From positions 126,296,001 to 126,360,000 of the forward strand of contig CM059431.1 of assembly GCA_030390025.1 (NCBI GenBank): a stretch of 64,000 bases of DNA, written 5' to 3'. This stretch comes from Squalus acanthias. Its lineage: Eukaryota. Positions 1 to 64,000 of the stretch are shown here, piece after piece. The notes below the pieces were generated by a model. The model was not told the DNA's origin and did not search any database. It saw only the letters and a program-made list of their open reading frames with translations. The stretch's first letter is position 1, and each line of letters opens with the position of its first letter. The translations under genes and the position numbers were made by a program.

Positions 1-744
1 AATTAAGGCCTATAAATTTGCCCATGCATTGTCCATTTTGCAGGCGCTACTAAGCCCCCAACATGGCGGGCAGAGAGCATGTGCACATTTCTGATTGGAG
101 GTGCACTGCCCAACATATTGGGCATAAAGGACAAAAATGGTTGTGCAGTGCCCGCGCCTGAAACAGACTTTTATCCGTTGCAAATAAGGAGCCTAATGCA
201 TGTTTGAGGCCCCCCACTGTAAGATTGGTTTTCCCTGAGGCAGCTGATGCCAGTGCCGGCTGCACTCAGGAAAACCATGCCTTCAGACAGCCCGTTACCA
301 ACAAGGTAAGTTCTTCAAATATACTGACCTGTATGTGGTCTGGAGTGCTCCTCCCGGCCCCACATTTAAAGAACGCTCCCCTCACCAACCCCACCCCTCC
401 AACCCCCGCTCTGGATCGCCGCCGCTCCCCCGACCTGACTTCCAATCTCCCTCACAGACCTCCATTACCCACCCCCCCCGGCCTCCGTTACCCCTGACCC
501 GACTATCGGTACCCCTCTCTGGCCCCACTCTTTCCCCTCTGCCCACCCCCCCGCCTCCATTGCTTTCCCACAGCTACACTTAACTGAGGGCATCTGTGAT
601 ACTAGCAGCAGCCTGATCTTCATTGACTCTGTGACAGCTTGATGAAAATGAAGCCTGACGCCCAATATCGGGGGCGACTCCAGCCTCACTATTCAGGCGC
701 AGGGAATGGAATGCCCAAAAATGTTTGCGCCCGTATTTCTACCC
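1..744. mobile_element. Non-autonomous DNA transposon (Harbinger-type MITE), truncated by the window start
   Basis: GC-rich block ending ...TATTTCTACCC. Carries the internal GGAGTGCTCCTCCCGGCCCCAC module shared with elements at ~10.7, 28.6 and 50.5 kb, and a segment homologous (reverse) to ~46570-46640. Confidence 0.5.
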
Positions 745-3246
745 TCTACTGCTCTTTTTTAGCTCACAGATGTCATTTTTTTTAAGCTAACAGCCCTGTA
801 TGCGAATCTGTCTCCACAATACTTTTACTTTTGGAGTTAGATAGTCTTGTTAAAAATAATATTAAAATATATAGATGTTGTGATGTTCTGATTAGAGAAA
901 ATGAACAGATTTCGTATCTGGCCTAGGAAAGGACAAGTCAGTATTTTTCCATCTCACTGCTGATTTTATACATGCCAGAAAGGTATCTCAGAAACTAAAA
1001 CAGGAAATTGCACTGCACTCCTCTCATTATCTGTAGGATAACATTCAATTGAAAAATGCTATTGCACATTCTCACGCAGAATCTATTACTATTGGTTTGA
1101 CACAGGTGCAGTGTGTGTCTGCTGATTTGGTACCATTTTACACATCTTTCTGATAAATATCTGGTAAAAATAAAAGTTGCATCTGCCCCTCCTTCCGCCA
1201 TTGCTTTCCTTAATAAAATGATATAAACGTTGGCCTCCCTTGTTAATTTTCAAGATGTTATCTCTTGTTAAACATTAAATTACCATTTATTGCCCTTAAA
1301 TAAGCCAGTAATGTTAGAATGACATCAAGATCTTTGCTTTTCCAAAGTAGCCAATGTGTTTATTAATTCATGTGATTCTTCATCATGTCCCTATCCTCCT
1401 TTCATTTTTATAATAGAATAAGTTTTAAAGTTAATACAAATTTAAATTGACCTTTTATATTCTGCATTCATTTTATTATTACTATGAGTTTTATAATGCC
1501 AGGCATTTCACATCAGAAATCTATTCACTGTTTCACCATTTTCAATTATATTAAAATTCTCTGATTATTCATCATTGTCATTTTATGGGGTAGAGATTAA
1601 TAACCTTTGCTTTATGGGCTTTTATTTTGGCAAGCCAACATCATACCACTTAAAGATCGATCGAGATTTATAGACCTGCATCCTGACACCATAGCATTTA
1701 AAAATGTATGTAACTATTTGAAGCATTATATATAATGAATTATTAAAACTAAGTTCAGTTCTAGTCCTGATAGACCAATCACATATTTGTAGCACACCAG
1801 TGTTTGCATAATTGAGCACTTCGTATAGCAATATCAATATTTTTGAAAATCAAATCTAAAAAGCAGACGATAAGTCTGCAGTGATTAGTATTTGTCAGGG
1901 TAACCGATCAAATTTTAACCCTTTAAAATCCACAACATTTTCGCACTTCAACAACAAGTATTAATATTTCCACTGAGTGCATGTCTGATAGCTAGCATGA
2001 TGATTGTGGGAAAATCAGCAGTGGTAAGATTTGCAACAGTAATTCTGCAGAGTACATTGAAGCCAAGTATGAAGATTGTGATGATAAAGTGATCGGGAAT
2101 GAAATTTGCACAGGGTAAAATTAAAAAATAAATGTTTCTTTTGAAGTAAATCTTAAATTGTTCCAAAAGTGGTTTTATAACCAGTGCTGACTGGCAAACC
2201 AAATGACAAACTCCCAAGTGCTCTGAGTTATACTAGTGAGTTTAATTGGCGATTTGGAGCTGAGCTAGGATCGGCAGCAGCTCATTTCCTTTAAACCACT
2301 ATTTTAAATGGCATTGCACAAACAGGCAGGAGCTCAGAGCTCAATTTGTGCAGGCAAGCCAGCATGTTCTGTATCTTGCATTCAATACTGTTCAGTAAAC
2401 GGCAGTTGAAGTTGAATGATATTTAAAAATGTATAATATATATCTTAAATCATTCCTACCTGGTGATCGAGCAGCAGGTATTTACTCCCTGCTGTTGCAT
2501 AATCTGATTCTCCGACAGATTAATTGTGGCTTTTTGTCTGTGTTCTCTGGTATCGGAGATCAGGGATGGAGGGCCTGCAGCGCAGTAGTGGGAGTACCGG
2601 GAGTAGATTTGTTCATGTTTTGTAGCAGTCCAGAGAGAACTGTGCAATGCTTTGTAGTTGTCAAGAATAGTCTTCAACTTTGCAAATGCCAGAACTTTAG
2701 GGCCTCAAAGGTAATCACATAAAAGACTTAAATGAATTGATAAGAAAAGGAAATGCCATATGTAATTGGGGAAAAAAGGTGTTTTGCATTCCCTCTCCTT
2801 GCCTGTCATTTTTATGTTTTAAAATGGTAAGAACATAAATATGTATTTGTGCAGCCTATATACTCCTCATATGACTCTTTTAAGAGATTTTTTCAACATA
2901 ACCTTAGTGTGGGCTCACTGAAGAATTGATGGAAATTGATTTTACAATGTCAGCTACTAACCTCCACAATTCAGATCAACAGTTGAAGCAAGGGAATTGA
3001 ATCTAAATCGAATCCAAATTTTTCAAATGTCAAAAATCCTCAGCTTATTATATAAATACTTTTACAGCAAAATTGCACCAAATATTCACATTTTAAAAAA
3101 TTACTATTTTTTATAAATCTCTGCATGACGGAAAAGATAGCCTGAAAATGACGAAGACATGTTATTTTATGTCAATTATTTATTGTATTTTTGTAATGTT
3201 AATCAATGGGTTAAAATCTCTGTTAAAATAGCAAAGAGGAGATTTA

Positions 3247-3887
3247 GGGCTGGATTTTGTCTTGGGGTCGGGTTGGGGTCGTGTCATCCGCATTTCGTGT
3301 TCCCCCCCCCGACTCCACATTAATGTGGATGAATGCTGCAATTTTCACTTAATTGGGCAATTGAGTTCCAGCATGTGGGAACCCATGAACTAATTAGTGG
3401 TTTCAGTCTGAAAGTCGCCTCTGATGATGTCATCATTGCTGTCTGGCTGTTGGTGAGAGAGGACCTGCCTGGCTTATGATGTGAGTGGACCTGGATGCAA
3501 AATGGAGAGAGAGAGAGAGAGAGAGAGAACCTTCATCACATCTCCGTTGTACTAGTGGACCTGCAGCGGATAGTCAGCTATCCACTTGTGCTCCCGCCAG
3601 GTTTCACTGGAGTGTTTCACATCAGGCGTGCTTCACGTGGGAAAAGGGTTAAACTAGCTAAAACATTTCAAAATAGCATTACAAAGCCAATTTAGGGCTT
3701 GTTAAGGGCTTTAATGGCCTCTCCCGCCTCTTGGAGGCGGGACGGAGTCGGGAATCCCGCGACTGATTTTGTCAAAATTGCGTGGAGGCGGGATGGAGTC
3801 GGGATGGGGTCGGGACACCCGACCCCGCAAATTTAACCCCCCACACGCCTCCAAACCCGACTCCACAGGTCATTGAAAATCCAGCCC
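3247..3887 (+). mobile_element. Harbinger-type MITE, family A copy 1
   Basis: TIRs GGGCTGGATTTT...AAAATCCAGCCC; flanks TTA/TTT; closely similar to 13449-14201 and 48612-49352 (opposite orientation). Confidence 0.9.
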
Positions 3888-4424
3888 TTTGATACTACGG
3901 CCGCGATTTTGCCGGCGCCCAGAGGGCGGGTTTGGAGGCGGGTCAGAGGTAAAATCTTTTTGATTGACGGCGGGTTCCGACCCCGCTGTCAACCCGCCTC
4001 CACGCAACTTTGCCAAGTGCCAGCACTGGGAGTCCCGATCAAATGTCAAGCGGCGGGAGAGACACTTAAGGCAGTTAACAGCTTGTTAACTGCCTAGATA
4101 ATCCGATTTTTGCATCGTCTTGCCATTTTATTACATGTTCAGCGTGTTCCACGCTGTTCGCAAAATGTGTCGGGTTCAGCAAGTGTCTGACTTCTTGACA
4201 GCTGCAGCTGCAGCTCCAGCAGAAAAACGGAGCTCTAACATGGCTGACTTACAGACGACAGAACTTTGTTTTTTGAGGTGTTGGAACACTTTTTGCAGGT
4301 CTATTGAGCTTGTAAGTGTTTAAGCTGAGATTCATATGCACTGTGACCTCCTTGGAAAACCCTCTCCACACATTGCCTGAGCACTTATAACTTCTGGTCC
4401 TCAACTAAGATGTATACCAGCAGA

Positions 4425-5623
4425 ATGGGAACCATTTATACCCTCCCATCCTGGTCCTCAGATTCGGAGGAAGAGCAGCCGCGGCAGCAGCAGAACCAGG
4501 CGCAACAGCAGCAGCAACAACAGGAGCACCAACCTTCTCCTCACCCACCTGATGCTGCACAGGGCAGAGGGTGTCAGCGCAGGGCTGCACCTCACCGCAG
4601 GAGATACCCCCAACACAGGGTTTACAGGCCGAGGATGAGCTTCCTCATCTTGACTGAGCAGCAGTGCCAAAGGAGGCTGAGACTTTCGCGAGAGGTAGTC
4701 GCTGACATCTGCGCAATGCTGCAGTAACACCTGGAGCCCAGAGGAGCGGGTGGACACCCCTTACCAATGGCTGTCAAATTCACCACCGGCCTCAATTTGT
4801 TTGCTTCAGGGTCCTTCCAGGGATCATCAGCAGACATCAGCAGCATCCCCCAGTTGGCCGCACACACTTGCATCACACAGGTTACCAATGGCCGCTTTGC
4901 AAAGGCGCACAATTACTTCCACTTCTCCACGGATGAAGTAAGTGTAACCGCGCGTGCGGTTGGCTTTGCGAATATGGCAGGCTTGTCAAGGGTGCAGGGC
5001 ATCATAGACTGCACACATGTGGCCATTAGGGCAACCCATCACAACCCAGCTGGATTTGTCAACCGCAAGGGCTTCCACTCCCTTAAAGTCCAGCTGGTGT
5101 GTAACCACAGGAAGAACATTTTGCATGTTTGCGCCAAGTTCCCTGGCAGTTGCCATGACTCGTTCATCCTGCGTCGGTCTACTGTGCCTCAGCTCTTCAA
5201 TCGCCAACCCAACTAACTGGATGGCTACTTGGAGACAAGGGCTATCCCCTGAAGACGTGGCTAATGACGCCATTGAGGAGGCCATCAAACAAAGCTGAGG
5301 AGCACTAAAATGCAAGCCACATTTCCACCAGAGCCATCATTGAGCAAACCATCGGCTTGCTCAAAATGTGATTCAGATGCCTTGACAGATCAGGTGGAGC
5401 CCTACAGTACTCACCAGCTAGGAGCTCCAGAATCATCGTGGTCTGCTGTGCACTGCACAATATCACACAGCAGCCTGAGGAACAAGTGGCTCAGCGCACA
5501 GCCTCCTCCTCCTCAGAGGAGGAGGAAGACCTTGTGGAGGCGGATGTGCCAGTTCCACCAGCACGCGAGCACATTGCTGAGCGTGATGCAAGGGATGCAC
5601 TTCTCTATGCCAGATTCGCTTAA
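4425..5623 (+). pseudogene. Harbinger (HARBI1-like, DDE_Tnp_4) transposase, disrupted
   Basis: Motifs [59 protein letters not shown] across ORF pieces; stops at 4725-4727 and 5214-5216, plus frameshifts; N-terminal poly-Q. Confidence 0.92.
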
Positions 5624-5884
5624 GTTGACAAAGCAAACACATGTGGCTGCCACCTTCTTAACACACCATACACAATGTACAATAAACTGTGTGTTCCTAT
5701 CACTCTCACCACCATCATTACAGATGAAAGGCGCCCTGACACCTCACTGTGACACTTCCATTTCTGGGCACACATAGGCCAACTCTTTGAATGTTTGCCA
5801 TCGCATTTGTTTATTACAATTGAAATGTCGATCATTATCTTAAATATGTATTACATCAAAACACCCAAGTGACTACCCTTGTGA

Positions 5885-7790
5885 CTATTTGTGTGTTAAC
5901 TTTCTCTTACACGTGCTTCTATGTGGTGCTTCCCCTGTGGCTGCAGCAGATGTGGTGGCACCTTGCTCACTTTCATGCTGCTCCTGCTTCGACACCTTTG
6001 GTGGGCGACCTCTGGGCTTGCGAGCCTGGGAGGGCTCGGCAACAGTCTGCTCCTCCTGCAGGGGCTGAGATGGCCATCTCAGTTGGGTGAGGAGTCCGGT
6101 GGGGCTCTGAACGAGCGCTCCACAGTGGCATGGGAGTTTGAGCGCTTGGAGAGGAGCCCACACTTCCTTGTTGCCTGCCACCAACATCCCTCTCATGGGT
6201 CAACCACACTTCAGTGCTAGCAAGTGGCTGGACAGCACCTTGCTGCACGCCAGGGGGGCCATGAGACCCGTCTCTGTACTGACAGTCCTCATAACAAGGA
6301 TGTCCATGAACCTCTGGTGTCTCTCCTCAAATAGATGTCCATCTCTCCTCCATAGCAGACAATCTATTTTGAAAAGTGACCATGTTTTCGTTAGTCTGGC
6401 GAATTATGTCCTCCATGGTGGTTGCCACCCTCTCCATGGCAGAACATTCATGCGCCATTGCCTCCACAAAGGCAGTGCTCATGTTAGAGATGGACTCCTC
6501 CATTCTCTCCACACTCACAGTTATCCTGGATGCAAAATCTGCCAGAGACTCCTGCAATTGTTCCTGGAGTTCCAGCACCGCTCCCTTTCTGGATGGCCCC
6601 AGAGGCACAGGGTCCACATGCAGCTGAGCAAAGCTAGGAGCATCCTGCGGCCTCCGACGAGGACTCTCCACTGCTGACCCTGTCTCCACCATCTGCTGAT
6701 GCTCACTTGTGTGCTGTGATACACCAGGTGACAACACTACTCTATCTCATGAAGGACCCACCAAGGTGTACGTGTCTGCGCTGGTGCTGGGTGCGCTCAA
6801 TTCTGCTGACACTGCGCCCTCAGAGGTTGCCGCTTCCTCTGAGGAGTCTTCCAGCTCTTCCTCCTGGACAGTGGGGAGGGGGGCTCTCGATGGTCCTGTG
6901 GGGGAGTAAAGGCATGAGTTAGACATGTGATATTAATGTAGCAGGCACATCGACTTGTGCAGATGATCAGAAGTCAATCGGTATGAACATCAGATGCCAT
7001 ATCAATCACTCATGCAATGTAAATGAGAGGGCTGCAAATATATTCTGTCACCAGCTTGCTCTACTGCACCCGTCTGACCGTCCCCCACTTCCAGATCCTC
7101 AGCACCTCCGATGATGTCCAGAGCAGCCTCCTCAGCGGTGGTCAACTGGGCAATGGAAGGTGGCCCTCCTCCTGTCCTGGCCCTCTCCCTCTTATTGTGG
7201 GCTCTCTTTTCCTGCAATGAGGGACACAAGTGGACTTGGAGTGAGAATGTTGGAGTGAGTGTAGAGAATCCATAACATAGATGCTTAGAGGGAGACAAAG
7301 ATGGAGTGAGGTGCCAATACCAAGGGCCCTCCCTGTGCGTTGTTAGTTGTTGTCATGGCATAACAGTGAGAGCGAGTGTGAGGGGTGCATAGTAGAATGG
7401 TAAAGTGATTCTGTACATAGAGAGAGAGGGATGGTTAAGGGTGCAAGGGATGTAAGGGTAAAGTGGGATGTGCAGGAGTAGGTTGACAATGCAGAGTGCT
7501 GGTGATGAGAGGAGATGGGGAGCAGATTGAAGGCAAGTGTGATGTTATACTCACTTTTGCTGAGCGTAGCAGGTCATTGAACCTTTTCCTGCACTGAACC
7601 CAGGTGCAACCACACAAAGACCTGGAGCTCACCTCCTGAGCAATTTGCAGCCAGGCTGCTTTGCTTTGCTGAGGAGGCTTCCTCCGTCCGGTTGAGGGGA
7701 ACAGTACCTCCTGGTGCCCTCTCACTCCATCCACAATGTATGGAAGGAGTCATCATCAAATCGGGGAGAGGCCTTGGCTCTTGTAGCAAT
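5885..7790 (-). pseudogene. Harbinger Myb/SANT-like (trihelix/MSANTD-type) DNA-binding protein gene, 3 exons (~7790-7555, 7211-7052, 6895-5885)
   Basis: AAWLQIAQEVSSRS..TWVQCRKRFNDLLRSAK | EKRAHNKRERARTGGGPP is the typical Myb/SANT-like signature. GT-AG sites are phase-compatible (0, then 1) and conserved in the copy at 52.8-56.4 kb. Exon 3 has premature stops. Confidence 0.88.
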
Positions 7791-8381
7791 CATTTTCACA
7801 AGTGGTACAACGAGAAGCAGCAGGAAAGGAAGGATTTGAAACAAGGCTGCATGGGCCCCTTAAATACAGCTGGCTGACAGACGTCAGCAGAGGCAAGCAG
7901 CAGACCCGAACCCACTAATTGGGCCGGGTAGCGTGCACGGACACATTAATCAGGCCACTTAAGGGAAAATCTTAATTCCTGGGCAGCTGAAAGCAGCAGC
8001 GGGACTGGAACCCGCCAAACATAAAAGCTGCCTCCAACCCGCCTTCACTGATAAAATCGCGGCCTAAGCATTAAGCACTCATATGATCTTATTGCTCACA
8101 GTCATTGCCAAGCTTACATTACTTTACTAAATGATGTGGAGAATGAACAATATGTAGCATGTGAACATAACTATAGCAGGGTTCCTTGATAGCACATGTA
8201 TATGAAAACCATGCACACAATTTGGTATGCGTAGGACAAATGTCCACCACTGCAAACTCAAAACAGCCTTCCCTTGGCAAATGCAAGAAATCCAGCCTGA
8301 ATATGGAGTGTGCACAGAATGAATTGTTTTTTTTTTCAGTATAAGCCATCTGAATCATAATCTAATTATGAAATAGACAAT

Positions 8382-9989
8382 TGGCCACAAATTTCCTGTG
8401 GAGCTTGTTTACCTACGCTGGAACGTAAAAACCAGTGTAAAACAAGTGCAAAAATAGTGCCACTAATAGGGTTAATAGCAAGTGGGCTGTTGTCTCCTGT
8501 CGTGGCCCCTCTACCTTTTCCATTATTATGCAAAACTGTTATGCCCACTGGGAAGGTCTAGGTCTTTAGTCCTTCTGAACATGTAGGGGTAAGGACAGGG
8601 GTCGGAAAAAAATGTTGTGCACTAAGTAGAGTGCAGGTCTCTGTAAGAAAACTTCAAAAAAGAAGCACAAAGAAAATCCCTACCAAACTCCAGAAATCTC
8701 AGTTATGCCGATATCAGGGAACTTTGAGCTAAATCTAGGCCCGCACCTGGAACGGGCGTAAATACAGGAAACCCACGTAAGCTGGTCATTTGCGCTGGGG
8801 GCGGAGCTATTTAAATGAGGACTTCCATGGACGTATCTTGCAAATGATCGAGGAAATTTACGCGCAGCGGTGTTATAACCTAAAACCGAAGTGATTCAAT
8901 TACACGCAAGCTTCCTCGGGAAAAAATAATGTAATACCGCTGTTACACTGTAGTAATGCCAAAATGTTCCATTAAATTCCGGGCGATTTATTTATCGATA
9001 ATTGCAAAGTTGTCATTTTTAAGGCTGCTTTAGTTTTTGGCAGTGCACAGGAAAGGTGGGCAGGAAGATAACTTAAGTTAAACAGTATCGTTTAATAAAA
9101 ATAAACTGGAATCTATGTTAGAGGTTTGTACAAGCGCAAAAAATACATAATATGGCCAAATTGCCATATTGGGCAATGTTGTTTTGAATAGTCTGAAAAT
9201 TCCAAGTGAGTTGGGTAAGGTTTATTGGCCCAAAAATTCAGCCGAATACGGGAGAGTACCCGCTGCGTACTCACCCGTATTCGGTCCTGAAGTGCCGGTT
9301 TCCTGCATGCACTGTGCATGCGCGGGAAACCGGCACTTCCGGTATGGCAAAGGGGGCGGTTCCTAGGTGAACCGTATGCGCACTAGAGGCTGTGCGCACG
9401 CAGCACACTTAGGTTTTTTTTCAGGTTTCAACGCGAGGGTAAGTATTGAAGATTTTACACATGAAAAAAGGAGGCGTAAGACCCCCTTTTAACAAGGTAA
9501 GTAGTTAATTAAGTATAATTTTAATTTTTTTTCAACAGGTTTATCTTTTTCAGAGACTTTAAAGAAAGGTAAGTTTATTTTTATAACTTTTCAAAAGAAT
9601 TTACATTTTTTCAAAAATTTAAATTTTTGTTTAAAGTGGTTAATTTATTTAACTATAGTTATTTTATTAATGTGATGGGTTTTTTTAAATTTATTTGAGG
9701 TTTAGCTGTTCTTTTGGGGGCAATTTGTATTCATAGATTTGACAGGTCTCCTGTCAAATCTATTTTTGAAAGATAGTCTGCTGCCATTGGCTCTCCATGG
9801 CCCACGTGATCCCAGAGGTCGCATCACACTAACTGCGCCTCTGGGACACGCACACACTGCGCGCCGGCACCAGGGAGAGGCCCGGGACCCGAAGTTCCTG
9901 TGGGCCCGAAACACAACGGCAGGCGCGGTAGGTAAGATCGCGCGCGATCCTTACCCGCGCGGCAAGCCTCCGAGTCAAATTTCTAGACC
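8382..9989. mobile_element. Non-autonomous Harbinger-type element, family C copy 1
   Basis: Degenerate TIRs (TGGCCACAAATTT / AAATTTCTAGACC) with AAT on both flanks; right half homologous (reverse) to 51282-52010; internal hairpins. Confidence 0.65.
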
Positions 9990-10039
9990 AATATATAAAC
10001 CTAGTGTTGAAGGATTGTGCTGGCTCGTGGAGGGAGGAG

Positions 10040-10460
10040 AAACGGACCAGTTATGTGGAGCGATAGAGAACCTGGGATTGTTCACCTTAGAGCAGAGTAG
10101 GTTAAGGGGAGATTTAATAGAGGTGTTCAAAATTATGAGGGATTTTGATAGAGTAAATAAGGAGAAGCTGTTTCCACTGGTAGGTGGGTCATTAACCAAA
10201 GGCCACAGATTTAAGGATAAAAAACCAGAGTAGAGATGAAGATAATCTTTTTTACAAAGCGAGTTGTTGTGATCTGGAAGGCACTGCATGAAAGGCTGGT
10301 GGAAGCAGATTCAATAGTATCTTTCAAAAGGGAATTGGCTATATAATTGAAAGCAGGGCTATGGGGAAGGTGCAGGGGAGTGGGACTAATTGGATGACTC
10401 TTTGAAAGAGCCAGCACAGACACAATGGACCGAATGACCTTCTTCTATGCTGTAAGATTA
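10040..10460 (+). mobile_element. CR1 LINE 3' fragment
   Basis: LGLFTLEQSRLRGDLIEVFKIM..KLFPL..TKGHRFK (ORF2 C-terminus) followed by CR1 3' UTR. Confidence 0.9.
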
Positions 10461-10466
10461 ATTGGC

Positions 10467-10930
10467 TGGGATTTTCCCATTTCCCACCCGCCCGTAGTCG
10501 CGATCCTTGGTGGGAGGTTCCGATCCCCGTCCTCGGGGCTGAGTTACGATCCCTGGGGGGGTGGTCTGATCTCCGACCTCGGGCGGGGGCTGAGATCAAT
10601 CCCCGGGAGGGGGGGTCCGACCCCGGAGGGAGGGCCGCTGGTAAGTGAGCTTGGGGGGTAGGGAGGAAGCACTCCTGCTCCTTCGGTCAACAATGTGTGC
10701 TCCGTAAGGCTGTTCCCGCCTCGCTACAGCTACCAGGAATCCTGCGCCCCGGGAACCCCGACCGCCTGAAGTTAAACCTGCACAGCAGTTTAAAGCAGAG
10801 GCTTCAGGCCTCATTATCATATTTAAAATGTCAACTTGCCTCCTGGCAGCAGGGTGGCTGCCCACCCCCAGTCCTGCCTGAGTAAAAGGTGAAAAATAGA
10901 TTGGTTGGAGGCAGGTTGGGGAATTTGATT
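10467..10930. mobile_element. GC-rich MITE-like element
   Basis: Contains the GCACTCCTGCTCC module and a CTGGTAAGT motif shared with other non-autonomous elements here; termini degenerate. Confidence 0.45.
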
Positions 10931-11510
10931 TATTAAGTGAGTTAAGTAATACCGATAACAAAACAGAAATGATGAAATGTGGCTGAGTGATGTAAATTAG
11001 TGATGAAAAGATAAGTTAAGGCTAAGAAACTGAGAGATTGAGCACAGAAGATTAGTACTGAACAATGAAGAACAAAAAGAGCAGAGCTGAGGGATTGAGA
11101 TTCATCATAGAAGCCAAGACCAGATCATATCAAAGAGGAGAGACATTTTTGTTGAACGAACTATCTGCTTGTGCAAGTCCAACCATGTGAAGACATGAAC
11201 TGCCTTTTAGCACAGCACAAGGTAATGCATTTTGCGAGAAGAGGCAATCTAAGAACATAAGAACATAAGAAATGGGAGCAGGAATAAGCCACTAGGCCCC
11301 TCGAGCCTGCTTTGCCATTCAGTAAGATCATGGCTGATCTTGGGCTCAAAGCCACTTCCCCACCCGCTCCCCATAACCCTTCACTCCCTTGTCTTGCAAA
11401 AATTTGTCTATCTCCACCATAAATGTATTTAATGATCCAGCCTCCACGGCTCTCTGGGGCAGAGAATTCCACAGATTTACGACCCTCTGAAAAGAAATTC
11501 CTCCTCATCT

Positions 11511-12640
11511 TGAAGGGATAATTACTAGTCCTAGCCCCTTTAGGGCTACCCCAGATCAAGCATATTCCCCAGACGTTCACTTTCAACGAAAGTTTAAGGT
11601 AGCCGAATCCTAAAGACGCTTAATTGGGTCTAAAGGTCTGGACCATCTCTCCCTAAAGGAAAGGAACAACCTGAAAATGTTACCGTCCTCCAGATAGCAC
11701 TTTTAATAAGTTTAGCTGGACTGTAACATTCCAGATATTATGAGGGTCTGGAAAACTCCCCCAGAATTCTGCAACTCCTCACCAAAGAGTGTACAGAGAT
11801 TGAGTTTGCGAGTTTGATACAGAAGTATTATGTGAGACAATTCCAAAAATATATAGATTCATTAAAGAACCGACATGTAATTTACAATTGGTGAGTCAAT
11901 CGCAACATTAACAGTTCCAAAAAGAGAAAGCTTTACAATCTTATTATCAGAGATCCTATTCTCAAATCTTAACTTTGCTACAGTTTTACAGTTCTTAGTC
12001 TTATTCAGGATATCCACCAAAATCAAATACAGTACCTTGATCCCCGAGATACAAAGAGTTATAGACTTACAGAGCCACCTCTGAAGCCTGAGAATCGCTT
12101 TGCCTTTGTACAGCGAGTCTATTATCCTATTTGAGAGCTCAATATTTATACCCTTTTCCAGTGGTTTTTTCTTTAAGGTTTTCTGCTGATGTAAGCTAAT
12201 TATCTCTAGTCATTTTTCTGCTGATTTCTGCAATTCTTAGTCACCTCAGCTGGTAGCAATACAGAGTCGTGTCTCCTCTAGGTGTTCCAAGCTTACCATA
12301 AAAAACGGTGTAACAGCAGGTGAATTTTATTTGATGTCATTTTTACTAAGGCCTTCTGTTTGTGCCTCTTTATGAAGTGTAAATTAGAACACCTTAACAA
12401 GGGTGATCTTTTGTTTCTTCCGAAAGATTCAGACTGTCAGGAGCCTTTAACCTTCTGTTTCAATAAGGTTATTGATTCAGTGTCAACAACTATCTTATCT
12501 CAATAGCCTGTATGCTGTTACAGCTTTAGATTGTTGAGGCTTCCAGATTTCCAAACCCAGTTTGTCATGTTTTAATAAGGCCAGAATTCTTTCATAGACT
12601 GGCATATATTTCTGAATAGGTTATATGGCTTATTCGTTCA
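11511..12640 (-). mobile_element. Solo LTR (ERV-like), family L1 copy 1
   Basis: TGAAG...TTCA termini; cleanly interrupts the CR1; minus-strand TATAAA (~12145) and ATTAAA (~11705); highly similar to 39200-42333. Confidence 0.75.
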
Positions 12641-13448
12641 TCTCAGTTCTAAAAGGGCGAACCTTTATTCTAAAACTGTGCCCCCGCGTTCTAGATTTTC
12701 CCACGAGGGGAAACATCCTCTCTGCATCTACCTTGTTGTGCCCCCTCAGTATCTTATATGTTTCAATAAGATCACCTCTCATTCTTCTAAATTCCAATGA
12801 GTATAGGCCCAGCCTGCTCAACCTTTCCTCATAAGTCAACCCCCTCATCTCTGGAATTAACCTACTGAATCGTCTCTGAACTGCCTCCAATGCAAGTATA
12901 CCCTTCCTTAAATAAGGAGACCAAAACTGTACGCAGTACTCAAGGTGTGGTCTCACCAATACCCTCTACAGTTGTAGCAGGACTTCCCTGCTTTTATACT
13001 CCAACCCCTTTGAAATAAAGGCCAACATTCCATTTGCCTTTTTGATTACTTGCATGCTAACTTTCTGTGTTTCATGCACAAGGACCCCCAGGTCTCTCTG
13101 AACTGTAGCATTTTGTAATCTCTCTCCATTTAAATAATAGTTTGCTTTTTTTATTTTTCCTGCCAAAGTATATAACCTTGCACTTTCCCACATTATACTC
13201 CATCTGCCAAATGTTTGCCCACTCACTTAGCCTGTCTATATCCCTTTGCTGGTTCTTTGAGTCCTCTGCACAACTTGCTTTCCCACCCATCCTTGTATCA
13301 TCCGCAAACTTGGCTACATTACACTCGGTCCCTTCATCAAAGTCATTCATGTAGCTTGTAAATAGTTGAGGCCCCAGCACCGATCCCTGTGGCACCCCAT
13401 TAGTTACCGTTTGCCAACCGGAGAATGACCCATTTGTCCTGACTCTCT

Positions 13449-14201
13449 GGGCTGGATTTTGAATGACCCATGGAGTCGGGTTTGGAGGCGTGTGGGGGGT
13501 TAAATTTGCGGGGTCGGGGGTCCCGACCCCATCCCGACTCCATCCCGCCTCCACGCAATTTTGACAAAATCAGTCGCGGGGTTCCCGACTCCGTCCCACC
13601 TCCAGGAGGAGGGAGAGGCCATTAAAGCCCTTAACAAGCTCTAAATTGGCTCTGTAATGCCATTTTGAAATGTTTTAGCTCGTTTAACCCTTTTCTGACA
13701 TGAAGCACGCCTGGTGTGAAACACTCCAGTGAAATCTGGTGGGAGAACAAGTGGATAGCTGACTATCGGCTGCAGGTCCACTATTACAACTAAGATGTGA
13801 TGAAGGTAGTAGTAGTATTGGGTGTGAAAGTCGTCTCTGATGCTGCTGCATTGAATGTCTTCAGAGACTGCATGGCATTTGGTGTGAGAGGACTTGGATG
13901 CAGAAAAAATTCTCTCTCTCTCTTCCCCCGCATATTTTGCATCCAGGTCCACTCACATCAAAAGCAAGCCAGGCAGGTCCTCTCTCACCAACAGTCTCTC
14001 TGAGACTAGGCAGTCAGCAATGATGACATCATCAGAGGCGACTTTCAGACTGAAAACACTAATTAGTTCATGGGTTCCCACATGCTGGAACTCAATTGCC
14101 CAATTAAGTGCATCATTCATCCACATTAATCTGGAGTCGGGGGGGCAACACGAAATGCGGATGACACGACCCCAACCCGACCCCAAGACAAAATCCAGCC
14201 C
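13449..14201 (-). mobile_element. Harbinger-type MITE, family A copy 2
   Basis: 12-bp TIRs; exact TCT TSD; removing it restores the CR1 ORF2 sequence. Confidence 0.93.
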
Positions 14202-14691
14202 TCTGCTTTCTGTTAGTTAGCCAATTCTCTATCAATGCTAATATATTACCCCCAATTCCGTGAGCTCTTATCTTATGCAGTAACCTTTTATGTGGCACCT
14301 TATCGAATGTCTTCTGGAAATCTAAATACACCACATCCACTGGTTCACCTTTGTTCACCCTGCTCATTACCTCCTCAAAGAACTCCAGCACGTTTGTTAA
14401 ACATGATTTTCCTTTCATAAAACCATGCTGACTCTGCTTGACTGCATTATGATTTTCCAAATTCCAAAAGTATCTATTTCTGCATCATGCATTTTAAACT
14501 TAGCTAAGGCTGTAAGATTCTACATGTTGTGATATTTATCTGGCAGTATAAACAAATGTAATGTCTATGCTACAAGTGAGAGAGTAAGAGAGTGTGAAGG
14601 ACTGTCAGAAAAAAACAAATTGTGGATTCAATTTATACTGCCTGTATAGCTGGATGACAAACAACTGAAGATATTGTAAGGAGAAACACAT

Positions 14692-16668
14692 AAACGTGCA
14701 TTTATATCAGGCCTTTCTTGACATCTGATAGTGCTTTACAGCCAATGAATTAATTGTGTATTGTAGTCGCTGCTTTTTTGTAGGCAAATGAACCAGCAAA
14801 TTTGCAGATGGCAAGGACCCACAAACAGCAATGATAAGTTAATCTGTTTTTTGGAGCTGATGGTTCAGGGATAAACATAGGCTGGGAGAAATCCTCTGCT
14901 CTTCTTCAAATAATGTCATGGTTTCTTTTATGTCCACCTAAGAGAGCAGACAGACATTGGTTTAACATCTCACCTGAAGTCAAACACCTCCAACAATCCA
15001 TCATTCCCTCACTACTGCAATGAAGGCTGCGATTTCGCCGACCGAGGCGTGTCCGGGGCACCGGGGTCGGTGTCGCGATCCCAGCCTGCTGCTGACTGGA
15101 GCCCACACTCTCCAAGTGATTTTCTGTTGATGGGGCTTGTCACAGCATGCAGGGAGGTTCGCTTCCCTTCCCATGGGCTGAAGAGACCTCCCCAGGACAC
15201 CAACGCAGCCTGGTTGCACATTGCACAGGAGGGCACAAGCAGGGATGTTGTCAGGAGGACCAGGCTGCAGTGGCGCAAGCCTTTCAATGATCTGAATAGA
15301 TCACGAAACGTTACTGCCAAGCCACACTCAACCTTATCTTGCTGTGCCTCTCAGCACATCCCCAGCACTCTGCCTTCCCTACCCTACTCCTGCACATCCT
15401 TACTCACACCAACTTACCTTGCACCTCCACCCATCCATCTCTATCTACATTATCACTTCCCCATCTCACTAGACCACCCCTCACACTCATCCTCATCCTA
15501 CTGCAAGCATACAAACTAACAACACACAAGGGTAGGCACTTGGGTGCTTTAGCCAATGTTCATGTGAAGTTTCTGTTAAACATTGAAATGTGTTGTCAAA
15601 CATTGAAATCTATATTTTCAACACTTTACATTATTGGACAGATCTGTGCTCACCTTTGGAAGTGTCTTAGTGAGTTCCATTGAATGTTGAGACATATCTC
15701 CCCCCCCCCCCAAATTGTGATGAGTGTGAAAGGAATGGCTTGGACATTGTTGGGATGCTTTATGGTGCTGGTGTGGGGTGGTGTCAACCTGGCACATCAT
15801 TTGTCAGCCAGGGTGTACAGCATCAAGTGAAGTAAATCTAGCCATGGTGAGGCTATCCCTGGCCTCCCAGGCAGCAATGTTGTCAGGTGCTGATGCCCTG
15901 TGTCTTGTGCAGCATCAGGTGATTGTGGAGAAGGCTGGTGCTGTTGTTGGTGATGTTGGTGTGTCTGGTGATGTTGGTGTTGGGCCTGATCGTGGAGGGA
16001 TTCAGAGGACCAAGGTGAGATTTTTTCAAGGGCACTGATTTTGCTGGGATAGCTGGCAGCTGAAGTTGAGATGACAGAAGCGATCTGTCAATGTTGAGAG
16101 AGCTTGCTCCAAGGAGGTGACAGTGGATAGAGAGTTTACTCCAAACACTTCCAAACTGTATACAGCTCAAAGTGTTTTCCAAGTCCTGAAGGCTCAAGCT
16201 TCTGACATTGGAAACTGAACAGCTGTGAAATGGTAGCTTTCATACCACTTTTGCAGCTGTCACCTATTCACAGCAATGGGGAGACAGAGAACCTGACTTA
16301 CCTACCTGACGTGATCTCTGAATGGCGTGAACCTCGTTAAAAATGAGGTAAAGTAGAAATAGGCTGGCAAAATAGTAGTTAACAAGCGTTTAACAAGCAT
16401 ATCTTAAATGCCTCGCCCGCCGCTTGGTGTCGGGTCTGTTCTGAAATCGCAGACTTGACACTTTGGAAACTTACATGGAGGCGGGTCAACCCGCTGTCAA
16501 TCATTTTGACTTTGACAGCAGACCCGCCTCGAACCCGCCCTCTGAGCGGCAGCAAAGTCGCGGCCGAAGTGTCGGCCTAGATTCTGCACTCAAGTCTTGC
16601 ACTGGACCTTGAACCCATGTCCTTCTCACTCAGAGGCAGAAGTACTACCACTGAGCCAAGGCTGACAC
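14692..16668 (-). mobile_element. tRNA-derived DeuSINE (SacSINE1-like), split by a Harbinger derivative
   Basis: Minus-strand A/B boxes (GGCTCAGTGG..GGTTCAAG at ~16610-16660), Deu-domain-like core, and 3' end ATTGGCTGTAAAGC...ATATAAATGCA. Family assignment is from recalled consensus. Confidence 0.75.
15025..16565 (-). mobile_element. Internally deleted Harbinger derivative, same family as 3899-8064
   Basis: TIRs GGCTGCGATTT / AAAGTCGCGGCC; exact GAA TSD inside the SINE; retains Myb/SANT exon 1 (AAWLHIAQE..QWRKPFNDL) and fused transposase N- and C-terminal remnants. Confidence 0.88.
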
Positions 16669-19234
16669 TAGAGTAAGTAAAAGCCATCAAATAGAGGACA
16701 GATTTTTACTGCCTTGAAATTATACAGACACTTAAAGCATTTGTCTGAGATTTCTCTCTGCTACTTTAGCAATATTTAAAATAAAAGGATCAATGTCTCC
16801 ACTAAGTATTCATACACTAGTAACACACAGCATAATTTCAGGGCCTAAATATTTTCAAGGATTGATAGGCCACTGCAGAACTTACAGGTGAGCACATGCA
16901 GAAATGATCTCGCTCTTTTCATTCTATTATGATGAAAGATCAAAACTGTTATATTTTGTTATAGATATGAGTTAAAGTTTGACACTTTCAGTAGAGTTTT
17001 GAACATCTGAGAGTTCTTAACAGTAATTACACAAAACATCAAACATTAGCATAGATTCTCACATTTTCCCCTGAAATCTCCCCATTTACAATGTATATTC
17101 CTGGCTAAGGAAGTAAGCTAGAGACCTGGGAGTAAATACTGATTTGAGATTAATTAATGGACGGAAAATGAGTAGGAAGATCAGACACCCACATTCCTGA
17201 TGCACATCCATCAATTGTATCACTGGAAGATCTGTGCCAGGAGTGCTGAAGGCACAATTTATCCAGAATCCAAACCTCCCACTCTAACTACTAGTAGATG
17301 CATAAGAATGACTGGCCCTCTGATATTCCCTCCTTCCTGATAGAAAGGACCCTGGACTCCTCTCTGGGTGATGGCACAGCTGAGAGTGAAAATGCACTGT
17401 GTACAAGGTCAGGCCCTACCGTTCCATGACACAGAATATTTGATTTTCAAAGGTACTCTGTATTTTAATAGAAAATATTACAGATTGTATATCAGAACAT
17501 ATGTGCCACATTATATCACTCATTCCAACATCCAATTTATATTAAATAACAGGATATTAAGGCCCAATTAGTTATTAAAAGAAGTTAGGAAATTATATGA
17601 AAGAACTAACTGGTAAAAACAAAAACTTTGTAAATGACTTGTTGTCGGCAATTTATTTTTAATGCATTATTTGCCAGGGACTGATCCACATTACTAAGGG
17701 ACGACATTACTAAGGGACAACAATAAATGTTTCTGGTGGATGGAAAGTTGCTCCTCTAAAAATAATATTTTATGGTCAAAAAAGGAAAAGAAACATGGAA
17801 TTACATTTGATGCTACAAATCTTGCAGGTCTGGAAATATAATGTCCTCTTTTATGTACTTCATCTTTCAGGAATGCAGAGAAATGGTGACCCATATTCAT
17901 TTGTTAAACAGATTGTATACAACCTGACAGTGATGTAGTACTATGCTTAAAACAGCATATGGTCACGAGTAATTAAGGGTAATTAATGCAGTGGGTGTCT
18001 AACAGTCACAGAATAGAATAAGGGTGAAAATCTATTGTTTAAGGGAATGAAACATCTGAAGGCTGGAAACGGAAATGTGATAACATAAATTTACACAGTA
18101 GCTCTGAAAAGATACTTGTCATATTTATTTGTCTTCCTCAAACAAAACCTATTTGACAGTAGGTTTTATCCAGGTACAAATTTATGAACTGTAATAGATA
18201 ATCTGATATGAAAGCTTCTTGACAGAGCTGATTGGTAGCAGTTGCCAGTTGCTGCTATTTTTTTAACCTTTTATCGCAAGGTCCCTTTGACATTCACCAA
18301 TATGTCTAATGGGTTTATTGTGACAACGTGCAACTAGACCAAACAATCTACTCAATTGAGTGTGCCAGTAAAAGAGACAAAATGTTGACTTCCATTTGTC
18401 TTCACAAGGAAGCAGATTCCCATTACCAGAGAGGTAGTCATTAAAAGCAGCATCAGAGAACAGCTGACAGCATCTCCAGAGACTAAAGGCTAATCGCCTC
18501 ACATTCTCTGGATAGCCACTGCAAAGAGAATTATTGCTAAACCGTTGTGAGGAAGATAAGCATATAATAACAGCACAGATGGTAGAAAATTGGAGCAAGG
18601 GCAGTTATTTGCACAGAAAGGTATAGCTTGGAGGTTTGAAATGCTCGAGTATATTCTTTTTATTTATTTTTTGCCTTTCTTTATTACATAGTGTAACAAC
18701 AATATGTAGCTGGAGACAACTTATATCATCACAGGACTATAGGATACGAGGATAAAATTGGCAAGGCTGAAGCAAGACTAAAGATTAGGAGACATTTTTA
18801 TTCCTGAAGTGGAGGAAATGTGGTATAGATTCCACTAATAATAGTTAATGCTTGTTGATTAACTCCTTCAAAATGGAGCTGAATAAATGTCTGTTTGTGA
18901 AAGTATTTGCAGATCATGAATACATATATAAGCATAGAGGAAGATATGTGTCGGCAGAAATGAGCAAACATTCAATAAAGTAGTATAGTGGCACTCCAGT
19001 CTGGCAATATGAATATTATGTGTGGAATACAACATGCTGGTGTTTAGTAATGTTAAATTCATATCTTGGGGTTTTCATTTAATTGTGTTTGGTGTTAGGA
19101 AGAAATTTCTCTATTTTATCATCTTGGAAGATAAGAATATAAATTGCTTCTTAACATAAATATACCTATGAATGTGCTGCTTTTAGGAAAGAAATTAAAT
19201 TAAGGGAGAATTCAGGGCAGCACAAACTATACGG

Positions 19235-19600
19235 AACTAGCTGGCACAATAGATTGTACACTCACTATTCATTACTGGAAATGTTCAAATCCAGCCCAGT
19301 CTAATGGAATAAACATGTTCGTTGTCTGTTGACTGGCAAGGCCCCACATGTGAAATAAACTTGGACAATCTGAATCCAGTTCCTCATGGGCATAGGCCGA
19401 CTGCATTCATTTGAACATTTCATTCAGAGAGGCCACAGAACCATTGCTGTTGGAGATGGAATTGTTGCACCGATGCAGTAGGGAGTGCTCTTCTGAGGTC
19501 AGAGATAACGCATTGCGGCAGAGTAAAGAAGCCATACTTTGCCACCATAATTATTTTACCCCCTAACTAGGCTACATCAGGTGCGGGAGTGAATTATTCT
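19235..19600 (+). mobile_element. Ancient LF-SINE-like element
   Basis: Collinear blocks GTTCAAATCCAGCCCAG, ATGTGAAAT, TCCAGTTCCT, CAGAGAGGCC, GGTCAG..GCATTG..GGCAG match the LF-SINE consensus as I recall it. Confidence 0.6.
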
Positions 19601-19779
19601 GAAACTAATGACCAAAATGAAAAGAAGTTCTATTTTCTGACACTAAAATCTCCCACCTTGGCAAGCATAAAAGTTACCTTTCATTCTACATACAAGAGGC
19701 AGAATTACAAGTGCAGCCATTACCAAAGATATAGAAGTGGTGTGTAAAGCTTCATTGCACGTACTCCATTCAGATGCAT

Positions 19780-21125
19780 GGAATTGATACAGAATGCTGA
19801 GAAATCTTCTGTTCCTGACATAAATATGGAAGATTTTCTTAGGCATCGGAGAGCAAAATACCTCCTACTGAAAACTTCCATAATAAAGTTAGTGCAAATG
19901 CAAGATATATAAAAGAATAGACACATAAACAGTATAGAAGGGAAGCAAAAAGGAAAATTATTACATTTAGGAAGCAGCATGAAAGTAAACAGCAGAAAAT
20001 AGCAAGGGCTTTGTTAGGTGCATCAAAAGTAAAAGGTTAGTCAAAGAAAGGTCATCTTGTATCTGAGAGTGAGGAATGTTCGAAATGCTTAAGAAGTATT
20101 TTGGTATCTGATTTACAGAGGGAGGTGAAAGTTGGATTGTAGGAATACCGGAACAGAGTGTGGACGAGCCATTACTGGAATTAATATTCAAAGAGCAATA
20201 CTAAAAATATTAATGGGACTAAAAGTAGAAAAACCATGGGCCTGGAATTTGTGGTCGTGATGACGACAAAGTGGAAGCGATTGCCGCCATTCCGCCATTG
20301 AAACTAGCTGTAACTTCAGGACCTGGCATGTGTGCAGGCGCATGCAGAAATTCTGGCATTGCGGTCTGTCATGCAGCTCTGACACAGGCTGCGCTGTGCA
20401 CCCACCCAACCCACCGCGCCAACCACACAGAGCCGGCAATCTGTGTAATCTCTCAAATCAGGGAAACTGGCAAAAACTTCGGCTCTTCTGCAGTAATTAT
20501 GCTGTTAAATTCCCCACTAAAAGTTAGACCCAAAGGGATTAGGTGTAACTGGGGTTTTAACAGCGTATTGACTGCTAAACAAAGGCTAAGGGCCTGAAAA
20601 ACATATTTTAATTTTGTGCGGTGTGAAATTTGTGTATTTTAATTTTAAAAATTTACATTTGTTTTTAAAGTTTGTCCATCCTTATTTCAGGTTCCCCATG
20701 TGAAAGCCCCAATCTTTGTTTTGCTTTCTCTAACGTTTTTAAAAAGTTCAAATTTTTAGAGCTTATTCACTTACTTTTTCGCTGTCTGTGAGAATTCTGC
20801 ATTTTGATTGGCTGTTTAGACAGCTTGTTGATGTCACAGCAGTTCGCACAAGGGAATCCCCACTAACCTCCGTTGATTTGAATTGAATGTCGGAAAACCC
20901 GAAGTTCTCGACACACAGGTCGGCATATCCTTGTGCGAAGTGTACTTTGGGGCCAGCGGCAAACACCTTAACTTCGCCGCTGACCGCAAATTTCAGGCCA
21001 TGAGGACCAGATGGCAAGTATCCCAGAATTCTGAAGGATGTTGGGAAAACAATTAGGAAACAAAAATTGTGCCAAAGGGCTGGAGGATGGCAAATGTTAC
21101 ACCCCTGTACAAAAAAGAGGAAAGG
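19780..21125 (+). mobile_element. Highly decayed CR1 ORF2 fragment, split by a MITE
   Basis: LK-V-E-K..GPDG..P-R-I-L-K and GWRMANVTPLYKK remnants on either side of 20239-20999. Confidence 0.7.
20239..20999. mobile_element. Harbinger-type MITE
   Basis: ~18-bp imperfect TIR GGCCTGGAATTTGTGGTC / GACCGCAAATTTCAGGCC; exact ATG TSD. Confidence 0.85.
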
Positions 21126-21136
21126 GAAATGTCAAG

Positions 21137-22782
21137 GGCCCAGAAATTCAAGATCGCAGGAAACCTGCCGGTGGCAAAGTGGGCCGCAGTTAACAGCCGC
21201 CAAAATTTATGGCTCCAGTGCCCAAAGAAGCTTCATGACCTCAGATCACTGGTCAAGGTCATTGAATGCATCTTCAAAAGCCATCTCCTATCAACTGCAT
21301 CACTAGCCTCACACACTGCTCAATGCACGACCCAACCCCCACCCCACCCCCCCAACAACAATCTGTACCAAACACGAGGCACACCGCCCATTCCTAGCTT
21401 GACCTCACCCCCTTGGAGGAGACGGTGCAGACCATTCTTGCCAGGGGCATGGCTGAGCCCTTGGCCAGCGGCGGGGCTGAAAGGATACAAGATGCTGGTA
21501 TCCTCATACGTTATCCTCCTTTTCGCATGAACCTCTTGCTTTCCTGCCCTCCCCTCACCACAACTCCACCCTTGTGCCTTCCTCATTTCACACACCCAAG
21601 AAATGCAGCCTGCCCAGCCAGTGGTTGACCAAGAAGAGGAAGAGGAGAGTGAAGAAGAAGAAACACCATCTCTTGATTTGACACTCCCAGCCACCAGCTC
21701 CTCAAGGCCGACCAGCAAGGCCTTTTGCAGTGTCCCCCACTGAAAGTCAGCAGCCTTCCACCAGCCATGCTGCAGCCACTAGGGTAGCACTGCGTGACAT
21801 CAGTAGGATAGGCAAAGGCACACACAAGACAGTCACTAAGAGAATGCATATGGGTGATGAGTTGATCTCTTGATGTCATATTGGATGGATAGATGTATAA
21901 AGTTGGATTGGAAACTTTGCTTTGTGGTGGCTTTTATTTCAGCTTTGTGGCCAAGAGCGTGCAGTGAGGATCAGTAACAGAGGGAAGATAGGGTGTGGGA
22001 CTAATGTTGAACAGGGAATTGGGATTGTGATCACTGGTACCGCAGGCAGACGATTCCATCCCGGATATCCCAGCCAGGAAAGGGATGTCTGGGTTGCATC
22101 CTTCCTTTTGCTTCCTCCTCTCTGCTTCCTCCTCTTCTGCTTTCTCCTCTTCTGCGTCTTTCTCTTCCCTCTGCGAGCGGATACTGGAAATCTGAAATAA
22201 AAGCAGAAAATGCTGGAATACTCAGCAGGTCAAGGCATCATGTCAACCTGAGACGTGAACTCTGTTTATCTCTCCACAGATGCTGAGTATTTCCAGCATT
22301 TTCTGTCTTCTCAGAGGCCTTCCTTTACCATCCGAGGCCTTGCAAGTGTCCAGCAGCACTCCCTGCATTCCCTACGCACTTTAAAAACTTTTAACATCTA
22401 TTGCACCAAGCCAGTACTTCAATAAAAAATGTTAAAATTCTGACCAAAAGCTTAAATGCAAGCTTACCTGAAAGATGTGTGTGTCCCTTTAAGAAGTGCT
22501 GATAGCATCTCTGTCGCTCTGCTGCACGCTCACTTTTCAGAGCGAGCTTAGTGAGCGAGCGCTAAACTCAGTGCAAAGGTTAAGCCAGTGTTGCATGCTG
22601 ACTGATGTCACGCTCTCCAGATTTGCATATCCAGGGCCAGTGCTGCTAATGGCAGCGCTATAGCCCTCACCAAAATGGCAGTCACTGAGAGCCACACCAG
22701 TGGCAGACGTTAGAGTGACAACCGCCATTTTTTTCAGGAATATGCCACTAACGGGTGGCAGTAAGTAGCCCAAATTCTAGGC
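21137..22782. mobile_element. Old, deleted Harbinger derivative
   Basis: Myb/SANT remnant (WAAVNS..WLQCPKKLHDLRSLVK, MEETVQTIL), acidic stretches and TIR-like ends GGGCCCAGAAATT / AAATTCTAGGCC. Confidence 0.55.
22178..22310. repeat. Decayed copy of the Penelope-like palindromic repeat (same family as 26339-26560)
   Basis: CTGGAAATCTGAAATAAAAGCAGAAAATGCTGGAATACTCAGCA ... TGCTGAGTATTTCCAGCATTTTCTG in inverted arrangement. Confidence 0.7.
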
Positions 22783-23384
22783 CAGTGAAAATAGAGTCCA
22801 AGTAATATTGCCTGCATTGTGGGTAAACTTCTAAAGCAGAATTTACATCAGCTGCATCACTATTGGATAAGGAGAATCAGGTGAAACCTCGGCCCTGTGG
22901 GAATGCATTGGATTTGAATCCTGATTCATTTTCCAATGGTTGGGACCAGCAGATGTAGAAGTCCCCACCTCAAAAGGGTTGCCATTTCATTTTAATATAT
23001 ATTTATGAGGCATAGCAGACCTCGGTAATTTCCATAGTTCTGGCGAACAGGGTACCTGACATTAAGAACACCCATTTTAAATAGGCATCCATTGTTTTCT
23101 CTGTATTGGCACTTTGATTCTCATAAGCCTGTGTGTCAACTGATGAAAACATACTTTTTTCCCCCAGCACCATCACAACCACCAATGGGATTCTCCTATC
23201 CAGCATGGAAGAACAGAGGTATGTCAGACAGGTCAGGTTACATGAGGGATGCTCTATGGCGCCAGACAGAGGTGAACGTGCCTCACTTTGATAGATGACA
23301 AGTGCAGGTGGAAGTTCACCTTCCTAAAGGAAGCTGGGATAGTAGACCAGATGGCATCACTAAGATTGGTGATTTTATTTAGTT

Positions 23385-23500
23385 TTCTTTTGGGGCATGG
23401 ACATCGTTGGCAAGGCCAGCATTTATTGCCCATCCCTAGTTTCCTTTGAAAAGGTGGTGTTGAGCCGCCTTCTTGAACCGCTGCAGTCCGTGTGGTGAAT
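23385..23500 (-). mobile_element. 3'-end fragment of a LINE (CR1/L2 group)
   Basis: GCAAGGCCAGCATTTATTGCCCATCCC...GAGCCGCCTTCTTGAACCGCTGCAGTCC; the minus strand reads like an ORF2 C-terminus followed by AATAAA. Confidence 0.55.
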
Positions 23501-24051
23501 GTCCTCTCAATGGTCAATGCTTGACCAACCGTAGTGCTGGATTCTTCCTTGGAATATACGCCCATCACAGTATATCCTGTTTTCAGTGGCACTGCATCAA
23601 CAGCCAGTGTACCATGATCAATGATCCCGTTAAGCTGCATGGCCGCGCCGCAGTCTGGAGGTCCTGCGCAGGCTGCTCACCGACTTTTCAATGGCAATAA
23701 CCGCACAGGCACAAAGATTTGAATGGGCCAGGCAGCCAGTTAAAGGGCTCAGACACGAAAAAAAAATTGCAGGGAACATTGACCATGATTGGCCACAGCT
23801 GCCAAAATGCCGTTAATCATGATTGCAGGCCTTGCCATACCTACCTCGCAATGTCAATGGACAACTATCTTCTCACAGTTTGTATCAGGAGATAGGTAAA
23901 TGCAGATCTGTGGCATCAGCCGCAAGGACACCTGCAACATAAAGTGGCACATCCAGTGAAAGTCACACTTAATTGCAGCCTTAAGCCTGCCTCCACCTTC
24001 TTGCAAGAATGCTTCAATGTGACCCTATGGGGAAAGTGCTGTTGACACAAG

Positions 24052-24800
24052 GGCCGGAATTTTATACTGGAGACAGGTAGGGAGTGGGGAGGCTGCAATG
24101 CGTTTGGGAAACCTAGAAGAACGGGTTTCCCTCAGGCCCTGCCAAATTTAGCAGCAGGGCCTGATTAACATTTAGACTTTCAGTTTTCTGCCCGCAGCCA
24201 GCCAGATGGCAGAGGCTGGCTGGCTGTTGGGCTGGTAGGCCTGCAGCACCAGGCCACAGAGAGGAGGGAGGGAGGGATCAGAGGGGGGCAGCGGAGTGGT
24301 GGGGGTGGGGGGGCGCGGTCGAAGGATGGAGATCATGGAGGGGTCAAAGGATGGAGATCATCGAGGGCTCGGAAGGCTGGAAGTTGGAGGGGGTGCCGGG
24401 GCAGGGGATTGAAGGCCGGAGTGGGGACTGGAAGCCTGCGGGGGGCGGGGGGGGGTGGGGGGGAGGGGGCAGCGAATTAATGGCCGGAGGGGGGGATCAG
24501 AGGCTGGAGTGGGAGTCGGGGGCCGAGGATCGAAGGCTGGGAGGGAGGGTCAGAGATTGGAGACCTCGTGACAGGGGAGTTTGGAGGCCTCGTGTGGGAG
24601 ATTGGGGGCAGATCGGAAGGGTCAGAAGGGGGTTATCCAGTCGCGGGGGGTTGGCGAACCAGGAACGCTGGATCCAGCAGGTAAGTGGAAAGGTACTTAC
24701 CTCCTGGATCCAGCAGTCCTCGCCTTTCTTTAGCTGTCGGTTTCTCGAGGTCAGGGAATCCTGCCCATCCACAGTTAAATTTAAAATGAAGCGTGCATGA
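24052..24800. mobile_element. GC-rich MITE-like element with G-rich interior
   Basis: Starts GGGCCGGAATTTT (TIR-like); contains CAGGTAAGT..ACTTACCT; right end overlain by a SINE fragment. Confidence 0.5.
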
Positions 24801-24811
24801 GCCCTTTAACT

Positions 24812-24945
24812 GACTGCACTTCCTCAGTACTGCACTGGAGTGTCAGCCTAGATTTTTGTGCTCAAGTTCCTTGAGTGGGATTTGAACCCACAACCTTCAT
24901 GACTCAGCAGGCGATAGATGCTTCCAACTGAGCCATGGCTGACAC
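24812..24945 (-). mobile_element. DeuSINE 5' fragment
   Basis: CTCAGTACTGCACTGGAGTGTCAGCCTAGA...GGGATTTGAACCC...ACTGAGCCA (reverse tRNA-like boxes). Confidence 0.75.
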
Positions 24946-25330
24946 AATAATATTTAAAGTGCCAACCCGACTCCTGGGAGTGGGTTGGCTGCACCCCCAA
25001 CCTATCCCCACATCCTGCCTCCGTTAAAACTTGAAATGGGCGGGTTGGAGGTGGTTTGAGGTCAGGATTCAAATTTTTAATACTTTGACCTCCCACCTGA
25101 CCCCAACCCACCCACTTTTTGGGTTAAAATTCCCTCCAAGAGACCATCATCCTTGCAAAGATATTACACAGCAACATCTCCTCTTTAGAGCCACTATCAA
25201 ATATGCTTGGTTGCACTATAATTTGCTAGCAGACTCATGCCTCCACTCTGGGTTTCCCTTCACCTTTATTTTTACCTGTCAATCTTGCCAAAGTGTTGAG
25301 GTGCCTCCTGAGGATCTCCAAAGACTCATC

Positions 25331-26153
25331 GAGCTGGATTTTGTCAATGGGGACGTGATGGAGGCGGGACTCCCACTTTTTGGGTTGTAGTCCTGCCTCC
25401 ATCGACTTGTGGCCAACCCACTGTATTTTCCCTTGATTGACCTTGTCAAGCCCACCCAGCGGGCTTAGCAGGCCAATCAAGGGTCCCTTGGATACAGGTG
25501 ACGTCAGCCATTGAAATTTCATCTGTCAAGAGCTTTTGACAGATGAAATTTCAGCGTTTGACAGCTCTGTGAAGCTGTCAAACACTGACAATATGATTTC
25601 TAACTTGAGTCCCTGTACTTAGACTCAGTTAGAAATCAATCCAGCACAGAAAGCAAAGACTGCAGCTTTTGACAGCTCCGCGGCCATTCTGCTTTCTGTG
25701 CCGTGAATGTGAGGGACTTCCGACACCTAAGCCTGCAGGACAAAGTTAAGGTAAGTACAAGTTCTTAAAACACTTTACACACACCAAACACACTTACCTC
25801 TGCACTCATGCACCCATCACTCACCTGCACACCGGACATCTCGACCCCTCCAAGCCCTCCAGACCGATGGTCCGCCTCGCTAAATCGGCGTGGTTCGGAC
25901 CTGTCGGGAAGCCCACACTTCAGGGCTAAAAATGGGGATTAGGCAAAAAACTGCCTGTTAACTACCTGTTAATAGGCAGTTTATTGGTACTAATCCCCTT
26001 CCCGCCTCGGGGAGGCGGGTCCCAGCGCAGGTCGTGCGAAACTGGCATGGAGGCTGGTTGGGGGGCGGGATGGGTTCGGGACCCCCGAATCTGCTAATTT
26101 CACACCACTCCTGCCTCCAAACCCGCCTCCACGGGCTGTTGAAAATTGAGCCC
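25331..26153 (-). mobile_element. Harbinger-type MITE, family D copy 1
   Basis: Ends GAGCTGGATTTT / AAAATTGAGCCC; interior homologous (reverse) to 30657-31466; two TGACAG hairpins. Confidence 0.8.
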
Positions 26154-26338
26154 ATAGATTTTTGCCACCCTCCAACATGCCCCTTTCATTGTTGCCATCC
26201 CTTTGAATGTAACCTATTAAAGTTTTTCTTTCACACCACTAATCTTTTTAGATTCCTCCAAAGTTACACCTGAAATTACACTAGGATAACTGGGTGTAAA
26301 TAGTCCACTTGCATATCAGTCTGTCTAAAAAAAACAGT

Positions 26339-26560
26339 ACGATAGCAAAATACTGCGGATGCTGGAAATCCGAAATAACAACAGAAAACGCTGGAAAAAC
26401 TCAGCAGGCCAGGCAGCATCCGTGGAGAAAGAAACAGAGTTAAAGTTTCAGGTCGAAGACCTTTCATCGAAAGGTCTTCGACCTGAAATGTTAACTCTGT
26501 TTCTCTCTCCACGGATGCTGCCTGGCCTGCTGAGTTTTTCCAGCGTTTTCTGTTGTTATT
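26339..26560. mobile_element. Short palindromic insertion, probably from a Penelope-like retroelement
   Basis: 92-bp inverted arms (26374-26465 / 26469-26560); TSD (T)AAAAAAAACAGT on both sides; truncated hammerhead-like core GATGA-A-AGGTC-TTC-GACCT-GAAAC at the centre. Confidence 0.8.
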
Positions 26561-26659
26561 AAAAAAAACAGTCGTCAGTTTGGAGGTAATAAGACCAAAA
26601 GAGGAACATCTCTTTCACCATTATTATTCCTAGAATGCTTTTGGAGTCCGTATTGTAAA

Positions 26660-26925
26660 CACTTAGGAAGGATTGTACAGTCACCCTGGATTTATAAAGA
26701 GCTGGTCGTGTTTAGCTAATTTAATAACATTTTTATGAGTAAATCATAAAGTATATAGATGGGGGGAAAGTGGGGGTTGTTGCACTTTCAGAAAGCATTT
26801 GATAAGGTATCACTTAGGAGACTTGCTACATAAATTAAGGCTGTTGTATTAAAAGAAGTGTAATCACATGAATAGAGAGATAGGTTGGGACAGAAAGCAA
26901 AGAGGAAGATCATAATGGACAGCAA
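26660..26925 (+). mobile_element. Very decayed CR1 RT fragment
   Basis: Remnants of GF-K-SC--NL, FQKAFDKV-H-RLL-KIKA and RKQR. Confidence 0.6.
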
Positions 26926-28999
26926 TCCTGAAAGGGACCTACAATATAATCGTGAAGCGGGTTAGCCGGCATCAAGTGGTAGTGCCAGACACTTTCATTT
27001 CTGACACACACTTGGCCAAATCCAACTGGCAGTAGTAAAACCGCCTGTCAAAAAATTCACCTATGGTCTACAGAAAATCCTTCACATGAAGAATGAAGAA
27101 GACTATATCTGAAGATAAGTGCCTGGAAATTCTGCAGGGTTAACTCCAGCAGGAGACCAGTAGAACCCCCAAGGAAGTGATGTAAATGGCTCTGAATGGC
27201 TGTTTATCCGGCTTCCCTTGGGGTTCTACTGGGAGACCAGCAGAACCCCTGTGGAATTACAGGAATAAGCAATCTACATTTATTGTACTTTCAAAATCTC
27301 CACAGACCAGGGGTAATTTTCCCAAAGTAGTACTTCTCAAAATAGACTTGACTGCTTACAGTCCAATACAGTGATAAGTATAGCTCTCTCAAATTATATG
27401 TCTGCTCTGCCAAATAAGTCTAAGTAGCAATGTTTGTTAAAATGTGAAGATGACAGCAAGTGACTGACTTTTATACATTATCCACAGCTGCATGTTTGAT
27501 TTCAGCTCATGGCAGATGCTAATCTGGTGGAGTGACTATTCCCAAAAGGTCTGCACCAGTCACAATACAAATTCACAACATAATGAAATAGCCGATGGTC
27601 TCCTCTTTGCTCTGTGATAGATTTACTCTAGAATGTAGTACCACACAAGATGAATGACTGATATTTTTTCATTTCAACTGTGCCCCCATGCTGCCTGAGG
27701 GTGCATGATTGTGTACATTATCAGACTATTAGTTTATAAGAAGCAGGTTGATATTACATCTAGATACCAAAATTGTTCTCCTCCTACGCCTTCCTTGAAA
27801 GAATAATGAAATTCATAAAATATGGTTGCATGTATCCTGACTAAACTAAATTTCAGGCCTGTCTTTGTTGTTGTTTGATGCGAGACCTGGTGATTGCCAC
27901 GTAACTTGACACTTCTTGTTGAAGCTGCCACTTGGTAAGAAAACTTGTCCACTTGGTATTGTAAGTATTCTGACAATCTCTGAAAAGCTGTAAGTTTATG
28001 TAAATGACATGCTGCTGCATAGTTTGTGTGCTTATCACTGTCCCTTATCAGACAAGGAATCAGTTCCATGTTAGTTGGAGTGGAAACCCGAAGTTTTACT
28101 CCTTTCTGTGAATGACCTTGTTCGGAAACAGAAAACAAACTTTCAACCCTGTGCCTTGTGTTCTGGAACGATTAATATTTTATTCTTCTGCTTAAAAATG
28201 ACTCCTAAATGCTGAGCCAAAATGAATACCCCAAAGCTGCATTGTAGATGTACAAGCACAATGTACGATGACATGTCTTACATCAATGTCATTGCATATG
28301 TGGAAAAATACTCGAGTTTCAGAGAAAGTAGAAGCCCTGCAGACAGCTGGGCAGTATGACCCAGCTTGTCGGTGTGAGGTGGCGTTGTTTAATGTACCTA
28401 ATGTGTGTTGGTTTTCTTAATATAGCAAGGGAAACATTAACACCTCAAGGACTCAGCTGCTTATTCATAATCACATAGCTAAGCCATACACCAGTATGGT
28501 GCACACTTTGACCAGTTCTACAGGGGATGGAGCTGAAGAGGCTGAGCCAAGGTAATTATGGAATTATGTTTGTGGGGTCTGGAGGACGAGTGCCCCTCCG
28601 GGCCCCACAAAAACAATCTGGGCCACTGGGACACCCTCCTTCCGCGATCATGACCGCTCCACTCACTTAGTTTGCTGGCCGCTAGGGCTGCCCGATATTG
28701 GTAGGCCTCAATTTGGTGAGCTGCATCGGGACACACGTTCAATATCACGCAACTCATTAAGCCTATGTAAATGAGGCCAGTACCTCAAAATGGTGGCCGT
28801 CTTTTCACTGCGGTCACGGGAGACCGGCAGCCGCACTCCACCAGATGGTTAACCAAAGTCAAAATCGACTCGAATGTCTGCCCATTGGGTGAGGACTTGG
28901 CTGTGTTAGTCCATCTGGTCAAACAGCCCATCGATATTCAGACCTGCACATGAAGAATGGTTGAGGTTCCAGAGGACAAGTGGCACCCTTAGAACTGGT

Positions 29000-31490
29000 A
29001 TCGGTGTCTACTAAGGAGGTGGATGCTGACAAAATATCGGTAGAAGTCGAAGAGGTAGAAGCAATGGAAGGGGTGAAAATTGATAGACAGGATGTATGCT
29101 TAGAGTGGACAAGTCGCCTGGTCCAGATGGCTTGCATCCCAGATTGCTAAGGGAATTGGGGGAGGAGATAGCGGAAGGGCTTGCCATAATTTTCCAATCT
29201 TCCCTAGATGCAGGGGAGGTGCCTGAGGATTGGAAAGTGGCATATGTGACACCATTGTTCAAGAAAGGGTGTAAGGACAATCCTAGTAACTACAGGCCGG
29301 TCAGTTTAACATCAGTGCTGGGTAAAGTTTTAGAAACACTAATTAAGGAAAAAATTAACGGGCACTTGGAGAGGTTTAAGCTAATTAAGGAGAGCCAACA
29401 CGGATTTGTAAAAGGCAGATCATGTTTGACTAATCTAATTGAATTTTTTGATGAAGTAACAGAGAGAATTGATGAAGGGAATGCAATGGACGTTGTCTAC
29501 ATGGAGTTTTGGAAGGCATTTGACAAAGTACCACATAGAAGGCTGGTTAACAAAATTGAGGATCATAGAATAGGTGGGTCAGTGGCAGCTTGGATAAGGA
29601 ATTAACTTAAGGATAGAAAACAGTGAGTTGTGGTAAATGGCTGTTTTTCAGACTGGAGGATCGTAGACAGTGGTGTTCCCCAAGGGTCAGTGCTGGGGCC
29701 ACTGCTTTTTTTGATATATATAAATGCCCTGGATATTGGAATACAGAGTAGAATTTCTAAATTTGCCGATGACACCAAACAGTGAGGATGATACCAATCG
29801 ACTGCAACAGGACATAGAAAGACAAGCAGAATGGGCAGACAAGTGGCAGATGGAATTTAATACAGAGAAGTGTGAGGTGATGCATTTTGGCAGAAGGAAC
29901 AGGAGAGGCAATATACACTTAATGGCACAGTTTTAAAGAGTGTGCAGGGACAGAGGGACCTGGGAGTTAATGTGCATAGGTCCCTGAAGGTGGCAGGACA
30001 TATTGAGAGAGTGGTTAGCAAAGCATATGGGATCTTGGGCATCATAAATAGAGGTATTGAGTACAAAAGTAGAGAGGTTATGCTGAACCTTTATAAAGCG
30101 CTGGTTAGGCCACAACTGGAGTATTGCGTCCAGTTCTGGTCACCACACTTTAGGAAGGATGTGAAGGTCCTTGAGAGGGTGCAGAGGAGATTTACCAGAA
30201 TGGTTCCGTGGATGCGGGATATTAGCTACAAGGACAGGTTGGAGAAGCTGGATTTGTTTTCATTAGAGCAAAGGAGGTTGAGGGGTGATGGGATAGAGGT
30301 ATACAAGATTGTGACGGGTTTGGGTAGGCTAGACGGGGAAAGGCTGTTCCCACGAGTTGATGGTACAAGGACTAGGGGACACAGATTTAAGGTTTTGGGC
30401 AAGAGATACAGGGGGGATGTGAGGAAAAACATTTTTACGCAGCGAGTGGTGAGGACCTGGAATTTGCTGCCGACGGAAGTGGTGGACACGGAGACACTCA
30501 ATGTTTTCAAGGGGAGACTGGATAGACACTTGAGGGAAATAAACTTGCAGGGTGACGGGGATAGAGCAGGGGAGTGGGACTGAATGGATTGCTCCACAGA
30601 GAGCCGGCGCGGACTCGATCAGCTGAAAGGCCTCCTTCTGTGCCGTATGACTGTATGGGGGGAATTTTGCCAGCCCTGGGGAGGCAGGACTGCCGGGAAA
30701 ATGGCAGAAATTAGGAGCGGGTACCGAACCCGGCCCCAACCCACCTCCGTGCCATCTTCCCAGGAGGCGGGTCCCCGACTCGCGTTGGGACCCGTCTCCT
30801 CGAGCGGGAATGGGATTACAGGTAGTTAACAGGCAGTTAAGAGGCTTCTCCCCATTTTACCAACACAAGTGCGGGCTTCCCAACGTCGGGAAACCCCGTC
30901 AGGGTCAGCGAGGCAAGCAGAAGGGTCTACGGGGGTCAGAGGGTTCGAAAAGTGCGCTGTGAGGTGAGTAATGGGTGTAACTGTGGAGAGGTAAGTATGG
31001 GAGGTGAGTGAAAAGTGTTAGAAAAAGTTTCCTTACCTTTGTTTCTTCCTGCAGGCTTCAAACGTTGGGGATCTGAAGGCTCCTCATCTCCACGGCAGAG
31101 ATGACAGAATGGCTGCTGCATTCTCTGAAGCAGCAGCCATCTGATTTCTGCTCAGGCAAAAGGTTTTGTGAGTCTTGAGTACAAGGACTCACAAAAGAAC
31201 AGAGATTGTCAGTGTTTGACAGCTTCTCAAAGCTGTCAAATGATGACAATTCATCTGTCAAAAATTTTTGACAGATGAAATGCCATACACTGACATTCTC
31301 TGTCACCGGCTTTCCCTTAATTGGCCTGCTGAGCCCGCAGGGCGGGCTTAACAAGGTCGATCAAGGGAAAATAGCGTGGGTTGGCCGGATGTCATTGGGG
31401 ACGGGACTGAAACCCGACAAGCTGCAGTCCCGCCCCCAACGCGCCCCCATTGATAAAATTCCCCCCTATGACTCTATGACTATGACGATG
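29000..31490 (+). mobile_element. 5'-truncated CR1 LINE whose (ACTCTATG)n tail is interrupted by a MITE
   Basis: ORF2 pieces DKSPGPDG, NYRPVSLTS, QHGF..SCLTNL, RPQLEYCVQFWSP, FTQRVV; tail resumes at 31467. Confidence 0.92.
30657..31466 (+). mobile_element. Harbinger-type MITE, family D copy 2
   Basis: Perfect 12-bp TIR GGGGGGAATTTT / AAAATTCCCCCC; exact TAT TSD. Confidence 0.9.
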
Positions 31491-31771
31491 AGTGAATACT
31501 TTGACAAGCAGAGGATAGAAAAGTTGTGGATAAAAGAGGAAAATGTTTATATGCATATTATTAAAAATGGTATGATCTGACACCGTTTTATTTAAAAGTC
31601 CTACGTCACCCGTCGCTATGGATTTTGTCATGCTATTCCTGTCCATACCAGATGATGCCTGCTCAGTCACGTTTTTAATAGGAATTTCCCATTAATGTGA
31701 CAGCCTGTGACACTGCATTTCCCTGCTCTGGTCACTGGGTGGCTCTGCAAGCAGTCTTTGCAGTACAGATA

Positions 31772-31865
31772 AAACAAAAAATAAAATACTGCAGATGCTG
31801 GAAATCTGAAACAAAAACAGAAAATGCTGGAAACACTTAACAAGTTAGGCAACACCTGTGAAGAC
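31772..31865. repeat. Single-arm fragment of the Penelope-like repeat seen at 26339
   Basis: AAAATACTGCAGATGCTGGAAATCTGAAACAAAAACAGAAAATGCTGGAAA. Confidence 0.7.
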
Positions 31866-32401
31866 AAGTTTTTGTTTTCTTTGTTTGGTTCCTGCCTGAA
31901 GGACTTCCCATGCCCACAGAGAGAATTTGGGACCTAACAGAGTTGTTTACCCCTTCCCCCCACTGAGAGAGAATTTCCAGTATTGCTGAGGGGCAAGGCA
32001 GTCTCATCCCCAGCTACCCAATAAGAAAGAATCTGAGGTGTGTTTGAGGGGTAACGTACACCATCCCACCCACCTGCAATCTGGGGCTGGCTGTAGGGCA
32101 AGGCAGTTTACCATCCCCACATCACTAACTTCAATGGGAATGAAAATCGGTTGGACTATAAAAAAGGGCTGCTGATACATTATCACCCACCTTGCACTAT
32201 CACCTAACCATTACTGATACTAGCTTTTTATTCTAGATTTATTTAATTAACTGAATGTAAATTGCCCAGCTGCTGTGGTGGGATTTGAACCAGCACCAGT
32301 AACATAGATACATAGATACATAGAAGATAGGAGCAGGAGTAGGCCATCCGGCCCTTCGAGCCTGCTCCGCCATTTAATGAGATCATGGCTGATCCTCCAA
32401 T

Positions 32402-35269
32402 TCAGTATCCCGTCCCTGCCTTCTCTCCGTAACCCTTAACCCCTTTTGCCTGTAGAAATACATCTAATTCCCTCTTAAATATATTTAATGAGCTGGCGTA
32501 CACTGCCCTCTGTGGCAATGAGTTCCACAGGTTCACCACCCTCTGAGTGAAGAAATTCCCCCTCATTTCTGTCCTAAATGGTTTAGCCCTTATCCTTAAA
32601 TTATGTCCTCTAGTTCTGTTCTCACCCGCCAAGGGAAACATTCCTTCTGCATCTAGTCTGTCTAGACCTGTCAGAATTTTATACACTTCTATGAGGTCCC
32701 CTCTCAATCTTCTAAACTCCAGTGTGTACATCCCTAAACTACATAGTCTCTCCTCATAGGTCAATCCCGCCATTCCTGGTATCAGCCTGGTGAATCGCCG
32801 CTGCACCCCCTCCATGGCAAGAACATCTTTCCTCAGATGAGGCGACCAAAACTGTACACAGTACTCGAGGTGTGGTCTCACCAGTGCCCTGTACAGCTGC
32901 AGCAAGGTATCCCTGTTCCTGTATTCCAACCCTTTTGCTATGAAGGCCAGCATACCGTTTGCCTTCTTGATCGCCTGTTGCACCTGCATGCTCGCCTTCA
33001 GTGACTGGTGTACAAGAACACCCAGGTCTCTCTGTACTTCCCCCTCTCCCAATTTATTGCCATTTAAATAATAATTTGCCCTCCCGTTCCTGCACCCAAG
33101 GTGGATAACTTCGCACTTGTCCACATTATAGTGCATCTGCCATTTATCCGCCCAATCACCCAGTCTGTCCAAATCGCTCTGGAGCTTCCTGGTCTCCTCC
33201 TCTGAGCCCACCCCCCCTCCTAGTTTAGTGACGTCTGCAAATTTGGAAATGCTGCATCCGACTCCCTGATCCAGGTCATTAATGTAAATTGTGAACAGCT
33301 GGGGACCCAGGACAGATCCCTGTGGTACCCCACTTGTTACTGCCTGCCATTCAGAAAATGAGCCGTTTATTCCAACTCTCTGTTTTCTATCTGACAGCCA
33401 GTTCTCTATCCACGTCAATACTTTCCCCTTTATCCCATGAGCTTCAATTTTCCCTGCTAATCTTTTATGTGGGACCTTATCGAAGGCCTTTTGGAAGTCC
33501 AGGTACACCACATCTACTGGCTCTCCCCCATCTATTTTACCAGTTACTCCCTCAAAAAATTCCAATAGATTAGTCAAGCACGATTTACCCTTTGTAAATC
33601 CATGTTGACTCTGTCCTATCCTGTCCCCATTTGCTAAGTGCTCCGCTATTTCATCCTTAATGATGGACTCCAGCATTTTGCCCACAACTGATGTAAGGCT
33701 TACAGGTCTGTAATTACCTGCTTTTTGCCTACCCCCCTTTTTGAATAGTGGGGTAACGTTAGCTACCCTCCAATCCATGGGCACTGTTCCCGAGTCTAAT
33801 GAATTCTGAAAAATCATACTTAGTGCATCCGCTATCTCTAGGGCCACCTCCTTCAGCACCCTAGGATGCATGTTATCAGGCCCTGGGGATTTGTCCGCCT
33901 TCAATCCCTTTAGCTTCCTTAACACCATATCCTTAGAGATATTGACTTGCGTCAGTTCCTCCTTTGCAAATGTCCCTATTTTTCCCGATATCCCAGGGAG
34001 GTTTTTTGTGTCTTCCTTCGTAAAGACTGACCCAAAGTATGCATTTAGTTGGTCTGCCATTTCCTTATTTCCCGTTATATATTCCCCCGTATCTGACTGC
34101 AATGGGCCAACTTTGGTTTTCACCAGTCTTTTCCTCTTGATATACTTATAAAAGCTTTTGGAGTTAGTTTTTATATTTTCCGCCAGCTTGCTTTCGTAAG
34201 CTATTTTGCCCCTCTTGATTAAGCCCTTTGTCCTCCTTTGCTCTATCTTAAACTGTTCCCAATCTTCCGCTCTGGCGCTTTTTTTGGCTATTTTATACGC
34301 CCTATCTTTGGATTTTATGCTGTCTCTAATTTCCCCTGTTATCCACGGTTGAGTCACCTTTTTAGATTTCCTTTTATGCCAGATTGGTATAAACAATTTT
34401 TGCAATTTTGTCATTCTATCTTTAAATGCTTGCCATTGTTTATCTACCTCCAGTCCTCCCAGGAACGTTGTCCAATCAGACCTACTCAGTTCCCGTCTAA
34501 TGGCATCATAATTCCCCTTGTTTAAATTCAGGACCTTAGTATCTGAGTCAATTTCTTCGCTCTCCATTTCGAGTGAGAAATCGATCATGTTATGATCGCT
34601 CTGACCCAAGGGTCCCCGTACAACAAGATTACTAATTAGTCCCTTCTCATTGCACAGTACCCAGTCCAATATAGCCTGTTCCCGAGTTGGTTCCTCGACA
34701 TATTGATCCAGATAACCATCCCTTAAACACTCAAGGAATTCCTCCTCCTCATTATTTTTACTGATTAGGCTATTCCAATCTATATGTAAGTTAAAGTCAC
34801 CTATGATGACAGCTGTGCTCTTATTGCACGCTTCTCTAATTTCCCTCGTGATGCCCTCCCCAACCTCTATTTTACTATTTGGAGGCCTATATACCACTCC
34901 TATTAATGTTTTTCGCCCCTCGCTATTTCTTAGCTCCACCCATATAGATTCTGTATTAACTGAGTTAATATCCTTCCTTTCAATTGCATTTATCCCTTCT
35001 TTTACCAGCAATGCTACCCCTCCTCCCTTTCTTTTTTGTCGATCCTTCCTAAATACTGAATACCCCTGTATGTTAAGCTCCCAGCCCTGCTCACCCTGCA
35101 ACCATGTTTCCGTAATCCCAATTAGATCATAATTATTAACCTCTATTTCCACAGCTAATTCATCTACCTTGTTCCTGATGCTTCTCGCATTAAGGTATAA
35201 AACCCTCAGGCTTTTTTTATGCTCACATTTTTTATGAATTAGTTTGGCCCTTTGTTTTTTGTTCCTCAC
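32402..35269 (-). CDS. CR1 ORF2: APE endonuclease plus reverse transcriptase (catalytic D-to-V substitution)
   Basis: 955-aa open frame: YLNARS, GITETW, GVVYRPP, GDFN, SDHN (APE); [30 protein letters not shown] (RT); CR1 C-terminal domain. Confidence 0.96.
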   Translation of the reverse strand: MRNKKQRAKLIHKKCEHKKSLRVLYLNARSIRNKVDELAVEIEVNNYDLIGITETWLQGEQGWELNIQGYSVFRKDRQKRKGGGVALLVKEGINAIERKDINSVNTESIWVELRNSEGRKTLIGVVYRPPNSKIEVGEGITREIREACNKSTAVIIGDFNLHIDWNSLISKNNEEEEFLECLRDGYLDQYVEEPTREQAILDWVLCNEKGLISNLVVRGPLGQSDHNMIDFSLEMESEEIDSDTKVLNLNKGNYDAIRRELSRSDWTTFLGGLEVDKQWQAFKDRMTKLQKLFIPIWHKRKSKKVTQPWITGEIRDSIKSKDRAYKIAKKSARAEDWEQFKIEQRRTKGLIKRGKIAYESKLAENIKTNSKSFYKYIKRKRLVKTKVGPLQSDTGEYITGNKEMADQLNAYFGSVFTKEDTKNLPGISGKIGTFAKEELTQVNISKDMVLRKLKGLKADKSPGPDNMHPRVLKEVALEIADALSMIFQNSLDSGTVPMDWRVANVTPLFKKGGRQKAGNYRPVSLTSVVGKMLESIIKDEIAEHLANGDRIGQSQHGFTKGKSCLTNLLEFFEGVTGKIDGGEPVDVVYLDFQKAFDKVPHKRLAGKIEAHGIKGKVLTWIENWLSDRKQRVGINGSFSEWQAVTSGVPQGSVLGPQLFTIYINDLDQGVGCSISKFADVTKLGGGVGSEEETRKLQSDLDRLGDWADKWQMHYNVDKCEVIHLGCRNGRANYYLNGNKLGEGEVQRDLGVLVHQSLKASMQVQQAIKKANGMLAFIAKGLEYRNRDTLLQLYRALVRPHLEYCVQFWSPHLRKDVLAMEGVQRRFTRLIPGMAGLTYEERLCSLGMYTLEFRRLRGDLIEVYKILTGLDRLDAEGMFPLAGENRTRGHNLRIRAKPFRTEMRGNFFTQRVVNLWNSLPQRAVYASSLNIFKRELDVFLQAKGVKGYGEKAGTGY

Positions 35270-35343
35270 TCTTTTACCATTTATTTCTGTCTGCCTTTCA
35301 CTTTCCTCTATTTCACGACATAGGTTTCTAGCCCCCTGCCATA

Positions 35344-36291
35344 CTAGTTTAAATGCTCCCGAACTGCTTTATCAAAAATTACCCCGAGAACATCAGTTCC
35401 ATCTTTGCACAGGTGTAGACCGTCCCTTTTGTATAGGTCACACCTACCACAAAACTGGTTCCAATGCCTCAAAAATTTAAAACCCTCCCTCTTACACCAC
35501 TGCTCAAGCCACGTATTTAGCCTAACTATCCTGTTCTCTGTACTCTTACTAGCACGTGGCACTGGTGGTAATCCAGAGATTACTACCTTCGAGGTCCTAC
35601 TTTTTAGCTTGGCTCCTAACTCCCTAAATTCTACTTGTAGGACCTCTTCCCTTTTTTTAGCTACGTCGTTGGTACCAACATGTATCACGACAACTGGCTG
35701 TTCCCCCTCCCCCTCCAGAATGTTCTGCACCCGCGCCGAGACATCCTTGACCCTTGCACCAGGGAGGCAACATACCATCCTGGAGTCTCGGTCGCGACCA
35801 CAGAAACCCCTATCTATTCCCCTTACAATCGAATCCCCTATTACTATAGCCCTGCCACTCTTTTTCCCTCCCTTCTTTGCAACAGAGCCAGTCATGGTGC
35901 CATGAGCCTGGCTGCTGGTGCCTTCCCCCGATGAGTCATCCCCCCCGACAACAGCACCTAAGGCGGTGAACCTGTTGCTAAGGGAGACAACCCCAGGGGA
36001 TTTCTGCACTACCTTCCTGCCCTTGCTCTGCCTTTTGGTCACCCATGTACTATCTACGCTGGCCTTAACCTGCGGTGTGACCAACTCACTAAATGTGTTA
36101 TCCACAACCCTCTCAGAATCGTGGATGCTCCAAAGTGAGTCCATCCGCAGCTCAAGGGCCGTCATGCGGTCCCACATGAGCTGCAGCTGGACACACTTCC
36201 CGCACACATGGTTGTCAGGGACACAGGAAGCGTCCCTGATTTCCCACATGTTACAGGAGGAGCATGACACAGGTCCGAGCTCTACTGCCAT
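35344..36291 (-). CDS. CR1 ORF1: Zn-finger/leucine zipper plus SGNH esterase domain
   Basis: 315 aa; CSSC..CGKC followed by a heptad repeat; GDS, HVGTND and DGLH blocks of the SGNH hydrolase fold. Confidence 0.93.
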   Translation of the reverse strand: MAVELGPVSCSSCNMWEIRDASCVPDNHVCGKCVQLQLMWDRMTALELRMDSLWSIHDSERVVDNTFSELVTPQVKASVDSTWVTKRQSKGRKVVQKSPGVVSLSNRFTALGAVVGGDDSSGEGTSSQAHGTMTGSVAKKGGKKSGRAIVIGDSIVRGIDRGFCGRDRDSRMVCCLPGARVKDVSARVQNILEGEGEQPVVVIHVGTNDVAKKREEVLQVEFRELGAKLKSRTSKVVISGLPPVPRASKSTENRIVRLNTWLEQWCKREGFKFLRHWNQFCGRCDLYKRDGLHLCKDGTDVLGVIFDKAVREHLN

Positions 36292-36749
36292 GACTTAACC
36301 CTTATATTACTTTTTAATTTTCTAGTTTTAGTTTATTTATTGACTTTTGTTTTCCCGAAGCTTACTTAGACCAATGTATACTGTACTCCTCTTATTCCTT
36401 TTTAAACTAACCAAATCCCACTAGTTTTAGTTTTACTTTCTAGGAAGGTTTGAGGAAAGTACTTACCAGTTAGTCTTACCTCCCTGGTCTTTCGCTGACT
36501 TCCCGGTCTTGTGTCCCCTTGGTCCTACGCCGACTTCCCGCTCCTCCCGGTTCCTGCCCTGCTGAAAAGAAACTGAGACCAAAAAATTTGTGACCTCTGT
36601 TTTTAGACTGCTAAAAGACTAGTAGGTTAGAGGAGGAGGGCGGGTGGGGGTTCCTACTCTGTAGGAACTCGGGTTTAAGCCACCACCCTCCTTAAATGCT
36701 GTTCACCTGGGAGCTTCCCACCTGGTCCGCTTCCGGTCTCGTCTCTCCG

Positions 36750-37138
36750 GACACTGGCCTCTGCAAAAAAAAGCCCGCGAAAGTGAGTTTAAATACTCAC
36801 TGTGCTGCTGCTCTCTCCGCTCCCGACACTGGCCTCTGCAAAAAAAAGCCCGCGAAAGTGAGTTTAAATACTCACTGTGCTGCTGCTCTCTCCGCTCCCG
36901 ACACTGGCCTCTGCAAAAAAAAGCCCGCGAAAGTGAGTTTAAATACTCACTGTGCTGCTGCTCTCTCCGCTCCCGACACTGGCCTCTGCAAAAAAAAGCC
37001 CGCAAAAGTGAGTTTAAATACTCACTGTGCTGCTGCTCTCTCCGCTCCCGACACTGGCCTCTGCAAAAAAAAGCCCGCGAAAGTGAGTTTAAATACTCAC
37101 TGTGCTGCTGCTCTCTCCGCTCCCGACACTGGCCTCTG
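36750..37138 (-). repeat. 75-bp tandem monomer array at the CR1 5' end (5 full units plus partial)
   Basis: GACACTGGCC recurs at 36750, 36825, 36900, 36975, 37050 and 37125; units are nearly identical. Confidence 0.95.
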
Positions 37139-37234
37139 CCACCCATATATCAACCCCAAAATGTTTGGTCCAGATCCTCACTTAACTCTAGTAAAAAAGT
37201 ATTGACATTTTAGCTTCATATTCATTTTAAACAG

Positions 37235-37402
37235 GAGTAAATTTCAACTTTGGTGGTAGTGCAAAATGGGCAATAGCGAACCGATAGCCGGTTTCACACC
37301 TTGCCTGATTTTCTTTTCCATGGAAGTCAATGGAAAAGAAAATCAAGTGGGTTGAGTAGTGGGCTATTGATTCGCTGTTGCCCAAGTAGAAATTCACACC
37401 CT
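37235..37402. mobile_element. Old palindromic MITE centred on CCAT(T/G)GAAGTCAATGG
   Basis: Imperfect hairpin GATTTTCTTTTCCAT..ATGGAAAAGAAAATC; related copies at ~47255-47395, ~47465-47622 and ~32125-32180. Confidence 0.65.
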
Positions 37403-40128
37403 ACATGTGCATCAACTGATGGATATAACTCCATTATGGGCAATCTCTCAAGAGTGGTAAAAGACCATTAATGTGACAGAAACTTACATGTAATCGTAGA
37501 AAGTGGAGTGATATATCTCGAGTTCCTTGGACAATGTTATGTCAATAGCTTTTATACAATTGAAAGATTATCGGAGTGAACTAGGTAATTCAGCTTGCTG
37601 GTCTGGAGTTGAATCTTCTGACTGCCATCAACTGATCAACCAACACTCCTATCAGCCCACAGGGACTATCAGCTTCATATTCTATTACAATGGTGTCTTT
37701 ATGCTTTACTTGATCTTGTAGTAGGAACAATTTACATTGAATAGTATTCTACTAACTTTGTTATTTTTAGATCTGTTTCAGTTGTCCCTTCATTTTTATA
37801 AAATCAGAGAAAGGCCTTCAGATCCTGTGAGCAATGGCAGTGATGTTGGAGATCAATTTATGGATCTCCAGGGTATTACACACAACAAGATTTTATGTAG
37901 GTACAGACCAGAGAATATTATTACCTTCCTTCACAACATTCCCCATGTTAGTATCATTGTCTGTTCAGTTAACTTGACTGTCAAGTCAGTTAGCTGGATG
38001 CATTCATCTAACATGGACAATGATGAAGGGTTTTCACAACTATGATTTAATTCTCTAAGACAGGAATATTCAGCAGCATCAATGGATTGTAATCAGCAAT
38101 AAAGCAAGGGGTGGAAGGAGACACAGGCCCTGGAATTATGCCATGGGATACTAATGCTCAACATGTTGATATAAAGTCAAGTTGTTAACCAATTGTAAAA
38201 TAAATGAGCCTCTTTTCAGTGCTTAAGTAAGTCAATCATTAATGAAAACCTGAGCACGTGCGATTTCTTATTATTTACAGCCGGATCATGATGTGCATTT
38301 AGTTAATTCATCTGGAGTAGGTATAAACCAAAGTTTCATGTGCAAAGGAGCCCTTAAAGGAATGGAGGCATTTTTGATGATTTTTGTCCCAATGGCTTTT
38401 CACTGCTCTTATAATGGCTTTTTAAAAGTTATTTTTCTATGATTTTTTTTTCTGGGATTTCCAAAATGTATTGTTTGTTTCAATTTTTTTCTGATTTTTT
38501 TGCGCTACTGGAACATTGTGAGAATGTTTTTGTGAAAACAAAAATGGACAATGTTGCAAAATTGCTGGGAAGCGAAGTGTAATTGAAGAATTTGCAATAA
38601 TCTGAAAGAAAAGGAAAATGTTATGAGTGATATGAAAAACCATGGTGTTTGCAGCACAGAAACAGACCATTTGGCCCAACAGGTCTATGCCGGTGTTTAT
38701 GCTCCACATGAGCCTCCTCACACCCTTCTTCATTTAACCCCATCAACATATCTTTCTATTCCTTTCTCTTCACGTGTTTATCCCCTTAAATGCTTCTATG
38801 CTATTCGCCTCAACTACTCCTCATGGCAGCAAGTTCCACATTCTAACCACTCTCTGGGTAACAAAGTTTCTCCTGAATTCCCTATTGGATTTATTAGTGA
38901 TGATCTTTTATTTATGGCCCCTAGTTCTGGTCTCGCCGCAGGTGGAAACATTTTCTTAGCATCTACCCTATCAAACTTTTTCATAACCTTAAAGACCTCT
39001 ATCAGGTCAGCCCTCAGTCTTCTCTTTTCTAGAGGAAAGAGCCCCATCCTCTTCAATCTTTCTTGATAGGTACAGCCTCTCATTTCTGGTATTCTACTAA
39101 ATCTTTTTTGCACTGTCACCAGTGCCTCTATATTCTCTTTATAATAATGAGACCAGAACGGTTCACAGTACTCCAAGTGTGGTCTAACCAAGGTTCTGTT
39201 GAAGGGATAATTACTAGTCCTAGCCCCTTTAGGGCTACCCCAGATCAGGCATATTCCTCAGATGTTCATTTTAACTAAAGTTTGAGGTAGCCGAATCCTA
39301 AAGACGCTTAATTGGGTCTAAAGGTCCAGACTAGCTCTCCCTAAAGGAAAGGAACAACCTGAAAATGTTACCGTCCTCCAGATAGCACTTTTAATAAGTT
39401 TAGCTGGACTGTAACATTCCGGATATTATGAGGGTCCGGAAAACTCCCCCAGAATTCTGCAACTCCTCACCAAAGAGTGTACAGAGATTGAGTTTGCGAG
39501 TTTGATACAGAAGTATTATGTGAGACTATTCTAAAAATATATAGATTTATTAAAGAACCGACATGTAATTTACAGTTGGTGAGTCAATCGCAACATTAAC
39601 AGTTCCAAAAAGAGAAAGATTTATAATCTTATTATCAGAGATCCTATTCTCAAATCTTAACTTCGCTACAGTTTTACAGTTCTTAGTCTTAGTCAGGATA
39701 TCCACCAAAATCAAATACCGTACCTTTTGATCCCCGAGGTACAAAGAGTTGGAGACTTACAGAGCCTGCATCTGAAGCCGAGAATCGCTTTGCCCCTTTA
39801 CAGCGAGTCTATTATCCTATTTGAGAGTTCAATATTTATACCCTTTTCCAGCGGTATCTCCTTTAAGGTTTTCTGTTGATGTAAGCTAATTATCTCTCGT
39901 CATTTTTCTGCTGACTTCTGCAATTCTTAGTCACCTCAGCTGGTAGCAATACAGACCTACGTCTCTCCTCTAGGTGTTCCAAGCTTACCATAAAAAATGG
40001 TGTAACAGCAGGTGCATTTTATTTAATGTCATTTTTACTAAGGCCTTCTGTTTGTGCCTCTTTACGAAGTGTAAATTAGAACACCTTAACCAGGGTGATC
40101 TATGCAATTCTTAGTCACCTCAGCTGGT

Positions 40129-41957
40129 GGTATTGCAGAATTGAATGTAGGAGGTATGATCAGTAAGTTCGCAGATGACACGAAAATTGGTGGGGTGGTA
40201 AATAGCGAGGAGGGAAGCCTCAGGCTACAGGATGATATAGATGGGTTGATCAGATGGGCAGAACAGTGGCAAATGGAATTTAACCCTGCAAAGTGTGAGG
40301 TGATGCATTTTGGGAGGACTAACAAGGCAAGGGAATACACAATGAATGGTAGGACCCTAGGAAGGACAGAGGATCAGAGGGACTTTGGTGTGCATATACA
40401 TAGATCCCTGAAGGCAGCAGGAGAGGTAGATAAGGTGGTTAAGAAGGCATATGGGATACTTGCCTTCATTAGCCGAGGCATAGAATATAAGAGCAGGGAG
40501 GTTATAATGGAGCTGTACAAAACGTTAGTTAGGCCACAGCTGGAATACTGCATGCAGTTCTGGTCGCCACACTATAGGAAGGATGTGATTTCATTGGAGA
40601 GGGTGCAGAGGAGATTCACCAGGATGTTACCTGGGTTGCAGCGCTTCAGCTATGAAGAGAGACTGGACAGGCTGGGATTGTTTTCCTTAGAGCAGAGAAG
40701 GCTGAGGGGGGACCTGATTGAGGTGTACAAAATTATGAGGGGCATAGATAGGGTAGATAGAAAGGAACTTTTCCCCTTAGTAGAGGGGTCAATAACCAGG
40801 GGGCATAGTTTCAAGGTAAGGGGCAGAAGGTTTAGATGGGATTTGAGGAAAAACTTTTTCACCCAGAGGGTGGTTGGAATCTGGAACTCACTGCCTGAAA
40901 GGGTGGTAGAGGCAGGAACCCTCACAACATTCAAGAAGCATTTAGATGAGCACCTGAAACGCCATAGCATACAAGGCTACGAACCAAGTGCTAGAAAATG
41001 GGATTAGAATAGACAGGGCTTGATGGCCGGCACGGACACGATGGGCCAAAGGGCCTCTTTCTGTGCTGTATAACTCTATGACTCTATGGGGGAAAAATTC
41101 AGTTGGTTGCGCCTCCCGTTAGCGCCTTAAGAGGGTGCTAATGGGGCGCAAAGCAACTAGCGCCCGGGCGTGGCGATTTTTGCGCCGCTCGTGAAATTAA
41201 CTAGACATTTTGCGGCGGTGCTAAACACTACCACCATGGTCTCCTGCGCCGGCAGATCGTGACGTCAGTCGAGTGCGCAATATCTCGGTAGCGTCCCGGA
41301 GCAGATATTGAGTGGCGCCCCCTGCATTACCGCCTGCCGCTAGCAACGACAGGTTGAGGGGAGTGTTTTGCATTCAGGAAGGGACTGGGGGAGTGCTATT
41401 TAAAGGTGACTGCTTCCTGCCTTTTTTTGTTGGCGACATTTTTGAACCACGCATTCTGAGAGAGAGAGAGACTTCTGGAGAGATTCAATGCTGTGTGAAG
41501 GAGTATTGGGTACTGAGCAGCACTTTGCAGGTTCATTTTGACTTGCCCTTCCTTGTATCGATTTAGAAGAGACTGTGGGGGCTACACTCTGAGCTCTTTC
41601 CCTGGTACTCTCCATTGTTCTTTCCAGCAGATTTGATGTACAGGTCACTTCAGGCCGAGATTCAAGGCTGCAATGAGCAGGATGTGGATGGAAAGCAAGA
41701 TCAACCCTTCCCTTTAAGAACTGGCTGGCGCCATTGTGTCTGTGTTCCATTGCTGACTGACATCACATGAGCTTCGCCAGCGCTCTGAGTTAGCGACTCG
41801 CTCCTCGGCCTTTCCGCCTTAAGACAGATGTGTAGCGCCTGATTTAGCGCTCCAATCACCTCCAGGGGCGATAAAAGTCAAGTTTGTCGTCGGTGGCGAT
41901 AATTAGCGCCAGGCGCTAATCTTTGCGCCCGGCCGATAATTGCGCCCCATGACTCTA
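40129..41957 (+). mobile_element. 5'-truncated young CR1 whose tail is interrupted by a MITE
   Basis: Open frame from [12 protein letters not shown] to ..RKWD (41007); (ACTCTATG)n tail at 41072-41088 and 41949-41957. Confidence 0.93.
41089..41948 (+). mobile_element. Harbinger-type MITE, family B copy 1
   Basis: Ends GGGGAAAAATT / AATTGCGCCCC; 3-bp duplication (ATG) in the CR1 tail; many TAGCGCC motifs; homologous to 62412-63119. Confidence 0.85.
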
Positions 41958-43459
41958 ATTGTGTCTCTCCTCTAGGTGTTCCAAGCTTACCATAAAAAAC
42001 AGTGTAACAACAGGTGCATTTTATTTGATGTCATTTTTTACTAAGGCCTTCTGTTTGTGCCTCTTTACGAAGTGTAAATTAGAACACCTTGTACAGGGTG
42101 TACCATTGTCTGCTCCCAAAGATTCAGACCGTCGGTGGCCTTTAACCTTCTGTTTCAATAAGGTTATTGATTCAGTGTCAACAACTATCTTATCTCTATT
42201 GCCAGAATGCTACTACAGCTTTTTCAGTTAGTTTTCCAGATTTCCAAACCCAGTTTGTCATGTTTTAATAAGGCCAGAATTCTTTCATAGAATGGTGTAT
42301 TTTTTTGACTAGGTTATATGACTTATTTCTTCACACTATACAAGTTTAGCATAACTTCTCTACTTTTCAATTCTATCCCTCTAGCAATTAACCCCAGTGT
42401 TTTGTTTGCTTTTTTAAATCCTTATTAACCTGTGCTGCTACTTTTAGTGATTTGGGTATCTGTACTCCCAGATCCCTCTGTTCTTCTACCTCATTTAGAC
42501 ACTTATTTTTCCAAGAAGTACGTAGCCTCCTTATTTTTCCTACCAAAATGTACCACCTTACACTTATCTATATCAAAGTTCATTTGCCAATTATATGCCC
42601 ATTCTGCAAGTTTAAAATATATTTTGTTGCATTCCTCCTCAGTATTGACTATCCCCCCAATTTGGTATCATACACAAATTTTTGAAATTGTACTTCTGAT
42701 TCCCGAGCCCAAATTGTTTAAGTAAATTGTGAACAACAGTGATCCCAGCACTGATCCTTGTGGAACACCACTGCCCACCTGTTGCCAGTCTGAATAAGTA
42801 CCTTTAACCCCTACTCTCTATTTTCTTTTATGTAGCCAACTTGCTATCCCCTGACTCCACATGTTCTGATCTTAGTCATGAGTCTACTATGCGGTACCTT
42901 ATCGAAGGCTTTTTGTAAATCCAAATATATTATATCTATTACATTCCCCTTATCTACCCATTCTGCTACTTCTTCAAATAATTGAATAAGGTTGCTCAGG
43001 CATGACCTTCCCTTTTGAAATCCATCCTGACTACTCTTTATTATATTTTCAGTTTCTAGATGTTTATATATTACATCTTTGAGTAAGGATTCCACGATCT
43101 TTCCTACAACTGACATTAAGCTAATTGGTCTATAGTTCCCTGGACTTGTTCTATCTCTCTTTTTAAATATCGGAATCACATTAGCTGTCTGCCAGTCCTC
43201 TGGCACTATTCCCTTTTCTAATGAATGTTTATATATATAATAATGCCTTTGTTATCTCTCCCCTAACTTCTTTTAATAAGCTGCAGTTCCATTTTTTAAT
43301 AAATAAAATGACTGTATAATTACATTTTACAGAGTGAGAAAAGGCATGTTTACTCTCCAAGTGCTGGAAGCCTTATAGCTCGGAGTCAGGGAGAGGAGGG
43401 ACATATCTTATGGGACTGATGCCCACACAACTGTTGAAGCACCTGGTGCCGTAGGCATT

Positions 43460-44180
43460 GAAACATAGGAACAGGAGTTGGCCATTCAGCCTCTCGTGCC
43501 TGTTCCACCATTCAATTAGATCATGGCTTATCTGTACCTCAACTCCATTTACCCATCTTTTCTTCCTATCCCTTAATACTCTTACCTAACAAAAATCTGT
43601 CAATCCCAGTCTTGAAAATTTCTATTGACTCAGCATCCACAGCCTTTTGGGCTTCATGTGAAAAAATGCTTTGTGATTTCACTCCTAAGTGGCTTAGCTC
43701 TAATTATTAAGATTATGTCCCCCTTCTGTGGATTCCCCCACCAGAGGAAATAGTTTATCGGTATCTACCCTATCGAATCTCTTTATCATTTTAAGCACCT
43801 CAATTAGATTATCCCTCAACCTTCTAAACTCAAGGGAATGCAAACCAAATGTATGCAACCTGTTTTGATAATTTACCCCTTTAACCCCGATATCATTCTG
43901 GTGAATCTCCAATATATAGCTGAGGTGTGTTGCCGAAAACTGAATGCAGTACTCCAGATGGGGTCTGACCAAGGCTCTATACAGCTGAAGCATAACTTCC
44001 TCACTTATCAATACCAACCCCTTTGAGACAATGGCCAACATTTCATTAGCCTTTTTGATTGCTATTTGTACCTGTGCACTAGCTTTTAGTGATTTGTGTA
44101 CATGGGCACCTAACTCACTTTGTTCTGCCACAGCTACAAGTCTCTCCCCATTAAGAAAACATTCCAATTTGTCTTTCTTG
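43460..44180 (-). mobile_element. CR1 3' fragment
   Basis: LYRALVRPHLEYCIQF, LEFRRLRDNLIEV and CR1 3' UTR at ~43460-43530. Confidence 0.9.
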
Positions 44181-44549
44181 GCATGGGAGGATGGGATGGC
44201 CAAAGGTAAGTAACAGCAGTCAGCTACCATGGTACTGGAGGGGCAAAGGCATCAGAATCTCAGCAAGCTGTCAGCGAAACCTTACAGCCACCCAACATAC
44301 TCACTCCTTGCACAAGGGAATCACTTAAAAAGAATAGCAGGTTATGCATCACACTTCGAAACTAAAGCAGAAAAATAAGGGGACTGCACATATCAAATCA
44401 AGCTAACATTCACACACCACAGTGAATGGAATACATGTTTTGCATTTGATTTAAATATTGCACTGAGTATTTATTCATCACTGGTTAGAATATAGCAGGG
44501 GCTCAGTATAAGATGGCAACAAATAATATTTGAAGAGGATAATGTGGTT

Positions 44550-45860
44550 TGAGTGTGGTTAATAATACATAAGACTTCCTGGCCTCATTGCTGGCTCTAC
44601 AACTAATTTCCTTCTCTATTAGTTTCACCCTCTTGTTCTGCCATGGCTTCACTATCTTGGTCATCAACCTGCAGACTGAGAGCTCTTTGCAGGCTGCAGT
44701 TATGGAGCATGTGACACACATCAATTATTTTTGAATTTCTGATGGAATTGTACAGTAAGGATGCCCCCCCACCCCACCAGCTAGCACTGGGGACATGCAG
44801 TTTTAGCCAGTTTGCCGTCCACAAATATATCAAGGACGTTGCCGATGCATTGCTCAGCAGAACCACTGACTTTATTGTTTTTGCCAGTGAATAACAGCAG
44901 CAATGTGAGAGGGCATCATGATTCAACAGAACTACTGACTTTCCCACGTTCCAAGATGTCCTTTATTACACTCATGTTGATATTTGTGCCCATGTGCACA
45001 ATGCTGTGCCTTATAGGAATCGAAAGAGATTTTATTCACTCAATGTCCAGCAGGTATGCAACTACCCGCCACCCCCCACCCCCCAGGCCCTGTCGGTCGA
45101 GACATGTGAAGCACTGGTCTGTTGATCATTCTGGTTGTGCAATGTGCTTTGTCCCATACTTGCGCAAGGGTGTCATGAGCCATGGCAAAAGAGAGTAGTC
45201 CTGGTCTTCCAGAAGCTAGCTTTCCAATCTTTCTTCCCCTTCAACTATGGTGCTAAAGATGATTGTCTGAAAATGTAGCCGTCACGATAGCTTCTAGGTA
45301 TTCTGTGCTGATAGTTACATACCTGCTGGACATTGAGTGATTAAAATCTCTTTCGATTCCTATAAGGCACAGCATTGTGCACATGGGCACAAATATCAAC
45401 ATGAGTGTAATAAAGGACATCTTGGAACGTGGGAAAGTCAGTAGTTCTGTTGAATCATGATGCTCTCTCACATTGCTGCTGTTATTCACTGGCAAAAACA
45501 ATAAAGTCAGTGGTTCTGCTGAGCAATGCATCTGCAACGTCCTTGATATATTTGTGGACAGCAAACTGGCTAAAACTGCATGTCCCCAGTGCTAGCTGGA
45601 AGGAGCCTGATACATAAAAATTAAAAGCCAAGAAGAGGTTGCTAGCAACTGGCACAGATGTTAAATGTTATCTGGAGGTTTTTCTGAAGGAGACTGTACA
45701 GTTTTATCACAGCTTTGCTGCTAAACGTTATCCTCCTTAGGCACATTTCTTCTATCATTCCCTAGCAATGCTTGATAATGTTAGACCCATCGTGTTCCCT
45801 AGTTGAAGAAAACCAGGTCTACATGCAACCTAACAGGCAGTCCTTAAAGGGACCGCTGCA
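44550..45860 (-). pseudogene. Heavily decayed Harbinger transposase containing an inverted duplication
   Basis: Minus-strand remnants SGSFQ, RNRK..SLNVQQVC, WLMTPLR, CLDR, CHMLHN. Confidence 0.72.
44777..45599. repeat. 288-bp near-perfect inverted repeat (44777-45064 / 45312-45599)
   Basis: The ORF track gives nearly identical peptides on opposite strands (44812+ vs 45564-); only a few substitutions visible. Confidence 0.95.
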
Positions 45861-48611
45861 GGCTGCAACCAACAAAGCGATTCCCTCTTCCCCCCCACAC
45901 CCCTCCCTCCCCCACAATCCTGGCCTCTTCCTGCTAACCACCCTTCCCAATCACCGCTATCCTCCCATGCCAGCCACCGCTACCCTTCCAATCCAGTCAG
46001 CAGCCCCCCCGCCCTCCACTTCCTGGCCTGATCACCCTCCGTCCTGAGTCCGGACCCTGTCGCCCCCTTTAAGGACGCCAGCAGGGGTCTGATTGTCGAG
46101 TCCTCTTCACCGGTGGGCTGGCTGGGGGCCCCTAAGATGTGTCTGCAGCTCGCTGGGTCAATGATAATGAGGCCCAAGGCCCAATATCACGTGTGCCTCG
46201 GGCCTATCCAATCAGGTGCAGGGATTGTTCTCAATCTCACCTAGAATTGAGCCTCAGTCTTCATTTCAATGATTTAGACGAGCTGTCGGCACCCGTCATG
46301 CCTCCTGAGGCCCCTCACCCATTCCCAGAGGATAAATGTCAGGCCGCTTGTTTCGCGGGCAGTGTCCTTAGCTAAGTACCAGCAAGAATGGGGCAGTCTA
46401 CAGGAGGGGGGCTGATCGCAGTCCTGCTGCTCCCGGCTACACATCAAACTTTAAAAAATATATATACTTACATTTAGTCACACTGTGTAGCCACAGCGAC
46501 CGCTGAAAATTCTAGAGCAGAACAGGCCGGGCGCTTGCTCCACTGTGTGTCAGCAAATTTAGCAGAGCGGGCCTAAAACAGGCATTAGGCTCCTTATTTA
46601 CATATGTTAGGGTCTAATGACTGTTTTAGGCATCTGGCAGGGAACATGTGTATTCCATAGATAAATTAATTATGTTTCAGAGATTCGTACAGTTAGCTGC
46701 TTGAGAATTGTTAAAGGATGATTATTGCAAGTATGTTGTGATTGACTGATATTTATTGCCACTAGTGAAATCTTTCTCCTAAGAAGAGTATGTATGCTCC
46801 TATGTTTTTGCTCATGGTTTGAGATTTCCATAAAAAGCAGGAGGCATTTTTAAATGTAAAAGAAAGTTGTGTGATGATTGACATACCTCATTTCTTTACC
46901 CAGATCCCTGTTTCTGTTATCAATTAGCAAATGGCAGAAAAAGATCAGAACAGAAAGATTCAAATGGAAAAGTGGGACAGTCTATCACTGCCAAACAAAA
47001 TAAGAATCTGCAAAATGAGTTACAATGGAATAACATTAGTAACCTTGAATAACAAGGTTAAAGCCCAGGTGTAATTCTTGATCAAAAATTCAGGAGGCAG
47101 AGCATCAGTACCAGAAGTACAGGGGATTATGTGTTTCTTTATGATATGTAAATATCCTTCTTGCTTGCCAGTTTGAATAAAAATGGGTTATTTCTAATGT
47201 CTTGACACCATACATGGGTTCAGAATTGTTGAGGGTGAAAGATAACTTTGGTGGGAATGCAAAACAAGTGGCAACAGATCAGCGTCGGTTATACACCCTG
47301 ATTGATTGTTCTTTCTATTGAAATCAATGGAAAAGAAAATCATGCGGGATATGTAAAGGGCGGCCGATTCGTCACCGCCCATCTTGTGCTCCCACCAAGG
47401 TTGATTTCCCCCCCCTTGCCACCCCTTATATCGGATTCAGATTGAGTTCCTTTAGAAACCATGAGGGTAATTTCCAACTTAGGTGGGGGCGCAAAAGTGA
47501 TGGGAATGAAATAGCTGCCCTTTCTGCACCCCATCGAATTTTCTTTCCAATCGACTTCAATGGAAAGGAAATTTGGGCCTAGTGTATAACGAGTGGCCAA
47601 TCCCGAAATTGAAAATTAGTCCCGTAGCCAGCTGGTCGTGGTTCCTTTTCATGTTTTTGGGTATCATTTTAAAAGAAAAATTCTGCCATAAAAATATTTT
47701 GGCACGAGGCTAAATTTAAGGTAAATTAATTCAATGAACCCGCTTTTCCAGTAGGGAGCCACGCTTAAAGGGAATACCAGTCAGAGAATCAACATGACAG
47801 TGTTGTAGACCTGACCCACGATTCCTTCAAACAGCCTCCTACTGGGATCCCAGGAATTGTGAATTTACCCTGATGTATCTTTTTTCCACTGTTTAAGTAG
47901 TTCAAGAATTGGGTGGACAAGCTGAGTGGTTTACTCTATTCACACCGGGGACTTGTTTGCTTTGTACACTGCCTTTAAGGAGAAGAAAAACACTACTGAC
48001 TGGTTCTTTTATCAATTTGCTCAGCTCAGGATCAATATCCGTCTAAGAAAGCCCCTTATCACCTTTCAAGAAATCTCCTTTATTTGCATTCAATGGCAGA
48101 GATTTTAACTTATTTTAAGTGATTAAGCATTCTCCAGTGCAATAGCTGGAGACAAACGGATTAGGCTGGCCTAATTCTAACTAATAGAACTGCACGCTGA
48201 GTTTATATTAGTAGGATATCTTTAAATGTGGGATTGATAGACACAGTTGTCTTATCAAACAGCTCTCAGAAGTCAATACCTTTTATTTAGAACGTAAATT
48301 GAAATCTGGGGATCTTGGATTCTTTGGCTGTGACATCGAATATAATTTGTAAATACCAAACAATACATTTGGGTAAATAATGTGATCAGATGACAAGTTA
48401 TAAACAGCCACTTTTAAATTGAAATGACTGTACCAGTTTTGAATTTTCATATTTTTCCCCATTATGCATTTTTTGTCTAAAATAGGGACAAATTTATCTG
48501 TACCTTTGTTGTCATGTTAGAAGAAAGAAAGAAATGCATTTCTATAATGCCTCCCACAACCTTAGGATGTTCCAAAGCGCTTTACAGCCAATGAAGTACT
48601 TTTGAAGTGTA

Positions 48612-49352
48612 GGGCTGGATTTTGAATGACCCATGGAGTCGGGTTTGGAGGCGTGTGGGGGGTTAAATTTGCGGGGTCGGGGGTCCCGACCCCATCCCGA
48701 CTCCATGCAATTTTGACAAAATCAGTCGCGGGGTTCTCGACTCCGTCCCGCCTCCAAGAGGCGGGAGAGGCCATTAAAGCCCTTAACAAGCCCTAAATTG
48801 GCTCTGTAATGCCATTTTGAAACGTTTTAGCTAGTTTAACCCTTTTCTGACGTGAAGCACGCCTGGTGTGAAACACTCCAGTGATACCTAGCGGGAGCAC
48901 AAGTGGATAGCTGACTATCGGCTGCAGGTCCACTATTACAACGGAGATGTGATGAAGGTAGTAGTAGTATTAGGTCTGAAAGTCACCTCTGATGCTGCTG
49001 CATTCAATGTCTTCAGAGACTGCATGGCATTTGGTGTGAGAGGACTTGGATGCAAAGAAAATTCTTTCTCTCTCTCTCTCTCTTGCATCCAAGTCCACTC
49101 ACAGCAACAGCCAGGCAGTCTCTGAAACCAGGCGCACAGTCTCTGACCTGCAATGCAGCAGCAATGATGACATCATCAGAGGCGACTTTCAGACTGAAAC
49201 CACTAATTAATTCATGGGTTCCCACATGCTGGAACTCAATTGCCCAATTAAGTTAAAATTGCATCATTCATCCACATTAATCTGGAGTCGGGGGGGGAAC
49301 ACGAAATGCGGATGACACGACCCCAACCCGACCCCAAGACAAAATCCAGCCC
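48612..49352 (-). mobile_element. Harbinger-type MITE, family A copy 3
   Basis: 12-bp TIRs; exact GTA TSD. Confidence 0.93.
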
Positions 49353-49502
49353 GTAGTCTCTGTTGTAATGTCGAAAACACAGCAGCCAATTTGCACACAG
49401 CAAGGTTCCACAAACAGAAATGAGATAATGACCAGATAATCTGTTTTAGTGATGTTGGTTGAGGGATAAATATTGGCCAGTACTCCTCTGCTCTTCGAAA
49501 TA

Positions 49503-49726
49503 GAGAGGTCGCACAACACCAGGTTATAGTCCAACAGTTTTATTTGAAATCACAAGCTTTCGGAGCTATCGCTCCTTCCTCAGGTGAAGTAAATTTAAAT
49601 TTACTTCACCTGAGGAAGGAGCGATAGCTCCGAAAGCTTGTGATTTCAAATAAAACTGTTGGACTATAACCTGGTGTTGTGCGACCTCTCAATTTTGTCC
49701 ACCCCAGTCCAACACCGGCATCTCCG
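49503..49726. mobile_element. Perfect 188-bp palindrome plus 36-bp tail; Penelope-like terminal repeat derivative
   Basis: 49503-49690 is self-reverse-complementary about 49596/49597; 11-bp TSD CTTCGAAATAG at 49493-49503 and 49727-49737. Confidence 0.9.
49606..49643 (+). ncRNA. Minimal type I hammerhead ribozyme motif (mirror copy on the minus strand at 49550-49587)
   Basis: TCAC-CTGAGGA-A-GGAGC-GATA-GCTCC-GAAA-GC-TT-GTGA: CUGANGA and GAAA cores, 5-bp stem II, 4-bp stem I, palindromic AGCU in place of stem III. Confidence 0.75.
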
Positions 49727-50139
49727 CTTCGAAATAGTGCCATGGGATATTTTACATCCACCTGAGAGAGCCAACAGTGCCTCAGTTTAACATCTCATCT
49801 GAAAGACAGCACCTTCGACAGTGCAGCACTCCCTCAGCATTGCACTCCAGTGTCAGCCTGGATCATGTGCTGAAGTCTCACGGAGTGGGGCTCGAAACCA
49901 CAACCATCTGACACAGAGGCGAGAATGCTACCACTGAGCTAAAACTGGCACTATAACTATAATCCAACCATATTAAAGAAATATGGGAATCATCTGTAGA
50001 ACCTGGTATATAAACTCAGAGTAAGGTAGGGAGCATCGTTTAAATATGAAGATTTAGATGTTTCAGTGTTCAGAAATTTTACTGCTCCATTTTCAGTGCC
50101 TTTACTTTGCACTGATAGCAATTACCAGCTAAAACCATT

Positions 50140-50837
50140 TCTAGGTTGATTTTAATGTCTTGTGGGCGGAGTCAGCTAATTTAATTCAGCGGCTTTTGAT
50201 ACTGACACATCAAGGGGATTAGTGAATCTCCCTGATTTTCAGGAAGGGAGTGGGGCAGCAGTTAAAATGGAGCGGCTCCATTTCCTGCACCAATCTCGCG
50301 GCTCTGCCATTTAACCAGCACTGAGTTTGGCAACGGCTGAGGCGCTCACCGGACTCCAGCGGGAACCTCATTAATAAAACAAATTAGGGTCCCATGATGC
50401 ACATGGAACGTCTCTGGCATTTACACCCACTCCTGAGTGAGGCGCCAGGCCCAGCCACCCCACCAGGCACAGCTGTCGGGAAGCCAGCAAGACCAGCGAG
50501 AAGGTAAGTTAAAGAACGTTCATTAGTGGAGCTGGGAGGAGCAGGAGTGCTCCTGTGGGCCCCACAAGGAAAGTCCGGCCTTCTGCCATGCCAGGTTTCT
50601 CCCCTCCTGGACTTATCCTGCTGCCAGAAACCTTCTTCTGATGCTGGCGAGCAAGCCTCCGGACCACCTGATCTTCATCCTCCTCGCCAACGAGCTGCCG
50701 CTTTCCACCAGAAAGGGCCAAGCAGCTGACCGGCAGCATTCACATGAGGCCCGGCAGATAAAGTCTGCCGGAACTCTGACTCAAAATCCTGGCCTGGAAA
50801 GCAACCCGCTAGCTTCGCACTGCAGTTAAAAGTGGCC
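50140..50837. mobile_element. GC-rich MITE-like element
   Basis: Contains AAGGTAAGT and the GAGCAGGAGTGCTCCT..GGCCCCACA module; ends TTAAAAGTGGCCC. Confidence 0.5.
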
Positions 50838-50923
50838 CTATTGGTTATCACTGTCTATGCTCAATTGTAGAAGTAATGGGACTGAGTGGCAATAAATTGC
50901 ATAGATGTAGCCACGGACACTAT

Positions 50924-51270
50924 GGGGTGATTTGAACTCCCGGGCAAAAAGCCGGGGACAGCTGATGGTGCAAAGAGGCAGATGGCCAACTTCGGGCAGG
51001 TCACAATTGCAGGAGAGCCGCCTACCTCCTGCCCCTCATGATCCCACTAAGAAACATTTTTGACTTACCTTCGAGGGCCTCCTCTTCTTCCTTGCCAGGT
51101 TTTACCGAGGTGGTGCGCACCATAGGATCCCAATTAGCATATATTAATGAGGGCCCAGTTAAGATGGCAGGCTGGCGTGAATCGAACAGGAACAGGGCAG
51201 TAAGTCTTTGCACAGCTATTTAACTGCGCACCCACCCAATTCCCCTGGGTGAGGTGGAGTAAAATCCCCC
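50924..51270. mobile_element. Short Harbinger-type MITE
   Basis: GGGGTGATTT / AAAATCCCCC termini; flanks TAT/TAC. Confidence 0.6.
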
Positions 51271-51281
51271 TACAATGACAT

Positions 51282-52010
51282 GGGCCCAGAAATTCGGGTC
51301 GGAGGCTTCCCGCGGGTGCAAGCCCTCGACCTGCACTTACATAGCGCGCCTGCCATCGTGCTGTGGGCCCGCGTGGGTTTCTGATCCTGGGCCTCCTCCA
51401 GCTGCTGGTGTGCAGTGCTCGCGTATCACAGCGACGAAGCTAGTTCGCAGCGTCCCCTTGGATCATGTGGGCCATGGGGAGCTAATCGGAGCAGGGAATC
51501 TCCATTCATAGATTTGACAGGAAGACCTGTCAAATCTATGAATAGAGATCGGCCCCAAAACCTAAGTAAAACTTCAAATAAATTTAAAAAAATATCACAT
51601 TTTTAAAATAACTATAAATTACATAAATTAACTATTTTAAACAAAAATTAAAATTTTTGAAAAAATTAATTAAAGTTTTTAACGGGGCTAAAAATAAACT
51701 TACCTTTTTTAAAGTATTTAAAAATGATAAACCTGTGGAATTTTTTTTTCAATTTTACTTAATTCACCTCTTACCTTGTTAAAAGCAAGCCTTGTGCCTG
51801 CTTTTTCCATGCACAGCTGCTAGGGACTTACCCGCACGGAGAAACCTGTAAAAAAAGTGGAAGTTCCATGTCTACGCGCTGCCTCTCCGGTGCACGCGTT
51901 TGACCTGTGAGCCCCTTCCTTCAAGGGAACGGAAGTTCCGGTTTCCAGTGCATGTGCAGTGCATGCGCGAAACCGGCACTTTTGTTGGCCTTACGGGTGA
52001 GTACAATGTT
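51282..52010. mobile_element. Family C non-autonomous element, copy 2 (partial)
   Basis: Reverse homologue of ~9260-9989 including both hairpins; cut by a DeuSINE 3' fragment at ~52015-52097. Confidence 0.75.
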
Positions 52011-52819
52011 TTGAAAGAAAGACTTGCATTTATATAGCGCTTTTCACGACAACCGGACGTCTCAAAGCGCTTTACAGCCAATGATGTACTTCTGGAGTGT
52101 AGTCACTTTTGTAATGTTTTGTTTTTTTAAATCTTTGGCCCTGAGATTAAGTCACAGGATACTAATGAAAAAATCCTTAAACATGTACCTCTGAGATTTT
52201 TCTGCATGATTTCGGTGTCAGCATTAACCCATTGAAAATAAATGGGTTAGCACCTCTGCCAAAATAGGAGAGCGAAAAATTTCGACATATACTTTGTGCA
52301 CTCTGAGGAGTATCCCAAAGAATAATTTAAATTTTTCATGGACAGTGTAGTCAAATCCCACACACTATTTGGAGGATTTAACCATAGGCACAAACTTCAT
52401 ACTGGGCTGGATAGACCTTCCACACTTTCAATTGCATAGTTCCTTATTTCTGCCATTAAGACACCTAAATACTGCTGACAAAGGTTGAACTTAGATGCAA
52501 GATATTCCAATGGTGGTAAAATATAGATGCAAAAAATAATGGCTGGAATTTTCTTCACCTGGGCAGGTTGGGTGCGGGCGGTCAGCGTGGCAGGTCACTA
52601 CCCTGTTCTTCTTTTCATCACGTTCCTCAGAGAGACTTTCCCTTAATAGCGCCTATTAAGACAGGACTGCACGTTTACCACCCCTATTAAATGGTGCAGG
52701 TCTGATGACGTCATCGATGACTCATTTCCAGCCAGGATATTGGCCACATTGCATTTGAAGGTTCATCTAGGAGTGTGCGGGCAGTACATTTTACCATCTG
52801 GTTATTGCTCAGCCTTGCA

Positions 52820-55800
52820 CACTTGGTTTCACAAAAGCACTGGGCTGCACCCAGGTTCTCTGATGACTCCCTACATATTCTTGTGACGGGAGTCAGAGGA
52901 CGCAGGGAGGTCCTTTTCCCATCTGATGGGCGCTGTAAAGTTTCGCAATTATCGCGATTCAAAATAACACAAGAGAAGCAGAATCGTTTGATCAGTTTTA
53001 TTAAACGAAATGCTGTCCTGATAATAAAGGACACAGAAGCCTGTAAAATGGCCGCCGAGCATCGTGGCAGAAGCTTCCAAAAACACACTGGGTAGACAAG
53101 ATGGCGTCGAATATACATTTAGTATAAGATTGGAACATACTCGGTAAACACTGATAAAGACAGGATGCAACCCGTTTGCATTTGGAACAATAGCAAAGAT
53201 ATAAGTGCTGGAATCGTTTTCCTATGCACAGAAAGGATCATTGTACTGGGCAATCGAAGGCCCATCCAGACACATCAATACACAAATACCCCGCCCCCCT
53301 GGCTCTACAATGAGAGAGACATTGACGGGTGATTAAACAAGTATTCGGGGGCCCCCAAAACCAGTAGGGGAGACGATTCATACACATCCTGGCTGGGTCA
53401 ACAATGGGGAAAAGATTAATGGATAGTTGGCCAGTTTCAGGTGCTACCGAAACCCGTTAAAGAAGACAACCGCCCCATGCTGGGAGTTTTGAGCGCCAAA
53501 TATTACACAAAGAACAAACATTAAGATTTGAGCGGGAGATAAGAGGACACATCACTACAACTGTGGAGAACAAATGTCCATCGGTCTCTTATTCTCCCGG
53601 CTGGCTCTTATCTCTGCTGACTCTTGACTCGGGCTGAACTCTTATCCTCTGGTACTGCTCTGCTGGACGAGCAGCCTCTTGATTTTCTCTCTGGACTTTG
53701 TTGACTCTTAGCCGTACTGGTCGGTTATTCGAGTGTTGGGTGGAGCTCAATCGGAACGAGCCGCCCCGACAAGGGCAAGTAACAGGGTACACCATCCCGA
53801 GTGTCGGTAAACGGTGTATGGACCCGGAGGCCCGAAGAGACGAGACAAGACGAGAAGAAGAGGAGAAGAATCCACGTGCCACCATGGTCAGTAAACCCCG
53901 ACCGCGCCCGAAAATATAAATAAAGAACTTTTCTTTGAAGTCTACCGACAACCTGTATCGAGCACAGGAAGACTCTTCTTTGAACTGTGTCCGAGGTCCG
54001 TCGAGTTCTTCATGACAACAGGGAGTCTGGCCTGCTTTTCGCAGCAGCGAAAGTAAACAAGTGGGGTGCAGAGACCCTTTCAAACACGTGACAGTCAGGC
54101 GCTGCAGCGAAACGAGCCGAGTGCCTCACTTTAAAATCTCCGAAATTAAACGAGTGGTGAGCATGATTTCCGATCCTACAAATCTAGATGTAGTGTAGGT
54201 ATTATTAAGGGAGGGTGTTTTAATAAGGTTAAGATAATGTGTTCCCCTTTCTACGATGTGCCGTGTGTTCTCCATTTCCACAGACCAAGCTTTATGAATG
54301 TATGTATACTTGTACTATCATTGATTTGCGCCTATGACATATATTTCATGATTTTAGACGCCATGCAATAAAGATTTCCATTTCGTACTATTCAACTGGG
54401 TCTATTTGAGTTTTTCTCTGCATTGCTGCTCCCTGCACCTAAGTCCAGTGTTAGAACCGTAAGGGCGAGTGGGTCGAACCACTCACAGGTGCTTATTGCA
54501 ATAAGGCTGGCCGGAGACCAGAGCAAGCAATAGTATTAGGCAACGAAGGCCTAACCTCGCACCAGCACCGTCTGAGACACGCCCCCTTACAGCGCAAGAG
54601 ACCTCCCCAGGAGACCAAAAGAGCCTGGCTAAAGATAGCAGAGGAGGTAAACTGCAGGGATATGGTGAGGAGGACCTGGGTGCAATGCCAGAAGCATTTC
54701 AATTATCTCATTAGATCAGGAAAGGTGAGTGCAAAGCCACACTCAACTTCATCCTGCTGTGCCTCTCATCACATCTCCATCACTCTGCCTTCCCAAGCCT
54801 GCTCCTACACATCCTTACTCACACCAACATACCTTGCACCTCCACCCATCTCTCTCTATCTACATTATCACATCCCCATCTGACTAACCGCCCCTCACAC
54901 TCACCCTTATCCTAATGAAATCAAACCAACTAACAACACACAAGAAGGCCACTTTGCTTTGGTACTTTGGCATTGGCACCACACTCCCTCATAGTCACAC
55001 TCTAAAGATGTAACCCATCCATTCCTTACACTCATTCCATCACTCTCACTCAAACATCTCTTCTTTCCCTCCTTGCAGGAGAAGAGAGCCCACAATAAGA
55101 GGGAGATAACCAGAGGTGGCCCTCCATCTTTTGCCACATTTACTCCAGCAGAGGAGGTCTCCCTGGAGGTCTTTGGAGTTGCAGAGCAGCTGGCGGTGGG
55201 AGACAGAGAGAGGGGAACATCTCAGCAACCTGGTGACAGAATTACATCTCATACAGCCACATAGCATCCAGCAGTCATTCATATGGGGAATGATGTCAGC
55301 GGCCAGTCAATGATCATCATGTGCATTACGGTATTGGTACCCATTCTTCATGAGACATTTCTAAATCATCCCTTTACTCTCCCACAGGTCCATCAAGAGC
55401 ACCACCCCCCCCACCCCACCCCACCCCGCCACTGTCCAGGAGGAAGAGGAAGACGACTCCAAAGAGGAGCCTCCAGCCTTTGAGGGCGCACCGTCACAAG
55501 ACATAAACACACCCAGCACCAGCACAGATACGCACACCTTGGTGGGTCATACGTGAGATAGAATAGTGTTGTCACCTGGTGTTTCACAAGTCATAAGTGA
55601 GCAAGAGGAGATGGTGTTGACAGGGACAGCAGTGGAGACTCCTCGCCAGAGGGCGCAGGGCGCTCCCAGCTCTGCTCAGCTGCATGCAGACGCTGAGCCT
55701 CAGGGGCCATCGAGAAAGAGGGCGTTCCTGGAGGTGCAGGAAGGAATGCAGGCGGCTCTGACTGGTTTTCCGACCGCAATGTCTGCAAATGTGCAGTGAT

Positions 55801-56369
55801 TGGAGGAGTCCATCTCCAACAAGTTGCAGGCAATGGTGACTGTAGGCTCTTCCATCGAAAGGATGGCCACCTGCATGGAGCAGCTAATGCGCTACTCACA
55901 GGAGCACATGGTCTCTATGAAGAATAGATGGCAGAGGCTCATAGACCTCCTGTCTAGGAGGGATGCCAACATAAACTTGGGTCCTCATGGCCCCACTGCT
56001 GTGCAGCAAGGTGCTCTCCAGCTCCTTGCGAGCTGGGAAGTGCGGGTGGCCCATGAGAGGGATGATGGTGACAGGGGACATGGAAGTGGGGGCTCCTCTC
56101 AAAGCGCTCACACTTCTCCCCCATTGCCTTCCCCTCAGTCAGAGCCCCAGATGCCTCCTGGGATTGAGATGGCCGAGTCTGCCCCCGCACAGTCGCAGGA
56201 GGAGCAGACTTTGGCGGGGTCATCACAGGCTCCAGAACCCAGAGGACGCCTGCCAAAAGTATCTACGCAGTCGCAGCAGGGAAGTGATTAGGCTGCCACT
56301 ACCTCTGCTGAAGCCACTGGGGTTGCACCTCATAGAAGCACGTGTGAGCGAAAGATGACACAGAAGTAG
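52820..56369 (+). pseudogene. Myb/SANT-like partner gene (exons ~52820-52933+54592-54724, 55079-55232, 55388-56369)
   Basis: WAAPRFSDDSL..VRGRREVLFPSDGR [LTR] KRPPQETKRAWLKIAEEV..TWVQCQKHFNYL; donors AAG|GTGAGT and G|GTGACA; acceptors TTGCAG and CACAG. Confidence 0.88.
52934..54591 (+). mobile_element. Long (1658 bp) solo LTR, family L2 copy 1
   Basis: TGTAA...TTACA termini; exact 4-bp TSD GCGC; AATAAA at 54367; removing it restores the host reading frame. Confidence 0.85.
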
Positions 56370-56679
56370 ATGCACAAGGGTAAGCACATGGGTGTTTAAA
56401 GAAATGTTTCTGTTAAGGTTCCGTTACTCTTTTGTCACAGATAAGACTATTTATTTTCATCACTTTCCGGTCATAGCCAATTTTGTCTGTTACTTTGGAA
56501 GTGCCTTAGTGAGTTGGAGTGAATGGTGAGACATATCTTTACCTCCAGCAATGGGGGTCAGTGTAAAAGAAATAGCTTGGTCATTATAGGAATGCTTTAT
56601 GGTGTTGTTGTTGTGGTGGGGGGTGGAGGTGGAACCTGGCACAGCATGTGGCAGCCATATGGGTGTAATGCAGGAAGTA

Positions 56680-59670
56680 AATCTGGTCATGATGAGGTCA
56701 TCCCTGGCCTCCCGGGCAACAATGTGCTCGGGTGCTGGTGGCATCTGGACCTCAGTTTCCTCCTACTCCTCCTGCTCATCTTCCAGCTGATGCTCCTCCT
56801 CCTCATTCTCCTCTTCCTCTGAAGAGGCTGTGCGCTCAGTGCCTTGCTCCTCATGCAGCGCTAATTCTTACTGCTGTGCTATGTTGTGCAGCATACAACG
56901 ATGATTCTGGAGACCCTGGCTGGTGCGTACTGAAGGGCTCCTCCAGATCTGTCAAGGCATCTGAAGTGCATTATCAGCATGCCTATTGTCTGCCCTATGA
57001 CACATCTGGTGGACATGTGGCTTTCATTATATCTTTCCTTGGCCTCAGTACTTGGCCTCCTCAAGGGTGTCATTAACTACATCTTCAGTGGGATAGCCCT
57101 TGTCTCCAAGCAGCCAGCCGGTAAATCTGTTTGGAGGAGCGAAGAGCTGAGGGAGGGTGGACTGGTGCAGGACGAAAGAGTCATGACAGCTGCCAGGGAA
57201 TTTGGCGCACACATGCATGATAACATAAGAACATAAGAAATAGGAGCAGGAGTAGGCCAATCGGCCCCTCGAGCCTGCTCCGCCATTCAATAAGATCATG
57301 GCTGATCTGATCCTAACCGCCAATCTACTATCTATCACAGAACCATCTCCTGCATCTAACAGAATTGCACACACGAAATAGGAGCAGAATCAGGCTACAC
57401 GGTCCCTGGGCCCGCTCCACTACCCACAGGGCCATGACCGATCCGAACCTAGACTCATGTCCAAATTCCTGCCCGCTCCCCGTAACCCTTAATGCCCTTT
57501 ACTTCTAGGAAACTGTCTATTTCTGTTTTAAATTTATTTAATGATGTAGCTTCTACAGCTTTTTGTGGCAGCATATTCCATGGACCTACCACCCTCTGAG
57601 TGAAGTAGTTCCTCCTCATCTCAGTTTTGAAAGAGCAGCCCCTTATTGTAAGACTATGTCCCCTAGTTCTAGTCTCACCCGTCATCGGGAACATCCTCCC
57701 CGCATCCACCCGATCCAACCCCTTCACAATCTTATATGTTTCAATAAGATCGCCTCTCATTCTTCTGAACTCCAATGAATAGAGTCCCAATCTACCCAAC
57801 CTCTCCTCATATGACCACCCCCTCATCCCCGGGATTAACCGAGTGAACCTTTTTTGCACTGCCTCGAGAGCAAGGATGTCTTTCCTTAAGTAAGGACACC
57901 AAAACTGTATGCAGTATTCCAGGTGCGGTCTCACCAATACCTTGTACAACTGAAGCAATACCTCCCTATTTTTATATTCTATCCCCCTAGCAATGAAAGC
58001 CAACATTCCATTTGCCTTCTTAATCACTTGCTGCACCTGCATACTAACCTTTTGAGTTTCGTGCACCAGGACCCCCAGATCCCTTTGCACTTCAGTACTC
58101 TCCAGTTTCTTGCCATTAAGATAATAAATTGCTCTAGGATTTTTCCTGCCAAAGTGCATCACCTCACACTTTCCAGTGTTGTATTCCATCTGCCAAATCT
58201 CTGCCCACTTACTTAGCCTGTCTATGTCCCCTTGCAGGTTTTTTATGTCCTCCTCACTCACTACTTTCCCTCCCATCTTTGTATCATCTGCAAATTTTGA
58301 TATGTTACACTTGGTCCCTTCCTCCAAATCGTTAATATAGATTGTAAAGAGTTGGGGACCCAGCACTGACCCCTGTGGAACACCACTAGTTACTGATTGC
58401 CAGTCTGAGAATGAACCATTTATCCCAACTCTTTGCTTTCTGTTAGATAGCCAATCCTCTATCCATGCCAGAATATTACCCCCAATCCCGTGATTTTTTA
58501 CCTTAAGCAATAATCTTTTGTGTGGCACCTTGTCAAATGCCTTTTGGAAGTCTAAATACACTACGTCCACTGGTTCCCCTTTATCCACTCTATATGTTAC
58601 TTCCTCAAAGAACTCCAGCAAATTTGTCAAACATGACTTCCCCTTCGTAAAACCATGCTGACTTTGTCCTATTAAATTATGATTATCCAAATGTCCTGTT
58701 ACTGTTTCCTTAATAATGGACTCCAAAATTTTACCTACCACAGATGTTAGGCTAACCGGTCTATAGTTACCAGCCTTCTGTCTACTGCCCTTTTTAAATA
58801 AGGGTGTTACATTAGCAGTTTTCCAGTCTGCCGGGACCTTAGCGGAATCCAGGGAGTTTTGAAAAATTATTACCAATGCATCTACAATCCCTACCGCCAC
58901 TTTCTTCAAGACTCTAGGATGTAAGCCATCAGGTCCAGGTGATTTATCCACCTTGAGTCCCATTATTTTACCGAGTACCACTTCCTTAGTGATTTTGATC
59001 GTGTTTAGCTCCTCTCCCCCTATGATGATCTTCCTATGGTTGCAGACTGAGGGAGTGGAAGCCCTTGCGATTCACAAACACTCCTGGGTGATGATTGGAT
59101 GACCTGATGGTCACATGTGTGCAGTCGATGTTGCCCTGCACCTGTGGGAAGCCAGCCAGAGTGGCAAAGCCAAACGCCCACTCAGTAGCACTGGTGTCAT
59201 CAGTGGCAAAGTTGATATAATTTTCTGACTTGTCAAATATGGTATCGGTGACCTGTGTGATGCATCTGTGGGTGGCCGACTGCGAGATGCCGCAAATGTC
59301 TGCTGCAGACCCCTGGAAGGAGCCTGAGGCGAAGAAGTTGAGGGCGGTGGTGACTTTGACAGCCATTGGTAAGGAGTGTCCACCCACTCCTCTGGGCTGC
59401 AGGTCTTGCTCCAGCAAGCTGCAAATGTCTGCGACGACCTGGCACAATAACCAGAGCCTCCTTTGGCACTGCTGCTCAGACGCGTTGAGGAAGCTCATCC
59501 TCTGCCTGTATACCCTGTGTAGGGAGTATCACCGCCAGTGAAGTGCAGCCCTGCGCTGATGCCCTCTGTCCTGTGGAGCATCACGTCATTGAGGAGAAGG
59601 TTGGTGGTGTTGTTGTTGTTGCTGCTGGTGTCCCTGCTGTTGCAGGTGTTGGGGCTCATCCTGGTCCTAT
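56680..59670 (-). pseudogene. Harbinger transposase interrupted by CR1
   Basis: [23 protein letters not shown] | [45 protein letters not shown]. Confidence 0.9.
57222..59021 (-). mobile_element. 5'-truncated young CR1 (open 508-aa RT frame, 57455-58981)
   Basis: Intact FADDT; (TTCTTATG)n tail; ATGAT duplicated at 57217-57221 and 59022-59026. Confidence 0.95.
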
Positions 59671-59714
59671 TAGAAACATAGAAGATAGGAGCAGGAGTAG
59701 GCCATTCGGCCCCT

Positions 59715-61782
59715 CAAGTAAAGGCTTCAACAAATGCTGCATAACACCATCTGTACCACAAGCTTCACACACTGCACAATGCATCACACCCCCAGCACTC
59801 ACCCACCAATAACCTTTACCTCGCAACACTCACACCCACATCTCACACCTTGCACACAATGACAGCTATTCAACTATGGCAGGCACAAGGGTCATTAGTT
59901 ATTAGAATTCATGTAATATGTGTGGTATGTTTATAGATAAATTTATTAATGGTCTTGTAATATTTTGTGGTCGCTCTCATTTCACCTTTATGCCTAGGAG
60001 GACACTGTGATATGGCGTGAGACAGGGATGGTATGATGGGGACATGGTGAACAATGGGAATCTGGGGTTTCATTCATTCGAATCGCAGTCTGATGAGCCG
60101 GTCATGGACAGCTCGTCTGGAAGGCTGATTGTCTCGCTACCTCCTCCCTCCCTCCTGTCCCTCCTCCTCTTCATCGTGCTCCTCCTTATCCTCTTCCTCC
60201 TCATCCTCCTCCTCATCCTCCTCTGCCTCATCCTCCTCCTGTTGTGGTCCCGCAATCCCAGCTGGCAAGGGCTGCGGCCTCATGATGGTCAAGTTGTGGA
60301 GCATGCAACAGACCACCACGCAAGGGGACACCCGCCATTCTGGCGAATACTGGAGGGCTCCTCCCGAGTGATCAAGGCAGTGGAACCGTTGCTTCAATAA
60401 GCCAATGGTCTGCTTGATGATGCTCCTGGTGGCAGCATGGCTCTCATTAAATGACTGCTGGGCACAAGTGTTGGGGTTGCGGAGGGGAGCCATGAGCCAG
60501 GTGGAGAGCGGATAGTCCTTGTCTCCAACCAATCACTCTCGAGCATGATGTGGTGGCTGGAAGAGTGCTGGCACACTGGTCTGACACAGGATGAAGGCAT
60601 CGTGACTGCTGCCAGGATAGCGGGCATTGATGGTGAAGATTCACTGTGTGTGGTCGCATGCCAACTGCACATTAAGTGAGTAGTAGCATTTGTGGTTACG
60701 GAAGATCTCAGGATTGTTATGCAGTGCCCGCAAAGCCACATGAGTGCAGTCAGTTACACCCTGCACCATGGGGAATCCCACTAGCCAGGCAAAGCCACAT
60801 GCACGCTCGTCCTGCTTCTCTCTGGTGATAGGGAATCCAATGTAGTCCCTTCTCCTACTGTAGAGAGTTTCAGTGACCTCCCAGATGCAGCGATGGATGG
60901 CGAACTGTGAGATGTTAGCTATGTCTCCTGCTGCAGACTGGAAGGATCCACTCGCAAAAACATTCAGGGCCACGGTGACCATGACTGCCACTGAGAGAGC
61001 CGTGTTCACCCTGGTCTGAGGCTGGAGGTCTGTTTGCAGAAGGTGACAGAGTTCTGTGACCACCTCCTTGGTGAAGTGGAGCCTTCTAATACACTGCTCC
61101 TTGCTTAATTGAAGGTAGCAGAAGTGCTCTCGGAATAACCTAGGAGGGTATGGTCTCCTGTTGAGAGTCCTGATAGCCCTCCTCTTCCCTCTGCGCACAT
61201 GCTCCCATCATTCTCGCTGCCTCGGCTCCCTCCAATGTAGATCCTGGAAGGTGAGGTCGACTGCCAGTACAGCCCCCCTTATTCTTAGCACGTGCTGTAG
61301 GTTGAACCTTTCCAGAAATAATAAGGAAGTTTTGTACTTGCCACAACACTCATGATACCAAAGAACCTTGAAATTACTAAAGAAACTGTTGTAGTAGCAG
61401 AAACTAACACACAGCCACTCAAACTTCACAAACCTGTCAGGTGCGAGTAATTTGTGATGATCCCTTTAAATAACACCGCTGGAGCCAGCTTCCTGCTGCT
61501 GCATGCCACCTGAAGCTCTCATTGTTAACTCCAGCCAGTAAGTCCATTGGCTATAAGGAAGTTGGGAGATCAGGCGTCCAGTGAGCGTTACACACTCACT
61601 GACGTCATAATCTCCATGATGGTGAGGTCCCTAGCAGGTGAATTTACCACCAGCGCTACCAGTAAGACCGATATGGTGTGCGGCGCTGGAACCGGCATCA
61701 GCTGTCGTTACAGCTGTCAATGCCATTTTAACGCCATCTTGTGGCGCTAATGAGTGGCGCAAACCACACGAATGTTTCCCCC
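59715..61782 (-). mobile_element. Third Harbinger element (different family), partner-gene side deleted
   Basis: Transposase on the minus strand; right terminus reads GGGGGAAACATTCGTGTGGTTTGCGCCACTCATTAGCGCC on the minus strand. Confidence 0.82.
60070..61198 (-). pseudogene. Harbinger transposase with two in-frame stops and an acidic tail
   Basis: FASGSFQ, VTDCTHV, YSLNVQLACD*, YPGSSHDAFIL, GDKDYP, IIKQTIG (catalytic E to K), CCMLHN. Confidence 0.9.
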
Positions 61783-62304
61783 TATTCCCCAGCACTAACA
61801 TCTCTCACAGTGATGTACACAAATATGTAACATTTTAATTTTGAAAAATTGAAATTTTGTCCTTTTTACTCCTTTCTACATCCATTCTGGTTGCATCTAC
61901 CTTGAAATATCCCTATATTTCTAAAATTGGAAAATTAAAACCAAGGGGTTAGACATAGCACCCATTTGTGGGTACATTTTATGAATTTGTGCTGGCTGTG
62001 AGCACATAGCGGTAATTCAAGTCAGTGGGCCGCACAGGACCTTCTGTCCCTTAATGGTATTCACAACAGTTACCCTGTAGTCAATGAGTGGAGAAGCTAC
62101 ACGTAACCTTATTTTGAACGAATGCATTGAGACACGTTGAACTATTTACCTGACTTATTCATCCATACACAGAATAGATAAATTGAACTGATGTGGGGAA
62201 TAAGTATTCTCAAAGCTAGGACCACATGGGTACAAATAGTTCAATAATTTATTTAAATAAATATGGGAATGACTCTCCACAAAACAATTTTCTTAACTTA
62301 AGTC

Positions 62305-62411
62305 TTCCCTACATTACAACAGTGACTACACTTCCAAAGTACTTTATTGGCCATAAAGCGCTTTGGGACGTCCTGAGGTCATGAAAGGCGCTATATGAAC
62401 GCAAATTCTTT
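62305..62411 (+). mobile_element. DeuSINE 3' fragment
   Basis: CCTACATTACAACAGTGACTACAC..AAAGCGCTTTGGGACGTCCTGAGG..GGCGCTATAT. Confidence 0.75.
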
Positions 62412-63119
62412 GGGGGGAAAATTCGGTTGCTTTGCGTCTCCCGTTAGCGCAAAGCAACTAGTGCCCGGGCGCGGCAATGTTTGCGCCGCTCACAAAATCG
62501 ACCAGACATTTTGCGGCGGTGCTAAGCACTACCGCCACGATGTCCTGCGCCCGCAGATCGTGACATCAGTCGAGCGTGCAACGCCCCGGTAGCGCCCCGG
62601 ACCGGATATTGAGTGGCGCCCCCTGCCTTACCACCTGCCGCTAGCAACGACAGGTTGAGGGGAGCGTTTGGCAGTCAGAATGGGACTGGGGGAGCGCTAT
62701 TTAAAGGCGACCGCTTCCTACCTATTTTTGTCGTCGACATTTTTGCACCATGCATTCTGAGAGAGAGAGAGACTTCTGGAGAGATTCAACGCTGTGTGAA
62801 GAAGTTTTGGGTACTGAGTATCAATTTGCAGGTTCATTTTAATTTTCCCTTCCTTGCATCGAAGTAGAAGAGACTTTTTGGGCTGCGCTCTGAGCTCTTT
62901 CCCTGGGCCTCTCAATTTTTCTTTCCAGCAGAATTGATGTACAGGTCTCTCCAGGCCGAGATTCAAGGCTGCAATGAGCAGGGTGTGAATGGAGAGCAAG
63001 ATCGACCCTCCCCTTTAAGGACTGGCCGGCGCCAGTGTGTCTCTGTTCCATTGCTGACTGACATCACATGAGCTTCGCCAGCGCTCTGAGGTAGCGCCTC
63101 GCTCCTCGGCGTTAGCGCC
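62412..63119 (+). mobile_element. Family B MITE copy 2, interrupted by an LTR
   Basis: Collinear with 41089-41810. Confidence 0.85.
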
Positions 63120-64000
63120 TGTAGAATTCGCAATATATCGCGATTTTATTAATAAGGAGAAAACACAGAGTCTCGTTCAAACAGCTTTTATTTCAGCAGA
63201 ATACTGCCAGGTTTTTTCAAAGTGGACACAAGCAGCCTGTAAAATGGCCGCCGCACCTCGTGACAGAACATTCTAGACTTTTCGACAGGCAGACAAGATG
63301 GCGTTCCAATAAACATTTGTGCAAGATCGATTAAGATTCAGCACAGTGAAGATAATACACGAGACATTATGGGTTTACAGTATACACATAAATACTGAAA
63401 TCGGTCTCCCAGGTACGAATGAAAGCTATTGTACCGAGTAATCAGGGGCCCATCCAAAAGACATTAATATGTAAAATCCCAACGACTCTACGATGAGAGA
63501 GCCGTTAGCAGGTAGTTATACAAAACACTTGGAAGCCCCAAAACCCCTCCAGGGAGAACACCGACCGATTTAACAATGGGAGAAATATTAACAGGTACTC
63601 AGACATTTACGAGTAGCCCCGAAACCCATTAAGAACGGAGATCACCCATACAAGACATTTGAGCGCCAGACCCTTACAAAAGAAAGGACATTAAGGTTGG
63701 GCGGGAAACGGAAGATTTTGTACTATAATTACAAGCTCCAACCGTCCATCTTTCTCTTATTCTCTTATCCGATCGACTCGTAACCTCGTGGCTGCTCCTG
63801 CGTTTTGACTCGTAGTCTGGTTCCTGTTTGCCTGGTGCCTTTTTGAAAAAAGACTGTTGAACTTTCTGATCCGTTCGGATCTACCTCGTGTGGCGTAACG
63901 AAGACCTATGTTGGTAACTGGCAGCGGAACCAAAGGCCCGAGATGAGATGAGATGAGATGAGATGAGATGAGAAGAGAGGAAGACCATACTCATCGCCAC
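63120..64000 (+). mobile_element. LTR family L2 copy 2 (diverged), runs off the window end
   Basis: Starts TGTAG after ..GCGCC; collinear with 52934-53880 (TCGCAAT..ATCGCGATT, AAAATGGCCGCC, CAAGATGGCG, CCGAAACCC.TTAA); (GAGAT)n at ~63940-63972. Confidence 0.8.

Follow-up and report, generated by a model that had tools for sequence, protein, structure and literature searches.

The insertions of EN+ Penelope-like elements (PLEs), as set out in the available sections of PMC3846280 (for Pen2a_Av) and PMC8557442, comprise a head-to-head, inverted and 5'-truncated copy, a tail of 30-40 bp on one side, a short duplication and a palindromic junction. Both PMC8557442 and PMC11167929 treat the formation of these inverted ends and tails as an open question, and a self-priming or fold-back model is suggested in PMC3846280. 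For PAc, a Poseidon-clade PLE, the available part of PMC11167929 describes two internal RT start sites bounding the tail in vitro, cutting and extension of both strands, a predicted dimer of the PLE protein, and a pLTR hammerhead whose cleavage is protein-assisted and dispensable for in-vitro insertion. According to the accessible portion of PMC4209133, minimal PLE hammerheads are inactive as monomers and weak as dimers, and dual motifs lying close together on opposite strands, from truncated PLEs, were already noted there. Non-LTR retrozymes (bioRxiv 10.64898/2026.07.22.740005) are protein-free and PLE-derived, carry a type I hammerhead, and consist of units repeated head to tail in tandem, with two or more ribozymes in sense orientation.

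Herein, we describe a palindromic insert of 224 bp in a 64-kb window (the whole stretch of DNA analysed, 64,000 nucleotides). It shares with the EN+ PLE insertions of PMC3846280 and PMC8557442 the head-to-head inverted truncated copy, the one-sided tail, the short duplication and the palindromic junction, and differs from those described in the available sections in being leader-only, without an ORF. The inverted terminal repeat invoked by an earlier reading of the sequence alone (hereafter the sequence-only reading) is therefore borne out, since inverted arm, direct arm, tail and duplication together reproduce the published anatomy. The perfect 188-bp palindrome with a 36-nt one-sided tail claimed by that reading was also exact: positions 49503-49690 consist of two 94-bp arms with a spacer of 0 and 0 mismatches, and the runner-up perfect palindrome in the 64-kb window has arms of 15 bp only. 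The inverted arm (49503..49595, minus strand, 93 nt, tail-less) covers the part of the PLE leader that begins 7 nt ahead of hammerhead stem I and ends with the pLTR, its reverse complement being equal to the intact parental copy L097 from position 1507. It is followed by two extra bases, TA (49596..49597), which are absent from the parent and make the centre unique in the genome. The direct arm with its tail (49598..49726, plus strand, 129 nt) runs from the PLE 5' leader to 4 nt before the ORF start codon and equals L097:1507-1635, the L097 ORF starting at 1640. The 36-nt PLE 'tail' itself (49691..49726, plus strand) lies on one arm only and fits the 30-40 bp tail of PMC8557442 and PMC11167929.

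The insert is flanked by a target-site duplication, the left copy of which (49493..49503, plus strand, 11 bp) shares its last G with the inverted arm and is one base short of the expected 12 bp; the right copy (49727..49738, plus strand) comprises the 11 bp plus the T missing at the left. The 11-bp duplication reported earlier stands insofar as an 11-mer is repeated at both ends (49493-49503 and 49727-49737) and nowhere else in the window. The cut at this locus was probably staggered by 12 bp, with one base lost from the left copy, because the site fits TG-NN-[12]-NN-CA; its target signature (49489..49742) has TG at 49489-90 and CA at 49741-42, that is, TG-N16-CA before insertion. A sibling insertion, L041, shows the 12-bp form at the same repeat site. 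The host is a SINE-like repeat on the minus strand (49380..49950, bounds approximate) that is split by the insert, and it is high-copy: many public DNA contigs of paralogous copies skip the insert and continue unbroken across the insertion site. Of the proposal that the insertion lies in a DeuSINE, the high-copy SINE-like host with uninterrupted paralogues was confirmed; the repeat may be a DeuSINE. ARAGORN found no tRNA gene anywhere in the 64-kb window.

The parent was reached from the arms. When the genome was searched with the right arm, 40 candidates were scored and yielded 79 matches. In L027, the same arm is joined to the end of a GIY-YIG-like frame, a stretch with 2,118 candidates in the genome, the best 40 of which are 99-100% identical. 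Full-length copies were traced via direct pairs about 3.14 kb apart and five were fetched; an 892-aa frame is open in three of them (L097, L098 and L099) and broken in two. L097 has two pLTRs 3,140 bp apart enclosing the 892-aa ORF, and its protein matches Pfam RVT_1 (E 1.4e-8) and carries the motifs DKG, YIDD, a CX4CxxC linker and VVY..YIG. The Pfam search of this protein did not report a GIY-YIG domain, the assignment resting on motifs, and a PDB search with the EN region gave no match. The order within the ORF is RT, CX4CxxC and a GIY-YIG with two internal cysteines, the same as in Neptune/Nematis-type PLEs (RT, CX2-5CxxC linker, C-terminal GIY-YIG) in the available part of PMC8557442. The CX2-5CxxC linker between RT and EN (residues 753-761), a motif common to Nematis, ties the element to the Neptune and Nematis clades of the same source. 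The parent would accordingly be classed as a Neptune-type PLE, with Neptune chosen over Nematis by linker motif and host range.

The 129-nt and 93-nt arms of the window are each 100% identical to the intact L097 leader, from position 1507. Since both arms are found letter for letter in L097, the tail corresponds to the stretch of 5' leader that immediately precedes the start codon, and 49596-49597 are the only non-parent bases. All the hallmarks of an EN+ PLE insertion are thus present at the locus: a parent with RT and GIY-YIG, an inverted truncated copy, a one-sided tail of 30-40 bp and a duplication. These results bear out the PLE origin put forward in the sequence-only reading, supply the autonomous element with RT, GIY-YIG and an identical leader that it had proposed to look for, and agree with its view that the insertion is recent, the arms being 100% identical to an intact copy. 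Hundreds of such stumps exist in the genome, and the window insert is a short and unremarkable PLE insertion among them. As a separate observation, L027:1-40 and 1640-2790 form a long head-to-head insertion within a 37-bp tandem repeat array.

Each arm had been said to hold a minimal type I hammerhead. A pattern search of the window returned two such motifs and no others, one at 49606..49643 (plus strand) and its mirror at 49550..49587 (minus strand), and their stems covary. Judged by sequence pattern and stem covariation, the plus motif has no helix III and is composed of stem I (49606-09/49640-43), core (49610-16), stem II (49618-22/49627-31) and GAAA (49632-35), with a predicted cut after 49639 (U at position 17). 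The conserved core CUGANGA...GAAA..UH without helix III is present; because the motifs were selected with a pattern that included it, its conservation is in part built in. The motif resembles the minimal PLE hammerheads in the accessible portion of PMC4209133 in CUGANGA, one extra base before stem II, G10.1-C11.1, the missing helix III, the palindromic AGCU and a 4-bp stem I; it differs from them in that position 17 is U in the window's PLE family, where the motif is a putative ribozyme. In PAc the start codon lies within stem II (PMC11167929), whereas in the present family it is found 126 nt downstream of stem I. An AATAAA lies downstream of each hammerhead motif (49649..49654, plus strand, mirrored at 49539-49544), 44 nt after the start of the parental stem I, and would likely serve as the pLTR poly(A) signal. 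Rfam gave 24 matches on the window; the hammerhead family was absent from them, and generic hairpin (miRNA) matches were seen only below the gathering score.

Covariation was assessed on 23 hand-picked natural variants, for which the core and stem II pairing were required and which include 6 rows from another PLE family. Eight of the nine pairs in stems I and II change on both sides, with 97% of cells paired, and the covariation score was 0.62 against at most 0.05 for slid controls; the covariation across copies looked for in the sequence-only reading was therefore found. In RNA structure prediction, a single arm forms stem II with a probability above 0.99 and stem I with about 0.8. The whole-element RNA is predicted to fold into one hairpin of -179.5 kcal/mol in which the pairing probability of stems I and II is about 0, and the ribozymes in such a transcript are thus predicted to be locked. 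This goes against the earlier expectation of an active ribozyme RNA from either strand; each strand carries one sense ribozyme, the second copy being antisense. Across the genome, 113 loci join at the predicted ribozyme cut region. A hand count over the 50 loci listed found 18-19 of 100 arms ending exactly at the predicted cut and 3 ending one base further; 22 of these 50 loci lie at an AAGCTT palindrome, and the pattern edge biases the count. Arm stops at the predicted cut are a weak hint of hammerhead cleavage. Two further groups of motifs were seen: subfamilies in which the core reads CCGACGA, with C at hammerhead position 4, and stem II has a compensatory U-A pair (L071, L074, L082 and L171), and a second, different minimal-hammerhead family, probably another PLE (L031:2393-2431, L161:918-956 and L062:317-354).

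The genome contains 8,277 exact tail matches and 3,455 arms whose loop II is of the 4-nt type seen in the window, for which inverted partners lie 36 to 2,008 bp away among the first 100 rows. Back-to-back hammerhead junctions with gaps of 0-30 nt number 666 in the genome, and among the 50 loci listed their centres are many and different. Most of the 30 best-scoring loci have one common centre. The centre nearest to the window's, an exact AATT, is found at 44 loci genome-wide with near-identical ends, and the window's own 12-bp centre is unique in the genome. The 44 AATT-centre loci fall into six stem-II types (12/10/10/8/2/2), each also represented in long or full-length copies. Both arms are of one stem-II type in 40 of the 44, the four exceptions being private, and the arms are identical in 33 of the 44, so that arm homogenisation, suggested earlier for the zero mismatches at the window locus, is not needed. 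Among the rows listed, the two arms agree in their variant in all 26 young inverted pairs. The idea that the 44 copies are one family with a single fold point was considered and rejected on the varied junctions and the six parent subfamilies. Because six parent subfamilies share the AATT centre, the 44 same-centre copies arose independently and repeatedly at a 4-bp palindrome of the parent.

These data weigh against the proposal that the insert is a retrozyme-like self-propagating unit. A palindromic element of retrozyme or MITE type that encodes no protein, descends from a master copy of its own and is mobilised by the PLE protein would account for 44 loci with one exact centre and near-identical ends, and non-autonomous PLE derivatives are known (bioRxiv 10.64898/2026.07.22.740005 and PMC8557442, available parts). 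However, these loci make up little of the 666 varied junctions, trace back to six parent subfamilies and lack a private marker common to them all, and the window's centre, for which a common fold-back point had been sought, has no second copy. The insert has no tandem array and no internal TATA-like box, and its ribozyme fold is predicted to be blocked. It is head-to-head with one sense ribozyme per strand, unlike retrozymes as described in the available part of the bioRxiv source, with which it shares protein-free status, PLE derivation and the type I hammerhead; neither a tandem organisation nor an own lineage sharing one unit was found. We regard this reading as very improbable, and it is already largely refuted. 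An assembly or library fold-back artefact, named as a possible refutation by the sequence-only reading, is hardly credible. The palindrome is perfect, and public DNA contigs at the locus are swamped by repeat paralogues and confirm neither the locus nor an empty allele, but the locus has a duplicated target, a family-typical target motif and an asymmetric tail, and 118 of 126 sibling insertions have their own duplications. The PLE insertion in the window was likely built where it landed rather than self-copied, and it is most likely a dead end.

Target preference was determined on 126 two-armed insertions from all fetched loci, selected on the element and not on the target. A duplication of at least 7 bp was found in the 118 insertions mentioned above, mostly of 12-14 bp with a mode of 12 bp. 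In the 48 exact 12-bp duplications, T occurs at -4 in 42, G at -3 in 45, C at +3 in 44 and A at +4 in 38. TG-N16-CA is present at 77 of the 118 sites and in 45 of 63 similarity clusters, against a background of 1.1% of random window positions, and the window site is an exact TG-N16-CA fit with one base lost from the left duplication. The position in the host SINE-like repeat was hit at 8 of the 118 sites. The junctions overlap the target by 1-3 nt. In the available descriptions of EN+ PLE insertions, duplications are of 8-10 bp and targets are microsatellite or AT-rich sites, whereas here the duplication is about 12 bp and the target is symmetric; PAc has the cut motif ATT (PMC11167929, available part), in contrast to the TG-N16-CA target and the 1-3 nt overlap seen here. 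At 26 of the 118 sites the insertions occupy the same position in another genomic repeat, in both orientations (L001, L005, L006 and others).

The lengths of the two arms were compared in 64 two-armed sampled copies, 51 of which have a complete tail-less inverted arm ending at the pLTR end; the other 13 were set aside as running beyond the fetched sequence, ending elsewhere or having a tail upstream. In 23 of the 51 the tail-less arm extends past the tail arm on the 5' side by 10 nt or more, in 8 it is the tail arm that extends past the other by as much, and in 20 the two ends lie within 10 nt. Neither arm contains the other in 23 of the 51 copies, and simple fold-back of one cDNA therefore cannot give them; for this reason the term 'fold-back product', used in the sequence-only reading, is not supported. 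The arm ends correlate, with a Spearman coefficient of 0.75 in the 100-copy sample. With parent identity, anatomy, varied fold points and independent origins established, the best explanation, which we hold with considerable confidence, is a very short insertion of an abundant PLE that consists of two head-to-head 5' leaders, likely from two primed reverse transcripts. Two primings joined by microhomology seem probable, the in-vitro analogue being the Poseidon-clade element of PMC11167929, a member of another family.

In the reaction that we propose, a dimeric endonuclease would nick both strands about 12 bp apart at a TG-N16-CA site. Priming would begin from one 3' end at the pLTR end and from the other some 40 nt beyond it, at the end of the tail; these positions may correspond to the pair of in-vitro start sites of PAc (PMC11167929). 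Both cDNAs, of about 90-130 nt, would stop near the RNA 5' end, probably a transcription start just above the hammerhead. The ends would be joined by microhomology or by a few extra bases (TA here), giving the palindrome, the one-sided tail and the duplication, and the hammerheads would be passengers from the parental pLTR.

An unlikely alternative keeps the same PLE origin and lets one strand prime itself or fold back at a short palindrome to form the inverted arm, with the tip trimmed later. Junctions do gather at small palindromes, namely AATT (44 loci), GTAC and AAGCTT (22 of 50 listed), the arm ends are correlated as given above, the arms carry the same subfamily variants, and uneven arms are possible through deletion at the palindrome tip. 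Nevertheless, fold-back from a tail-primed strand predicts a tail arm that is never shorter, and the observed counts, 23 to 8, run the opposite way. It also offers no reason for the inverted arm to end where the second known RT start site lies, and microhomology would be no less likely at a junction between two cDNA ends. Two-RNA templating, suggested by five older loci differing between arms, was likewise considered; it was not adopted because the search pattern demanded the rarer base, four of the five loci have 2-4 other differences, and the young pairs are concordant (26/26). In each of the five loci (L265, L266, L267, L269 and L271), all of them older copies with two arms, one arm has G and the other C at hammerhead position 7, probably through mutation picked out by the search pattern. 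Short templated inserts copied from the element itself are present at L091 and several junctions, which suggests end-joining repair.

The positions at which the arms stop were determined for the first 100 tail matches on contig 1, two of which had no alignable arm and were binned by default. An adjacent inverted arm is present in 65 of the 100 sampled tail copies; one of these calls (L247) looks spurious. Stops fall within -16..+14 of stem I in 33 of the 100 tail arms and 27 of the 65 inverted arms, and for both arms in 22 of the 100 copies. The stop density in this interval is about 1.1 per nt, against 0.15-0.36 in neighbouring bins. Genome-wide, 1,427 of 14,115 arms (10%) depart from the template right after base -2; at the control base -15, 62 arms depart, out of at least about 3,250. 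Inspection of 30 of the -2 stop loci showed a true junction at every one. A TATA-like box begins at -34, 32 nt upstream of the -2 stop. The context of base -2 is initiator-like. Because of this box and this context we read the peak at -2 as the RNA start, an assignment that we favour by a little. The window's own arms stop at -7, five bases past the main peak, and the window copy therefore does not itself mark the proposed start. About 55 of the 100 tail arms extend past -16, and a longer RNA is therefore needed for these copies. In two copies that reach into the ORF, L011 and L101, the 5' pLTR starts at about -7 and about -12, near the stop hotspot.

The hotspot could instead reflect an RT block by a folded or protein-bound hammerhead, a reading that touches only this stopping step and that we consider doubtful. 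The stops spread over -7..+14, into the ribozyme, and the hammerhead is helped by the PLE protein in PMC11167929 (available part). The bases after the -2 stop are 51 C, 39 G and 10 T (hand count, 100 listed rows), many of them from the opposite arm or the flank, so that there is no excess of G as a cap signature. On the other hand, an RT moving 3' to 5' would meet the structure at about +27..+38, and the peak is on the far side of it, at -2, 32 nt below the TATA-like box.

The window locus is one ordinary stump among hundreds, and the family is of modest interest. The insertion anatomy (PMC8557442 and PMC3846280) and opposite-strand hammerhead pairs (PMC4209133) are already known; the two-priming reading, the start-site peak and the TG-N16-CA target for PLEs were absent from the open literature searched. 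With the chances evenly balanced, the thousands of stumps may preserve, in the genome of a living vertebrate, the traces of PLE insertion by a dimeric GIY-YIG/RT protein at a twofold-symmetric TG-N16-CA site, with a 12-bp stagger and two cDNAs from leader start sites; the centres would then map the mRNA 5' end to the base and, in a smaller class, the hammerhead cut. If so, reconstitution with the intact 892-aa copy would settle the origin of PLE inverted repeats and tails. The family is young, and its intact ORFs, its preference for a symmetric target and its junction statistics yield exact predictions for in-vitro work.

Several other features were seen in the 64-kb window. A putatively CR1/L2-like LINE at 32405-36294 (minus strand) has two long open frames, an ORF1 of 316 aa that contains a GDSL esterase-like domain and an ORF2 of 988 aa that encodes endonuclease and RT, and more RT fragments lie at 57458-59071 (minus strand) and 40099-41004 (plus strand). 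The perfect palindrome at 31250-31279, with 15-bp arms, apparently extends imperfectly on both sides. Nested inverted repeats with arms of 44, 24 and 19 bp surround a short CT microsatellite at 48974-49194; they are high-copy in public contigs and possibly MITE-like.
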